Assembly (NCBI GenBank): GCA_963774075.1
Contig: CAVZDP010000001.1
Coordinates: 108,572 to 172,571 of the forward strand
Direction: 5' to 3'
Length of the DNA stretch: 64,000 bases
Source of the DNA: an uncultured Solirubrobacterales bacterium
GTDB lineage: Bacteria; Actinomycetota; Thermoleophilia; Solirubrobacterales; JBBDJG01
Shown: piece after piece, positions 1-64,000 of the stretch
How positions within the stretch are numbered: the stretch's first letter is position 1
How the letters are laid out: every line of letters begins with the position of its first letter
Notes under the pieces: model-generated
Told to the model about the DNA's origin: nothing
What the model saw: only the letters and a program-made list of their open reading frames with translations
The model's database searches: none
Translations under genes and position numbers: made by a program

Positions 1-377
1 TCGTCACTCGTGCGGATCTCCTCGCAGGGCACGAGGCGACGCCCTCGCAGGTGGTCGAGCGCCGCGTTGCGGGCCACCCGCAGGATCCAGGCGGCGAAGG
101 GCACGTCGCGCTCCTCGTACTTGACGATCGCGCTGGTCAGCTTCGCGAACACGTTCTGGGTTATGTCCTCGGCCTCGTGGAAGTCGCGCACGATGCTGTT
201 GACGTAGCGGTACACGTCGTCGGCGTAGCGCACGTAGAGGAAGTGCAGTGCGCTGGTGTCGCCCTCCTTTGCGCGGGCGATCGCCCGCCCCAGTAGAGGG
301 TCCCGGCTCGCCGCCGGACGCGCGAAACGGCCGGGGGGAGCGGGAGCGTTTCCGTGCCGTTCGCCTTTCACCTTCAT
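1..377 (-). CDS. ECF-type sigma-70 family RNA polymerase sigma factor, N-terminal part (gene continues past the left edge)
   Basis: Own translation of a frame absent from the ORF track (ATG = complement of 375-377): MKVKGERHGNAPAPPGRFARPAASRDPLLGRAIARAKEGDTSALHFLYVRYADDVYRYVNSIVRDFHEAEDITQNVFAKLTSAIVKYEERDVPFAAWILRVARNAALDHLRGRR... This carries sigma region 2 signatures (AEDITQNVF, F.AWIL.VARNAALDHLR). The listed ORF 4..399 is a different, Arg/Pro-rich frame. Confidence 0.8.
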   Translation of the reverse strand, partial: MKVKGERHGNAPAPPGRFARPAASRDPLLGRAIARAKEGDTSALHFLYVRYADDVYRYVNSIVRDFHEAEDITQNVFAKLTSAIVKYEERDVPFAAWILRVARNAALDHLRGRRLVPCEEIRTSD

Positions 378-661
378 CCTTTCGGAGCTCCGTTCCCAAA
401 TGACCTCAACAAAACGAACCCAATGAGGCCTCGCCTCCACCCACGCGAACGCGGAAGACTAGATCACCCGTCGACAATTGCAAGGGTCTCGGCGAAAGCT
501 TTTTGTACGGCTATCGCGAAAGCGGTCGGGGTCCAGGCAAAACCTAAATCGAGACGCGACCGGTGGATCAGCGGGCACGAAGTTCCCCGCCCGGCTAGCC
601 TAGTGCTGGAGTACTGGCGGGCGGCAGTGTGAGCCGATTCTGACAAGCGAGGAGTGTTGAA

Positions 662-1648
662 GTGGGTCGATTCGAGCGACAGGAAACGGGGGCCGACAGC
701 CCCGCCGCCGCTCTCGAGAACGCAGCCGACGAGCTCACCTCATCGGTCGAGCGCACGTTGCGGGAAATCGTGGAGGGAGCACAAGCACGTGCGGCGGAGA
801 TCGAGGCTGCGGCGCAGGCGCGCGCAGCGGAGATCGAGGAATCGGCCGCTCGCAAGGCCGATGAGATCAGGCGGGCGTCCGAGGGAAGGGCGGAGGAGGT
901 CCTCCGCGCTGCGCTCGACCGAGCCTCCAGGATGCTCGGCGCGATCGATGCCGCCGACGAGAAGCTCGGCAGCACGATCTCAGCGCTGAGATCGGAGAGC
1001 CAGGCGCTCGCTTCGGAGTTGGAGCAAGCGAGGCTCCAGGTCTCCCAGATCGAGGACGGGGCCATTCCGTCTGCGCGGAGCGAGGAGGAGCCTCCGTCGG
1101 AGCCACTCGCCGAAGAGACCGCCGAAGAGACCGCAGAAGTGTCGGACGAGCAGGTCCCGGACCTGAACGCGAAAAGCGAGGAGCCGGCCGCTGAAGGCGA
1201 TGCCTCGGCCGAGCAGGGCGAGGAGCCGGAGAGGCAGGGCGAGGAGCCCGGCGAGCCCGACGAGGAGCTTGGCGAGACCGACGAGCCCGACGAGGAGCCT
1301 GACGAGCCCGACGAGGCGCCCGACGTCAACAACGAGGAGCCCGACGAGCAGGTCCCGGAGGCAGATGGCCAGGCGGACCCCCCGAGACTCGAGCACGCGT
1401 CTTCGGACGAGGCCGCCCCGGCGCCTCGCGAGCAGGGTGCCGAGAGCGCCGAGATTCGCGGCATGATCCGCGAGCAGATAATGAGGATGTATCGCAGCGG
1501 AAGGTCTCGGGCCGAGGCCGAGCGCTTCCTGATGCGGTTCAACCAGGGGGAGTCGTACATGAGTCTCGTCGACGCCATCTACGGCGATGGCCAGGGAGGG
1601 ACCGACAAGGGCCGGGGCATCCTGGGCCTGCGTCGACGGCAGCGCTAG
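662..1648 (+). CDS. Hypothetical acidic coiled-coil protein (Ala/Glu-rich helical N-terminus, EEPDE low-complexity middle, small conserved-looking C-terminal domain)
   Basis: GTG start 662 lies 7 nt after GAGGAG. The 328-aa ORF has heptad-like AAEIE/ARAAEIE repeats, then PDEEPDEPDE tracts, then ..IRGMIREQIMRMYRSGRSRAEAERFLMRFNQGESYMSLVDAIYG. I recognise no family. Confidence 0.55.
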   Translation: MGRFERQETGADSPAAALENAADELTSSVERTLREIVEGAQARAAEIEAAAQARAAEIEESAARKADEIRRASEGRAEEVLRAALDRASRMLGAIDAADEKLGSTISALRSESQALASELEQARLQVSQIEDGAIPSARSEEEPPSEPLAEETAEETAEVSDEQVPDLNAKSEEPAAEGDASAEQGEEPERQGEEPGEPDEELGETDEPDEEPDEPDEAPDVNNEEPDEQVPEADGQADPPRLEHASSDEAAPAPREQGAESAEIRGMIREQIMRMYRSGRSRAEAERFLMRFNQGESYMSLVDAIYGDGQGGTDKGRGILGLRRRQR

Positions 1649-1649
1649 C

Positions 1650-1850
1650 GGCCAGAGCGCATGGTCCCGGAGCCTAGTACCATGGCGCGCTGACGCGACG
1701 ACGACATTTTCCGAGCGCCGAAGACGGTTGGCGGCCGAGAGGCGGAAGTCCAGCCCAGGCGGGGAGAGAGGACCGAAGTGATCCCTGTGCCCGCCTGCGA
1801 GCGGGCTTTTTCGTGGCCGGCCCCGCCGAAGAGCTGAAGACAGGAGACAG
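1650..1850 (+). promoter_or_regulatory. rplJ 5' leader (L10-leader-like region) containing an attenuator hairpin
   Basis: A 200-nt untranslated gap precedes rplJ, with a terminator-like hairpin plus T5 at 1789-1811. r-protein L10(L12)4 autoregulatory leaders are known upstream of rplJ in Gram-positive bacteria. Homology to that RNA family was not verified. Confidence 0.45.
1789..1811 (+). terminator. Intrinsic-terminator-like attenuator in the rplJ leader
   Basis: GCCCGC (1789-1794), loop CTGCGA, GCGGGC (1801-1806), followed by TTTTT (1807-1811), 40 nt before the rplJ start. Confidence 0.55.
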
Positions 1851-2549
1851 TTGAAGAAAGAGCAGAAGTCGCAGGTCGTGCACGAGATCGCGGCCCAGAT
1901 CAGCGGGTCGGAGGCGATCTACGCGGCGGACTACCGAGGTCTGACCGTTTCGCAGGCCGCCACCCTGCGGGCGCGCCTGCGCGATGTCGACACGAGCTTC
2001 CGCATCGTGAAGAACACCCTCACGCTGCGCGCGGCCGACGAGGCGGGCGCCGAGACCGTCAAGGAGCTCGTCGACGGCCCGACGGCCTTCGCGTTCGTGA
2101 AGGGCGACCCGGCGATGGCCGCCAAGGCGATCGACGTCTTCGCCCGCCAGGAGCGCGTGATGGAGGTCCGCGGCGGCGTGATCGAGGGCAAGCTCCTGTC
2201 GGCCGACGATTTCAGGCTGCTCGCCCGCCTGCCGGCGCGCGAGCAGCTCATCGCGCAGCTCGCGGGCGTTGTGGCGTCGCCCGTGACGGGCCTCGTTCGG
2301 GGCCTCGGCTCGCTCTTGTCGGGCCTGGCGATCGCGCTGGGGCAGGTACGGGACCAGATGCCGGCGGAGGAGAGCCCACCGCCCAAGCAGGAGGCTCCGG
2401 CGGCCGAGGAGCCGCCAGCAGAGGAGCCGGCGGCCGAAGCTCCCGCGGAGGAGGCTTCGGCGGAGGATTCGAGCGATGGACCTGCCGCGGAAGAGCAGCA
2501 GGCCGAGGAAGAAAAACCTGAGGATTCTGACGAGAAGGAGGCTGAGTAG
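1851..2549 (+). CDS. rplJ: 50S ribosomal protein L10 with ~65-aa acidic C-terminal extension
   Basis: TTG start after AGGAGA. The N-terminal ~165 aa are typical L10 (..[26 protein letters not shown]..). The tail is [31 protein letters not shown]... Confidence 0.95.
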
Positions 2550-2551
2550 CA

Positions 2552-2944
2552 GTGGCAACCAAGGTCAGTACCGAGGATTGGATCGAGGAGCTGAAGAGCA
2601 TCTCGGTGATCGAGCTGTCCGAGCGCATCAAGGCGCTCGAGGAGGAATTCGGCGTCTCTGCCACGGCGGTCGCCGCTGCGGCTCCGGCTACCGCCGCCCC
2701 GTCGGGCGATGGTGCGGGCGCGGAGGAGGAGAAGTCGACGTTCGACGTCGTCCTCACCGGCGCCGGCGACAAGAAGATCCAGGTCATCAAGGTCGTCCGG
2801 GCGGCGACCGGCCTGGGCCTGAAGGAGGCCAAGGCTCTCGTCGATGAGCACCCCAAGGCCGTGAAGGAGGGCCTGGAGAAGGACGAGGCCGACAAGTTGA
2901 AGGGCGAGCTCGAGGAGGCCGGAGCTTCCGTAGAGTTGAAGTAG
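2552..2944 (+). CDS. rplL: 50S ribosomal protein L7/L12
   Basis: GTG start; Ala-rich hinge; C-terminal domain ..[25 protein letters not shown].. Confidence 0.97.
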
Positions 2945-3114
2945 GCGCCCCGCCCGTTCAGGGCCGGATCAGATAGATTTGGGAAGAAGCCCGATCCCGT
3001 CCGAGGCCATCCGGGGGTGTGGTAACCTAGCCGGTTGCGCCTTTTGGCCTGCCCTTTTTCGCCAAGCCCATTCGTCAGCCGTCGTCCCAGCCGACTTTAT
3101 AAGGAGTCGCCCCT

Positions 3115-10733
<7,619 letters not shown>

Positions 10734-10745
10734 CCAGGACTAGAC

Positions 10746-10768
10746 GAGGGCGGCGACCAGCCGCCCTC
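10746..10768. terminator. GC-rich hairpin after rpoC (candidate bidirectional terminator between convergent genes)
   Basis: GAGGGCGGC (10746-10754), loop GACCA, GCCGCCCTC (10760-10768): a perfect 9-bp stem with no U-tract. Confidence 0.4.
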
Positions 10769-10815
10769 GCCGCCGTTAATCGGAAGGTCCCGGGTGCTAG
10801 ATGGCACCACAACCT

Positions 10816-11319
10816 TCAGCGAGCAAGTTGGCCTGCCCACGCCAGGAGCTCCTCCACGTGGGCGTCCTCTATCCCGATGTGGCTCGGGGTGCTGACCAGT
10901 AGCGTCGGGCCCGGGCGGGACGCGGCCCAGCCTCGGCAGCTCTCGTCGTGGTTGTCGTCTATCCAGGCCAGGGGACGACTCTGGCCCACGAAGGCGTCGA
11001 TCGCGCCTATCTTCCAGTGGCAGCTCCCGTAGCTGGGGGCGCAGTCGAAGCTCAGGCAGGGAAGCTCGCCGGGGAGGCCGAGTAGGACGGGTAGGTACTC
11101 GTTGGCCGTTTCCTCCCATCCGGTGGCCCAGACGAGCTCGTAGCGCTCAGCGAGAAGCAGCAGCCGCCTGCCGGCATCCCGGGATATGTAGTGCAGCACC
11201 CCGTTGACCGAGTGGAATGCGCCGGCCGGCATCGCGTCTTGTGCGAATCCGAACAGACTTATGACCCCGTCGACATCGACCAGCAATACAGGCTTGTGGC
11301 TTAGGTGTTCCTTAGACAC
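10816..11319 (-). CDS. HAD-superfamily hydrolase-like protein (start uncertain; longest ORF extends to 11439)
   Basis: ..KPVLLVDVDGVISLF.. matches the DxDxV/T HAD motif I near the N-terminus. GTG at 11319 gives MSKEHLSHKPVLLVDVDG. The ORF-track start at 11439 would leave almost no divergent promoter space. Confidence 0.6.
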   Translation of the reverse strand: MSKEHLSHKPVLLVDVDGVISLFGFAQDAMPAGAFHSVNGVLHYISRDAGRRLLLLAERYELVWATGWEETANEYLPVLLGLPGELPCLSFDCAPSYGSCHWKIGAIDAFVGQSRPLAWIDDNHDESCRGWAASRPGPTLLVSTPSHIGIEDAHVEELLAWAGQLAR

Positions 11320-11486
11320 GCCTATCAGGGTATGTTGTCCAAGACGAGCGGCGTCGGGGGACGTTTCCAACCGGTCGTATGTCCAGCATCCGGGGTGTTT
11401 CGTCAACCGCGTAGGGAAAGCCACCGAAAGATCGAACAAGGCGTCGAACCCGCTTGCCTGACCTTCCTAACTTTTCCGTGAACTTG

Positions 11487-12356
11487 ATGACTCCACACTT
11501 CGGGCTGCTGCTCGCCCTCTTCTGTGCGGCGGCCACCAACCTGGCCTTCCTGTGGAAGCACAAGGGCGCCGTGGCCGCTCCCGAGGTCGACATGCGCCAC
11601 CCGGTGAAGAGCGCGGCCGGTCTCTTCCGGTCGAAGTGGTTCGCCGTGGGCTTCTTGGTGGCCGTGGGCGCTTGGGTCCTGCACGTCGGCGCGCTTGCTC
11701 TTGCCCCTATCTCCCTCGTTCAGGCCGTCATCTCGGGCGGGCTCGTGCTGCTTGCCGTGATCGCCGAGCGTTGGTTCGGATTCTCGCTCGGCCGCCGTCA
11801 GTGGTGGGGCGTCGGCCTCACCGCCGCAGGGCTTGCCTTCCTCGGGCTCACGGCTCAGAGCGGCATGAACGGCTCGCACTCGAGCTACTCGATCTCGGCC
11901 ATGATCGCCTTCGAGGGCGGCATGATCGTGATCGGGACGCTGCTGCTGCTCTCTCACAGGGTCGAGCGCGTCCGTCACCGCCACGGCGTCCTGCTCGGAG
12001 CCGCCGCCGGCATCCTCTTCGGCGTCTCCGACGTCGCGATCAAGGCGCTCTCCGGCACCGTGCCGGGCGATCCCATGACGCTCTTCGGGCCGTGGACCCT
12101 CGTCGCCCTGATCGCCTCGGTGGGCGCGTTCTACGCTTCCGCTCGCGGCCTGCAGGTCGGAGAGGGCGTCTCGGTGATCACGCTCACGTCCGTGGCCGCC
12201 AACGCCTCGGCGATCCTCGGCGGCGTGCTCGTCTTCGGCGATCCGCTCGGCAGCGACGCGCTCGCGATCGCCGGCCGCAGCGCAGCCTTCGCCCTCGTGA
12301 TCGCAGCGGCCGCGCTCATGCCGGCGCCGCTTCGCGCAGCGCGCCAGACTGCTTAG
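11487..12356 (+). CDS. Polytopic membrane protein, DMT/EamA-like (about 9-10 TM)
   Basis: ORF 11454..12356. ATG at 11487 precedes the first hydrophobic segment, and hydrophobic helices run throughout. Family assignment is by general resemblance only. Confidence 0.6.
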
Positions 12357-12420
12357 CCGCGAATTTGTGCAGGGAGTCCTCCTCGAGGACGATTCCCGAG
12401 CCTTGCTACCATCGCGCCCC

Positions 12421-12816
12421 GTGCCCAGCATCAATCAGCTCGTCCGCAAGAGCCGCAACCGCCCGCGCAAGAAGGTTTCCACGCCCGGGCTGAAGTCGAG
12501 CCAGGGCGGCAAGCGCCGGCTCGCCGCTCCTCAGCGACGCGGAGTGTGCACGCGGGTGTATACGACGACGCCGAAGAAGCCCAACTCTGCGTTGCGCAAG
12601 GTCGCGCGCGTACGCCTGACGAACGGGATGGAGGTCACCGCCTACATCCCGGGCGAAGGACACAACCTGCAGGAGCACTCGGTGGTGCTCGTCCGCGGGG
12701 GTCGCGTCAAGGACCTGCCGGGCGTGCGCTACAAGGTCGTGCGCGGGACCCTCGACGCCGCCGGCGTCTCGGACCGCAAGAAGGCCCGCTCGCAGTACGG
12801 CGTCAAGGCCAGCTGA
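12421..12816 (+). CDS. rpsL: 30S ribosomal protein S12
   Basis: GTG at 12421 gives [10 protein letters not shown]... (canonical S12 N-terminus), then ..[46 protein letters not shown].. The track start at 12367 is an upstream extension. Confidence 0.96.
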
Positions 12817-12826
12817 CCGCCCAAGG

Positions 12827-13297
12827 ATGCCTCGCCGAGGAGGGATAACACCGCGTCCGCTCGAGCCGGACCACGTGCACAACAGCCGGCTCGTCCAGCA
12901 GGTGATCAACAAGGTGATGCAGGGCGGCAAGAAGTCCGTGGCCGAGAAGATCACCTACGACGCGCTCGACATTCTCGCGAGGAAGACGGGCAAGGACCCG
13001 ATCGAGGCGCTCGAGCACTCGATCAAAGTCCTCACTCCGGTGCTCGAGGTGCGGTCACGCAGGGTCGGAGGTGCCACCTACCAGGTACCGGTCGAGGTGC
13101 CCGCGAGGCGCGCTCGCACGCTCGCGGTGCGCTGGCTCGTCGAGTACGCCCGCAACCGGCGCGAGAAGTCGATGTCCGAGCGGCTCGCAAACGAGCTCGC
13201 CGACGCGTCCGAGCAGCAGGGCGACGCCTACAAGCGCAAGGACGACATCTACCGCATGGCGCAGGCCAACAAGGCCTTCGCCCACTACCGCTGGTAG
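12827..13297 (+). CDS. rpsG: 30S ribosomal protein S7
   Basis: 156 aa, ..[20 protein letters not shown]..; follows rpsL. Confidence 0.97.
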
Positions 13298-13450
13298 CGC
13301 CCGACCCCGGTCGCTATCTCGATCCGGGCATAACCACCCCGTCGGGCGCGCGAGGCGCGCGTCGATCCGCACGAGACTCCGCACGTAACGCTAGGCGATC
13401 GATTTAGGCGCCCTCGACCGGCGGCACTGCCGGCGCCGGCCCAACAGACT

Positions 13451-13530
13451 CGGAATACCAGGCCGGCTCCGCCGGGCACCTCAGTCACGTGAGCCGGCTG
13501 CGCCCCCTTCGGGGGCTACGCCGTCTCTCG
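13451..13530 (-). repeat. Single copy of the 81-nt GTAG-hairpin element (minus orientation)
   Basis: The reverse complement reads CGAGAGA-CGGC-GTAG-CCCCC-gaa-GGGGGC-GCA-GCCG-GCTCACGTGACTGAGGTGC-CCGGC-gga-GCCGG-CCTGGTATTCCG. This is colinear with the units at 47200-47472. Confidence 0.85.
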
Positions 13531-14801
13531 TCATAACCAGATCAGCGGCCAGCGTCTCGAGATCGCGCCCGTGCGGCTCGATCGAAACCAAGGCGAAGCC
13601 GAGCGCGACCAGCACTGAGAAACCGGCCAGGAACAGGAACGCCGGCTCCTGCGCCGCGAGGGTGGCCTCCGGATCCACGAGGTCGCCCGTTCCGGCGATC
13701 AGTGCGACTCCGAGTGGTCCCACGATCCGCCCCACCCCGCTGACGGCCCACGCCAGACCCATCCCGTGTGTCCGCAGGCGCGTCGGAAACACCTCCGGCG
13801 TGTAGGGGGCGAGGTTCGCGAAGCCGCCGTCAACGAAGAAGGCCGCGGCCACGAGCCACACGAGGAAGAGGGGGATGCCGGCGACCTTTGAGGTGCCGCT
13901 GAACGCGGCGGCGGCCAGGAGCGGTGGCGCTCCAAGGCCCATGACGAGCCCGCAGGTGCGGCGGCCCAGGCGCTGGGGTGCGAACGAGAAGAAGAGGCGG
14001 CCACCGAAGGAGCCGAGCGTCACGAAGACGAACAGGAGCGCGGCCTCGTCGGTGTCGATGTCGAGAATCCGCTCGAGGATCGCTGTATCGGCTGCCCTGT
14101 CCCTCGGGACTGGGAGGCGCTTCGAGCGAGAGCTCCTCTTCGTCGCGCTCGAGGAGCCACGCGATCACGCTGCGAGCCTCCTCCAGGCGGCCCTGATCCG
14201 CCAGCCAGCGAGGCGATTCCGGCACGTAGCGCCAAACGAAGATCGCGAGCAGCGCCGGCAGCACTCCGACCCCGAAAAGCGGCCGCCAGCCGATCGCCGG
14301 GATCAACACGGCGGCAGCGATGGCGGCCGCCATGATCCCGATCGGCACCATGGCCGTGGTGACGAAGCCCGCGACCTGTGTGCGCAGGCGCGTGGGAGTG
14401 AACTCGAGCGTGAGAGGCAGCGCTATCACAGCAACGCCCGCCACGCCGGCGCCGACGACGAAGCGAAGGGCGGCCAGGTACCACCAGCCATTGTCGGGCG
14501 CGGCGGCGAGGGCGCCCGTCGCGAGGGAGAAGGTGAGGATGCCGGCGATCAGTGGCCGTCTGCGGCCGAGGTGGTCTCCCGCGCGTCCCCACGCGACGCT
14601 GCCGAAGATCGCGCCGACGCCGGCGCTCAGGAGCACGATCGCGGTCTCGCCGAAGGTCAGGTCCCACTCGTCGGCGATCTCCGGCACCACGAAAGCGATC
14701 AGGAAGAAATCGAACAGGTGCAGGACCGCGCCCACCATCACCGCGATCGCGAGCAGGTAGAAGCGGCGACTCAGCGGCGCTGCGTCGAGCGCCTCGAGCA
14801 T
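13481..14801 (-). pseudogene. MFS transporter, disrupted (frame switch and missing TM7)
   Basis: The N-half (14801 down to ~14100) has 6 TMs and motif A (GRAGDHLGRRR). The C-half (from ~14090 down to 13481) is in another frame and starts at TM8 (..AALLFVFVTLGSFGGRLFFSFAPQRLGRR..). No TM7 is found in any frame, and the last 15 codons plus the stop lie inside the repeat element. Confidence 0.7.
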
Positions 14802-14821
14802 GCCGGGACGGTGTTCTGTGG

Positions 14822-15370
14822 CTATCTCTCCGCTCTCTGCCGGCCGAAGCGCAGCAGCAAGGCGAGCGCCCCGCCACCGACGAGCGTCAGGACCCCGCCC
14901 GCGACCTCCACCCAGAAGCCTGCGGCCGGCTTGGCCTCCGCGATGCGGGCGTCGGTGGTCAGGCCCGAGGATGTCGCGTCGGGCAGATCGCCGAGGAAGG
15001 CAACCGCAAGGCCCGCAACGCCGAGCACCGCGGCAGCCGCGGCAGGTGGCCAGGCGCCGGTGCTGCGGGCGGCGAGCGTGGCCGCGATGGCCGCCGCTCC
15101 CGCGATCAGCAGGGCATAAGAGTGGTTGGCGCCGCCGGTTTGCTCCTGGATCACGACGACTCCGCGCTCGACCCGGTAGACGTCGAGGAACTCCGCCACG
15201 ATGAAGAGCCCGCCTCCGAGGAGCGCGATCGCAGTCGCCACCTCGAGGCGGCGGCCGGCCACCAGGCGGCGACTACCTCTGAGGCCGGAGCGAAGGGCCG
15301 CGCCGGCCCGCTCCCAGAGCGCCTCCCAGCCCTCTGGGGAAGGCGTGCGGGCGTCCCTGGGAGGGCTCAT
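14822..15370 (-). CDS. Hypothetical membrane protein (about 4 TM)
   Basis: ATG at 15370 (MSPPRDARTP...) within ORF 14822..15496. It has hydrophobic segments and ends 20 nt before the MFS start. Confidence 0.5.
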   Translation of the reverse strand: MSPPRDARTPSPEGWEALWERAGAALRSGLRGSRRLVAGRRLEVATAIALLGGGLFIVAEFLDVYRVERGVVVIQEQTGGANHSYALLIAGAAAIAATLAARSTGAWPPAAAAAVLGVAGLAVAFLGDLPDATSSGLTTDARIAEAKPAAGFWVEVAGGVLTLVGGGALALLLRFGRQRAER

Positions 15371-15519
15371 ACCCCTGCTATCATCGCCGAACGTCTCCAG
15401 GGGCGCTTTACAGCTTGCCGGCGCGGAAAAAGCGTGCGGCTGAAGGCCCCTCGAAGGCACTGTCGAACAATGGAGGCCGAGGCACGATAGGACCAATCGG
15501 GCACTGAGCGCTTAGCGGG

Positions 15520-15543
15520 GAGCCCGGTGGGGCTCTTTTTTTT
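15520..15543 (+). terminator. Strong intrinsic terminator with no annotated upstream plus-strand gene
   Basis: GAGCCC (15520-15525), loop GGTG, GGGCTC (15530-15535), then T8 (15536-15543), which is very unusual in this GC-rich sequence. It lies 74 nt upstream of the fusA ATG. Confidence 0.7.
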
Positions 15544-15616
15544 GACTCGCCTCGGACCGCTCACCCTCAACCAAGACTCCTCCCAAGACTCCTCCAACCA
15601 CCTCGGACCAAACCTG

Positions 15617-17716
<2,100 letters not shown>

Positions 17717-17831
17717 GCCCGTGGCCACGTTCCGGCTATATTTCTGCGGTTGCGCTGAGAGCCCCGTCGCGGCCGGGCCCTGGTGCCGCCGATTCAGCTT
17801 CCCTAACACCGAGCGATGAGGAGCGAGGAAC

Positions 17832-19019
<1,188 letters not shown>

Positions 19020-19025
19020 CAAATC

Positions 19026-19047
19026 GAGGCCGCCGCGAGGCGGCTTC
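19026..19047 (+). terminator. Hairpin after tuf (possible partial terminator / start of S10-operon leader)
   Basis: GAGGCCGCC, GCGA tetraloop, GGCGGCTTC: a 9-bp stem with one G-U and no clear U-tract. Confidence 0.3.
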
Positions 19048-19160
19048 GACAGGTAACGGATATGCAAAGAGATACGACGGGGGCGGGGCTCGGTTTGGGC
19101 TTCGCCCTCAGGCGCGAAAGATAGGAACAACGAGAGGCCGCCGTAGGCGATTCACAGGAA

Positions 19161-19481
19161 ATGGCAACACTCCCCCAAAATAAGATCCGCATCCGACTGA
19201 AGGCGTACGACCACGACGCGATCGATCGCGCCGCGGCCGAAATCGTCGAAACCGCCGAGCGCACTGGTGCCTCGGTGTCGGGTCCCGTGCCGCTGCCGAC
19301 TGAGAAGAACGTCTACGTCGTGATCCGCAGCCCGTTCAAGGACAAGGACTCACGCGAGCACTTCGAGATCCGCACGCACAAGCGGCTGATCGACATCCAC
19401 CAGGCGACGCCCAAGACCGTCGACTCGCTTCAGCGTCTCGACCACCTACCGGCGGGCGTCGACATCGAGATCCGGTTGTAG
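19161..19481 (+). CDS. rpsJ: 30S ribosomal protein S10
   Basis: 106 aa, ..[31 protein letters not shown].. Confidence 0.97.
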
Positions 19482-19506
19482 GCGTGACCTCCGAGATCGA
19501 GCATTA

Positions 19507-20133
19507 ATGGCGGGAATCATCGGACGAAAGCTCGGCATGACCCAGATCTTCACCGACGAGGGAGAGCGCATCGCGGTGACGGTGATCCAGGCCGGTCCCT
19601 GTCCGGTCACGGCGGTGCGCGACCCCGATCGCGACGGCTACCGCGCCATCCAGCTCGCCTACGGCGACACGCGCGAGAAGCTCCTATCGAAGCCGAAGCT
19701 CGGGCACCTGAAGAAGGCGGGCGCGCCGCCGCTTCGAAAGCTCGCTGAGTTTCGCGGCGAGGGCGGCGACGACACGAAGATTGGCGACTCGGTGACCGTG
19801 GGCGCCTTCGAGGCCGGTCAACGCATCAAGGTCACCGCTCGCTCTAAGGGCAAGGGGTTCCAGGGAACGATCCGCCGGCACCGCTTCCATCGCGGCCCGG
19901 TCAGCCACGGCTCGCACAACGTCCGCGCGCCCGGCTCGATCGGCGCCAGCGCGACGCCGTCCCGCGTGTTCAAGGGCATAAAGATGCCCGGCCAGATGGG
20001 CAACCGCCAAGTCACGCAACGCGGCCTCGAGCTCGTGGCGATCGACGGCGAGAAGAACCTGCTGCTGGTGAGGGGAGCCGTCCCGGGCCCGACCGGCGGC
20101 CTCGTCGAGGTGCGAAGCGAGGGCGCTCGATGA
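19507..20133 (+). CDS. rplC: 50S ribosomal protein L3
   Basis: 208 aa, MAGIIGRKLGMTQIF..GKGFQG..; operon order. Confidence 0.97.
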   Translation: MAGIIGRKLGMTQIFTDEGERIAVTVIQAGPCPVTAVRDPDRDGYRAIQLAYGDTREKLLSKPKLGHLKKAGAPPLRKLAEFRGEGGDDTKIGDSVTVGAFEAGQRIKVTARSKGKGFQGTIRRHRFHRGPVSHGSHNVRAPGSIGASATPSRVFKGIKMPGQMGNRQVTQRGLELVAIDGEKNLLLVRGAVPGPTGGLVEVRSEGAR

Positions 20134-20771
20134 GCATCACGGCGCCAAAGCTCACCGGCCAGGGAACGGTCGACCTTCCCGAGCGCGTGTTCGGCGAGCG
20201 CTTCCACGAAGCCGTCGTCTGGGAGGCTGCGCGGGCCGAGCAGCTCGCGCGCAGGCGCGGCACGGCCGCGACACGCAGCCGCGGAGAGGTCAGGGGCGGC
20301 GGCGCCAAGCCCTGGCGCCAGAAGGGCACGGGCCGTGCGCGCATCGGCTCGAACCGCGCCCCGCACTGGACGGGCGGGGGAGTGACCTTCGGGCCGAGCC
20401 CGCGCGACTACACGGTGAAGGTGAACCGCAAGGCGCGTCGCCGCGCGCTGCGCGCGGCGCTCAGCCTGCACGCGGAGCGCGGGAGCATCTCCATCGTCGA
20501 CGCCGCGTCCTTCGACGAGCCGTCGACCGCCAAGGCTGCCGACGCTCTCGAGAAGGGCAAGACCGAGCTCCCGGTGCTCGTGCTGCTGGGCGAGGAGGAG
20601 GCGGCCTGCGCGAAGTCCTTCCGCAACATCGCAGGGGTGAGCGTGCTCGCCGCAGAGGACGCCGGCGTGGCGGACCTGCTGGCTGCGGCGACCGTGGTCG
20701 CCTCCGAGGTGGCGCTCGCCGGTCTGGAGCAGGCGACCGCCGACCTCAAGCGCGGGGAGGGTGTGGGCTGA
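20130..20771 (+). CDS. rplD: 50S ribosomal protein L4
   Basis: 213 aa; ATGA overlap with rplC; ..GGGAKPWRQKGTGRAR.GS.R.P.W.GGG.. Confidence 0.96.
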   Translation: MSITAPKLTGQGTVDLPERVFGERFHEAVVWEAARAEQLARRRGTAATRSRGEVRGGGAKPWRQKGTGRARIGSNRAPHWTGGGVTFGPSPRDYTVKVNRKARRRALRAALSLHAERGSISIVDAASFDEPSTAKAADALEKGKTELPVLVLLGEEEAACAKSFRNIAGVSVLAAEDAGVADLLAAATVVASEVALAGLEQATADLKRGEGVG

Positions 20772-21070
20772 TGGACGCTCATCAAATCGTCATCCGCCCG
20801 GTTGTATCCGAGAAGAGCTACGCGCTGATAGCGCAGAACAAGTACACGTTTCGCGTGCACCCGGACGCACACAAGACCCAGATCAGGCAGGCTGTGGAGC
20901 AGATCTTCGAGGTCACCGTCACCGACGTGAGGACGATCAAGCTGCGCCCGAAGCCCAAGCGACGCGGCTGGACGTCGGGCCACACGCGCGGCTGGAAGAA
21001 GGCGATCGTGGAGCTCGCTCCCGGCGATCGCATCGACCTCTTCGAGGGCGCCGCGCTCGAGTCGGAGTAA
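20771..21070 (+). CDS. rplW: 50S ribosomal protein L23
   Basis: 99 aa, ..[15 protein letters not shown]...KTQI..AVE..F.V.V..V.T. Confidence 0.96.
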
Positions 21071-21074
21071 TCCA

Positions 21075-21911
21075 ATGCCCGTCAAGAAACACAAGCCCAC
21101 GTCTCCCGGTCGCCGCTTCGCCACCTGGCTCGAGCGGTCCGAGGTGACCCGCTCCGAGCCGCAGAAGTCCCTCGTAAAGGGCAAGTCCGGGTCCGGCGGA
21201 CGCAACTCGCGCGGGCGGGTGACGAGCCGCCACCGCGGCGGCGGCGCCAAGCGCCGCTATCGCGACGTCGACTTCAAGCGCCGCAAGGATGGCGTGCCGG
21301 CCAAGGTGGCCGCGATCGAGTACGACCCCAACCGCAGCGCTCACATCGCACTGCTGCACTACCTCGACGGCGAGAAGCGCTACATCCTCGCGCCGCAGCG
21401 GCTTCAGGTCGGGATGGTCGTGAGCTCGGGCGAGAAGGCCGAGATTCAGGTCGGCAACACGTTGCCCCTGGCACGCATCCCGACCGGCACGGTCGTGCAC
21501 AACGTCGAGCTCACGCCCGGCCGCGGCGGCCAGCTGGGGCGTTCCGCCGGTGCGTCGATCCAGCTCGTCGCAAAGGAGGGAAGGCACGCGACCCTGCGGC
21601 TGCCCTCCGGGGAGATGCGAATGGTCCCGGCCGAAGCGCGCGCGACGATCGGCGCGATCGGCAACGCCGACCACGAGAACGTCACGATCGGCAAGGCCGG
21701 TCGAAATCGTCACCGCGGGATTCGCCCGCAGACGCGCGGTACCGCGATGAACCCCGTCGACCACCCGCACGGTGGAGGCGAGGGCAAGACGACAGCCGGC
21801 CGCCATCCGGTCACCCCATGGGGAGTGCCCACGCTCGGCTACCGCACGCGCAAGAAGAACAAGCCGTCCGGCCGCTTCATCGTGCGAGGACGACGGAGAG
21901 GGAAGAGGTAA
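21075..21911 (+). CDS. rplB: 50S ribosomal protein L2
   Basis: 278 aa, ..[23 protein letters not shown]..; ..[13 protein letters not shown].. Confidence 0.98.
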
Positions 21912-21914
21912 GGA

Positions 21915-22184
21915 ATGGGTCGTTCCACCAAGAAGGGACCGTGGGCCGAGGAGCGCTTGATGCAACGCATCCAGCGGATGAACGAAGCCGGTGAGAAGCG
22001 AATCATCAACACCTGGTCGCGCGCTTCGACCGTCTTCCCCGAGATGGTTGGCCACACGATCGGGGTTCACGACGGGCGCCGCCACGTGCCCGTCTTCGTC
22101 ACCGAGTCGATGGTCGGTCACAAGCTCGGGGAGTTCGCTCCCACGCGGACCTTCCGCGGACACTCCGGCGGCGACAGGAGGTAG
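21915..22184 (+). CDS. rpsS: 30S ribosomal protein S19
   Basis: 89 aa, [10 protein letters not shown]....[28 protein letters not shown]. Confidence 0.97.
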
Positions 22185-22189
22185 CAGCC

Positions 22190-22891
22190 ATGGCGGTGGA
22201 GCGCAAGAAGGACGACGAGCCAAAGACCGGCGGGCAGGCGGCCGGCTCGAAGGGCAAGGCCGGGGCCTCGGACCAGGCCGCGAAGGCCGAGGAGGGCGCA
22301 AAGGCCTCCAAGGCCTCGCCCAAGGCACGCCAGCCAAAGCCCGAGGCCAAGCAGGCTGGCGGCAAGGCGAAGTCCGAAGCCGCGACTCCCGCGCGCCCGC
22401 GAGCAGCACGCAAGCCTCGGGCGAGCGCCAAGAAAGCGCCCGCGACTGCCACGCAGCCATCAGGCGAGGGGGCCGAGCCGTCCAAGCGCGGAGCTCGTCC
22501 CCGCCGCCGCGCGACGCCCGCGGCCGAAACGCCACGGCGCGCTCCCGAGAGGCCGGTCGTGCGAGCGCAGGCCAAGTACGTCCGCTCCTCCGCGCGCAAG
22601 GCGAGGCTCGTAATCGAGCACATCCGCGGCAAGTCCGTCGTCGAGGCCCAAGCGGTGTTGCGCCACACGCCGCGTGCGGTTGCCCGCGACGTCGAGAAGC
22701 TGCTGAAGTCGGCGATCGCCAACGCCGAGAACAATCACGAGCTGGTGGGCGACGACCTCCGGGTCAAGGAGGTCTACGCAGACGAGGGCCCGACCTTGAA
22801 GCGCTTTCGCCCGCGCGCTCAGGGGCGCGCCACGCGCATCCGGAAGCGCACCAGCCATCTGACTGTAACCCTCACCCCGAAGGAGGACTAG
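22190..22891 (+). CDS. rplV: 50S ribosomal protein L22 with ~115-aa basic Ala/Lys/Pro-rich N-terminal extension
   Basis: ATG after AGGAGG. The C-terminal ~115 aa are canonical L22 (..[27 protein letters not shown]...P....V.KLL.SA.ANAE.N..). The N-terminus is [39 protein letters not shown]... Confidence 0.93.
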
Positions 22892-23053
22892 TGCCCCATC
22901 TCGGAGATCACACCCGTTCTGGCTCGCTGCAATCCTTCGCGGCTGCTGCGTCCTCGGTCGCTCAAATAGTGCATGACTATTCGGGCTCCCTGCGTCCTTG
23001 CCCCGCTCGGCTTTCGCGGCCAGAAGCGGGCGTGACCCCCGGGATGGGGCACT
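22890..23053 (+). repeat. 164-bp intergenic element with 26-bp imperfect terminal inverted repeats (MITE-like / long-range stem), family member A
   Basis: Left arm AGTGCCCCATCTCGGAGATCACACCC (22890-22915) matches the reverse complement of the right arm (23028-23053) at 22 of 26 positions. The internal core GCGTCCTCGGTCGC..hairpin..CGGGCTCCCTGCGTCCTTGCC is shared with 31668-31719. Confidence 0.65.
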
Positions 23054-23054
23054 G

Positions 23055-23786
23055 ATGGGCCAAAAGGTGCACCCCGAGGGACTTCGCGTCGGCTACATCC
23101 ATGACTGGAAGTCCAACTGGTTCAACGAGCGGGACTTCGCCGACTACCTGCACGAGGATCTCGAGATCCGCAAGCACATCGAGAACAAGCTCAGCCACGC
23201 CGGACTGTCCTCGATCACGATCCGCAAGGACAAGAACGAGGTGACGGTGGACATCCACACCGCTCGCCCGGGGATCGTGATCGGCAAGTCGGGCGCCGAA
23301 GTGGACGCGCTGCGCCGCGAGCTGCACAAGATGACCAGCAAGCAGGTGCGCGTGAACATCCTCGAGGTGAAGCGCCCGGAGCTCGACGCCAAGCTCGTCG
23401 CTCAGTCGATCGCCGAGCAGCTCCAGAACCGCGTCGCCTTCCGGCGCGCGATGAAGCGCGCGATCACGTCGGCGATGCGCTCCGGCGCGGTCGGCGTGAG
23501 GGTGCAGGTCTCCGGCCGGCTCGGCGGCTCGGAGATGGCCCGCACGGAGTTCTATTCCGAAGGGCGGGTCCCGCTGCACACGCTGCGTGCGGACATCGAC
23601 TACGGCCTGCACGAGGCGCGCACGACATTTGGGCGCATTGGCGTCAAGTGCTGGATCAACAAGGGCGAGGTCATGCCCGTCGGCTACGGGCGCCAAGACG
23701 GCGAGGCAGTTCCGCCGCCGCCACCACAGCGCCCACAGCGCCCGCAGGGCGACCGTGGCGGCCGCCGGGGGCAGAGGGGTAGGTAG
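23055..23786 (+). CDS. rpsC: 30S ribosomal protein S3 (Pro/Arg/Gly-rich C-terminal tail)
   Basis: ATG at 23055 gives [23 protein letters not shown]... The track start at 22998 lies inside the repeat element. Confidence 0.96.
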
Positions 23787-23791
23787 GCGCC

Positions 23792-24205
23792 ATGCTGATG
23801 CCTAAGCGGGTAAAGCACCGCAAGCAGCATCGGGGCCGCAGAGCCGGCTACTCGAAGGGCGGCACGACCGTCCAGTTCGGCGAGTACGGCCTGAAGGCCC
23901 TCGACGCCGGCTGGATCACGAACCGCCAGATCGAGGCCGCGCGTGTCGCGATGACGCGAAAGATCAAGCGTGGGGGAAAGGTCTGGATCAACATCTTTCC
24001 CGACAAGCCGGTGACGAAGAAGCCGGCCGAAACGCGCATGGGCTCGGGCAAGGGATCACCCGAGTCCTGGGTGGCGGTCGTGAAGCCCGGGCGCGTGATG
24101 TTCGAGCTCGCCGGTGTGCCCGAGCAGCTGGCCCGCGAGGCGATGCGCCTGGCCGGCCACAAGTTGCCTATCCGGACCAAGATCGTGCTGCGCGAGGAAC
24201 AGTAA
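23792..24205 (+). CDS. rplP: 50S ribosomal protein L16
   Basis: 137 aa, [17 protein letters not shown].....FGEYGL.A. Confidence 0.97.
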
Positions 24206-24266
24206 TGGCCGCTTCACGGACAGCTAAAGGCACGAGAGTCGGCCTCGAGGCCGACTACCGGAACAG

Positions 24267-24479
24267 ATGAAGACCAAAGAAGTGAGAAACCTCGACAACG
24301 ACCAGCTCGTGGACAAGGTGCGCGAGTTCAGGGCGGAGCTGTTCAACCTCCGCTTCCAGAACTCGACCGGTGAGCTCGAGAACACAGGGCGCCTGACCGA
24401 GGCTCGGCGCTCGCTCGCTCGCACGCTCACGATCGCGAAAGAGCGGGGGATCGACGTCGACGCCGCCCTGCGGCGTTAG
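24267..24479 (+). CDS. rpmC: 50S ribosomal protein L29
   Basis: 70 aa, ..EL...L..LRFQ..TGQLEN.. pattern ([20 protein letters not shown]). Confidence 0.93.
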
Positions 24480-24494
24480 GAACCGGAGAGAGCG

Positions 24495-25202
24495 ATGCAG
24501 GACGAAGAGAAGCAAGAGCAGCCCGAAGAGCAGCAGCCCGCAGCCGACGAGGCCGCGCCGGAAGCCCCGGCGGCGGAGGAGGCTGCGGTGGAACAGCCCG
24601 CCGGCGAAGAGCCCGCGGCAGAGGAGTCTGCGGCGGAAGAGCCCGCGGCAGAGGAGCCTGCGGCAGAGGAGCCTGCGGCAGAGGAGCCTGCGGCAGAGGC
24701 TCCCGCCAAGCCCCCCGCTGCAGCTCCCGCCGAGGACGAGGCGGAGCCGCTCACGCCCAAGCAGCAGCGCAAGCTCGCCCGGTCCCGCGCGAATGGAACC
24801 GCTGCGCCGACGCGCTCGGCGGACGAGCGCGCCCGCGAGCGCTCCGAGCGGCGCACCTCCAAGGCCGCGGGACGCACCCGCTGGCGGCGCAAGCAACGCG
24901 AGCGCAGCCACGCCGAGCCGTCCCAGCCTCGTCCACAGAAGGAGCCTGCGGCCAAGGGCGCGCCCAAGGTCAGGCGCGGAGTGGTCGTCTCCAGCAAGCC
25001 CGACAAAACCATCACGGTCCGGACCGACGCCGTTCGCCCGCATCCGCGCTACGGCAAGGTCATCCGAAACACCAACACGCTTCATGCCCACGACGAGAAG
25101 AACCAGGCAAACGAGGGCGACGTGGTGCGGGTCGTCGAGACGCGGCCGCTCTCACGTACCAAGCGCTGGCTGCTGCTCGAGATCGTGGAGAGAGCCCGGT
25201 GA
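24495..25202 (+). CDS. rpsQ: 30S ribosomal protein S17 with ~150-aa N-terminal extension (acidic PAAEE repeats then basic segment)
   Basis: The C-terminal ~85 aa are canonical S17 (..[19 protein letters not shown]...HP.YGK.I....TLHAHDE.N.A.EGD.V...ETRPLS.TKRW.L). One uninterrupted 235-aa ORF, ATG after GGAGAG. Confidence 0.9.
24600..24704 (+). repeat. Seven tandem 15-bp coding repeats (GCGGCAGAGGAGCCT-like) inside rpsQ
   Basis: Units start at 24600, 24615, 24630, 24645, 24660, 24675 and 24690. Three central units are identical. Each encodes an (A/P)AEE(P/S) pentapeptide. Confidence 0.85.
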
Positions 25203-25567
25203 TCCAGGCGGAAAGTCGCATCAAGGTTGCCGACAACACCGGAGCGCGGGAGATCCTTTGCATACGCGTCAAGGGCGGCTCCCACCGCCGCTACGCGGGC
25301 GTCGGCGACGTCATCGTCGGCACGGTGAAGAGCGCGGCGCCGCAGGGCTCGGTGCGCAAAGGGGAGATCGTGCAGGCCGTAGTCGTACGCACCCGTAAGG
25401 AGCTCGGGCGCAAGGACGGCACCTACATCGCCTTCGACGAGAACGCGGCCGTGCTGATCGACAATGCGAACAACCCTCGCGGCACGCGCATCTTCGGCCC
25501 TGTCGCCCGAGAGCTTCGCGAGCGCAACTACATGAAGATCGTGTCCCTCGCTCCCGAGGTGCTCTAG
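25199..25567 (+). CDS. rplN: 50S ribosomal protein L14
   Basis: GTG start overlapping the rpsQ stop; [24 protein letters not shown].. Confidence 0.97.
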
Positions 25568-25572
25568 TACTA

Positions 25573-25905
25573 GTGGCTACTAGGATCCGCCGCGACGACA
25601 TCGTGCAGGTGATGGCCGGCAAGGACGCGGGCAAGACCGGCAAGGTGCTGCGTGTCGACCCGAAGAAGAACCGTCTCTATGTCGAGGGCCTCAACATCGT
25701 CAAGCGCCACCAGCGACCGCGCTCGCTCAAGCAGACGCAGCAGCGCGGCCAGGTCGGAGGGGTGGTCGAGAAAGAGGCTCCGATCCACGTCTCGAACGTG
25801 ATGCTCGTCGACCCCAAGGACAACACTCCGACCAGGCTCGGCGTGGACCGCTCGGGAGGCAAGCGCGTGCGCGTGACCAAGCGTTCCGGCACGAGGATCG
25901 AGTGA
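25573..25905 (+). CDS. rplX: 50S ribosomal protein L24
   Basis: GTG start within CTAGTGGCT; ..[24 protein letters not shown].. Confidence 0.95.
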
Positions 25906-26708
25906 TGGCAGCGCGTCTCAAGGACAGGTATCAGAAGGAAATACGGCCGCAGCTGTTCGAGCGGTTCCGCTACAAGAGCCCGATGCAGATACCGCGGGTG
26001 GAGAAGATCACGCTCAACATGGGTGTGGGAGAGGCAAAGCTAAATACCGCGATGCTCGATGCCGCGAGCGAGCAGCTCGCCACGATCTCGGGCCAGCGCC
26101 CGCAGGTGCGCCGGGCGCGCAAGTCGATCGCCAACTTCAAGCTGCGCGAGGGCATGCCGGTCGGCGTGAGGGTGACGCTGCGAGGAGAGCGGATGTACGA
26201 GATGCTCGATCGCCTCCAGTCGATCGCCATCCCGCGGATTCGCGACTTTCGCGGCCTCAGCCCACGCTCCTTCGACGGGCGCGGCAACTACTCGCTCGGC
26301 ATTCGCGAGCAAATCATCTTCCCGGAGGTCGACTACGACTCGATCGACCAGGTGCGAGGCCTCGACGTCGCGATCACAACGTCCGCCAAGACCGACGAGG
26401 AGGCCTTCGAGCTGCTGCAATTGCTCGGCATGCCCTTCCGGGCCGAGGGATCGGAGCGCCGCGCCGGCACCGCGACGGAGGAGCCTGAGGCCGAGGATAC
26501 TGAGGAGCCGCCCGCAGCCGAGGAGCCCGTGGTGGAGGAGCCGCCGGCCGAGGAGCCCACCGCCGAAGAGCCGCCGGCAGAAGAGCCGCCGGCAGAAGAG
26601 CAGCCGGCCGAAGAGCCAGCCGCCGAGGCAGCAGACGAGAAGCCAGCGGCCGAGGCCGATTCCACACCAGACGAAACCGAAGAGGAAGGACAGGAGGAGC
26701 AGAGCTGA
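25905..26708 (+). CDS. rplE: 50S ribosomal protein L5 with ~85-aa acidic C-terminal extension
   Basis: ATG at 25905 overlaps the rplX stop (GTG at 25902 is an alternative). Canonical L5 runs to ~aa 180 (..[23 protein letters not shown]..). The tail is [42 protein letters not shown]... Confidence 0.94.
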
Positions 26709-26711
26709 GAG

Positions 26712-26897
26712 ATGGCTAAGACGTCCCAGATCGTGCGCCAGCAGCGCGGCAGCAAGTACAAGACCCGCAACTACCACCGATGCCGCCGCTGCGGACGCGC
26801 CCGCGCCTACTACCGCAAGTTCGGTCTCTGCCGGATCTGCCTGCGCGAGATCGCGCACGAGGGCATGATCCCCGGCATGACGAAGTCCTCTTGGTGA
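26712..26897 (+). CDS. rpsN: 30S ribosomal protein S14, zinc-binding type Z
   Basis: 61 aa with CRRCGR...CRIC (CxxC..CxxC), ending KSSW. Confidence 0.95.
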
Positions 26898-26913
26898 GCT
26901 TGCCGACGCGGAT

Positions 26914-27339
26914 ATGACCGACCCAGTCGCAGACTTCCTGACCCGTGTCCGGAACGCCGTAACGGCCGACCAGGACCACGTCGTGATCCCGGCCTCGGGG
27001 CTCAACCGCGAGCTCGCTCGGCTGCTCGTCGAGGAGGGCTACGTGGTGGGCTTCACGACGGACCGGCGTCGCCCGACCGGCCGCGGCAAGCACAAGGTGC
27101 GCTCCGAGTTCGACGTGCTCGTCGTCGAGCTCAAGTACACCGAGGATCGCGAGCCCGTGATCAGCGGACTGAAGCGGGTCTCCAAGCCCGGCCGGCGCGA
27201 ATACGTGACGGCCGACGAGCTTCCCCGCGTCCTGGGGGGCATGGGTACGGCAATCGTGACCACGTCCAAGGGCGTGATGACCGCCACCACCGCCCGCCGG
27301 GAGCACGTGGGCGGCGAAGTGCTCGCGTACGTGTGGTAA
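26914..27339 (+). CDS. rpsH: 30S ribosomal protein S8
   Basis: 141 aa, [15 protein letters not shown].......V.IP.S.....A..L..EGY; ends ..GGEVLAYVW. Confidence 0.96.
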
Positions 27340-27872
27340 TGAGTCGAATCGGCAGACTTCCCATTCAGGTACCCAGCGGCGTCGACGTCGATATCGAGCC
27401 TGGGCTCGTTCGCGTCAAGGGCCCCAAGGGCGCGCTGTCGCAGACCGTCTCGCGCGACATGAGCTTCGAGCGCGAGGACTCCCAGCTCGTCGTCAAGCGG
27501 CCTACCGACCGCAAGGACCACCGCGCGCTGCACGGCCTCACTCGCACGCTCGTCTACAACATGGTCGTCGGCGTCACAGAGGGGTTCGAGAAGCGGCTCG
27601 AGATCCAGGGCGTCGGTTATCGAGCGCAGCTCAAGGGCAACACCCTGGAGCTCGCGCTCGGCTACTCGCACCCGGTGAGGATCGATGCGCCGGAGGGAAT
27701 CGAGTTCGAAGTGCCGTTGCCGACGCAGGTCGTCGTGCGGGGCATCGACAAGCAGGCCGTTGGCGAGGTTGCCGCACGCGTCCGCAAGATGCGCCCGCCC
27801 GAGCCCTACAAGGGCAAGGGCGTTCGCTATGCGGGCGAGCACGTCGCACGCAAGGTCGGCAAGAGGGCGTGA
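27339..27872 (+). CDS. rplF: 50S ribosomal protein L6
   Basis: ATG at 27339 shares its A with the rpsH TAA; [17 protein letters not shown].. Confidence 0.95.
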
Positions 27873-27885
27873 GCGGAGCATCGGA

Positions 27886-28245
27886 GTGACCACTGCGCTG
27901 CTCGACAAGCAAAGGCGCAAGACGCGCCGCCGCCGGCGCATCCGCGGCAAGGTGGCCGGAAGCAGGGAGCGGCCGCGCCTGTCGGTGCACCGATCGAACC
28001 GCGGAATCTTCGCTCAGCTCGTCGACGACGAACGTGGCGTGACGATCGCCTCGGCGAGCTGGATCGAGCCCGATCTGCGCGCGCTGCCCGCGATGGAGCA
28101 GGCGAAGCGCACGGGGGAGCTACTGGGCGAGCGAGCTCGCACCGCCGGCATCGAGACCTGCGTGTTCGACCGGGGCGGGTACAAGTACCACGGCCGCGTC
28201 AAGGCGCTGGCCGAGGGAGCGCGAAGTGGCGGACTTCGCTTCTAG
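27886..28245 (+). CDS. rplR: 50S ribosomal protein L18
   Basis: GTG at 27886, 8 nt after GGAG; ..[11 protein letters not shown]...RPRLSV.RSN..I.AQ..DD..G.T.ASAS; ends ..[22 protein letters not shown]. The track start at 27685 lies inside rplF. Confidence 0.93.
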
Positions 28246-28294
28246 TACCCTCATCCGAGTCGTGAAAGCCGGTACGAAAAGGCTAAGACGCTAG

Positions 28295-28900
28295 ATGGCA
28301 CGCAGAGATTCGATCAACCCGCAGGGTCTCGACCTCCAGGAGCGCGTGGTCACGATCAACCGTGTCGCCAAGGTCGTCAAGGGTGGGCGTCGCTTCTCGT
28401 TTACGGCGCTGGTCGTTGTCGGCGATGAGGATCGGCTCGTCGGAATCGGCTACGGCAAGGCGAACGAGGTTCCGCTCGCCATCCAGAAAGCTGTCGAGCG
28501 CGCCAAGAAGAGCCTGTTCCGCGCGCCGAAGCACGGGACGACGATCACGCATCAGGTCCTTGGCCGCTACGGCTCCGCCAAGGTGCTCCTCAAGCCCGCG
28601 TCCGAGGGTACCGGCGTCATCGCCGGAGGGCCCGTGCGCGCCGTGCTCGAGTTGGCGGGCATTCGCGACGTGCTCTCCAAGAGCCTCGGCAGCCAGAACC
28701 CGATCAACCTGGTGAAGGCGACGATGGCCGGGCTGCAGTCACTCAAGCGGCCCGAGCGCGTGGCGGAGCTACGAGGCAAGAGCATCTCGCACGTGCTGGG
28801 GATCGAGCGCGGCGAGGAGGCTGCGGAGGACACCGGCGAGGCGGAGGCGGCAGCCCCTGAGCCGCCGGAGCCTGCTCCGATCGGCGCACAGGAGGCCTAG
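28295..28900 (+). CDS. rpsE: 30S ribosomal protein S5 with acidic C-terminal tail
   Basis: 201 aa, ..[39 protein letters not shown].. Confidence 0.96.
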
Positions 28901-28932
28901 TGGCCCTTCCCGGAACCGAGAAGGACCACTAG
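28897..28932 (+). other. Stop/start junction hairpin (CTAGTGGCCC ... GGACCACTAG) between rpsE and rpmD
   Basis: Arms 28897-28906 and 28923-32 pair at 9 of 10 positions. The rpsE TAG (28898-28900) lies in the left arm. CGAGAAGGAC (28917-28926) spans the loop and right arm. The rpmD GTG lies 3 nt after the right arm. Confidence 0.6.
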
Positions 28933-28934
28933 CA

Positions 28935-29141
28935 GTGGCGGCCGAGAGCGTCCGCATCACCCAGCGAAAGAGCGCCAACGGGACGAACCCCGCCCAGCGC
29001 GAGACCCTTCGCTCGCTCGGCCTCGGCCGCATCGGCCGCACGGTCGAGCGCCCGGACAGTCCCCAGCTTCGGGGAATGATCCGCGTGGTCGAGCATCTGG
29101 TGGACGTCGATGCGAACTCCGCCGGAGGCAAGCGTGGCTGA
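28935..29141 (+). CDS. rpmD: 50S ribosomal protein L30
   Basis: GTG start, 68 aa, ..VRITQRKS.....P.QR.TLRSLGL.RIG..V......P...GMI..V.HLV. Confidence 0.92.
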   Translation: MAAESVRITQRKSANGTNPAQRETLRSLGLGRIGRTVERPDSPQLRGMIRVVEHLVDVDANSAGGKRG

Positions 29142-29640
29142 GCGCGTGGGCCTTCACTCGATCGCGCCTCCCAGAGGGGCGCGCAAGCCGCGCAAGCGCA
29201 TCGGCCGAGGCGAGGGGTCCGGCTACGGCAAGACCTCGGGCCGCGGCTCGAAGGGCGCCGGCGCGCGCTCGGGCAGCAAGCGCAAGGCCGGCTACGAGGG
29301 CGGCCAGAACCCGCTCCACATGAGGATGCGGAAGCTGCGCGGGCCGCACATGAAGAAGTCGATGCCGTTCGAGCCTTTCCGGACTCACAGCCAGCCCGTC
29401 AACCTCTCGGACCTCAACCGCTTCGAGGACAACGCCGAAGTGACGCCGGCGACCCTGCGGGAGAAGGGCCTCGCCAAGCGCAGGCGCACACCGGTCAAGA
29501 TCCTCGCGCGGGGCGAGCTCGAGCGAAAAGGGCTCGCGGTCTCCGCCCAGGGCTTCAGCGCCGCTGCGCGTGAGAAGATCGAGGCGGCGGGAGGCTCCTG
29601 CACCGTGGTGAAGCCGGACAGCCGAGGAGACGGATCGTGA
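29134..29640 (+). CDS. rplO: 50S ribosomal protein L15
   Basis: GTG at 29134, 5 nt after GGAGG; ..KRIGRGEGSGYGKTSGRGSKG.. The track start at 29110 is an upstream alternative. Confidence 0.93.
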   Translation: MAERVGLHSIAPPRGARKPRKRIGRGEGSGYGKTSGRGSKGAGARSGSKRKAGYEGGQNPLHMRMRKLRGPHMKKSMPFEPFRTHSQPVNLSDLNRFEDNAEVTPATLREKGLAKRRRTPVKILARGELERKGLAVSAQGFSAAAREKIEAAGGSCTVVKPDSRGDGS

Positions 29641-30905
29641 TCGCGACCATCGCAAATGCTTTCAGCGTTCCGGAGATCCGACGCAAGCTGCTCTTCACCG
29701 CCGCTATCCTGGCGCTCTACAGGATGGGCGCCTACATCCCGGTGCCGTCGATCAACGTCGACGCGATCAACGACGTCGAGGACACCTTCAGCGGCTCGAA
29801 CATCCTCGGCTTCCTGAACCTCTTCTCGGGCGGCGGCCTCCAACGGCTCGCGATCTTCGCACTGGGGATCATGCCCTACATCACGGCCTCGATCATCCTG
29901 CAGCTCCTGACCGTGGTCGTGCCTACGCTCGAGCGCCTTCAGAAGGAAGGGGAGGCCGGGCAGCAGAAGATCACGCAGTACACCCGCTACCTGACCGTCG
30001 GGCTCGCAGCGGGGCAGTCGGTCGGCTACGTGTACTTCTTCCGCTCGATCGGCAGCGGCGGCACGGACGTGATCGGCCAGATCACCTTCAGCAAGATGTT
30101 CCTGATCGTCGTGACTCTGACCGCCGGAACCACGCTCCTGATGTGGATGGGAGAGCTGATTACGCAGCGAGGCATCGGCAACGGGATCTCGCTGATGATC
30201 TTCGCCTCGATCGTGGCGTCACTGCCGAACGGCCTGTCGGCCTGGTGGACGAACCCGGACCAGGTGTTCGTCGTGATGATGCCGTTCATGGCGCTCGCCG
30301 TGATCATCGGCATCGTGTTCATCCAGGAAGGGCAGCGCAGGATCCCCGTTCAGTACGCGAAGCGCGTCATCGGCCGCCGGATGACGGCGGGCGGCTCGAC
30401 CTACCTGCCGCTGCGGGTCAACATGGCCGGGGTGATCCCGGTCATCTTCGCCGCCTCGCTGATGGCCTTCCCGCCGACGATCGGGCAGCTGAGCCAGGCC
30501 GACTGGGCTCAGGACATCGCGGCCTTCTTCAACCCGAACGGCTGGGCGTTCGTCGCCGGCGAGTGCTTCTTCATCCTGATCTTCACCTACTTCTATACGG
30601 CGGTGACGTTCAACCCGGTGGACCAGGCCGACAACCTCAAGAAGTACGGGGGGTTCATCCCGGGGGTGAGACCCGGCCGGCCAACGGCCGAGTATCTCGA
30701 TCGCATCCTCGCTCGGCTCACCTTCCCGGGAGCCCTCTTCCTGGCCAGCGTGGCTGCGCTGCCGACGATACTCATAAGCCAGACGAGCGCCAACTTCTTC
30801 TTCGGCGGCACATCCCTGCTGATCGTGATCGGGGTCGCCCTCGACACGGTCAAGCAGCTCGAGGCGCAGCTCATGATGCGCAACTACGAAGGGTTCCTGA
30901 AGTAG
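29637..30905 (+). CDS. secY: Preprotein translocase subunit SecY
   Basis: GTGA overlap with rplO; a 422-aa 10-TM protein; ..IFALGIMPYITASII.QLL.. Confidence 0.97.
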   Translation: MIATIANAFSVPEIRRKLLFTAAILALYRMGAYIPVPSINVDAINDVEDTFSGSNILGFLNLFSGGGLQRLAIFALGIMPYITASIILQLLTVVVPTLERLQKEGEAGQQKITQYTRYLTVGLAAGQSVGYVYFFRSIGSGGTDVIGQITFSKMFLIVVTLTAGTTLLMWMGELITQRGIGNGISLMIFASIVASLPNGLSAWWTNPDQVFVVMMPFMALAVIIGIVFIQEGQRRIPVQYAKRVIGRRMTAGGSTYLPLRVNMAGVIPVIFAASLMAFPPTIGQLSQADWAQDIAAFFNPNGWAFVAGECFFILIFTYFYTAVTFNPVDQADNLKKYGGFIPGVRPGRPTAEYLDRILARLTFPGALFLASVAALPTILISQTSANFFFGGTSLLIVIGVALDTVKQLEAQLMMRNYEGFLK

Positions 30906-30937
30906 CCCCCATCCGGGCCCGGCGAGACGCTTTCGAG

Positions 30938-31612
30938 ATGCCGGAGTTGAATCTCGTCCTGCTCGGCCCGCCAGGCGCAGGCAAGGGCACTCAGGCGAGG
31001 CGCCTCGTGGACGACTTCGGCCTGCCCTATATCGCGACCGGGGACATGCTGCGGGAAGAGGTGCGCCAGGAGACCGAGCTCGGCGGCAAGGCAAAGGCGT
31101 ACATGGAGCGGGGCGACCTCGTCCCCGACGATCTCATCATCGAGATGATCATGCGGCGGCTCGCGCAGCCGGACACGGCGAACGGCTTCATCCTGGACGG
31201 GTTTCCGCGCACTCAGGGACAGGCCGAGGCGCTGGACGAGGCGCTCGAGAGGTTGGGCCGCTCACTGACGGCGGCCGTGCTCGTCGACGTGAGCGACGAC
31301 GAGGTCACGCGCCGCCTCTCCGGGCGCCGCGTGTGCGTAAAGAACCAGCACAACTTCCACGTCGACTTCGACCCTCCCAAGCGACGTGACCGCTGCGACC
31401 TGGACGGCAGCCGGCTGGTCATCCGCGACGACGACCGCCCGGAGCTCGTACGGCACCGGCTCGAGGAGTACCACGCCAAGACCGAGCCTCTGATCGGGTA
31501 CTACGAGGACCGCAGCATCCTGCGCCGCATCGACGGCACGCGCCCCGCGAGCGAGGTGAGCGACCAGGTCCGCGCCACCCTCGCCGCGGCCCGCCTGGAG
31601 GGACAGGTCTAG
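30938..31612 (+). CDS. adk: Adenylate kinase
   Basis: ATG at 30938; MPELNLVLLGPPGAGKGTQA..L......IATGDMLR..; ..ILDGFPRT..QAEAL. Confidence 0.96.
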   Translation: MPELNLVLLGPPGAGKGTQARRLVDDFGLPYIATGDMLREEVRQETELGGKAKAYMERGDLVPDDLIIEMIMRRLAQPDTANGFILDGFPRTQGQAEALDEALERLGRSLTAAVLVDVSDDEVTRRLSGRRVCVKNQHNFHVDFDPPKRRDRCDLDGSRLVIRDDDRPELVRHRLEEYHAKTEPLIGYYEDRSILRRIDGTRPASEVSDQVRATLAAARLEGQV

Positions 31613-31774
31613 TGGCCTGTCCCATGACGTTCGACCTGAAATGGCGGCTTCGGAGCGCCGCCATGCGGCGTCCTCGGTCGCCCGATAGCGCTGCTATCGG
31701 GGCTCCCTGCGTCCTTGCCTGGCGCCGTCCGAACTTCGCCATTTCCTGGCCAACGTTACGAGACAGACCACTAG
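31609..31774 (+). repeat. 166-bp intergenic element with 21-bp imperfect terminal inverted repeats (MITE-like / long-range stem), family member B
   Basis: CTAGTGGCCTGTCCCATGACG (31609-31629) matches the reverse complement of 31754-31774 at 17 of 21 positions. It contains the core GCGTCCTCGGTCGC, a 9-bp hairpin (CCCGATAGC gct GCTATCGGG), and GGCTCCCTGCGTCCTTGCC. Confidence 0.65.
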
Positions 31775-31805
31775 TGGTCCACCCGTTTTGCGAGAAGGAC
31801 CGTCA

Positions 31806-32579
31806 GTGATCATCCGCAAGACGCCGGAGGAGATCGAGGCGATCGCCGCCGCCGGCGAGGTCGTCGCGCGCTGCCTCACGATGCTGAGTGCGAGCGCCCG
31901 CGCCGGCGCCACGACAGCGGAGCTCGACCGCGCCGCCGAGAAGTTCATCCGCAGCCAGGGGGGCGAGCCGGCGTTCAAGGGCTATCGCGGCTTTCCGGCC
32001 TCGATCTGTACCTCGCCCAACTCGATGGTTGTGCACGGCATCCCGGGGCCCTACACGCTCGAACGTGGAGACATCCTCTCGGTCGACGTCGGCGTGGAGC
32101 TCGACGGCTGGATCGCCGACGCGGCCCTCACGGTGGCCGTGCGCCCCCTCAGCCCCGTGGCGACCAAGCTGCTGCGGGCCACCCGCCAGGCGCTGGAGGC
32201 CGGCGTCGAGCACTGCCGCCCGGGACAGCGGCTCGGCGATGTCTCGAGCGCCGTACAGGAGCGCGTGGAGCAGGACGGCTTTTCGGTCATCCGCTCGCTC
32301 GTCGGCCACGGCATCGGGCGCCAGATGCACGAAGACCCCCAGATCCCCAATTTCGGGGAGCCCGGCAAGGGCCCCCTGATCGAGGAGGGGATGGTCTTCT
32401 GCATCGAGCCGATGGTCTGCGTCGGCGGCCACAGCGTCCGGATGGGCGATGACAACTGGGCTATCTACTCAGAGGACGGCTCTCTGACGGCCCATTTCGA
32501 GCACACCGTGGCGGTCACCGCGGACGGCCCCCGAGTGCTCACCCCATGGCACCTGAAGGCCGAGAAGGCCGCCGCCTGA
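31806..32579 (+). CDS. map: Methionine aminopeptidase type I
   Basis: GTG at 31806, 5 nt after CGAGAAGGAC, gives (M)IIRKTPEEIEAIAAAGEVVA..; ..VHGIPG...L..GDI...D.G....G...D.A.T; ..HGIG...HE.P. Confidence 0.95.
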   Translation: MIIRKTPEEIEAIAAAGEVVARCLTMLSASARAGATTAELDRAAEKFIRSQGGEPAFKGYRGFPASICTSPNSMVVHGIPGPYTLERGDILSVDVGVELDGWIADAALTVAVRPLSPVATKLLRATRQALEAGVEHCRPGQRLGDVSSAVQERVEQDGFSVIRSLVGHGIGRQMHEDPQIPNFGEPGKGPLIEEGMVFCIEPMVCVGGHSVRMGDDNWAIYSEDGSLTAHFEHTVAVTADGPRVLTPWHLKAEKAAA

Positions 32580-32739
32580 GCCCTGGAGCCCTCTGCTAGC
32601 ATTTTCGAGACGTCTGCCGGGTCGCACGGCCCGGGCAGGCTGCGTTAGGCTCTGCGGTTCGTTTCCTGGGACCGCGGAAGCGATCTCTCGATAGCGATTC
32701 CGGCAGCCGCGTGGCCGCCGCGAGAAGGACTGGAGAAAC

Positions 32740-32853
32740 GTGAAGGTCAGAGCATCGGTGAAGCCAATGTGTGAGAAGTGCAAGGTGATCCGCCGCCGCG
32801 GATCCGTGCTCGTGATCTGCAAGAACCCCCGCCACAAGCAGAGGCAGGGCTGA
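32740..32853 (+). CDS. rpmJ: 50S ribosomal protein L36
   Basis: Below the ORF-track size cutoff. Own translation from GTG 32740: (M)[36 protein letters not shown]. Confidence 0.95.
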
Positions 32854-32915
32854 ATATTGGGCAGCTTCGCTGACACCTACGGTCCAGAACGCCGGCCTAT
32901 GGCCGTCGCCTGAAC

Positions 32916-33299
32916 ATGGCTCGTATCGCCGGAGTAAACATCCCACTCAACAAGCGAGTAGAGGTCGGCCTCACCTACGTGTACGGGCTCGGCCCCTCTC
33001 AGGCCAGGAAGCTCCTCGAGAAGACCAAGGTCGACCCGAACACCTACGTGAAGGACCTCACCGAGGACGAGGTCGTGCGTCTGCGCGAGGCGATCGACGA
33101 AGACCTGATGGTCGAGGGCGATCTGCGCCGGGAACGCTCTCAGGACGTCAAGCGCCTGACCGAAATTGGCGCCTACCGCGGTATGCGCCATCGTCGCGGC
33201 CTGCCGGTGCGCGGCCAGCGGACGAAGACGAACGCTCGCGGGCGCAAGGGTCCGCGGCGGGGCCAGGTCGCGCAGAAGAAGAGGGTCGGTAAGCACTAA
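32916..33299 (+). CDS. rpsM: 30S ribosomal protein S13
   Basis: 127 aa, [23 protein letters not shown]. Confidence 0.97.
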
Positions 33300-33344
33300 G
33301 TGCGCTCGGCAAGTCGCTACCGCGCCCATAGGCAGGAGCACTAG

Positions 33345-33746
33345 GTGCCTCCAGCACGCGGTAAGAAGGGCAGCCGTGCCCGGCGAAGGGTGCGCAAGAA
33401 CGTTCCGTTCGGCCAGGCCCACATCAAGACGTCGTTCAACAACACGATCGTCACCCTCACCGATAGGGAGGGGAACGTGATCGCGTGGGAGTCGGCCGGC
33501 GGAGCCGGTTTCAAGGGCTCGCGCAAGTCGACCCCGTTCGCGGCGCAGGTGACTGCGGAGTCCGCCGCGCGCAAGGGCATGGAGCACGGCCTGCAGAAGG
33601 TCGAGATTTTCGTCAAGGGCCCAGGATCGGGCCGCGAGACCGCGATCCGGTCGCTTCAGGCGACCGGGCTCGAGATCGCCGGCGTCAAGGACGTTACGCC
33701 TCAGGCTCACAACGGTTGCCGGCCGCGCAAGCGCCGTCGCGTCTGA
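33345..33746 (+). CDS. rpsK: 30S ribosomal protein S11
   Basis: GTG start after GGCAGGAG; ..[16 protein letters not shown]...[17 protein letters not shown].. Confidence 0.97.
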
Positions 33747-33758
33747 GGGGTTCGGGAG

Positions 33759-34379
33759 TTGGCCAGAGACGTCGGACCGCAGTGCAAGCAGTGCCGCCGG
33801 GAAGGCTTGAAGCTCTTCCTCAAAGGCGAGCGCTGCATGACGGACAAGTGCGCCGTAGAGCGACGGCCATACCCGCCTGGCCAGCACGGCCGTGGGCGAG
33901 TGCGCCAGTCTGAGTACCGCCAGCAGCTTCGCGAGAAACAGCGCGCGCGCCGCTATTACCAGGTGCTCGAGAAGCAGTTCCGCAACTACTACAAGAAGGC
34001 CAGCCGCCAGCCCGGCGTCACCGGAGAGAATCTCCTGAGGCTGCTCGAGCGCCGTCTCGACAACGTGCTCGTGCGGCTCGGCTTCGCGGCGTCACGGCGG
34101 CAGGCGCGCCAGCTCGTGAGCCACGGGCAGTTCGCGGTCAACGGCCGCAGAGTCAACATCCCCTCTTACCAGGTGCGCCCCGGCGACGTCATCTCCGTCA
34201 GGGAGGGCGCCAAAGGCGCCGGCGTGATCCGCGGCGCCACCGAGCTGATCGCCACGGTGCCGCCATGGCTCCAGGCCGATCACGACTCGTTGACTGCGAA
34301 GGTGCTTCGCCTACCCGAGCGAGAAGAGATCAGCGTTCCGGTTCAGGAGCAGCTGATCGTGGAGCTCTACTCCAAGTGA
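33759..34379 (+). CDS. rpsD: 30S ribosomal protein S4
   Basis: TTG start; 206 aa; ..[17 protein letters not shown]...KCA.ERR.YPPGQHG.. Confidence 0.96.
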
Positions 34380-34470
34380 GTGAGCTCGCGACACCCTCTC
34401 CACCCGCTCGGTCCTAACTCAACCCGATCGCGGCCTCCACCGCGACCGGCTCCCCGGAGGAACTACGCAA

Positions 34471-35430
34471 GTGTTGGATTTCCAGGTTCCCAAGATCACA
34501 GCAGAGAACGTCGAGGACAACCGCGGCTCGTTCACGGTCGAGCCGCTAGACCGCGGGTTCGGCTACACGTTCGGCAACTCATTGCGGCGCGTGTTGCTGT
34601 CCTCGCTGGCAGGCGCCGCCGTGACGTCCATCCGGATCGAGGGCGTCGCGCACGAGTTCTCGACCATCTCCGGCGTCAAGGAGGACGTCACCGACATCGT
34701 GCTCAATCTGAAGGACATCGTCTGCCGCATGCACGGCGAGGCGGACGAGATCGAGGCTCCGCTCGTCATCACCGGCCCCGGCGAGGTGAAGGCGAAGGAC
34801 ATCGACCTTCCGTCGGGGGTCGAGATCCTCAACCCCGGCGCCCACATAGCCACACTCGAGAAGAAGGCGAAGCTCGAGATGTACCTCACGATCGGCCGCG
34901 GCCGCGGCTACCGCCCGGCCGAGGGCAACAAGTCGCCCGATCACCCCATCGGGGTGATCCCGATCGACTCGATCTTCTCGCCCGTCCGGCGTGTCTCCTA
35001 CGAGGTCGCGCAGGCCCGCGTCGGCCAGCGCACCGACTTCGACAAGCTGACGCTCGACATCGAGACCGACGGATCCGTTGACCCGCAGGCGGCGCTTCGC
35101 GAGGGGGCGGAGGTGCTGATCAAGAGCCTCTCGATCTTCACCGATGCCAGCCGCATCGAGAGCCTGAGCCTGCCTGCCGACGGTGCCGCGGAGCTGGCGG
35201 CGGTCGCGACCAGCCCGGTCGCGGACGGCATGGACGAGATCCTGATCGAGGAGCTCGAGCTCGGCGTTCGCTCATACAACTGCCTCAAGCGCGCCGGCAT
35301 CCAGACCATCGGCGATCTTGTCCAGAAGTCGGAAGGCGAGCTGAGCGCGATCCCCAACTTCGGCCGCAAGAGCATCGACGAGGTGAAGGAAACGCTGCGA
35401 GTGCGCGGGCTCGGCCTGCGCGACGACTAG
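34471..35430 (+). CDS. rpoA: DNA-directed RNA polymerase subunit alpha
   Basis: GTG start; 319 aa; ..G.F.VEPL.RGFGYT.GN.LRR.LLSSL.GAAVT...I.GV.HEFS.I.GV.ED.. Confidence 0.97.
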   Translation: MLDFQVPKITAENVEDNRGSFTVEPLDRGFGYTFGNSLRRVLLSSLAGAAVTSIRIEGVAHEFSTISGVKEDVTDIVLNLKDIVCRMHGEADEIEAPLVITGPGEVKAKDIDLPSGVEILNPGAHIATLEKKAKLEMYLTIGRGRGYRPAEGNKSPDHPIGVIPIDSIFSPVRRVSYEVAQARVGQRTDFDKLTLDIETDGSVDPQAALREGAEVLIKSLSIFTDASRIESLSLPADGAAELAAVATSPVADGMDEILIEELELGVRSYNCLKRAGIQTIGDLVQKSEGELSAIPNFGRKSIDEVKETLRVRGLGLRDD

Positions 35431-35456
35431 CGACCCGGGTGCGTAGGATCCGGCTC

Positions 35457-35810
35457 ATGCGCCACCGCAAGAAGCGAAACAAGCTCTCGCGCGACAGCGG
35501 ACACCGCAAGGCGCTCTTCATGAACCTCTGCACGGAGATCGTTCAGCACGAGCGCGTGAAGACGACTGAGGCGAAGGCGAAGGCCGTCAAGCCGGAAGTC
35601 GAGCGCCTGATCACGCTCGCCAAGCGGGGCGACCTGCATGCGCGACGGCAGGCGCTCGCCGCGCTGAACCAGAACAAGTTCACGGTCCACAAGCTGTTCG
35701 AGGAGATTGCGCCGCGCTATGCGGAGCGCCCCGGCGGCTACACGCGCATCCTGAAGCTCGGGCCTCGGCGCTCCGACGCGACCGAGATGGTCTTCATCGA
35801 GCTAGTGTGA
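35457..35810 (+). CDS. rplQ: 50S ribosomal protein L17
   Basis: ATG at 35457 gives MRHRKKRNKLSRDSGHRKAL.. (canonical L17 N-terminus). The track start at 35439 is an alternative. Confidence 0.95.
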   Translation: MRHRKKRNKLSRDSGHRKALFMNLCTEIVQHERVKTTEAKAKAVKPEVERLITLAKRGDLHARRQALAALNQNKFTVHKLFEEIAPRYAERPGGYTRILKLGPRRSDATEMVFIELV

Positions 35811-35811
35811 C

Positions 35812-36054
35812 GAGAGGCCGCGTAGGCGCCGAAGGCGCCGCAGCGGACTCACGAGACTTTAGGTGTCCGGCGAAGCCGGCTAGATATTCCTTGAGAGGCC
35901 GCGTAGGCGCCGAAGGCGCCGCAGCGGACTCACGAGACTTTAGGTGTCCGGCGAAGCCGGCTAGATATTCCTTGAGAGGCCGCGTAGGCGCCGAAGGCGC
36001 CGCAGCGGACTCACGAGACTTTAGGTGTCCGGCGAAGCCGGCTAGATATTCCTC
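35812..36054 (+). repeat. Array of three head-to-tail 81-bp GTAG-hairpin units
   Basis: Units start at 35812, 35893 and 35974 and are essentially identical, with no spacers. The array sits between the rplQ stop (35810) and the truA start (36076). Confidence 0.95.
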
Positions 36055-36075
36055 GTTGCCCGCCAAGCCATCGGG

Positions 36076-36855
36076 GTGACGGCCTGCAAGCTCATCCTTG
36101 AATACGACGGGCGTGCGTTCGCCGGCTGGGCGGCGCAGCCGGATCTGCGGACGGTGGAGGGCGAGTTGAGCAGGGCGCTCGCCACCGCTCTCGGGAGCGA
36201 GGTGCGGCTGTCGGTCGCCGGACGTACCGACGCCGGCGTGCATGCCTGGGGCCAGGTGGCGAGTTTCGCTCTCCCGCCGAACGCACCGGGGCCGCCGCGG
36301 CTCGTTGCCTCGCTGAACGGGTTGCTGCCGCACGACGTGGCGGCGGTGAGAGCCGAGACCGTGCCGGAGGGATTCGACGCTCGCACGGACGCGCTCTCGC
36401 GCACGTACTGCTACCGCCTGCTCGCCCGCAGCGCTCCAAGCCCCTTCGAGGCCGGCCGGGCGCTCTGGGTGCAATCGCCGGTGGAGGAGGACGTTCTGTC
36501 GCAGTGCGCCGCGGCCCTCGTCGGCAAGCACGACTTCACGGCCTTCACGCCCACCGACACCGATCACGTGCGCTTCGAGCGCGACGTGATGATGACGGAG
36601 TGGCGGCGTACCGGAGACATCTTGGAGTTCTGGATCGAAGCCGACACGTTCATGCGGCACATGGTCAGGAGTCTCGTGGGGACCATGCTCGCTGCGGCTT
36701 CGGGCCGCCTCTCCGTCAGCGACTTCACCCGGCTTCTGGAGGGCGCGCCGCGCAGCGCCGCCGGCCAGACGGCGTCGCCGCATGGCCTCTATCTCGCGTC
36801 GGTCCGCTACCGACCGCCGTCAGACTGGATGCGAAGCCCGCGACTAACATCTTGA
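36076..36855 (+). CDS. truA: tRNA pseudouridine(38-40) synthase TruA
   Basis: GTG start; ..ILEYDGRAFAGWA.QP...TVEGEL..AL......V.L.VAGRTDAGVHA.GQV.. Confidence 0.93.
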   Translation: MTACKLILEYDGRAFAGWAAQPDLRTVEGELSRALATALGSEVRLSVAGRTDAGVHAWGQVASFALPPNAPGPPRLVASLNGLLPHDVAAVRAETVPEGFDARTDALSRTYCYRLLARSAPSPFEAGRALWVQSPVEEDVLSQCAAALVGKHDFTAFTPTDTDHVRFERDVMMTEWRRTGDILEFWIEADTFMRHMVRSLVGTMLAAASGRLSVSDFTRLLEGAPRSAAGQTASPHGLYLASVRYRPPSDWMRSPRLTS

Positions 36856-36859
36856 TCAT

Positions 36860-39806
<2,947 letters not shown>

Positions 39807-39848
39807 GCTCTGCACACATGAAGCCGCACTAGGAGTTGCCCGGGAACT

Positions 39849-40280
39849 GACTTCGAGTTCCCTTATCCGGACGGACAGTTCGACTTCGCGCTCGTAAACT
39901 CGGTGTTCACGCACATGCTTCCCGACGACGCCGAGCGCTACCTGGCCGAGATTCGCCGCGTGCTCAAGCCGGGCGGAAGGTTCGTCGCGAGCTACTTCCT
40001 CCTGAACTCGGAATCGCTGTCGCTAGTGGCGGGGGACCGGGACAAGCGCAAAGACCCGGCGTGGAACGCCCAGGACGCTCGCTTCGACGAGGACCTGGGC
40101 GGCTACCGGGTCGGCAACCGAAAGTCACCCGAGGCGGTCGTCGCCTACGACGAGCCGATGGTGCTCGACTTCTACGAGGACCTCGGCCTTGCCGTCGAGG
40201 AGCCGATCCACTAGGGGCGCTGGTGCGGCCGTGACGCCGACGTCCCCGGCTGGCAGGACCTGATACTCGCTTATCGCTGA
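39849..40280 (+). pseudogene. Class I SAM-dependent methyltransferase remnant (5'-truncated, internal TAG)
   Basis: The frame opens only at 39822 and begins mid-domain (DFEFPYPDGQFDFALVNSVFTHM..LKPGGRF..), so the GxGxG SAM motif I is absent. An in-frame TAG at 40212-40214 is followed by GRWCGRDADVPGWQDLILAYR*, which looks like the native C-terminus. Confidence 0.6.
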
Positions 40281-40289
40281 CGGGTTTAC

Positions 40290-40321
40290 ATCGAGCCGGC
40301 TTCGCCGGACACCTAAAGTCC
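40290..40321 (-). repeat. Partial copy (3' half) of the 81-nt element, minus orientation
   Basis: ATCGAGCCGGCTTCGCCGGACACCTAAAGTCC is the reverse complement of GGACTTTAGGTGTCCGGCGAAGCCGGCTCGAT (compare 61855-61886). It overlaps the stop codon of the 40313..42118 gene. Confidence 0.75.
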
Positions 40322-42118
40322 AGTCTCGTCACCTTCGCCACGGCCGCCGGAGTAGCCGGCGATCGTCGTCGCGATCCGATCCTGGACCGACCGCGCCCGT
40401 GCCACGTTGACGCCGTTCATCAGCAGGGCGAACGCGATCCGCTCGCGGTCGCGCGACCAGCAGTAGCCGGCGAGCGCGCTGACGCCGATCAGCGTGCCCG
40501 TCTTCCCCCGGCAGCGACCGTCCGCGGTGGTGCCGCGCATGCGCTTGCGAAGCGTCCCACTCTTGCCGGCGAGGGGGAGAGAGCGGTAGAAGGAGCGGAA
40601 CCACGGTTTCGCCGGCGCCTCCGTCAACAGGCGTCCAACGGCCGCCGGCGAGACGACGTTGCCGCGCGAGAGCCCCGACCCGTCGAGCACCGTGGCGCCC
40701 GCACCCATGTCGTCCTGGAAGCGACGAACGACCGCCGCGCCGGAGAGAGTCGAGCCGCGCCCCGAGAAGCGGGCGCCCAGGCCCTTGAGAAGGATCTCGG
40801 CGAAATAGTTGTCTGACACCTGGTTCGTGTGGCGTACGAGCCCCGCCATTTCAGGCGACTCGACGGCGGCGAGCTCCGACGCCGTCTCTGGCGCGCGCCC
40901 GGTGCGAGCTCCGTGGGGCACCTCGACGCCGCGAGCGCGAAGCGCGGCTCGGAAGCGGTCCGCCACGAACCTGGGCGGATCGGCCTGAAAGCCGCGCCCG
41001 TATCCGAGCGCGCTGCCGTGCCCGAAGGCAAGCGCGGAGAGCGGCCCGACGTACGACGAGACTCTGAAGCCGCCGGCCGGCAGGCCGCGCCGGCTGTCGA
41101 AGAACGTCTCGTCTCCGTACACGCGGCCGGTCACGCTGCGCACTCCGGCGGCACGCACCTCCGATGCCAGCCTCGTCAGGCCGGTGCGCCCGAAGGAGGG
41201 GTCCCCGAACCCCTGCACGTAGAGGTCGCCGGCAAGCGTGCCGCTCTCGGTGAGTAGCCCGTCGGTACTCGCCACAGTTTCGACCCGAAATTCGGCCCCC
41301 ATGCGTTCGAGGGCCGTGGCGGTGGTGAAGAGCTTCTGCACGGACGCCGGGGTGCGCCTGGTCTTGGAGCGAAGCGAAAAGAGCCTCTTGCCGCTCTCGG
41401 CTTCGGCCACCCAAGCGCCCGAGCCGGGCCCCGCCGCCCGCATCTGCGCCAGCAGCCGAGCGGCCAGCCGTTGCTCCGGGGGCGTCGCGGCCGAGGCCGG
41501 CTCTGAGGCGCCGAGTAGGCCCGCGAGCGCCGCGGTAAGGAGCAGTAAGGCGATCATCCCTCTCTTCAACGCGGCGACGGCCGCCTGGGTGCGGTTTGCA
41601 ACCCCAAGCCGCTCGAGCACGCTCGAGACGTGAGAGCGCGCGGTTCGTGGGGAGATGCCGAGGCGACGAGCGATCTCGGCATTGTCCAGGCCGTCGGCGA
41701 GCAGGCGCAGCACCTGGCGCTGGCGCGGGGTCAGCTCGACCGGGTCGCCCACCGGTCCGGCGGCGGCCCGGCGAATGGCGAGCGAGAGCTCTCCGAGCCC
41801 CGCGTTCTTGCGCAGGACGCCGCGGGCTCCGACAGCGGTGGCATTGGCGACGTCCTCGGGCCGCACCACCTCCATGAAGACGATCACCGGCGGGCCGAGC
41901 GAGCAGAACGCATCGAGCTCCGACGGAAGCGGCGACTCGACGAACAGCATGTCGACGTCGCTTGCTGCTGCGGCCATTGCCGACCCCTCGAGGACGTACG
42001 CGTCGGCTCCCCGGCTCGCCAGCAGGTCCGCGAGCGCGCGAACGTAGAGCTCGTGCCGCCCCCAGACGCCGGCAACGAGGCCTCCCCACCCAATCTGGGT
42101 GGGATCTCGGGATGACAC
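40313..42118 (-). CDS. Fusion protein: degenerate receiver + LuxR/GerE HTH + TM/signal segment + D-Ala-D-Ala carboxypeptidase/endopeptidase (PBP4/DacB, peptidase S13)
   Basis: A single 601-aa ORF from GTG 42118. aa ~125-185 = LTPRQRQVLRLLADGLDNAEIARRLGISPRTARSHVSSVLERLGVANRTQAAVAA. aa 188-211 = MIALLLLTAALAGLLGASEPASAA. PBP motifs follow: SVQK (SxxK), SDN, KTGT. There is no stop between the regulator and PBP parts. Confidence 0.8.
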   Translation of the reverse strand: MSSRDPTQIGWGGLVAGVWGRHELYVRALADLLASRGADAYVLEGSAMAAAASDVDMLFVESPLPSELDAFCSLGPPVIVFMEVVRPEDVANATAVGARGVLRKNAGLGELSLAIRRAAAGPVGDPVELTPRQRQVLRLLADGLDNAEIARRLGISPRTARSHVSSVLERLGVANRTQAAVAALKRGMIALLLLTAALAGLLGASEPASAATPPEQRLAARLLAQMRAAGPGSGAWVAEAESGKRLFSLRSKTRRTPASVQKLFTTATALERMGAEFRVETVASTDGLLTESGTLAGDLYVQGFGDPSFGRTGLTRLASEVRAAGVRSVTGRVYGDETFFDSRRGLPAGGFRVSSYVGPLSALAFGHGSALGYGRGFQADPPRFVADRFRAALRARGVEVPHGARTGRAPETASELAAVESPEMAGLVRHTNQVSDNYFAEILLKGLGARFSGRGSTLSGAAVVRRFQDDMGAGATVLDGSGLSRGNVVSPAAVGRLLTEAPAKPWFRSFYRSLPLAGKSGTLRKRMRGTTADGRCRGKTGTLIGVSALAGYCWSRDRERIAFALLMNGVNVARARSVQDRIATTIAGYSGGRGEGDETGL

Positions 42119-42149
42119 CTCTGCTCGGCGAACCTCCTGCTCGTACCGG

Positions 42150-43067
42150 TTAGGCGATCGGAGTCAGGCCGATGACCTTCATGCGCCGTGTGAGCGCCTG
42201 CATGGCGAAGGCGCGGGTGTCCTCCAGGGAGACGCCGAAGAGCTCGAAGGTGTCCTGTTCCTCCGCCCACGGCGGGGCCAGCACCTTGTCGGCGACGGGA
42301 AGCGATTCCTCCATCGCGCGCTGGATCGCCTTCGCGTACTTGGAGTCGTTCCTGACCATTTCGCGCAGGAACCTGGCGCCGAACGCGACGTGGCGATGCT
42401 CGTCGCGTGCGATCAAGCTGAAGCCCTGCACGAAGCCGGGTAGCGTTCCCTCGCGCTCGTTGTACTCGATGATGAAGTGCTGGCCGGTGAGGGCGAGCAT
42501 GCCCTCGATGACCATGTGGTAGAGCGTCACGGCCTCCACGAGTGTCTCGAGATCGCTCGGGTCCTCGCCCAGCTTGCGCGTTCGCGAGCCGAGCATGTCG
42601 TGGAAGAGGGTGTTGAAGGCGGGGTTCAGGTGCTTGCTCGTCTCCGCGAGACGCGCATGGAGCGAGTCGGACTCGAGCACGCCGACCTGCGCGTAGAAGC
42701 GGTCGAAGAAGCGCACGTGGCGGGCCTCGTCCGCGATCTGCGTGGAGAGGAAGATCTTCATCTCCTCGGTCGGGCACGCCTTTACCATCGGCCCAAGCTC
42801 GTCGGTGACCTCGAGCTCGCCGACGAAGAACGACGACAGGCCGTACATGCGCTGGTAGCGCTCGTCGTCGGGGAAACCCCACCAGTCCTCGCGGTCCTGG
42901 GAGAAGTCCAGGTCCTGCGTGCGCCAATGCTGGCGCTCCCACAGCTCGTAGAGCTCCCGGTAGCTCAGGAGCTGGATCTCGCCGCGGTCCGCTCCCTCCT
43001 GAAGGGCAGGGTCCGAGGTTTCCTGGAAGAACTGGTTCTCCTCGACCCGCGTGCTGGGCGTGCTCAC
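42150..43067 (-). CDS. Ferritin-like diiron/Mn-Fe carboxylate protein, ribonucleotide reductase R2-like (R2lox-type)
   Basis: GTG start after GAGAGAGGAGAGG. Metal-ligand motifs ..DEARHVRFF.., ..MVIEGML.., ..ARDEHRHVAFG.. are present. Confidence 0.75.
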   Translation of the reverse strand: MSTPSTRVEENQFFQETSDPALQEGADRGEIQLLSYRELYELWERQHWRTQDLDFSQDREDWWGFPDDERYQRMYGLSSFFVGELEVTDELGPMVKACPTEEMKIFLSTQIADEARHVRFFDRFYAQVGVLESDSLHARLAETSKHLNPAFNTLFHDMLGSRTRKLGEDPSDLETLVEAVTLYHMVIEGMLALTGQHFIIEYNEREGTLPGFVQGFSLIARDEHRHVAFGARFLREMVRNDSKYAKAIQRAMEESLPVADKVLAPPWAEEQDTFELFGVSLEDTRAFAMQALTRRMKVIGLTPIA

Positions 43068-43206
43068 GATCCTCTCCTCTCTCGACCGCTGGTCAGCGTA
43101 CCGCCCCGGAGCGCCCGCCGTAGGTCGAACGAAGGTCTACCCGCTCTCGTGCGGATTGGCGCAAACTGTGCGTTCCCCCGCTGGAGGGTGAGGTAAGCTA
43201 GCCGGG

Positions 43207-44526
43207 ATGGGCGAGGTCGTCGAGCTAGAGGCCACTCCCAAGGACGGGGCCGGGCCCAGGCTCAAGACGACGCAGAAGTCCGCCAGGGCCCGCAGGCGCC
43301 GCTCCAAGACGGCCCTGGTCCTCGGCGGCGGAGGCTTCACGGGCGGGGTCTACGAGATTGGCGCGCTGCGCGCGCTCGACCTCCTGACCGTCAACCGCAC
43401 GGTCAACGACTTCGACATCTACATCGGGACCAGCGCCGGGTCGTTCGTCGCGAGCCTGGTGGCGAGCGGGATCACCCCCGAGGAGATGTCCCGGGTCGTC
43501 AACAACCAGGTTCCGACGCCCTTCCGTGACGTCGACCTCGGGACGCTGCTGCGGCCAAACTACGGCGACTTCGCCGCCCGCGCCGCGCTCATGCCACTGC
43601 GCCTGGCGGGGCTCACGCGCAGCATCGTCGGCCGCTGGCGCGAGGTCTCGCTGATGGACGTGCTGACCGGCCTGGCCGAGGCTCTTCCCCCCGGCCTCTA
43701 CACCGGCTCCGGCGTCGAGCGCTACATCAGGGAGATCCTCGAGGACGCCGACCTCACGAACGACTTCCGGATGCTCGAGCCCGAGCTCTACCTGACCGCC
43801 ACCGACCTCGATACGTGCGAGCGCGTCGTGTTCGGCGCCGCAGGCTGGGACGACGTGCCGATATCCAAGGCGGTTTCCGCCTCGACCGCGCTGCCGATGG
43901 TGTACCGGCCGGTCGACATCAAGGGCCGCCAGCTCGTCGACGGCGGCATCCGGTCGACGACCAACGTCGACATCGCGGTGGAGCGGGGAGCGAAGTTCAT
44001 CATCGTGGTCAACCCGCTCGTCCCTTACGTGAACGACTTTCAGAAGCGGATCCCGACGATCTTCGGCAGCCGGGTGCGCCGGGTGTCCGACATGGGCTAC
44101 CCGCAGGTCGGCTATCAGGCGTTCAAGCTGCTGGCACACGCGCGCCTGCACGAGCACGTCAAGCGGTGGAGCGAGCGCTATCCCGGGGTCGACATCATTC
44201 TGATCGAGCCCGACCCGAACGACGAGCTGATGTTCGGGACCAGCATCATGAACTACTCCTCACGGCTGGAGATCGCGCGCCACGGCTTCGAGTCCGTGAC
44301 GATCAAGCTGGCGCAGGACTACCACCGCTACAAACGGATCTGCGAGAAGCACGGGATAGAGATCTCCGCGCGCCGGGTGAGGAAGATTCTCACCCAGGCC
44401 GAGGAGCAGCGCGAGAAGCAGACCGCATGGCGGCGCATCCTCGAGCAGACCACCGGCGCGCTGCTGCGCCAGTCTGAGCGTTCCGCCGGCTCCGAGCCCG
44501 ACCCCGCTTCAGACCGCTCGGCCTAG
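43207..44526 (+). CDS. Patatin-like phospholipase family protein
   Basis: ..LVLGGGGFTGGVYEIGALRALD.. (oxyanion Gly-rich loop), GTSAGS (GxSxG), ..VDGGI.. (catalytic Asp). Confidence 0.88.
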   Translation: MGEVVELEATPKDGAGPRLKTTQKSARARRRRSKTALVLGGGGFTGGVYEIGALRALDLLTVNRTVNDFDIYIGTSAGSFVASLVASGITPEEMSRVVNNQVPTPFRDVDLGTLLRPNYGDFAARAALMPLRLAGLTRSIVGRWREVSLMDVLTGLAEALPPGLYTGSGVERYIREILEDADLTNDFRMLEPELYLTATDLDTCERVVFGAAGWDDVPISKAVSASTALPMVYRPVDIKGRQLVDGGIRSTTNVDIAVERGAKFIIVVNPLVPYVNDFQKRIPTIFGSRVRRVSDMGYPQVGYQAFKLLAHARLHEHVKRWSERYPGVDIILIEPDPNDELMFGTSIMNYSSRLEIARHGFESVTIKLAQDYHRYKRICEKHGIEISARRVRKILTQAEEQREKQTAWRRILEQTTGALLRQSERSAGSEPDPASDRSA

Positions 44527-46346
44527 GGCACCTTTTCGGAATACATTGCGTCGAAGACGGGCGCGTACTTCTCGTAGACGATGTTCCGCTTCACCTTGAG
44601 GGTCGGCGTCAGCTCGCCGGTCTCCTGGGTCAGGTCGTGCGGGAGGATCGTGAACTTCTTGACCTGCTCGACCTTGGCGAACTTGACGTTCAAGTCATCG
44701 AGCGCCTTCTGGACGATCGCCTCGACCTCCGGATGCTTCGACAGCTCCGCGACGTCGGTCGTGCCGAGGTTGTGGTCCTTGGCGTAGGCGGCAATCTCCT
44801 CGGGGTCGAGGGTCACGATCGCGGTCAGATATGGGCGGCGGTCTCCGTAGACGACCGCCTGCGAGATGTACTGGTTCTGCTTCAGCCCGTTCTCGAGGTT
44901 CGCCGGCGTGATGTTCTTGCCCCCCGCCGTGATGATGATGTCCTTCTTGCGGCCGGTGATGTAGAGGAACCCATCCTCGTCGAGGCGGCCGAGGTCGCCG
45001 GTGTGCAGCCAGCCATCGACGATCGTCTCACTGGTGGCCTGCTCGTTCTTGTAGTAGCCGCGGAAGATGTTCGGGCCCTTGATCAGGACCTCGCCATCCG
45101 CGGCGATCTTGATCTCCACGTCCGGAAACGCCTTTCCGACGGACCCGAACTTGAAGTCGTCGATGCGGTTGATCGTCGCGGCGGTCGAGGTCTCCGTCAT
45201 GCCATAACCCTCGAGCACCAGGACGCCGCAGGCCCAGAAGAACTCGAGGATTTCCTGAGAGATAGGGGCAGCCCCGGTCACGCACTGCTTGATGTTGCCG
45301 CCGAACAGGTTGCGGATGTTCGAGAGCACGTTCTTGTCGGCCCATTCGAACTGCTTCCTCAGCAGCCAGCCTGGCTCCTTGCCCTGGCGCTCGAGCTCCC
45401 GCACCCTGCGGCCGACCCGTACCGCCCAGTTGAAGATGGCCTTCTTGACCGTTCCCGACTTGTCGACGCTGCCGATGGCGGTCGCGTAGATCTTCTCGAA
45501 GATACGCGGCACGCTCGGGAAGTAAGTGGGCTTCACCTCCACGAGGTTGGAGATGATCTTCTGCGGGTCCTTCTCCCAGTATGCGATGGTGGCTCCGACG
45601 TCGATCGCACCGAGCTGGATCAATCGAGCGAAAGCGTGCGCCAGCGGGAGGAAGAGGTAGCCGACCTCGCGCTCGACGAGAACGTCCTCGTTCTCGACCA
45701 TGTCGAGCATCGAACGCCAGTTGGCGTGGTCGATGACGCAGCCCTTGGGCGGCCCCGTGGTGCCGGAGGTGTAGATGTAGGTCGCGATGTCGGCAGGCTC
45801 GACGGTGGCGATGCGGGCGCCAAAGTCGCTATCGGAGCGGGCACGGCCGCGCTGGCGAACCGAGTCCATCGAGATCACGTCGGGTCCGTCGATCGGCTCG
45901 ATCGAGATCACGTGCTCGAGCGTGGGAAGCCGGTCGCGAACCTTGCGGACCTTCTCGAGCTGCTCGAGATCCTCGACGATCACGGCCTTGGAATCGGAGT
46001 GGTGCAGGACGTACTCGCACTCCTCCGGCGAATTCGTCTGGTAGATCGGCACGACCGTGCCGCCGGCGCAGAGGATCGCGAAGTCCGAGTAGGTCCACTC
46101 GGGCCGGGTGTTGGAGAGGATGCCGACCTTGTCGTGGCGCTCGATGCCCAGATCCTGCAGCCCGAGCGACAGCTCCTTGACCGTTGCCCCAAGCTCCGGA
46201 TAGGAGAGGTCCACCCAGTTGCCGCTCGCGTCCTTGAACCGCAGCGCGGTGAGCTCGGCGTGCTTTTGGACCGCGAGCGGGATCAGGTCCGCCAGCGTCC
46301 TCGAACCGGTAGCCGCGGCAGCGGCGGTGACGGCCTGAGCCTCCAT
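44523..46346 (-). CDS. Long-chain fatty-acid--CoA ligase (AMP-dependent synthetase)
   Basis: ATG at 46346 after GAGGAGGAGA (MEAQAVTAAAA..). AMP-binding motifs YIYTSGTTGPPKG and ..LHTGDLG..DEDGFLYITGRKKD.. are present. Confidence 0.9.
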   Translation of the reverse strand: MEAQAVTAAAAATGSRTLADLIPLAVQKHAELTALRFKDASGNWVDLSYPELGATVKELSLGLQDLGIERHDKVGILSNTRPEWTYSDFAILCAGGTVVPIYQTNSPEECEYVLHHSDSKAVIVEDLEQLEKVRKVRDRLPTLEHVISIEPIDGPDVISMDSVRQRGRARSDSDFGARIATVEPADIATYIYTSGTTGPPKGCVIDHANWRSMLDMVENEDVLVEREVGYLFLPLAHAFARLIQLGAIDVGATIAYWEKDPQKIISNLVEVKPTYFPSVPRIFEKIYATAIGSVDKSGTVKKAIFNWAVRVGRRVRELERQGKEPGWLLRKQFEWADKNVLSNIRNLFGGNIKQCVTGAAPISQEILEFFWACGVLVLEGYGMTETSTAATINRIDDFKFGSVGKAFPDVEIKIAADGEVLIKGPNIFRGYYKNEQATSETIVDGWLHTGDLGRLDEDGFLYITGRKKDIIITAGGKNITPANLENGLKQNQYISQAVVYGDRRPYLTAIVTLDPEEIAAYAKDHNLGTTDVAELSKHPEVEAIVQKALDDLNVKFAKVEQVKKFTILPHDLTQETGELTPTLKVKRNIVYEKYAPVFDAMYSEKVP

Positions 46347-46466
46347 CGATTCTCCTCCTCTGTTTCCTCGGTAGGGCGCCCTCACGGACGCAGGCGGATT
46401 CTAGCCGAGGGGTATCCCTGTACCCGCGGAACGCATGGCCATCGAGCGGCGGTAACCGCCGGTGGA

Positions 46467-46485
46467 GGGGCCGCACCGCGGCCCC
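46467..46485 (-). terminator. GC hairpin downstream of the small HTH gene
   Basis: GGGGCCGC acc GCGGCCCC: a perfect 8-bp stem, 24 nt after the stop at 46509, with no clear U-tract on the minus strand. Confidence 0.35.
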
Positions 46486-46508
46486 GGCTTCGTTTCGCTG
46501 TCAGGCCG

Positions 46509-46691
46509 CTAAGCCTTGGCGGCTTGAGCGGGGGGCTGGGCCTGAACCTGCTTGATGGAGGCCAGGAACAGCGTCTTGTCGATCCTACCCTGGAAGATCG
46601 GTACGCCCATCTCCATGCATTTCGAGATCACCTCGCGTCGGCCCATCCCTGCCTCGCGTGCCAGCTCAGTGGGCGTCAGGTGGTTCGCCAA
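46509..46691 (-). CDS. Small helix-turn-helix DNA-binding protein (60 aa)
   Basis: MANHLTPTELAREAGMGRREVISKCMEMGVPIFQGRIDKTLF.. resembles excisionase/MerR-type HTH. It has a good promoter and RBS (GGGAGA). Confidence 0.6.
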   Translation of the reverse strand: MANHLTPTELAREAGMGRREVISKCMEMGVPIFQGRIDKTLFLASIKQVQAQPPAQAAKA

Positions 46692-46727
46692 TGCCTATCT
46701 CCCTTCTGGTCGCAGCGTATACAGGGC

Positions 46728-46755
46728 TTATACCGGCTTTGACAGACGTGTCAAC
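46728..46755 (-). promoter_or_regulatory. Sigma-70-like promoter for the small HTH gene, overlapping a 16-bp palindrome
   Basis: On the minus strand: TTGACA (46755-46750), 16 nt, TATAAG (46733-46728). The plus strand at 46740-46755 reads TTGACAGACGTGTCAA (6-bp inverted arms), lying in a local AT-rich island. Confidence 0.5.
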
Positions 46756-46808
46756 CGAAAGCCCTGCTCAATTACGTACTTTTTACGCACGATGTACGCT
46801 CCGGCCCC

Positions 46809-47051
46809 ATGAAGGCCCCCGCCGGCGACACCTTCCTCGAGTCGCTCATGGACACGAGCCTCTACAGCATGGGGGCCTACTTCTCCGATGAGCACCCGGA
46901 GCTCGTGGACGAGGTGATCGAGCAGAGCGTGGCGATCGAGGAGCGGGGCATCCGCGACTATGCGGACGCCAACGGCCTCAGCCCCCAGGAGTGCTTCGAG
47001 ACCCTGATGACGGGGCTGGCCGTCCGCTACTACAAGGCCGTCGCCAGCTAG
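46809..47051 (+). CDS. Hypothetical acidic protein (80 aa)
   Basis: ATG-initiated ORF divergent from the HTH gene. No family recognised. Confidence 0.4.
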   Translation: MKAPAGDTFLESLMDTSLYSMGAYFSDEHPELVDEVIEQSVAIEERGIRDYADANGLSPQECFETLMTGLAVRYYKAVAS

Positions 47052-47119
47052 CCTCCCTTCGGACCCCAGGGGCTCTGCGATAATCCGGCCCGTCTGACCG
47101 GCTCTGCCGGGCTATTCGT

Positions 47120-47193
47120 CGGGGCGTGGCGCAGTCTGGTAGCGCGCACCGTTCGGGTCGGTGAGGTCCCCGGTTCAAATCCGGGCGCCCCGA
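47120..47193 (+). tRNA. tRNA-Pro (anticodon CGG)
   Basis: Manual cloverleaf: acceptor CGGGGCG/CGCCCCG, D arm GCGC-AGTCTGGTA-GCGC, anticodon arm CACCG-TTCGGGT-CGGTG, variable AGGTC, T arm CCCGG-TTCAAAT-CCGGG, discriminator A. CCA is not encoded. Confidence 0.93.
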
Positions 47194-47199
47194 TATATG

Positions 47200-47472
47200 T
47201 CAGAGGCGGCGTAGCCGGCAGAGCCGGCGCAGCCGACTCACATGACTGAGGTGCCCGGCGTCAGCCGGCTGGATATTCAGTCAGAGGCGGCGTAGCCGGC
47301 AGAGCCGGCGCAGCCGACTCACATGACTGAGGTGCCCGGCGTCAGCCGGCTGGATATTCAGTCAGAGGCGGCGTAGCCGGCAGAGCCGGCGCAGCCGACT
47401 CACATGACTGAGGTGCCCGGCGTCAGCCGGCTGGATATTCAGTCAGAGGCGGCGTAGCTGGCTAGATATTCG
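47200..47472 (+). repeat. Array of three full 81-bp GTAG-hairpin units plus one internally deleted unit
   Basis: Units start at 47200, 47281 and 47362. The fourth, at 47443, keeps the first 16 nt fused to the tail TGGCTAGATATTCGG. The array starts 7 nt after tRNA-Pro. Confidence 0.95.
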
Positions 47473-47486
47473 GACAGGCGGCCGCC

Positions 47487-48311
47487 TCAAGCGCCGAAGA
47501 ATCCGCCCAGCAGCCGGCCCACCTCGTCGGGGCGCTCCTCCTGCAGGAAATGGCCGCAGTCGGGAAGCGCGGTCACCTCGGCGGACCGGACGTCGTCGGC
47601 CACCCGTCGCATCGTCTTCTCGACGTCGGGAAGGATGCGGTCGCGCTGCCCGTAGACGATCCGCACGGGTACGCGAACCGAGGGCATCCAGGCGCCGATC
47701 TCGCGAAACCCACCGGGGTGGAGCCTCGAGCCGGCCTTGATCAGGGCGCGGCGGTCCGCCTCCGTCTGGAAGGGCTCCTGGACGCCGCGAAAGACCTCCT
47801 CCGTCAACCGGCTCGGATCGGCGACCCCGATCCGCATCGCTCTCCTGAGGCCGCGCGGGTTCACCATCAGCCGCCGGACGCCGGGCGTGCGACAGGCGAT
47901 GACGAAGAGCCATGCGGCCCAGGAGAGCTGCGGGTAGACGAGCGTGTTCAACAGCGCCAGCTTGCGCAGCCGCTCGGGGTGCTGGCTTGCCCAGTACAGG
48001 CCGATCGGGCCGCCGAGGTCGTGGACGGCCAGGCCGGTTCCATCAACGCCGACGGCGTCGAGGAAGCCGTCGAGCGTGCGCGTGAAGAAGCGGAAGCTGT
48101 AAGAGGCGTCGAGCGGCTTGTCGGAGCGGCCGAATCCCGGCAGGTCGAGAGCCAGGACGCGGTTTCGCTCGGCGACCGCTCCGATCACGTTGCGCCACAG
48201 GAAGGACGAGGTCGGCCATCCGTGCAGGAGCAGCACGGGATCTCCAGACCCCTGCTCCAGGTAGTGCAGCCGCAGGCCATCGACCTCGACGTGCTTGCTC
48301 ACGGCGGGCAC
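47487..48311 (-). CDS. Alpha/beta hydrolase (haloalkane dehalogenase / epoxide hydrolase-like)
   Basis: ..VLLLHGWPTSSFLWRNVI......RV.ALDLPGFGRSDKP..; ..HDLGGPIG.. Confidence 0.85.
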   Translation of the reverse strand: MPAVSKHVEVDGLRLHYLEQGSGDPVLLLHGWPTSSFLWRNVIGAVAERNRVLALDLPGFGRSDKPLDASYSFRFFTRTLDGFLDAVGVDGTGLAVHDLGGPIGLYWASQHPERLRKLALLNTLVYPQLSWAAWLFVIACRTPGVRRLMVNPRGLRRAMRIGVADPSRLTEEVFRGVQEPFQTEADRRALIKAGSRLHPGGFREIGAWMPSVRVPVRIVYGQRDRILPDVEKTMRRVADDVRSAEVTALPDCGHFLQEERPDEVGRLLGGFFGA

Positions 48312-48336
48312 GGCCCAACCCTATCTCTCGCGGCTG

Positions 48337-48972
48337 TCAGGCCGGCACTTCGGCGCTGCTTTGGGCCATCGTGCGCATGCCCGTGAAGAACACCGCCAGC
48401 ATCGACCCGTAGAGGTCCTCGCTGACGGCGTCCGGCTCGAGCAGGCTCTCCAGCGCGATGCCGTTCGCCATCGCGAACGTCATCAGCGCCACCTGGTCCA
48501 GGGGCACAGGCGGCTCGAGCCCCAGCTCCTCGCATCTCCGCTCGAGTATCTGCGTGATGCGATCACGAAGCGCGCGATAGCGCGTCACGAGCTCCTCGCG
48601 GAACTCCTCGTTGCGGGCTGCATAGGCGGCGAACTCGAAGAAGAGCCGCTGCCATTCGGAGTCGGCGCGAAGGAAGCGAACGAAGTCCTCGCCGGCCTGG
48701 CGTGCCTGCGCCTCCGGCGACTCACCGCTCGCGACCGCGCTGTCGATCTCCCGCAAGCGGGCGGCGAAGCGCTCGTCGAGCATCGCCAGGAAGAGCTCCT
48801 CCTTGCTCTTGAAGTTCGCATAGAACGCGCCCTTGGTGAAGCCCGCGTCCTCGGCGACCTCGTCTATCGAGGCGTTCTGGAGCCCGCGGCGGGCGAAGAT
48901 CTTCGCAGCGGACTTCATCAGGCAGGAGCGGGTGTGCGCCTGCTGCTCCTTCCGCGTCAGCCTGCGCGGCAT
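48337..48972 (-). CDS. TetR family transcriptional regulator
   Basis: ATG at 48972 (MPRRLTRKEQQAHTRSCLMKSAAKIFARRGLQNASIDEVAEDAGFTKGAFYANFKSKEELF..). This is only the last 211 aa of track ORF 48337..49920. The ATG shares its A with the P450 TGA. Confidence 0.9.
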   Translation of the reverse strand: MPRRLTRKEQQAHTRSCLMKSAAKIFARRGLQNASIDEVAEDAGFTKGAFYANFKSKEELFLAMLDERFAARLREIDSAVASGESPEAQARQAGEDFVRFLRADSEWQRLFFEFAAYAARNEEFREELVTRYRALRDRITQILERRCEELGLEPPVPLDQVALMTFAMANGIALESLLEPDAVSEDLYGSMLAVFFTGMRTMAQSSAEVPA

Positions 48973-50342
48973 CAGGCCGCGACCTCCATGCCTTCGTGCG
49001 CGGCCGGGGCGGCTCGCGGAACCCCACGCCTGCGCTCGACGACCACGACCTCCGCGCCCCGGCTGGGGGTGAGCGTGATCGCGCGGCGCACGACACGCTC
49101 CGGGGCCGGGTGGGCGGCGCGCAGACTCACCTCGCTCACCACCGCGGAAAGCACCGTCTTCAGCTCGAACAGGGCGAAGCTCGCACCGAGGCAGCGGCGC
49201 ACACCGCCTCCAAAGGGGATCCAAGTGTAGGTGCCCGGCGTCGAGTCCACAAAGCGCTCGGGAAGGAAGCGCTCCGGCTCCGAGTAGACGTCGGGCCGCC
49301 GGTGGACCAGGTAGATGCAGGGCGCGACGCGCGCCCCGGCCGGCAGCAGGTGGCCGGCGATCTCCAGCGGCTCGGTCAGGCGCCGCAGCACGATGGGCAG
49401 CACGGGCCGCAGGCGCAGCGTCTCCTTGACGACCGCATCGGCGTACGTGCTCTCGCTCTCGCGCGCCTCCTCGGTGAGGCGCTCGAGCTTGTCCGGGTGT
49501 CGCACGAGCCGCTCGATCGCCCAGGCGAGCGAGGTCGCCGTCGTCTCGTGGCCCGCCAGCAGCAGCGTCATCAGCTCGTCGCGAAGCTCTCCGTCGCTCA
49601 TCGGGCTGCCGTCCTCGTGGCGAGCCTGTATGAGGAGCGAAAGGACGTCGTCGCGCTCGGTGACGGTGGGATCGTCGCGGCGGCGCCTGATCTCCTCCAG
49701 CAGCATCGCGTCCAGGGGGTCGAGCGCGCGTCGAAACGGCCTCAGTGAACGCACCCGCTGCGGCCCGAGGACGGCCACCGTGAGCATCCGGCGCGGATCC
49801 GCCGTCCAGTCCAGGGCGGTCTTGATCAAGGCCCGCAGCCGGTCGAGCCGGTCGGCCTCGCGCACGCCGAAGACGGCACGCATGATCACCTCGAGCGTGA
49901 CGGCCTGCATGCGCGGCCACAGTCGCAGGGGCTCGCCGGCCGGCCAGCCCGACACCTCTCGCTCGGCGATCGAGCGCATCAGGTCGCCGTAGCGCTCCAT
50001 GCGCTCGCCGTGAAACGAGGGCAGCATCAGCTTGCGCTGCGCCATGTGCTGCTCGTCGTCGAGCAGCAGCACGGAACTCGGCCCAACGATCGGCAGCAGC
50101 ACCGCGTTCGCCTCTCCGGCGTGCAACACGTGCGGATCACCCGTGAACACCTGCTTCACCGCATCCGGATGACATAGGAACACCCACGTGCCCTCATGGG
50201 CGATCCGGAGTGAGAAGACGTCGCCGTAGCGCGCCCGGCAACGCTCCATCAAGGGCAGCGGTCGCGTCATCCACTGCACGGTCTGAACGGCGCGAGGCTG
50301 GGGGGGACCGGGCGGCAGTGCGGCCGCGCGCCCGGCCGTCAC
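48972..50342 (-). CDS. Cytochrome P450
   Basis: GTG at 50342 (VTAGRAAALPPGPP..) overlaps the cyclase stop (GTGA). Motifs AGHETT, ETLRLRP (ExxR) and FGGGVRRCLGASFA (heme Cys loop) are present. Confidence 0.9.
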   Translation of the reverse strand: MTAGRAAALPPGPPQPRAVQTVQWMTRPLPLMERCRARYGDVFSLRIAHEGTWVFLCHPDAVKQVFTGDPHVLHAGEANAVLLPIVGPSSVLLLDDEQHMAQRKLMLPSFHGERMERYGDLMRSIAEREVSGWPAGEPLRLWPRMQAVTLEVIMRAVFGVREADRLDRLRALIKTALDWTADPRRMLTVAVLGPQRVRSLRPFRRALDPLDAMLLEEIRRRRDDPTVTERDDVLSLLIQARHEDGSPMSDGELRDELMTLLLAGHETTATSLAWAIERLVRHPDKLERLTEEARESESTYADAVVKETLRLRPVLPIVLRRLTEPLEIAGHLLPAGARVAPCIYLVHRRPDVYSEPERFLPERFVDSTPGTYTWIPFGGGVRRCLGASFALFELKTVLSAVVSEVSLRAAHPAPERVVRRAITLTPSRGAEVVVVERRRGVPRAAPAAHEGMEVAA

Positions 50343-50908
50343 GATCGCGCTCCCGAGAAGCTCTCGAACAAGCGCAGCGAAAGGAGGCGCCCCGCCGCAA
50401 AGCTGCACCCGCGCTCGTAGGCGAGGCGAGCCGAGACCGGCTCGGTCACGTTCTTCAGCCAATGGAGCTCCGCATCGGCCAGCTCGACCGAGTGAAGACG
50501 ACCCGCCGCCTTGTGCGTGGACTCGCTCACGAGCACCTGACCGCCGGCGGCCGCGGAGCACAGTCGCGCGGCGACGTTGACGGTGGCTCCGTACCAGTCC
50601 CCACTGCGCTCGACCGCGGGGCCCGTGTGCATGCCGACCCTGACGGGCGGCAGCCCCGGCACGGCGTCCAGCTCGTTGACGATGCCCAGCCCGAGCTTGA
50701 TCGCGAGGGTGGGGTCCTGGCAGCGCAGCATCATCGCGTCGCCGATCGTCTTCACCTCATGGGCCTCGTGAGCGGGAAGGAGGCCGCGCACGCGTAGATA
50801 GAAGTCGTGCGCCACCTCGGCTGCCCGATCGTCGCCGTTGGCCTCCGTGAGGGCGGTGAAGCCGACCAGGTCGGTGAACAGGAACGTCTGTCGGGTGCCT
50901 GGCGGCAT
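50339..50908 (-). CDS. Class III adenylate/guanylate cyclase catalytic domain protein (stand-alone, 189 aa)
   Basis: ATG at 50908 after GAGGAG; ..FLFTDLVGFTAL.., ..KTIGDAMM.., ..G.HTGP...... GATVNVAARL.. Confidence 0.85.
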   Translation of the reverse strand: MPPGTRQTFLFTDLVGFTALTEANGDDRAAEVAHDFYLRVRGLLPAHEAHEVKTIGDAMMLRCQDPTLAIKLGLGIVNELDAVPGLPPVRVGMHTGPAVERSGDWYGATVNVAARLCSAAAGGQVLVSESTHKAAGRLHSVELADAELHWLKNVTEPVSARLAYERGCSFAAGRLLSLRLFESFSGARS

Positions 50909-50999
50909 CGGATCTCCTCGGGTCGGCGAGGGCAAATCAGATACCGGATAGTACGCGAATACCGGGAGGTATGCAAGCTGCCCATAGGATCCTTCCGCG

Positions 51000-51764
51000 G
51001 TGGCGGAGCAGGTCCTGATCCCAAAGCGCTTCAACGGTCCCCCGAGCACCGGTCACGGCGGCTATTCGTGCGCGATGGCGGCGCAGTTCCTGGAGGGGCC
51101 GGCCGAGGCCACGCTGCGCGCCCCGCCGCCGCTCGATACTCCCCTCGCGGTGGAGCGGGACGGCGAGGAGGTGCGCCTTCTCGAAGGGCCGACGATGGTC
51201 GCCGGTGCGCGCTCGGCCCCATCCGGCCTCGGGCTCGACGGCGCGGTGCCGGAGCCGGTCTCGCTCGAGGCGGCTCGGGTCGCGACGGCCCGCTCGCCGC
51301 TGCTCGACCACCACCCATTCGACACCTGCTTCGTCTGCGGCACCGGGCGCGCCGAAGGCGACGGCATGCGCCTGTTTCCGGGGCCGGTCGAAGGCCGCGA
51401 GGTCTTCGCGGCGCCGTGGCGCCCGCACGGCTCCCTCGCCGGCGAGGACGGCCGCGTGCGCTTCGAGTTCGTGTGGTCGGCGCTCGACTGCCCGGGGGGT
51501 AACGCCGCATGGATGGTGGGCGACGTCGGCATCGCGGTGCTCGCCCGGATGGGGGCGAGCATGCTCGCGCCCGTGGACGCCGGCGATGACCACGTGGCCA
51601 TCGGTTGGGTCGTCGGCCGCGATGGGAGAAAGCTCACGGTCGGCTCGGCGATCCACACCGCAGACGGTCGTCTTTGCGCCCTCTCGCGCGCGCTCTGGAT
51701 CGAGCTGACAGAAGACCAGATCGCCGCGCTCGGCACGACAGAGCCGACGAGCCCTGAAGGCTAG
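51000..51764 (+). CDS. Hotdog-fold (PaaI-like) thioesterase family protein
   Basis: GTG start; ..STGHGGYSCAMAA.. and ..CFVCG.....GDGMRLF.. are motifs typical of this thioesterase group. Confidence 0.6.
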   Translation: MAEQVLIPKRFNGPPSTGHGGYSCAMAAQFLEGPAEATLRAPPPLDTPLAVERDGEEVRLLEGPTMVAGARSAPSGLGLDGAVPEPVSLEAARVATARSPLLDHHPFDTCFVCGTGRAEGDGMRLFPGPVEGREVFAAPWRPHGSLAGEDGRVRFEFVWSALDCPGGNAAWMVGDVGIAVLARMGASMLAPVDAGDDHVAIGWVVGRDGRKLTVGSAIHTADGRLCALSRALWIELTEDQIAALGTTEPTSPEG

Positions 51765-51816
51765 GATAGGCGCCCGCGGCGAGAGCCTTCCCTAAACGAG
51801 CACGAGGAGCAATTCA

Positions 51817-52419
51817 ATGGCATACACGGTTCCCGACCTGCCCTACGCGTACGACGCGCTCGAGCCTCACATCGACGACGCAACGATGCGCCTACACCAC
51901 GACAAGCACCACCAGGCCTACGTGGACAAGGCGAATGCGGCGCTGGAGGGAACCGAGTGGGTGGACAAGCCGGTGGAGGACGTGCTGCGCAATCTCGACA
52001 AGCTCGGCGACAAGGCGACGGCAGTGCGGAACAACGGCGGGGGCCACTACAACCACTCGCTGTTCTGGGAGTGGATGAGCCCCGACGGCGGCGGTGAGCC
52101 CGATGGCGACCTCGCGGCCGCGATCGAGTCGGCCTTCGGGTCGTTCTCGAGCTTCCAGGAGGAGCTCAAGACCGCGGGAATCAACCGCTTCGGCTCTGGC
52201 TGGTCGTGGCTCGTCCACGACGGCAGCGGGCTCGCGGTCGTGTCGTCGGCGAACCAGGACAACCCGATCTCCGACGGCCAGACGCCGCTGCTCGGCGTCG
52301 ACGTCTGGGAGCACGCCTACTACCTCAAGTACCAGAACCGGCGCCCGGACTACATCGACGCCTGGTGGAACGTCGTCAACTGGCCCAAGGTCGCCGAGCG
52401 CTTCTCGGCCGCCTCGTAG
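51817..52419 (+). CDS. sodA: Fe/Mn superoxide dismutase
   Basis: 200 aa; ..[24 protein letters not shown]; ..[17 protein letters not shown].. Confidence 0.96.
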
Positions 52420-52437
52420 GACCGTCTAACACCCCAG

Positions 52438-53355
52438 CTAGCGCGAGCGACTCTGGCGCTGGGCGAACTGCGCGATCAGGGCGGCGGTCCGCGCGGGCTC
52501 TTCGACGTGCGGGCTGTGCCCGGTCTCAGGTAGCGAGACGATTGTCGCCCCCGCAACGCGCTTGAAGTCGCCGGACGAGTCGGGGTCGACGATCTCGTCC
52601 TCGGCCCCGTAGATCACGAGCAGGGGCTTGCCGGCCGCGGCGAGACGATCGACTGAGGGCCGCTCGTCCTGGAAATCCGATGCTCCGTCGTGCGAGCCGT
52701 CGTAGGAGCTGTAGGTCATGCGCCGGAAGTCCTCGACGAACTGGGCCGGGATGTCGGGGTCGCCGTGGAAAGCGTCCTTGAGGTTGTCCTCCACGACGCT
52801 GTCCGGGACGACGCGCCGAATGGCCTGCCCGAGCACCGGCACGAACCCGAGTCGCGCGAGGAAGGGAAGCTCGCCCGACTCGCCGTCGGGCGGGCTCGCG
52901 ACCATCACGACGCCGCCCACGAGGGACGGGTCGATCTCGGTCAAGGCGGTCGCGACGCCGCCGCCCATCGAGTGCCCGGCAAGGATGGCCCGGCGCACTC
53001 CGAGCTCGTCCAGCGCCTGCTGGACGAGCCGCGCCTGGTTCTCCATCGAGTAGCCATCTCTGGGCTTGGCCGAGCCTCCGTGGCCGAGAGAGTCGACTCG
53101 CACGACGTGCAGGTCGCGGGCGAGCCGCTTGGTCGCCTCCGTCCACCAGTGCATCGAAGTCGCGAACCCGTGCAGCAGGACGACCGTCGGGGCGTCGGCC
53201 GGGCCGTCTTCTCGTATCTGGATGTTGCCGCCCGAAAGGTCGAGCACGCGGCCGATGTCCGCCTCGGCGTCCTTCGTCTCCCGGTTGGTGACGATCGTGT
53301 TGACCGCCAGCAACACCGCAAGGGCCACCAGCGCCGCGAGCAGTAGTCGCCTCAT
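52438..53355 (-). CDS. Alpha/beta hydrolase with N-terminal membrane anchor/signal
   Basis: ATG at 53355 (MRRLLLAALVALAVLLAV..); ..VVLLHGF..; nucleophile elbow GHSMGG. Confidence 0.85.
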   Translation of the reverse strand: MRRLLLAALVALAVLLAVNTIVTNRETKDAEADIGRVLDLSGGNIQIREDGPADAPTVVLLHGFATSMHWWTEATKRLARDLHVVRVDSLGHGGSAKPRDGYSMENQARLVQQALDELGVRRAILAGHSMGGGVATALTEIDPSLVGGVVMVASPPDGESGELPFLARLGFVPVLGQAIRRVVPDSVVEDNLKDAFHGDPDIPAQFVEDFRRMTYSSYDGSHDGASDFQDERPSVDRLAAAGKPLLVIYGAEDEIVDPDSSGDFKRVAGATIVSLPETGHSPHVEEPARTAALIAQFAQRQSRSR

Positions 53356-53365
53356 CGCGCGAACG

Positions 53366-53926
53366 CTATCGCGGGAAGCGCAGCGCCGCCTGCTCGCGCT
53401 CGACGCCGCATGCGTTCGCCATGAACGAGACCAGGTGGTAGAAGGCGGCGACGGCAATCAGCTCTACGAGCCGAGGCTCGTCGAAGTGCTCAGCGAGGCT
53501 CTGCCAGAGCCCATCCGAGACCGTGGCCGTGTCGTGGAGCTCGTCGGCAAGGCGCACCAGCAGCGACTGCCGCTCGGACCAGGCCTCGTCGTCGGACGAC
53601 CCGGTCACGGTCGCCTCGAGCTGCTCCTCCGTCAGGCCGAGCGGCCCGGCAAAGACGGCGGCGTGCACGCCCCACTCGTACTCGCAGGCACAGCGCGCGC
53701 AGGTGCGGTGAATGACGATCTCACGATCCAGCGGGTCCAGCAGGCCGAAGTTGAGTATGTAGGCGCCGGTGGTGCGGAACCTCTCCAGGATGTGGCGGTT
53801 GTGCGCGACGGTCCTGAAAAGCTTCAGCGGCTCGACGCCGGGCGGCATCATCCGCTCGAGCGTTCTGGCGAGCTCCGGCTCGTAAGGCGGCTCGAGCGGC
53901 TGGATCCGAGTGGCGGTCGTGGTCAT
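53366..53926 (-). CDS. Carboxymuconolactone decarboxylase (AhpD-like) family protein
   Basis: ATG at 53926 (MTTTATRIQPLEPPY..); ..REIVIHRTCARCACEYEWGVHA.. Confidence 0.7.
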   Translation of the reverse strand: MTTTATRIQPLEPPYEPELARTLERMMPPGVEPLKLFRTVAHNRHILERFRTTGAYILNFGLLDPLDREIVIHRTCARCACEYEWGVHAAVFAGPLGLTEEQLEATVTGSSDDEAWSERQSLLVRLADELHDTATVSDGLWQSLAEHFDEPRLVELIAVAAFYHLVSFMANACGVEREQAALRFPR

Positions 53927-53944
53927 GGCACCCCCTGGTCTATG

Positions 53945-53985
53945 CTTCGGAAATCGAAGCGATGCTATCACTTCGAAATTCGAAG
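53945..53985. promoter_or_regulatory. Two 15-bp palindromes CTTCG-N5-CGAAG in the divergent CMD/HxlR promoter region (candidate operators)
   Basis: CTTCGGAAATCGAAG (53945-53959) and CTTCGAAATTCGAAG (53971-53985), centres 26 bp apart, in an AT-rich island. Confidence 0.5.
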
Positions 53986-54002
53986 CACAACGCGGCGCGG
54001 TT

Positions 54003-54326
54003 GTGAGCCCGCCCGTTCCCGGTGGGCCGGTTCGGGGCTCGCGCACCGGTCGCCCGATCATGGCCCTGCTCGACCTGCTCGGGCGCAGGTGGACGCTGAG
54101 GGTGTTGTGGGAGCTGCGGGCGCAGCCTCAGACCTTCAGGCAACTACAGGAGCGCTGCGACTCCATGTCGGCGAGCGTGCTGAGTCAGCGGCTCTCGGAG
54201 CTTCGGGAGGCGGGCATAGTCGAGCATGGTCCCGACTCGGCCTACGCGCTCAGCCCCGAGGGCCGGAAGCTTCTGGGAGCGCTCGCCGGGCTCGACGCCT
54301 GGGCCAAGCGCTGGGCTCAGCGGTAA
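54003..54326 (+). CDS. HxlR family (winged-helix) transcriptional regulator
   Basis: ..IMALLDLLGRRWTLRVLWELRAQPQTFRQLQERC.SMSASVLSQRL.ELREAGIV.. The start is uncertain (GTG 54003, ATG 54060, or track 53910). Confidence 0.8.
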   Translation: MSPPVPGGPVRGSRTGRPIMALLDLLGRRWTLRVLWELRAQPQTFRQLQERCDSMSASVLSQRLSELREAGIVEHGPDSAYALSPEGRKLLGALAGLDAWAKRWAQR

Positions 54327-56173
54327 GGCCCGGTCTTCTGGAAGATGGCCTGGATGTCGGCGAACCCCGGCTTCGGGCGGCCGCCGTCGTCGATCAGGCC
54401 CTTCTGGTTGAGCGGCGGCTTGGGGAACGGGTTTCCGCCCACCCAGCCCGGCTTTACACGGAAGTCGCGCAGGTTCCAGATCAGCGCCCCGTTGATGAAG
54501 GGGCGCTGCGCGAAGACGTCGAAGTGGTACGCCAGAAACTGGCGCTGGAAGTCATAGGTGCCCTTTTCCGTCGCCGGGCCGGGGCGGCTGGCCTCGGCCC
54601 CGACCTCGGTGATGAAGATCGCCTGATTCGGGTAATCGGAGTGAAGTCTGTTCAGGTAGCCGCCAAGCTGCCCGGCATCGGCGATCGTGCCGCGCGGGCC
54701 GTTGTACCAGCCGAAGTAGTCGTTGATGCCGAGCACGTCGAGCTCCGTGTAGATCCGCTGCTTCTCGACCGTGGGAAAGCCGGAGGTTGCGACTCCGACG
54801 AGACGCGTCGGGTCGAGGCTCTTCGCGGTGCGCTCGGCCTTGCGTATGTACTTGCGAAGCCCCGTCCCCGGCCGGGAGGCGTTCTCGTTCCCGAGGCTCC
54901 AAACCATCACCGATGGGTGGTTTCGGTCTCGCAGGATCTCGGTGCGAAGCATCCGCAGAGCCTTCAGGCGCACCTCGGAGTTCGCGAACAGCGAGCTCCT
55001 CATGCGGAAGACCGGGATCTCGGACCAGATCAGAACGCCGTTGCGGTCGGCCAGCTCGAGGAAATAGGGATGGAGCGGGTAGTGCGCGCGCGTCATCTTC
55101 GCGCCCAGCCGTTTGAGCCAGCCCATCGCCGTACGCATCTGCTTCGGGCCGATCGCCGCGCCGAGAAGCGGGTGGTCCTCGTGGATGGACGCGCCGGGCA
55201 GGTTGACCTCGCGGCCGTTCAGCTCGACGCGGCCGAGCCGGTTCACGCGCAGAGTGCGGATTCCCGTGTGCACGCGATAACGCTGCACCTCGCGGCTCCC
55301 CTCGTAGAGCCTCAACCGGAGGGTGTAGAGGCGCGGCCTGTCGGGCCACCACAGCCGCGGGTTCCGGATTCGGACCCGGCCCCTGAAGCGGCGAGAGCCG
55401 CGGCCCGGCACCCGGTGGCCGATGAAGCGCACCCGCTTGCCGCCGAAGGTCGCAACGATGCGCGCGCGGCGCCCGTGATTGGAGAGGTTGTGGATCGCCG
55501 CCTCGACGTTGATCCGAGCCGCGCAGCTGCGGCAGCGCAGTGATGGGCGCGCGTAGACGTTCTGGACGTCGAGATTCGACACGCGCCGCAGGTAGACCTC
55601 GCGCAGGATGCCGGTGTAGTTCCACCATCCGCCCTCGAAGGCGCCGGAGCTACGTACGGACAGCGGCGGGATGTCGAATTTCTGGCGGCGGCCGTCCACC
55701 CGCACGACGAGACGGTTGACGCCCCGGCGCGCGCCCTTCGCGCGCAGCTCGAAGGGCAGGTAGGCGCCGACGTGGGAGCCGAGCGGGCGGTCGTTCAGCC
55801 ACACCTTCGCGCGGTAGTTGACCGACTCGAACCTCAAGATCCATTTCGAGTCGCGGCTGCCCTTGGGGAGTCTGAAGTCCTTGCGGAACCACTGGACGCT
55901 GCCGAGGTAGCTGTCGTTCGAGAAGTTGCCCGCGTTGACCGCCCGCGGCACCGACGTGGGCGACCAGCCTGAGAGGGATTTCTGGCGCTGGAAGCGAAGG
56001 GCGACCCCCTGGTCGGCCGGATCCGGGCGGACCTGCCAGGCTCCCTCCAGCAGAAAGCGCCCGCTCGGCCCGTCGCGGTAGATGCTCTTGGCCTTCGGGG
56101 TGGAGGCGGCCTCGGCGGCCGGGGGCACGAGCAGCAGGGCGCAGCAGGCCGCGGTCAGGGCAGAGCGTCTCAT
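54317..56173 (-). CDS. Glycoside hydrolase family 2 protein with signal peptide
   Basis: MRRSALTAACCALLLVPPAAEAAS..; ..RDRNHPSVMVWSLGNE.. (GH2 acid/base region); sugar-binding, Ig-like and TIM-barrel-length architecture. Confidence 0.85.
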   Translation of the reverse strand: MRRSALTAACCALLLVPPAAEAASTPKAKSIYRDGPSGRFLLEGAWQVRPDPADQGVALRFQRQKSLSGWSPTSVPRAVNAGNFSNDSYLGSVQWFRKDFRLPKGSRDSKWILRFESVNYRAKVWLNDRPLGSHVGAYLPFELRAKGARRGVNRLVVRVDGRRQKFDIPPLSVRSSGAFEGGWWNYTGILREVYLRRVSNLDVQNVYARPSLRCRSCAARINVEAAIHNLSNHGRRARIVATFGGKRVRFIGHRVPGRGSRRFRGRVRIRNPRLWWPDRPRLYTLRLRLYEGSREVQRYRVHTGIRTLRVNRLGRVELNGREVNLPGASIHEDHPLLGAAIGPKQMRTAMGWLKRLGAKMTRAHYPLHPYFLELADRNGVLIWSEIPVFRMRSSLFANSEVRLKALRMLRTEILRDRNHPSVMVWSLGNENASRPGTGLRKYIRKAERTAKSLDPTRLVGVATSGFPTVEKQRIYTELDVLGINDYFGWYNGPRGTIADAGQLGGYLNRLHSDYPNQAIFITEVGAEASRPGPATEKGTYDFQRQFLAYHFDVFAQRPFINGALIWNLRDFRVKPGWVGGNPFPKPPLNQKGLIDDGGRPKPGFADIQAIFQKTGPYR

Positions 56174-56336
56174 GCGGGCGCAAAGTTAACCGCTGCTCAG
56201 GTCGAAAGCGCCGTCCTGCGCGCGAGCGAGCCTCATTCGGCAAGCCTGGAGAGCGCCCGCCCGCACCGGCAGGAGTACGCTTGCCGAGCCCTGCGGCTCG
56301 CAGGGCAGAGCCGTAATCCCGAGCCAGGAGGACCAA

Positions 56337-57515
56337 TTGACGGAAGTAGTGATCACCTCGGCCGCTCGCACCGCCGTCGGACGCTACGGCGGCAGCCTGA
56401 GGGACGTGCCGCCGACGGAGCTGGGCGCGATCGCCACCCGAGAGGCGCTGGAGCGCTCGAGCATCGAGCCCGACCAGGTCGATCAGGTGGTGTTCGGAAA
56501 CGTCATCCACTCGGCGCCCGAGGACATGTACATGGCGCGGGTGGTGGGCATCAAGGCCGGGATTCCGAAGGAGGTCCCCGCGTTCACCGTGAACCGACTC
56601 TGCGGCACCGGCGTCCAGGCGATCGTCTCCGCGGCGCAGACCATCGCCACCGGCGATGGGGACGTGGTGCTGGCCGGAGGAGCGGAATCGATGAGCCGCG
56701 GCCCCTACTGGATGCCCGCCGCTCGCTGGGGTGCGCGCATGGGGGACGCCGCGGTCGTGGACCCGGTGGTCGGCGGCCTGACCGATCCGTTCAACGACAT
56801 CCACATGGGTGTGACGGCCGAGAACCTCGCAGAGTCGCACGGCATAACGCGTGAGGAGCAGGACGAGTTCTCGGTCGAGTCGCACATGCGCGCGCTGCGG
56901 GCTCAGGAGGAGGGTCTGTTCGACGACGAGATCGTCCCGGTGGAGCTCAAGTCGAAGAAAGGGACGAGCGAGTTCACGCGCGACGAGCACGTGCGGCCGG
57001 ACGCTTCGATCGAAGGAATGGCGAAGCTGAAGCCGGTGTTCAAAAAGGACGGCACCGTGACCGCCGGAAACGCCTCGGGGATGAACGACGCGAGCGCCGC
57101 GGTGGTGCTGATGTCCGCCGAGCGAGCGGAGCAATTGGGAGCGCCCGTCAGGGCCCGCATCCTCTCGTACTCCTACTGCGGCGTCGACCCGAAGGTGATG
57201 GGAATCGGTCCTGTGCCGGCCGTGAGGAAGGCGCTCGAGCGAGCCGGCAAATCGCTCGAGGACGTCGACGTGATCGAGCTGAACGAGGCCTTCGCGGCTC
57301 AGTCGCTGGCCGTGATCAAGGATCTGGACCTCGACCGCGAGATCGTTAACCCGAACGGGGGCGCGATCGCCCTCGGACACCCGATCGCTGCGACCGGCGC
57401 GGTGATCACGGCGAAGATCCTGAGTGAGATGGAGCGCCGGGACCACAAGCTCGGGCTGGTCACGCTCTGCATCGGCGGCGGCCAGGGCATCGCGATGCTG
57501 CTGGGCCGCGACTAG
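56337..57515 (+). CDS. Acetyl-CoA C-acetyltransferase (thiolase II)
   Basis: TTG start after CCAGGAGG; ..[12 protein letters not shown].. (active Cys); ..[12 protein letters not shown]..; ..CIGGGQG.. Confidence 0.95.
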
Positions 57516-57551
57516 AATCAAGCAACGCTAAGGGAGAGTTAGGAGGAAAGG

Positions 57552-57980
57552 TTGCCAGTTTTCAAGAACGACCAGGAGGTCTACGACTACATCGGCAAGC
57601 TCTTCAAGGACCTTGCCGACGACGAGGAGCTCGGGCCTCGCTTCCGCAAGGCGGACACGATCGTCCAGTACAAGTACACCAATCCCGACTCGCAAATCAC
57701 GGTCAAGATGAAGGACGGCCAGGATGGGCAGGTGGACTTCGGGCCCACCGAGCTCGATCCGGAGATCGTGATGGCGATGGAGGCCGACACCGCGCACAAG
57801 TTCTGGCTCGGGAAGGTGAACGTGACGATGGCGCTCGCCCGCGGCCAGATGAAGGCGAAGGGGCCGGTGGCGAAGATCCTCAAGCTGGTGCCCCTGACAA
57901 AGCCGATCTTCCCGCGCTACAAGGCCATTCTCGAAGAGAAGGGCCGCCAGGATCTGGTGAAGGCGGCGGAGGCGGCGTAG
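57552..57980 (+). CDS. SCP2 sterol-carrier domain protein
   Basis: TTG start after GGAGGAAAGG; 142 aa; ..F.LGKVNVTMALARGQMKAKGPVAKILKLVP.. Confidence 0.7.
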   Translation: MPVFKNDQEVYDYIGKLFKDLADDEELGPRFRKADTIVQYKYTNPDSQITVKMKDGQDGQVDFGPTELDPEIVMAMEADTAHKFWLGKVNVTMALARGQMKAKGPVAKILKLVPLTKPIFPRYKAILEEKGRQDLVKAAEAA

Positions 57981-58017
57981 CCAAAACCCACCAACCGCAC
58001 GAACGAACGGAGGCTCG

Positions 58018-59547
58018 ATGGCGATCGACACCAAGACAAGCGCCGAGGTCAAGCACTTCAAGAACTACATCGGCGGAGAGTGGGTGGATGCCGCCTCGGG
58101 CGAGACGTTCGAGGTCATCAACCCCGCGACGGAGGAGACGATCGCCACCGTGCCGAAGGGCGGCCGGGAGGACGCGCAGCGCGCGATCGCGGCCGCGCGC
58201 GAGGCCTTCGACTCGGGCGTGTGGAGCGGGATCGATCCGGAGGAGCGCAAGCGCATCATGCTCTCGCTGCTCGAGCGCCTGACCGAGGCCGAGGACGAGC
58301 TCGCGACGCTCGAGACGATGCAGGCGGGGATGACGATCCGCGCCACCAGCACGGTGGTGATCGGCTACTGCATCAACCACTGGGACTACTTCGCCCGCCA
58401 GGCGACGCGCCCGACTCAGGAGCCGCTGGAGCCGGTGACGTACCCCACCCACTCCTACAACTTCGTCCTGCGCGAGCCGGTCGGCGTCTGCGCCGGCATC
58501 ATCCCCTGGAACTTCCCGCTCGTGATGGCGGTCTGGAAGCTGGCGCCGGCACTGGCGATGGGCAACACGTGCGTGCTGAAGCCGGCCTCCAACACGCCCC
58601 TGACGGCGCTCAAGCTGGCCGAGCTCATCGACGACACCGACATGCCGAAGGGCGTCGTCAACGTCATCACCGGCAGCGGCGCCGGCGTCGGCGAGGAGCT
58701 CGCCTCGCACCCGAGCGTCGACAAGGTCGCCTTCACCGGCTCCACGGTCGTGGGGCGCCGCATCATGCAGCTCGCCTCGAGCACGATCAAGCGGGTCACC
58801 CTCGAGCTGGGCGGGAAGTCGCCGAACATAGTGTTCGACGACGCCGACATGGAGCAGGCTGTCGATGGAGCGCTCTGGGCGACGTTCTTCCACCAGGGCC
58901 AGGTGTGCGAGTCCGGGACGCGGCTGCTGCTCCACGAGTCGATTCACGACGAGTTCGTCGAGCGCCTCGTCGAGCGGGCGCGGCAGATCAAGGTCGGCGA
59001 CCCGATGGACTACGAGTCGGATATGGGACCGCTCGTGTCCGAGGCACAGCGAGAGACCGTCGAGAACTACGTGCGGATCGGCAAGGAGGAGGGGGCGAAG
59101 CTCGTCCTCGGCGGCAACCGTCCCGAAGGGAACGGCTTCGACCGCGGCTACTGGTTCGAGCCGACGATCTTCACCGACGTCGACAACTCGATGACGATCG
59201 CGCAGGAGGAGATCTTCGGCCCCGTTCTGTCGGTTATCAAGTACAAGGACGACGACGACGCGATCCGGATCGGTAACGACACGATGTACGGCCTCGCCGC
59301 CGGCGTTTGGTCGAAGGACCCCGACCGTTGCCTCACGACGGCCAAGCGCCTACGTGCGGGCACGGTGTGGATCAACGACTTCCACCTGATCAACTGCGTC
59401 GCTCCGTTCGGGGGCTTCAAGCAGTCGGGAATCGGTCGGGAGCTTGGGCGCTACGGGCTCGACGTCTACACCGAGGTGAAGCACGTGCACTGGGACCTGG
59501 GAACGCCGAGCGAGATGAGGCTCTCAGGCGTGCTGCTGTCGCAGTAG
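58018..59547 (+). CDS. NAD(P)-dependent aldehyde dehydrogenase
   Basis: 509 aa; ..FTGSTVVGRRIM.., ..ELGGKSP.., ..GQVCESGTR.. (catalytic Cys). Confidence 0.95.
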   Translation: MAIDTKTSAEVKHFKNYIGGEWVDAASGETFEVINPATEETIATVPKGGREDAQRAIAAAREAFDSGVWSGIDPEERKRIMLSLLERLTEAEDELATLETMQAGMTIRATSTVVIGYCINHWDYFARQATRPTQEPLEPVTYPTHSYNFVLREPVGVCAGIIPWNFPLVMAVWKLAPALAMGNTCVLKPASNTPLTALKLAELIDDTDMPKGVVNVITGSGAGVGEELASHPSVDKVAFTGSTVVGRRIMQLASSTIKRVTLELGGKSPNIVFDDADMEQAVDGALWATFFHQGQVCESGTRLLLHESIHDEFVERLVERARQIKVGDPMDYESDMGPLVSEAQRETVENYVRIGKEEGAKLVLGGNRPEGNGFDRGYWFEPTIFTDVDNSMTIAQEEIFGPVLSVIKYKDDDDAIRIGNDTMYGLAAGVWSKDPDRCLTTAKRLRAGTVWINDFHLINCVAPFGGFKQSGIGRELGRYGLDVYTEVKHVHWDLGTPSEMRLSGVLLSQ

Positions 59548-59562
59548 GCGGTCGCTCTAGCT

Positions 59563-60540
59563 CTAGGCTCTGCCGCGCTCGCGCCGGCGGGCGCGCTCGC
59601 GCTTTGCGATCTTGCGAAACCGCCGCATGTTGCGCGCGTGGAGGCGGTAGCGCGACAGCATCGAGCCGGGCGGTAGCTCGAGGCCGCCGACGAGCTGTCT
59701 CGGGACCAGCGCCCAGCCTCCGTCGTCGGGTACGAGGTCGCCGCGCACCTGGAAGTTGATCTGCCACTCGAAGTCGGGGTGGTGGTCGTGCGCGGTCAGG
59801 CAGGCACGTTCCGTCGCGAGCGGGACGCCGACGGGCTGCTCGGGGATCCTGATCCGGCCCGCTGGCTCGTCCGGCTCGATCGCGACACGCGCCGACATCG
59901 GGAAGCCGTCCGGGGCCGCGAGCGACAGCACGGCGGTGGGGTAGCGCCGGCCAAGCTCGTTCAGGCGATCGTCCCAAGGGCTGGGGCCGCCCACCACCTC
60001 GGCCGGAGGAACGGGTGGTTCCTGCGCGTGCTGCGAGCGCACCTCCTCCATGTGACAGTCGTAGAGCTGCGGCTCGCGCAGGAAGTCCCCTTCCGGCCAC
60101 ACGAAGACCCGTTCCGGCCGCACGTGCACGTAGATGCGGGTGTAGTACCAGTCGAGCAGGCGCTGAATCGGCTTCGGAGGGTTCATGCCCTTCGTGGCGG
60201 GCAGCTTTTCGATGCTCTCCCTGCCGTAGCGCTCGCGGTTCGCCTCGAGGTCCTCGTCGTCCACGACCGCTGTGCCCTGGACGAGCACAGCGGGCGGCCG
60301 CTCCATCCGCGACCCCTTTGGATCGGAGAAGAGGAGCGAGACGTGTGGATTGCGGCGCGCGTCCTCGGCCTTCTTGGGGTAACCGAGGGCCGTGGTGACG
60401 TCGATGTGAGGCCCGCCGGGCGAGTAGTAGGGCGTGACCGGCCACGTGATCGGCTGGCCGTCAGCGTCGATCGTCGTGTACTCGGTGGTGATGAATCGTT
60501 GAAAGACGCCCTGGACGTCCTCGGGCAGGCTTCGCGTCAT
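59563..60540 (-). CDS. Pyridoxamine 5'-phosphate oxidase-like (split-barrel FMN/F420-binding) family protein, two-domain
   Basis: ATG at 60540 (MTRSLPEDVQGVF..). General PNPOx-like pattern (..TTIDADGQPITWPV...; ..HVSLLFSDP..). Family assignment is moderate. Confidence 0.55.
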   Translation of the reverse strand: MTRSLPEDVQGVFQRFITTEYTTIDADGQPITWPVTPYYSPGGPHIDVTTALGYPKKAEDARRNPHVSLLFSDPKGSRMERPPAVLVQGTAVVDDEDLEANRERYGRESIEKLPATKGMNPPKPIQRLLDWYYTRIYVHVRPERVFVWPEGDFLREPQLYDCHMEEVRSQHAQEPPVPPAEVVGGPSPWDDRLNELGRRYPTAVLSLAAPDGFPMSARVAIEPDEPAGRIRIPEQPVGVPLATERACLTAHDHHPDFEWQINFQVRGDLVPDDGGWALVPRQLVGGLELPPGSMLSRYRLHARNMRRFRKIAKRERARRRERGRA

Positions 60541-60577
60541 GAGCGAAAAGTACCGCTCCTGCTGGGATACTGAAAGC

Positions 60578-60928
60578 GTGACGGATCCCACCGGCAGCGC
60601 GCTTCCGACCATCGTCCTGACGGAGGCCGCGCGCGAGGTGCTGGAGCGAGTGCGCGAGGAGCGGACTGGCGCGCTCGCGCTCGTGATAGGGAACGGCTGC
60701 TGCGACTCGACCGCTCCCTACCTGTTCGCCGACTACGTCGCGGGGCCGAACGAGCGCAGGCTGAGCGACGTGGAGGGACTGCCGGTGTTCCTCGACGAGA
60801 CCCTCGGGCGCTCGTTCGAAGGCACGGAGGTCGTGGTGGACGCGCGCGACGATCCTCAGCCCGACAGCTTCTCCTGCGAGGCCGAGCTCGGCTACCGGCT
60901 GGTTCTAGAGCGGATGCCGGCAGCCTGA
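60578..60928 (+). CDS. DUF779-like protein (aldehyde-dehydrogenase-associated small protein)
   Basis: ..LALVIGNGCCDSTAPYLF.. resembles the GGCCD motif of DUF779. GTG at 60578 is preferred, because the track ATG at 60539 would overlap the divergent start codon. Confidence 0.55.
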   Translation: MTDPTGSALPTIVLTEAAREVLERVREERTGALALVIGNGCCDSTAPYLFADYVAGPNERRLSDVEGLPVFLDETLGRSFEGTEVVVDARDDPQPDSFSCEAELGYRLVLERMPAA

Positions 60929-60947
60929 CTGGGCGCGGGCCTCACGC

Positions 60948-61589
60948 TCAGTCGTCCCCGGCGTAGCCGGGCTCCCACGGCAAGACGATGCGAGGCTCGT
61001 TGTCGCGGATGACGATGCGCGGCAGCACCGGCTCGGTCGGATTCCAATGGCTTGCGGTGAGCGCCTCCTCCGCGGACGCGAACTTGCGCAGCACCTCGAG
61101 CTGCTTGATCGTCGGGAACACGAGCTCGATCTCGCCGGCGGCGTGCCGGTCCAGGGCGACCTGCGGGGCCAGCCACGAAACCTCGACGATCTCGCTGCCG
61201 TCGGGCTCGGGCGAGGAGTGGGGGGGCGCGAGAGCGAGGTAAAAGCGCGTGTCGTAGCGCACCTTCACCTCCTCCGGAGTCACCCAGCGCGAGAAGGGGA
61301 CGAGCGAGCCAGGGTCCTCGATCCGGATCGCGACCTCTTCCTCCAACTCTCGAAGGCCGGCGACCCGGAACTCCTCGTCGCCGGGCTCGTCTCCCGGCTC
61401 GCCGTCGAGCGCGCCGCCGGGGAAGACCCAGACGTTCGCCATGAACCTGGCGGCCCCGGTGCGCTTGCCCATCAGCACCTGGAGGCCCCTGGACTCGTGC
61501 TTTCCGCCGCGCCGGAGCAGGATCACCGCCGCGGCCGGCCTCGCTGCGGTGGGACCGGCAGGGTTCAGGTCTTCGATTCGCTCGTTCAC
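60948..61589 (-). CDS. NUDIX hydrolase
   Basis: GTG start; Nudix box [31 protein letters not shown]. Confidence 0.85.
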
Positions 61590-61636
61590 GGCGTAGATCC
61601 CTACACGGAACCTATCGCCCGCTAAGGTTCCGGGCC

Positions 61637-61816
61637 ATGGTCGAAGCGACCGTCCAGAGGTACATATGCACGTCCTGCGGGTTCATCTACGACCCGGCCG
61701 AGGGCGACCCCGACGGCGGCATCCCGCCTGGCACGGCGTTCGAGGAGATCCCCGCCGACTGGTTCTGCCCGGTCTGCGGCGCGCGCAAGAGGGATTTTGA
61801 GGTATATGAGGACTAG
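61637..61816 (+). CDS. Rubredoxin
   Basis: 59 aa, below the track cutoff. Own translation: [59 protein letters not shown] (CxxC...CPxCG). Confidence 0.93.
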
Positions 61817-61894
61817 AGACCGCGTAGCCGCCGAAGGCGGCGCAGCGGGCTCACAGGACTTTAGGTGTCCGGCGAAGCCGGCTCGATATTCCGC
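61815..61894 (+). repeat. Single copy of the 81-nt GTAG-hairpin element
   Basis: AGAGA-CCGC-GTAG-CCGCC-gaa-GGCGGC-GCA-GCGG-GCTCACAGGACTTTAGGTGT-CCGGC-gaa-GCCGG-CTCGATATTCCG. It begins inside the rubredoxin TAG. Confidence 0.9.
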
Positions 61895-61918
61895 GTAACG
61901 GATACGGCCGAATAGCGA

Positions 61919-63232
61919 TTAGGCCGCTGCAGCGAGGGGTTGCCGCGTCGCGGTCGCCGCGGCGATCGAATCGGCCGTGATCTCGACAAGCTCTTCGAGC
62001 TCGTCCGCCTCGATCGCGAGGGGCGGCATCAGTACCACGACATCACCGAGCGGGCGTACGATGGCGCCTCTGCTCCTCGCCTCGAGCGTCACCTGGTGGC
62101 CCATCCTCGCCTCTGGCGGGTAGCCGCTCCGGAGAGACGGGTCGGCGGCCAGCTCGATTCCGCACATGAAGCCGACGCGGCGTACCTCCGCCACGTGCGG
62201 CAGCGGCTCGACCAAGTGCTCGAGAAGCTGCGTCAGCAGAGCGATCTTGGGGACGAGTCGCTCCAGCGTGAGCTCACGCTCGAAGACGTCAAGCGTCGCG
62301 ATCGCCGCCACGCAGGCGAGGGGGTTGCCCGTGTACGTGTGGCCGTGGAAGAACGTGCGCAGCTCTTCGTGGTCGCCGAGGAACGCGTCGTGGACGCGCT
62401 CGCTCGCAAGCGTCGCCGCCAGCGGCAGGTAGCCGCCCGTCAGCCCCTTGGCGAGGCAGAGCAGGTCGGGTACGACATCCTCGTGCTCGCAAGCGAACAT
62501 GCGACCGGTGCGGCCCAGGCCGGTCGCCACCTCGTCGCAGATGAGAAGCACGCCGTGGCGATCGCACAGCTCGCGCACCGCGCGCAGATAGCCCGGCGGC
62601 TGAACGAGCATGCCGGCCGCGCCCTGGACCAGCGGCTCGACCACGACCGCCGCGATCTCGTCGTCGTGCGCGGCGAGAGTGCGCTCGAGCGCGCCGGCGT
62701 CGCCCGCGGGAACGCGGAAGGAGTCGAACAGCAGCGGGCGGTAGAGCGAGTGGAAGAGGTCGATGCCACCGACCGACACGGAGCCGACGGTGTCGCCGTG
62801 GTAAGCGTTCTCGAGGCTCACGAAGCGCGTGCGCGACGGCCGTGCGCCGCTCGCCTGCTGCCAGTACTGGAAGGCCATCTTGAGCGCGATCTCGACCGCT
62901 GTCGAGCCGCTGTCCGAGTAGAAGACGCGGCGAAGGGACGCCGGCGCCAGCTCAACCAGGCGGCGCGCCAGCTCCTCAGCGGGCTCGTGCGTCAACCCAA
63001 GCATCGTCGTGTGCGCGACCCGGTCGAGCTGCGCGCGTACCGCCGCGTCGAGTGCCGGATGGCGGTGGCCGTGCACGTTGCACCAGAGCGAGGAGATGCC
63101 GTCGATGTAGCGCCGCCCTGCCGTGTCCGTCAGCCAGACGCCCTGGGCGCTCGCGATCGACGGCGCCCTCTCGCCCTCCCAGCTGCGCATCTGCGTGAAC
63201 GGATGCCAGAGGAAGCTGGGTCGGGCGTGCAC
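61919..63232 (-). CDS. bioA: Adenosylmethionine-8-amino-7-oxononanoate aminotransferase
   Basis: ..LWHPFTQM......P.I..A.GVWL.D..GRRYIDGISSLWCNVHGH.HP.L..A..; PLP-Lys region ..CLAKGLTGGYLPL.. The start is uncertain (GTG 63232 preferred; the longest ORF reaches 63316). Confidence 0.9.
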   Translation of the reverse strand: MHARPSFLWHPFTQMRSWEGERAPSIASAQGVWLTDTAGRRYIDGISSLWCNVHGHRHPALDAAVRAQLDRVAHTTMLGLTHEPAEELARRLVELAPASLRRVFYSDSGSTAVEIALKMAFQYWQQASGARPSRTRFVSLENAYHGDTVGSVSVGGIDLFHSLYRPLLFDSFRVPAGDAGALERTLAAHDDEIAAVVVEPLVQGAAGMLVQPPGYLRAVRELCDRHGVLLICDEVATGLGRTGRMFACEHEDVVPDLLCLAKGLTGGYLPLAATLASERVHDAFLGDHEELRTFFHGHTYTGNPLACVAAIATLDVFERELTLERLVPKIALLTQLLEHLVEPLPHVAEVRRVGFMCGIELAADPSLRSGYPPEARMGHQVTLEARSRGAIVRPLGDVVVLMPPLAIEADELEELVEITADSIAAATATRQPLAAAA

Positions 63233-63279
63233 GGGCGGCGATGCTAGTCCGGCGCCAGGTCGGAAGCGGATGCGACGAT

Positions 63280-64000
63280 ATGGCCGTGAACCGAGCGACG
63301 CGCGAGCTCCCGCCACTGGAGCTCCTGGTGTTCGTGGTGGGCGCCGCGTCGCTGGGCGCGGAGATCGCCGCGGCCCGCCTGATGGCGCCCTTCTTCGGCG
63401 CCTCGACGATCGTGTGGGCGAACACGATCGGCGTCGTGCTCGTGGCCCTCTCGGTCGGCTACTGGCTGGGAGGGCGCTTCGCCGACCGCCATCCTCACCG
63501 CCGCGGCCTCTGCACGCTGGTCCTGATCGCGTCGCTTGCGGTGGGCCTCATTCCGTTCGTCGCAGACCCGTTCCTGGACGTTTCGGTGGAGGCGCTCGAC
63601 AAGGTCTCCGCCGGGGCGTTCATCGGCTCGCTTGCCGCGGTGCTCGTGCTGGTGGCCCCCCCGGTGATGCTGCTCGGGGCGGCGTCTCCCTACGCGATCA
63701 GGCTCGCGGTCCGGAGCGTCGAGGAGAGCGGCACGGTCGCCGGGCGCATGTACGCGATCTCGACCTTCGGCAGCCTGGTCGGGACCTTCGCGTCCGCGCT
63801 CCTGCTGATACCGCTTCTCGGCACCAGGAGAACGTTCCTCACCTTCGCGCTCGTGTGTGCGCTCGTGGCGGTGGTGGGCGTTCCACGACGGCGCGGCGCG
63901 CTCGTGCCGGCGGCCCTGGCCTTGCTGCTCGTCCTCCCCGTGGGGACGATCAAGGCGTCGGACGACGCGAAGGTGCTGGAGGAGATCGAGACGCAGTACC
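63280..64000 (+). CDS. Polytopic membrane domain of a fused membrane/spermidine-synthase-like protein, N-terminal part (runs off the right edge)
   Basis: Open-ended frame absent from the ORF track. Own translation from ATG 63280: MAVNRATRELPPLELLVFVVGAASLGAEIAAARLMAPFFGASTIVWANTIGVVLVALSVGYWLGGRFADR...GRMYAISTFGSLVGTFASALLLIPLLGTRRTF...VLEEIETQY. The pattern is typical of membrane-anchored polyamine aminopropyltransferase-like proteins. An in-frame ATG at 63241 is an alternative start. Confidence 0.6.
   Translation, partial: MAVNRATRELPPLELLVFVVGAASLGAEIAAARLMAPFFGASTIVWANTIGVVLVALSVGYWLGGRFADRHPHRRGLCTLVLIASLAVGLIPFVADPFLDVSVEALDKVSAGAFIGSLAAVLVLVAPPVMLLGAASPYAIRLAVRSVEESGTVAGRMYAISTFGSLVGTFASALLLIPLLGTRRTFLTFALVCALVAVVGVPRRRGALVPAALALLLVLPVGTIKASDDAKVLEEIETQY

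Follow-up and report, generated by a model that had tools for sequence, protein, structure and literature searches.

The array of 81-bp direct repeats that abuts the tRNA-Pro gene in the DNA analysed here, a stretch of 64,000 nucleotides referred to below as the window, is real and represents a recent amplification of a lineage-specific repeat. The unit itself is probably a composite, hairpin-forming intergenic repeat of uncultured soil Solirubrobacterales, similar in kind to REP and MIRU elements and either mobile or recombining. It belongs to a dispersed family whose hairpins covary, whose insertions are polymorphic and whose copies are placed at stop codons, and relatives lack the array at tRNA-Pro. 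The function of the array is probably, at most, that of a hairpin at an RNA 3′ end. Repeats of the REP and MIRU types have been studied extensively in Proteobacteria and mycobacteria, and we know of no description of them for Thermoleophilia or Solirubrobacterales, abundant and almost uncultured soil actinobacteria.

The tRNA-Pro locus, its array and its leader hairpin

The tRNA-Pro(CGG) gene occupies positions 47120–47193 of the plus strand (Rfam, 61.2 bits; 47119–47194 according to ARAGORN), does not encode CCA, and is the same as its counterparts in four relatives except at 2 bases. Upstream of it, TGCGATAAT (47076–47084, plus strand) is invariant in an alignment of the window with these four relatives and is likely the extended −10 element of the tRNA-Pro promoter; a sigma-70 consensus scan found no two-hexamer promoter. 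Downstream, a 6-nt spacer (TATATG) lies between the discriminator base of the tRNA and the first of three 81-bp units, which start at 47200, 47281, and 47362 and extend to 47442 on the plus strand (array 2, subfamily II). The original prediction had set the array seven nucleotides after the tRNA, and its adjacency was confirmed but not this distance. The three full units that it described were recovered by TRF (81-bp period, 3.3 copies, 99% matches, score 521, span 47199–47462) and by alignment, and are 100% identical to one another as assembled. The 5′ part of each unit consists of the head TCAGAGG, an outer stem CGGC/GCCG, GTAG, hairpin 1 (GCCGGC-AGA-GCCGGC), and GCA, and the 3′ part of the core CTCACATGACTGAGGTG, hairpin 2 (CCGGC-GTCA-GCCGG), and the tail CTGGATATTCAG; the hairpin-1 stem, centre, and tail read as first described. 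The predicted fold of the unit has a free energy of −38.6 kcal/mol (z = −3.1), its copies in the array score 79–90 bits with the covariance model of the family, and all six reading frames contain stops. As had also been stated, the array lies between tRNA-Pro and a convergent alpha/beta-hydrolase gene (47487–48311, minus strand; ORF list and Pfam Abhydrolase_1, 5e-30). This gene is missing here from relatives L027 and L031, in which TetR directly follows the tRNA.

A truncated terminal unit of 31 nt (47443–47473, plus strand) closes the array, 13 nt from the hydrolase stop codon. It joins a 16-nt head, TCAGAGGCGGCGTAGC, to a 15-nt tail, TGGCTAGATATTCGG, and is without hairpin 1, the core, and most of hairpin 2, which bears out the earlier observation that only the first 16 nt of the unit are retained. 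The same truncated end is present in an independent assembly, Logan contig L001 (SRR28061724; 99.94% identity over 1706 nt), which itself ends within array 2, as a repeat would make expected. Part of the truncated unit, GAGGCGGC (47446–47453), is able to pair with GCCGCCTC (47481–47488), a segment overlapping the hydrolase stop codon, and a weak covariance-model match spans 47446–47488.

It had been proposed that this fourth unit is a recombinant between array 1, the other array of the window, and array 2, and that oppositely oriented hairpins bracket the tRNA in the manner of a BIME; as a joint account of the locus, this appears improbable. The truncated unit does carry CTAG as in subfamily I, where both subfamily-II members carry CTGG. 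Its head, however, matches array 2 at 16/16 positions, and the core of its tail differs from array 2 at 2 bases and from array 1 at 1 base, so that the case for recombination rests on one base, which is moreover the family consensus (CTAG in A1, L002, L003, and L032). An internal deletion between the unit’s own direct repeats, GGCGTAGCCGGC near the 5′ end and GGCG(A/TC)AGCCGGC in hairpin 2, together with point divergence, would explain the truncated unit, and the same short form of head plus tail recurs 3′ of a longer unit at an unrelated locus (L022).

The supposed inverted half-hairpin, CCGGC-TCT-GCCGG (47098–47110, plus strand), sits in the tRNA 5′ leader, 3′ of the conserved TGCGATAAT. Its 13-mer, CCGGCTCTGCCGG, matches the hairpin-1 core exactly in reverse complement, and the 64 kb contain no other reverse-complement match of at least 11 nt to the unit beyond the elements themselves; 16 nt of the leader match when one bulge is allowed. 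Only three loci outside the elements have 13 or more nucleotides in common with the unit in either orientation, which gives a chance of about 1% that one would fall within 120 nt of the array. The claimed resemblance of 47096–47114 to the reverse complement of the unit holds for the 13-mer but does not extend to the full 18-mer, which had no match to the unit at three or fewer mismatches, or to the covariance model, which found no match at the leader hairpin. The leader hairpin has GCTAT in place of CTAC, has 7/13 nt in common with the ancestral leader of the four relatives without the array, and aligns equally in direct orientation to hairpin 2 plus tail (18/24). When the pre-tRNA is folded together with unit 1, the minimum free energy (MFE) structure joins leader and trailer (z = −2.8), a point in favour of a bracket, but the leader’s partner there is hairpin 2 rather than hairpin 1, which indicates that the GC palindromes at this locus pair promiscuously. 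In addition, all of the units are arranged head-to-tail, whereas BIMEs alternate, and the covariance model detected no minus-strand unit in 47000–47500. What was taken for a bracket is best described as a hairpin of the tRNA leader, ancestral in part and readable in both orientations. Two further CCGGC-N3-GCCGG matches, at 33496 and 60958, lie in coding sequence and look like chance.

A dispersed family of composite repeats

A covariance model built from 8 units identified seven loci of the repeat family in the window, in which 8 units or copies scored 79–106 bits and variants about 32–35 bits; at least six further sites lie beyond array 2. Array 1 (35812–36054, plus strand; TRF and covariance model) consists of three subfamily-I units, each of 81 bp, set between the rplQ stop codon (35808–35810) and the truA start (36076), and is an insertion relative to L033, whose rplQ-truA spacer is 30 nt. 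The array beside tRNA-Pro is, as predicted, a second array of this family, and its assignment to a distinct subfamily was upheld by an AC-TGAGGTGCCC core and CTGG tail that also occur in a single copy at 13450–13531 (minus strand; hairpin 1 GCCCCC-GAA-GGGGGC; 87 bits). The latter unit contains the final 16 codons and the TGA stop of an MFS transporter ORF, and a Peptidase_S13 ORF terminates at the TAG of a variant without hairpin 1 (ACTTTAGG; 40283–40366, minus strand; 35.5 bits). A single unit at 61815–61895 (plus strand; hairpin 1 GCCGCC-GAA-GGCGGC; 106 bits) begins at the TAG stop of a rubredoxin gene. A solo head motif, GAGGCGGCGTAGCC (57969–57982, plus strand), supplies the C-terminal codons (AEAA) and stop of an SCP2-like gene; the orthologous site holds a full unit in L027 and stubs only in L028. 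A diverged copy (32849–32913, minus strand; 31.8 bits), antisense between rpmJ and rpsM, has a hairpin 2 preserved by compensatory change and is absent from L032, where the rpmJ-rpsM spacer is 4 nt. A possible diverged antisense copy was also noted at 24194, within a ribosomal operon.

In each unit, an outer stem encloses a GTAG-tagged GC hairpin; next come an unpaired, conserved core and then another hairpin, which the tail GATATTC follows. Across 16 distinct copies, 97.5% of cells are paired and compensatory double changes occur in 8/19 pairs, values reached by 0/500 shuffles, while slid controls gave at most 49% paired. Only 2/277 cells in the stems of distinct copies are G-U, and nothing therefore favours RNA over DNA as the form in which these hairpins act. 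Taken alone, the hairpin-1 module has a 5–6 bp stem and a 3-nt loop, and 13 bp when the outer stem is counted. GTAG stands immediately 5′ of hairpin 1 in all full copies with the exception of L005, which has GTAA; it is extended to GCGTAG in A1, A2, U3, 13450, L002, L003, and L004, to GGGTAG in L017, and is GTAG in L026. About 45 nt of each unit are strongly conserved and non-palindromic, which is not expected of a plain REP and suggests an additional recognition function; the unpaired segments are also conserved in copies that were found without pattern bias (13450, 40283, 32849, L005, L027, and L032). The heads of the elements lie 0–10 nt from a stop codon or overlap one (rplQ, rubredoxin, MFS, Peptidase_S13), and in L026 an ABC ATPase gene uses the TAG within GTAG as its stop codon. 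The majority of intact copies point the same way as the gene immediately upstream, which is as compatible with a selected role in RNA as with selfish DNA.

Copies of the family are dispersed in DNA of related soil Solirubrobacterales, with covariance-model matches outside the window in L002–L005, L017, L022, L026, L027, and L032. In four relatives tRNA-Pro is followed by ATTAAGCAGG and the array is absent; in these the 80-aa neighbour protein is 88–89% identical, and L029 shows synteny from truA on. In relatives, the orthologous sites hold nothing, only a stub, or the element in opposite orientation, as in the geneX-cmk spacer, where it lies at different points and in opposite orientations in L005 and L017. 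Tandem copies that include flanking bases occur elsewhere, in L022 and as two 71-nt units in L032. A strict family pattern matched none of 185,579 species genomes, and metagenomes yielded 3 single copies. A looser pattern gave 21 genome matches, of which only 3 were real, all in one Solirubrobacterales MAG, and no match in viral contigs. A protein search with the array-1 ORF translation, aimed at arrays annotated as genes by mistake, returned only 2 matches, one of them leading to locus L005. No RAYT/Y1 transposase gene (Y1_Tnp, Pfam) was found among the 20 non-ribosomal proteins of the window or in Pfam tables of approximately 90 kb of related loci. No target-site duplications were consistent, and a fixed insertion target was rejected, given that TGAC|GAGAG is common to three window copies and not to the others.

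Origin of the array and competing readings

The composite-repeat reading would account for the locus by a short series of events. Members of the family would spread to the 3′ ends of genes, decay by internal deletions between their own short direct repeats, and, by slippage in replication or by unequal recombination, build up local head-to-tail arrays comparable to the MIRU minisatellites of mycobacteria. In this lineage only, one copy would have entered the 3′ trailer of tRNA-Pro and then been amplified to at least three identical units beside an older, deleted copy. Dispersal is most plausibly attributed to an HUH/Y1 enzyme of the RAYT type whose substrate would be the GTAG hairpin in single-stranded DNA, and hairpin-promoted recombination offers an alternative route. 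The array would be co-transcribed with the tRNA, and other copies with their upstream genes. The stable hairpins might stop the converging transcripts of tRNA-Pro and the hydrolase at their 3′ ends, as a barrier or in the manner of a terminator.

The number of units deserves separate treatment, as both arrays contain exactly three identical units as assembled. A de Bruijn assembler with k of 82–162 prints three identical 81-bp units for any true number of three or more, and three units per array may be the assembly minimum. That the tandem arrangement or copy number is an outright artefact is extremely improbable: exactly three perfect units in both arrays is the minimal de Bruijn path for any longer array, but the junction of full and truncated units was reproduced with its flank in the independent assembly, and several unrelated assemblies also contain the family, as single copies and in tandem.

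Among the functional readings, it seems rather unlikely that the unit is a selected cis-acting structured RNA module of 3′ UTRs or trailers, concerned with termination, processing, or stability, in which unpaired CUCAC..GACUUUAGGUG..GAUAUUC would bind a protein or other RNA and arrays would multiply the effect. The covarying hairpins, the conserved unpaired segments (including those free of pattern bias), and the sense orientation of most intact copies to the abutting gene are all in keeping with such a role, as is the occurrence of copies at places typical of terminators, namely downstream of rplQ, tRNA-Pro, rubredoxin, and phoU and in gaps between convergent genes. These points must be set against an intact antisense copy in L017, the diverged antisense copies in ribosomal operons (32849 and possibly 24194), a count in strictly unidirectional contexts of approximately 5–7 sense versus 2–3 antisense that is not significant, and the near absence of G-U cells; a locus-specific role is also hard to square with orthologous sites that are filled in some relatives and vacant in others. 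Neither array yielded a sigma-70 promoter or an intrinsic terminator in the scans, no U-tract is present, and tRNA was the only Rfam family to pass the gathering threshold in the whole window; at E ≤ 10 on 47050–47500, the best matches besides tRNA had E > 1. A more specific version, in which the unit would be more than selfish DNA, and as a functional RNA module of Thermoleophilia behind tRNA-Pro and mRNAs would present the same invariant unpaired motif to a dedicated protein or RNA partner, with arrays cut into RNAs of about 81 nt or acting in multiple copies as termination or decay barriers, and would have spread without RAYT, is quite doubtful. Very improbable is a coupling of translation of the MIRU type, in which units would encode mini-ORFs overlapping the flanking start and stop codons so that ribosomes are coupled across the insertion. 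Array 1 does contain an open frame (35807–36079) whose GTG overlaps the rplQ TGA and whose TGA overlaps the truA GTG (GTGA in each case), and 81 bp equal 27 codons, so that a change of copy number keeps the frame. Array 2, however, has stops in six frames and lies between a tRNA and a convergent gene, coding constraint is hard to reconcile with variants of 66 and 71 nt and with compensatory stem changes by which the peptide is altered, and the array-1 arrangement would arise by chance without selection in approximately 1 in 10 to 1 in 20 cases.

Several other candidates were rejected. The GATATTC tail as a −10 element has no −35 or TG motif and the wrong spacing to downstream start codons. No conserved tertiary pairing is visible that would make the core a self-cleaving ribozyme or pseudoknot, CAC/GUG pairing being broken in L032. 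An integron attC site would have R′/R″ core sites, which are absent, and the copies lie in core ribosomal operons; a diversity-generating retroelement (DGR) was dismissed for want of a reverse transcriptase gene.

Relation to known repeats and significance

The closest resemblance of the composite repeat is to the GTAG REPs, a survey of which includes the E. coli and Pseudomonas REPs and the SMAGs of Stenotrophomonas (Di Nocera et al., 2013; PMC3733652). These are palindromic elements of 20–40 bp with a stem of 6–13 bp, a short loop, and, flanking one side of the stem-loop, GTAG or a near variant in unpaired form; they lie near ORF 3′ ends between unidirectional or convergent genes, and their TAG can be a stop codon (PMC3733652). 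The repeats described here likewise have unpaired GTAG directly 5′ of a GC-rich stem (5–6 bp here) with a 3-nt loop, complementary stem changes that separate subfamilies (8/19 pairs), copies within 20 nt of upstream ORF 3′ ends, between unidirectional or convergent genes, with the TAG of GTAG sometimes serving as stop codon, and clusters repeated in tandem along with flanking DNA; as in GTAG-23 of Thermomicrobium roseum, the hairpin is nested in a small outer palindrome. REPs of this kind also number more than 100 per genome and have an associated RAYT (Y1/HUH) gene flanked by REPs, a REPtron; seven loci of the present family lie in the 64 kb of the window. The repeats described here differ in that the unit is 81 bp, with approximately 45 nt of non-palindromic sequence and a second hairpin, the arrays are strictly head-to-tail, which is reported as rare for REPs, no RAYT gene was seen among the window proteins or in approximately 90 kb of related loci, and the host belongs to the Actinomycetota (Thermoleophilia), a phylum not listed for GTAG REPs (PMC3733652).

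With the MIRU-VNTR loci, such as the 77-bp senX3-regX3 repeats, the family has in common an actinobacterial host, direct tandem repeats of 40–100 bp in intergenic spacers, shorter deletion classes beside full-length units, and the lack of terminal inverted repeats and of a known associated transposase. The host was placed by synteny with, and 89% protein identity to, a Solirubrobacterales MAG. The MIRU ORF reportedly overlaps the stop and start codons of its neighbours, a likeness that extends to the through-reading ORF of array 1 only, in contrast to array 2, which is untranslatable in any frame and not in an operon. The likeness is one of architecture; a further difference is that the units here have strong covarying hairpins and a GTAG tag. 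MIRU copy number differs between strains (PMC9392950). BIMEs are regularly spaced REPs in alternating orientation (Nunvar, 2010), and they resemble these arrays as composite intergenic clusters of REP hairpins with a conserved linker; by that description they differ in that the units here are all direct repeats and the sole candidate inverted hairpin is about 100 nt away, beyond the tRNA gene. The ToxI-like arrays of type III toxin-antitoxin systems are also tandem identical structured noncoding repeats, possibly processed to monomers, but their repeats are about 36 nt rather than 81 nt, the unit here is dispersed singly at many gene ends, and no co-oriented endoribonuclease gene of the ToxN/AbiQ type lies downstream, the next gene being the convergent hydrolase; with no toxin gene, this assignment was rejected.

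The family is a new example of an ordinary kind of genomic element. At the tRNA-Pro locus, caution on copy number is in order, and the accounts of a recombinant unit and a bracketed tRNA are not needed. With a GTAG hairpin, a long conserved core, and perfect arrays, the repeats could furnish VNTR-style strain markers for these organisms, and they offer a way to ask whether the spread of GTAG hairpins requires RAYT. They also illustrate how such repeats remodel the ends of genes, two ORFs of the window ending in elements and an array lying in frame between rplQ and truA.

Array Structure and the 81-bp Unit

The tRNA-Pro(CGG) gene at 47120-47193 (47119-47194 by ARAGORN; 61 bits with Rfam) is followed, after the 6-nt spacer TATATG, by a second array of 81-bp units, which was apparent in the sequence with the motifs originally listed for it and was recovered by Tandem Repeats Finder at 47199-47462 (period 81 bp, 3.3 copies, 99% matches). 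The units at 47200, 47281, and 47362 are the same at every base. A truncated fourth unit (47443-47473) consists of a 16-nt head, TCAGAGGCGGCGTAGC, joined to TGGCTAGATATTCGG, and beyond it lies an alpha/beta hydrolase ORF on the minus strand (47487-48311). Existence of the truncated unit was borne out by the separately assembled Logan contig L001 (run SRR28061724), which is 99.94% identical to the window over 1706 nt and contains both the junction with the last full unit and the flank. L001 ends within array 2, the usual behavior of short-read assemblies at repeats. Exactly three perfect units are present in each of array 1 (35812-36054) and array 2 (47200-47442), a copy number that represents a lower bound, since a de Bruijn assembler with k of ~82-162 outputs three units for any true array of at least three. 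The true numbers may be higher, with variants between units collapsed in the assembly.

The array-1 unit, the array-2 unit, and a single copy at 61815-61895 can be aligned end to end, and their plus-strand folds adopt one common shape. From 5' to 3', the unit comprises a head (GAG.CCGC), GUA, a stem of 6 bp capped by a triloop (GAA or AGA), GCA, and GCGG.CUC, with which the outer stem closes. The core that comes next, CAC-NN-GAC-U(U)U/G-AGGUG, is unpaired and leads into hairpin 2 (CCGGC-loop-GCCGG) and then a tail (CU-N-GAUAUUC). Among 16 distinct copies from the window and public DNA, 97.5% of stem positions are paired and 8 of 19 pairs exhibit compensatory double changes, covariation also being supported by RNAalifold. 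Although fitting the alignment to the model favored the structure, the effect is nonetheless large: none of 500 shuffles matched the real pairing and covariation values, and slid controls were only 18-49% paired. With only two G-U cells in the alignment, the covariation fits a role of the hairpins in RNA or in single-stranded DNA equally. No Rfam family matched the unit in searches of the whole window and of 47050-47500. The array-2 unit carries stop codons in all six frames and is therefore non-coding.

The Truncated Unit and the tRNA Leader

The original prediction interpreted the fourth unit as a recombinant between subfamilies. Its head matches array 2 at 16/16 positions. In its tail core, there are two mismatches to array 2 and one to array 1. 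A single base (CTAG or CTGG) discriminates between the two, and CTAG is the consensus of the family. The unit also contains internal direct repeats, GGCGTAGCCGGC on the 5' side and GGCG(A/TC)AGCCGGC in hairpin 2, and deletion between them gives exactly the head-plus-tail form, which likewise follows a longer unit in the related contig L022. Because the case for recombination comes down to one consensus base and an internal deletion yields the same product, the recombinant reading was set aside in favor of a simpler one, in which the truncated unit is an old copy, shortened by deletion and slightly diverged, next to a block that was amplified recently. Within the truncated unit, GAGGCGGC (47446-47453) is a perfect inverted repeat of GCCGCCTC (47481-47488). 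The latter segment belongs to the palindrome AGGCGGCCGCCT and overlaps the stop codon of the hydrolase gene, after which the minus strand reads TGAGGCGGC, similar to an element head.

An inverted half-hairpin upstream of the tRNA had been proposed to bracket the gene in the manner of a bacterial interspersed mosaic element (BIME). The 13-mer itself, at 47098-47110, is real. The pattern CCGGC-N3-GCCGG occurs 12 times in the window (0.83 expected), this being the only non-coding instance outside elements, and since only three loci outside elements have a match of at least 13 nt in common with the unit, the chance of such proximity to the array is ~1%. The 13-mer is located in the tRNA leader, and 7 of its 13 bases are also found in the leader of array-less relatives. 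It lacks CTAC, an 18-mer match, and a covariance-model match, and it aligns equally well to hairpin 2 plus tail in direct orientation. The MFE fold of the pre-tRNA with unit 1 has the leader base-paired to hairpin 2, not hairpin 1; the GC palindromes of element and leader are thus predicted to pair promiscuously. Alternating orientation of repetitive extragenic palindromes (REPs) is defining for BIMEs (Nunvar 2010), and all units here are head-to-tail, so the bracket was not retained.

The leader of array-less relatives (L027 6805-6817, L028, L031) holds CAGCCGGCTCACA, preceded by a nested hairpin and identical to the 13 nt at the joint of outer stem and core in several elements (compare L003, L022). 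This segment received no covariance-model score and may be an old element relic before the tRNA, or a coincidence.

Distribution and Insertion Polymorphism

Four relatives (L027, L028, L029, L031) have in common with the window an 80-aa protein gene, TGCGATAAT, the leader, and an almost identical tRNA-Pro. TGCGATAAT, invariant in all of them, is likely an extended -10 element. In 4/4 relatives, ATTAAGCAGG comes after the tRNA and the array is absent, so array 2 and the hydrolase gene are specific to the window's lineage. Array 2 occupies the 3' trailer of tRNA-Pro, and because a scan found no terminator-like or promoter-like site between them, the sequence suggests that the two are likely co-transcribed. 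The 3' flank of this tRNA (window 47194-48336) is different in every relative, with TetR directly downstream in L027 and L031, other genes in L028 and L029, and the array plus extra hydrolase in the window; it is a hot spot for rearrangement or insertion. The 80-aa gene (46809-47051, plus strand) has no Pfam match and lies just upstream of tRNA-Pro and TGCGATAAT in every locus with sufficient downstream sequence, five in all (the window and the four relatives). A metagenome protein database contains 3953 homologues (E <= 1e-5) of its product, a small, conserved, uncharacterized protein, and the best 120 of the 3953 are 78-100% identical.

Eight full copies served to build a covariance model, which was run across the window with filters off and identified, all on the minus strand, a full subfamily-II copy (13450-13531, 87 bits), a variant without hairpin 1 (40283-40366, 35.5 bits), a diverged copy (32849-32913, 31.8 bits), and a doubtful relic (24194-24261, 12.8 bits). 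The latter two are diverged, antisense relatives of the element within ribosomal protein operons, where the rpmJ-rpsM (~65 nt) and rplP-rpmC (~61 nt) spacers are unusually long; hairpin 2 of the rpmJ-rpsM copy is maintained by compensatory change. In a cytochrome P450 coding region, 14 nt (49229-49242, plus strand; AGGTGCCCGGCGTC) match the array-2 unit exactly, either by chance or as an intragenic relic.

Across 185,579 species-representative genomes the strict family pattern had no match, and metagenomes yielded three single copies, on soil-type contigs (L002-L004). A looser pattern gave 21 genome matches, 18 by chance and three real (L017, L022, L026), the latter all from one MAG labeled Solirubrobacterales bacterium Co_metawrap_269. 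Synteny with the window extends from truA to tRNA-Pro in L029, a further contig of this MAG, whose version of the 80-aa protein directly 5' of the tRNA shows 89% identity; the window thus probably derives from a related, uncultured member of the Solirubrobacterales. Additional copies (L005, L027) and a two-unit 71-nt tandem (L032) were present in DNA retrieved for other purposes.

Orthologous sites differ between relatives, indicating that the element is mobile or spreads by recombination. The rplQ-truA spacer of L033, the closest relative found, is only 30 nt and L17 also ends in IELV-TGA there, so array 1 is an insertion directly after the native rplQ stop. The rpmJ-rpsM spacer of L032 is 4 nt. 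The spacer between SCP2-like and aldehyde-dehydrogenase genes holds a full unit in L027 (15596-15696) and only two head stubs in L028 (12367-12406); in the window, the C-terminal codons and stop (AEAA*) of the SCP2-like gene consist of the 14-nt head motif GAGGCGGCGTAGCC (57969-57982), which means either that an element remnant became the end of this gene or that head-like sequences are a target of the element. In the geneX-cmk spacer, the element has opposite orientations and different insertion points in L005 and L017, with cleanly aligning flanks. Short forms come from deletions between internal direct repeats, and the few flanking bases within the L022 and L032 tandems are the expected product of slippage or unequal recombination.

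Gene Ends and Relation to REPs and MIRUs

The element head begins 0-10 nt past the stop codons of rplQ, rubredoxin, phoU, and other genes, and in L026 the element's GTAG provides, with its TAG, the stop codon of an ABC ATPase. Stop codons of an MFS ORF (13481-14023) and a Peptidase_S13 ORF (40313-42118), both minus strand, lie inside elements. The latter, a LuxR-HTH/Peptidase_S13 fusion, ends (40313-40330, minus strand) at a TAG in the element core (ACTTTAGG), its stop codon thus being supplied by the repeat. The MFS transporter gene (13481-14801, minus strand), which breaks the usual str operon between rpsG and fusA on the opposite strand, consists of two overlapping ORFs (13830-14801 and 13481-14023), and its final 16 codons and stop are encoded by the repeat. 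A through-ORF spans array 1 (35807-36079, plus strand), its GTG start overlapping the rplQ stop and its TGA stop overlapping the truA GTG start (GTGA in both cases). As the unit equals 27 codons, the frame survives changes in copy number, a layout that, by analogy with mycobacterial interspersed repetitive units (MIRUs), would serve translational coupling.

The hairpin-1 module resembles GTAG-tagged REPs in its unpaired GTAG and in its short GC stem around a loop of 2-3 nt, and the element resembles them in its subfamilies with complementary changes, location <=20 nt from ORF 3' ends, use of TAG as a stop codon, tandem-reiterated clusters that include flanking DNA, and a hairpin enclosed, like that of Thermomicrobium roseum, by a small outer palindrome (PMC3733652). 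The hosts in that survey were Proteobacteria, Cyanobacteria, Chloroflexi, and the PVC group, Actinobacteria not being among them (PMC3733652), and no report of REPs or REP-associated Y1/HUH enzymes (RAYTs) in Actinobacteria was found in literature searches. Unlike REPs, the 81-bp unit has a second hairpin and a conserved, non-palindromic stretch of ~45 nt, its arrays are strictly head-to-tail, and no RAYT gene was seen in the DNA scanned, which comprised 20 window proteins and the gene tables of related loci. By description, the element is also like mycobacterial MIRUs in its unit size, in forming tandems and deletion classes, and in the phylum of its host; the 77-bp MIRU repeats of senX3-regX3 vary in copy number (PMC9392950). 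Array 1 is MIRU-like in its through-ORF with GTGA overlaps at both ends, whereas array 2 is untranslatable.

The array is genuine and adds a new, lineage-restricted element to the structured intergenic repeats of the REP/MIRU class. Its dispersal would be hairpin-dependent, through a RAYT-like enzyme or recombination, and local amplification probably occurred by slippage, as the tandem structures suggest. Once transcribed, the GC hairpins would probably serve as 3'-end barriers, a role suggested by REPs, which reportedly act in this way (Newbury et al. 1987; Liang et al. 2015, the latter on REPs within 15 nt of stop codons). Rather than a new kind of system, the array is of use for cataloguing such repeats and possibly as a strain marker.
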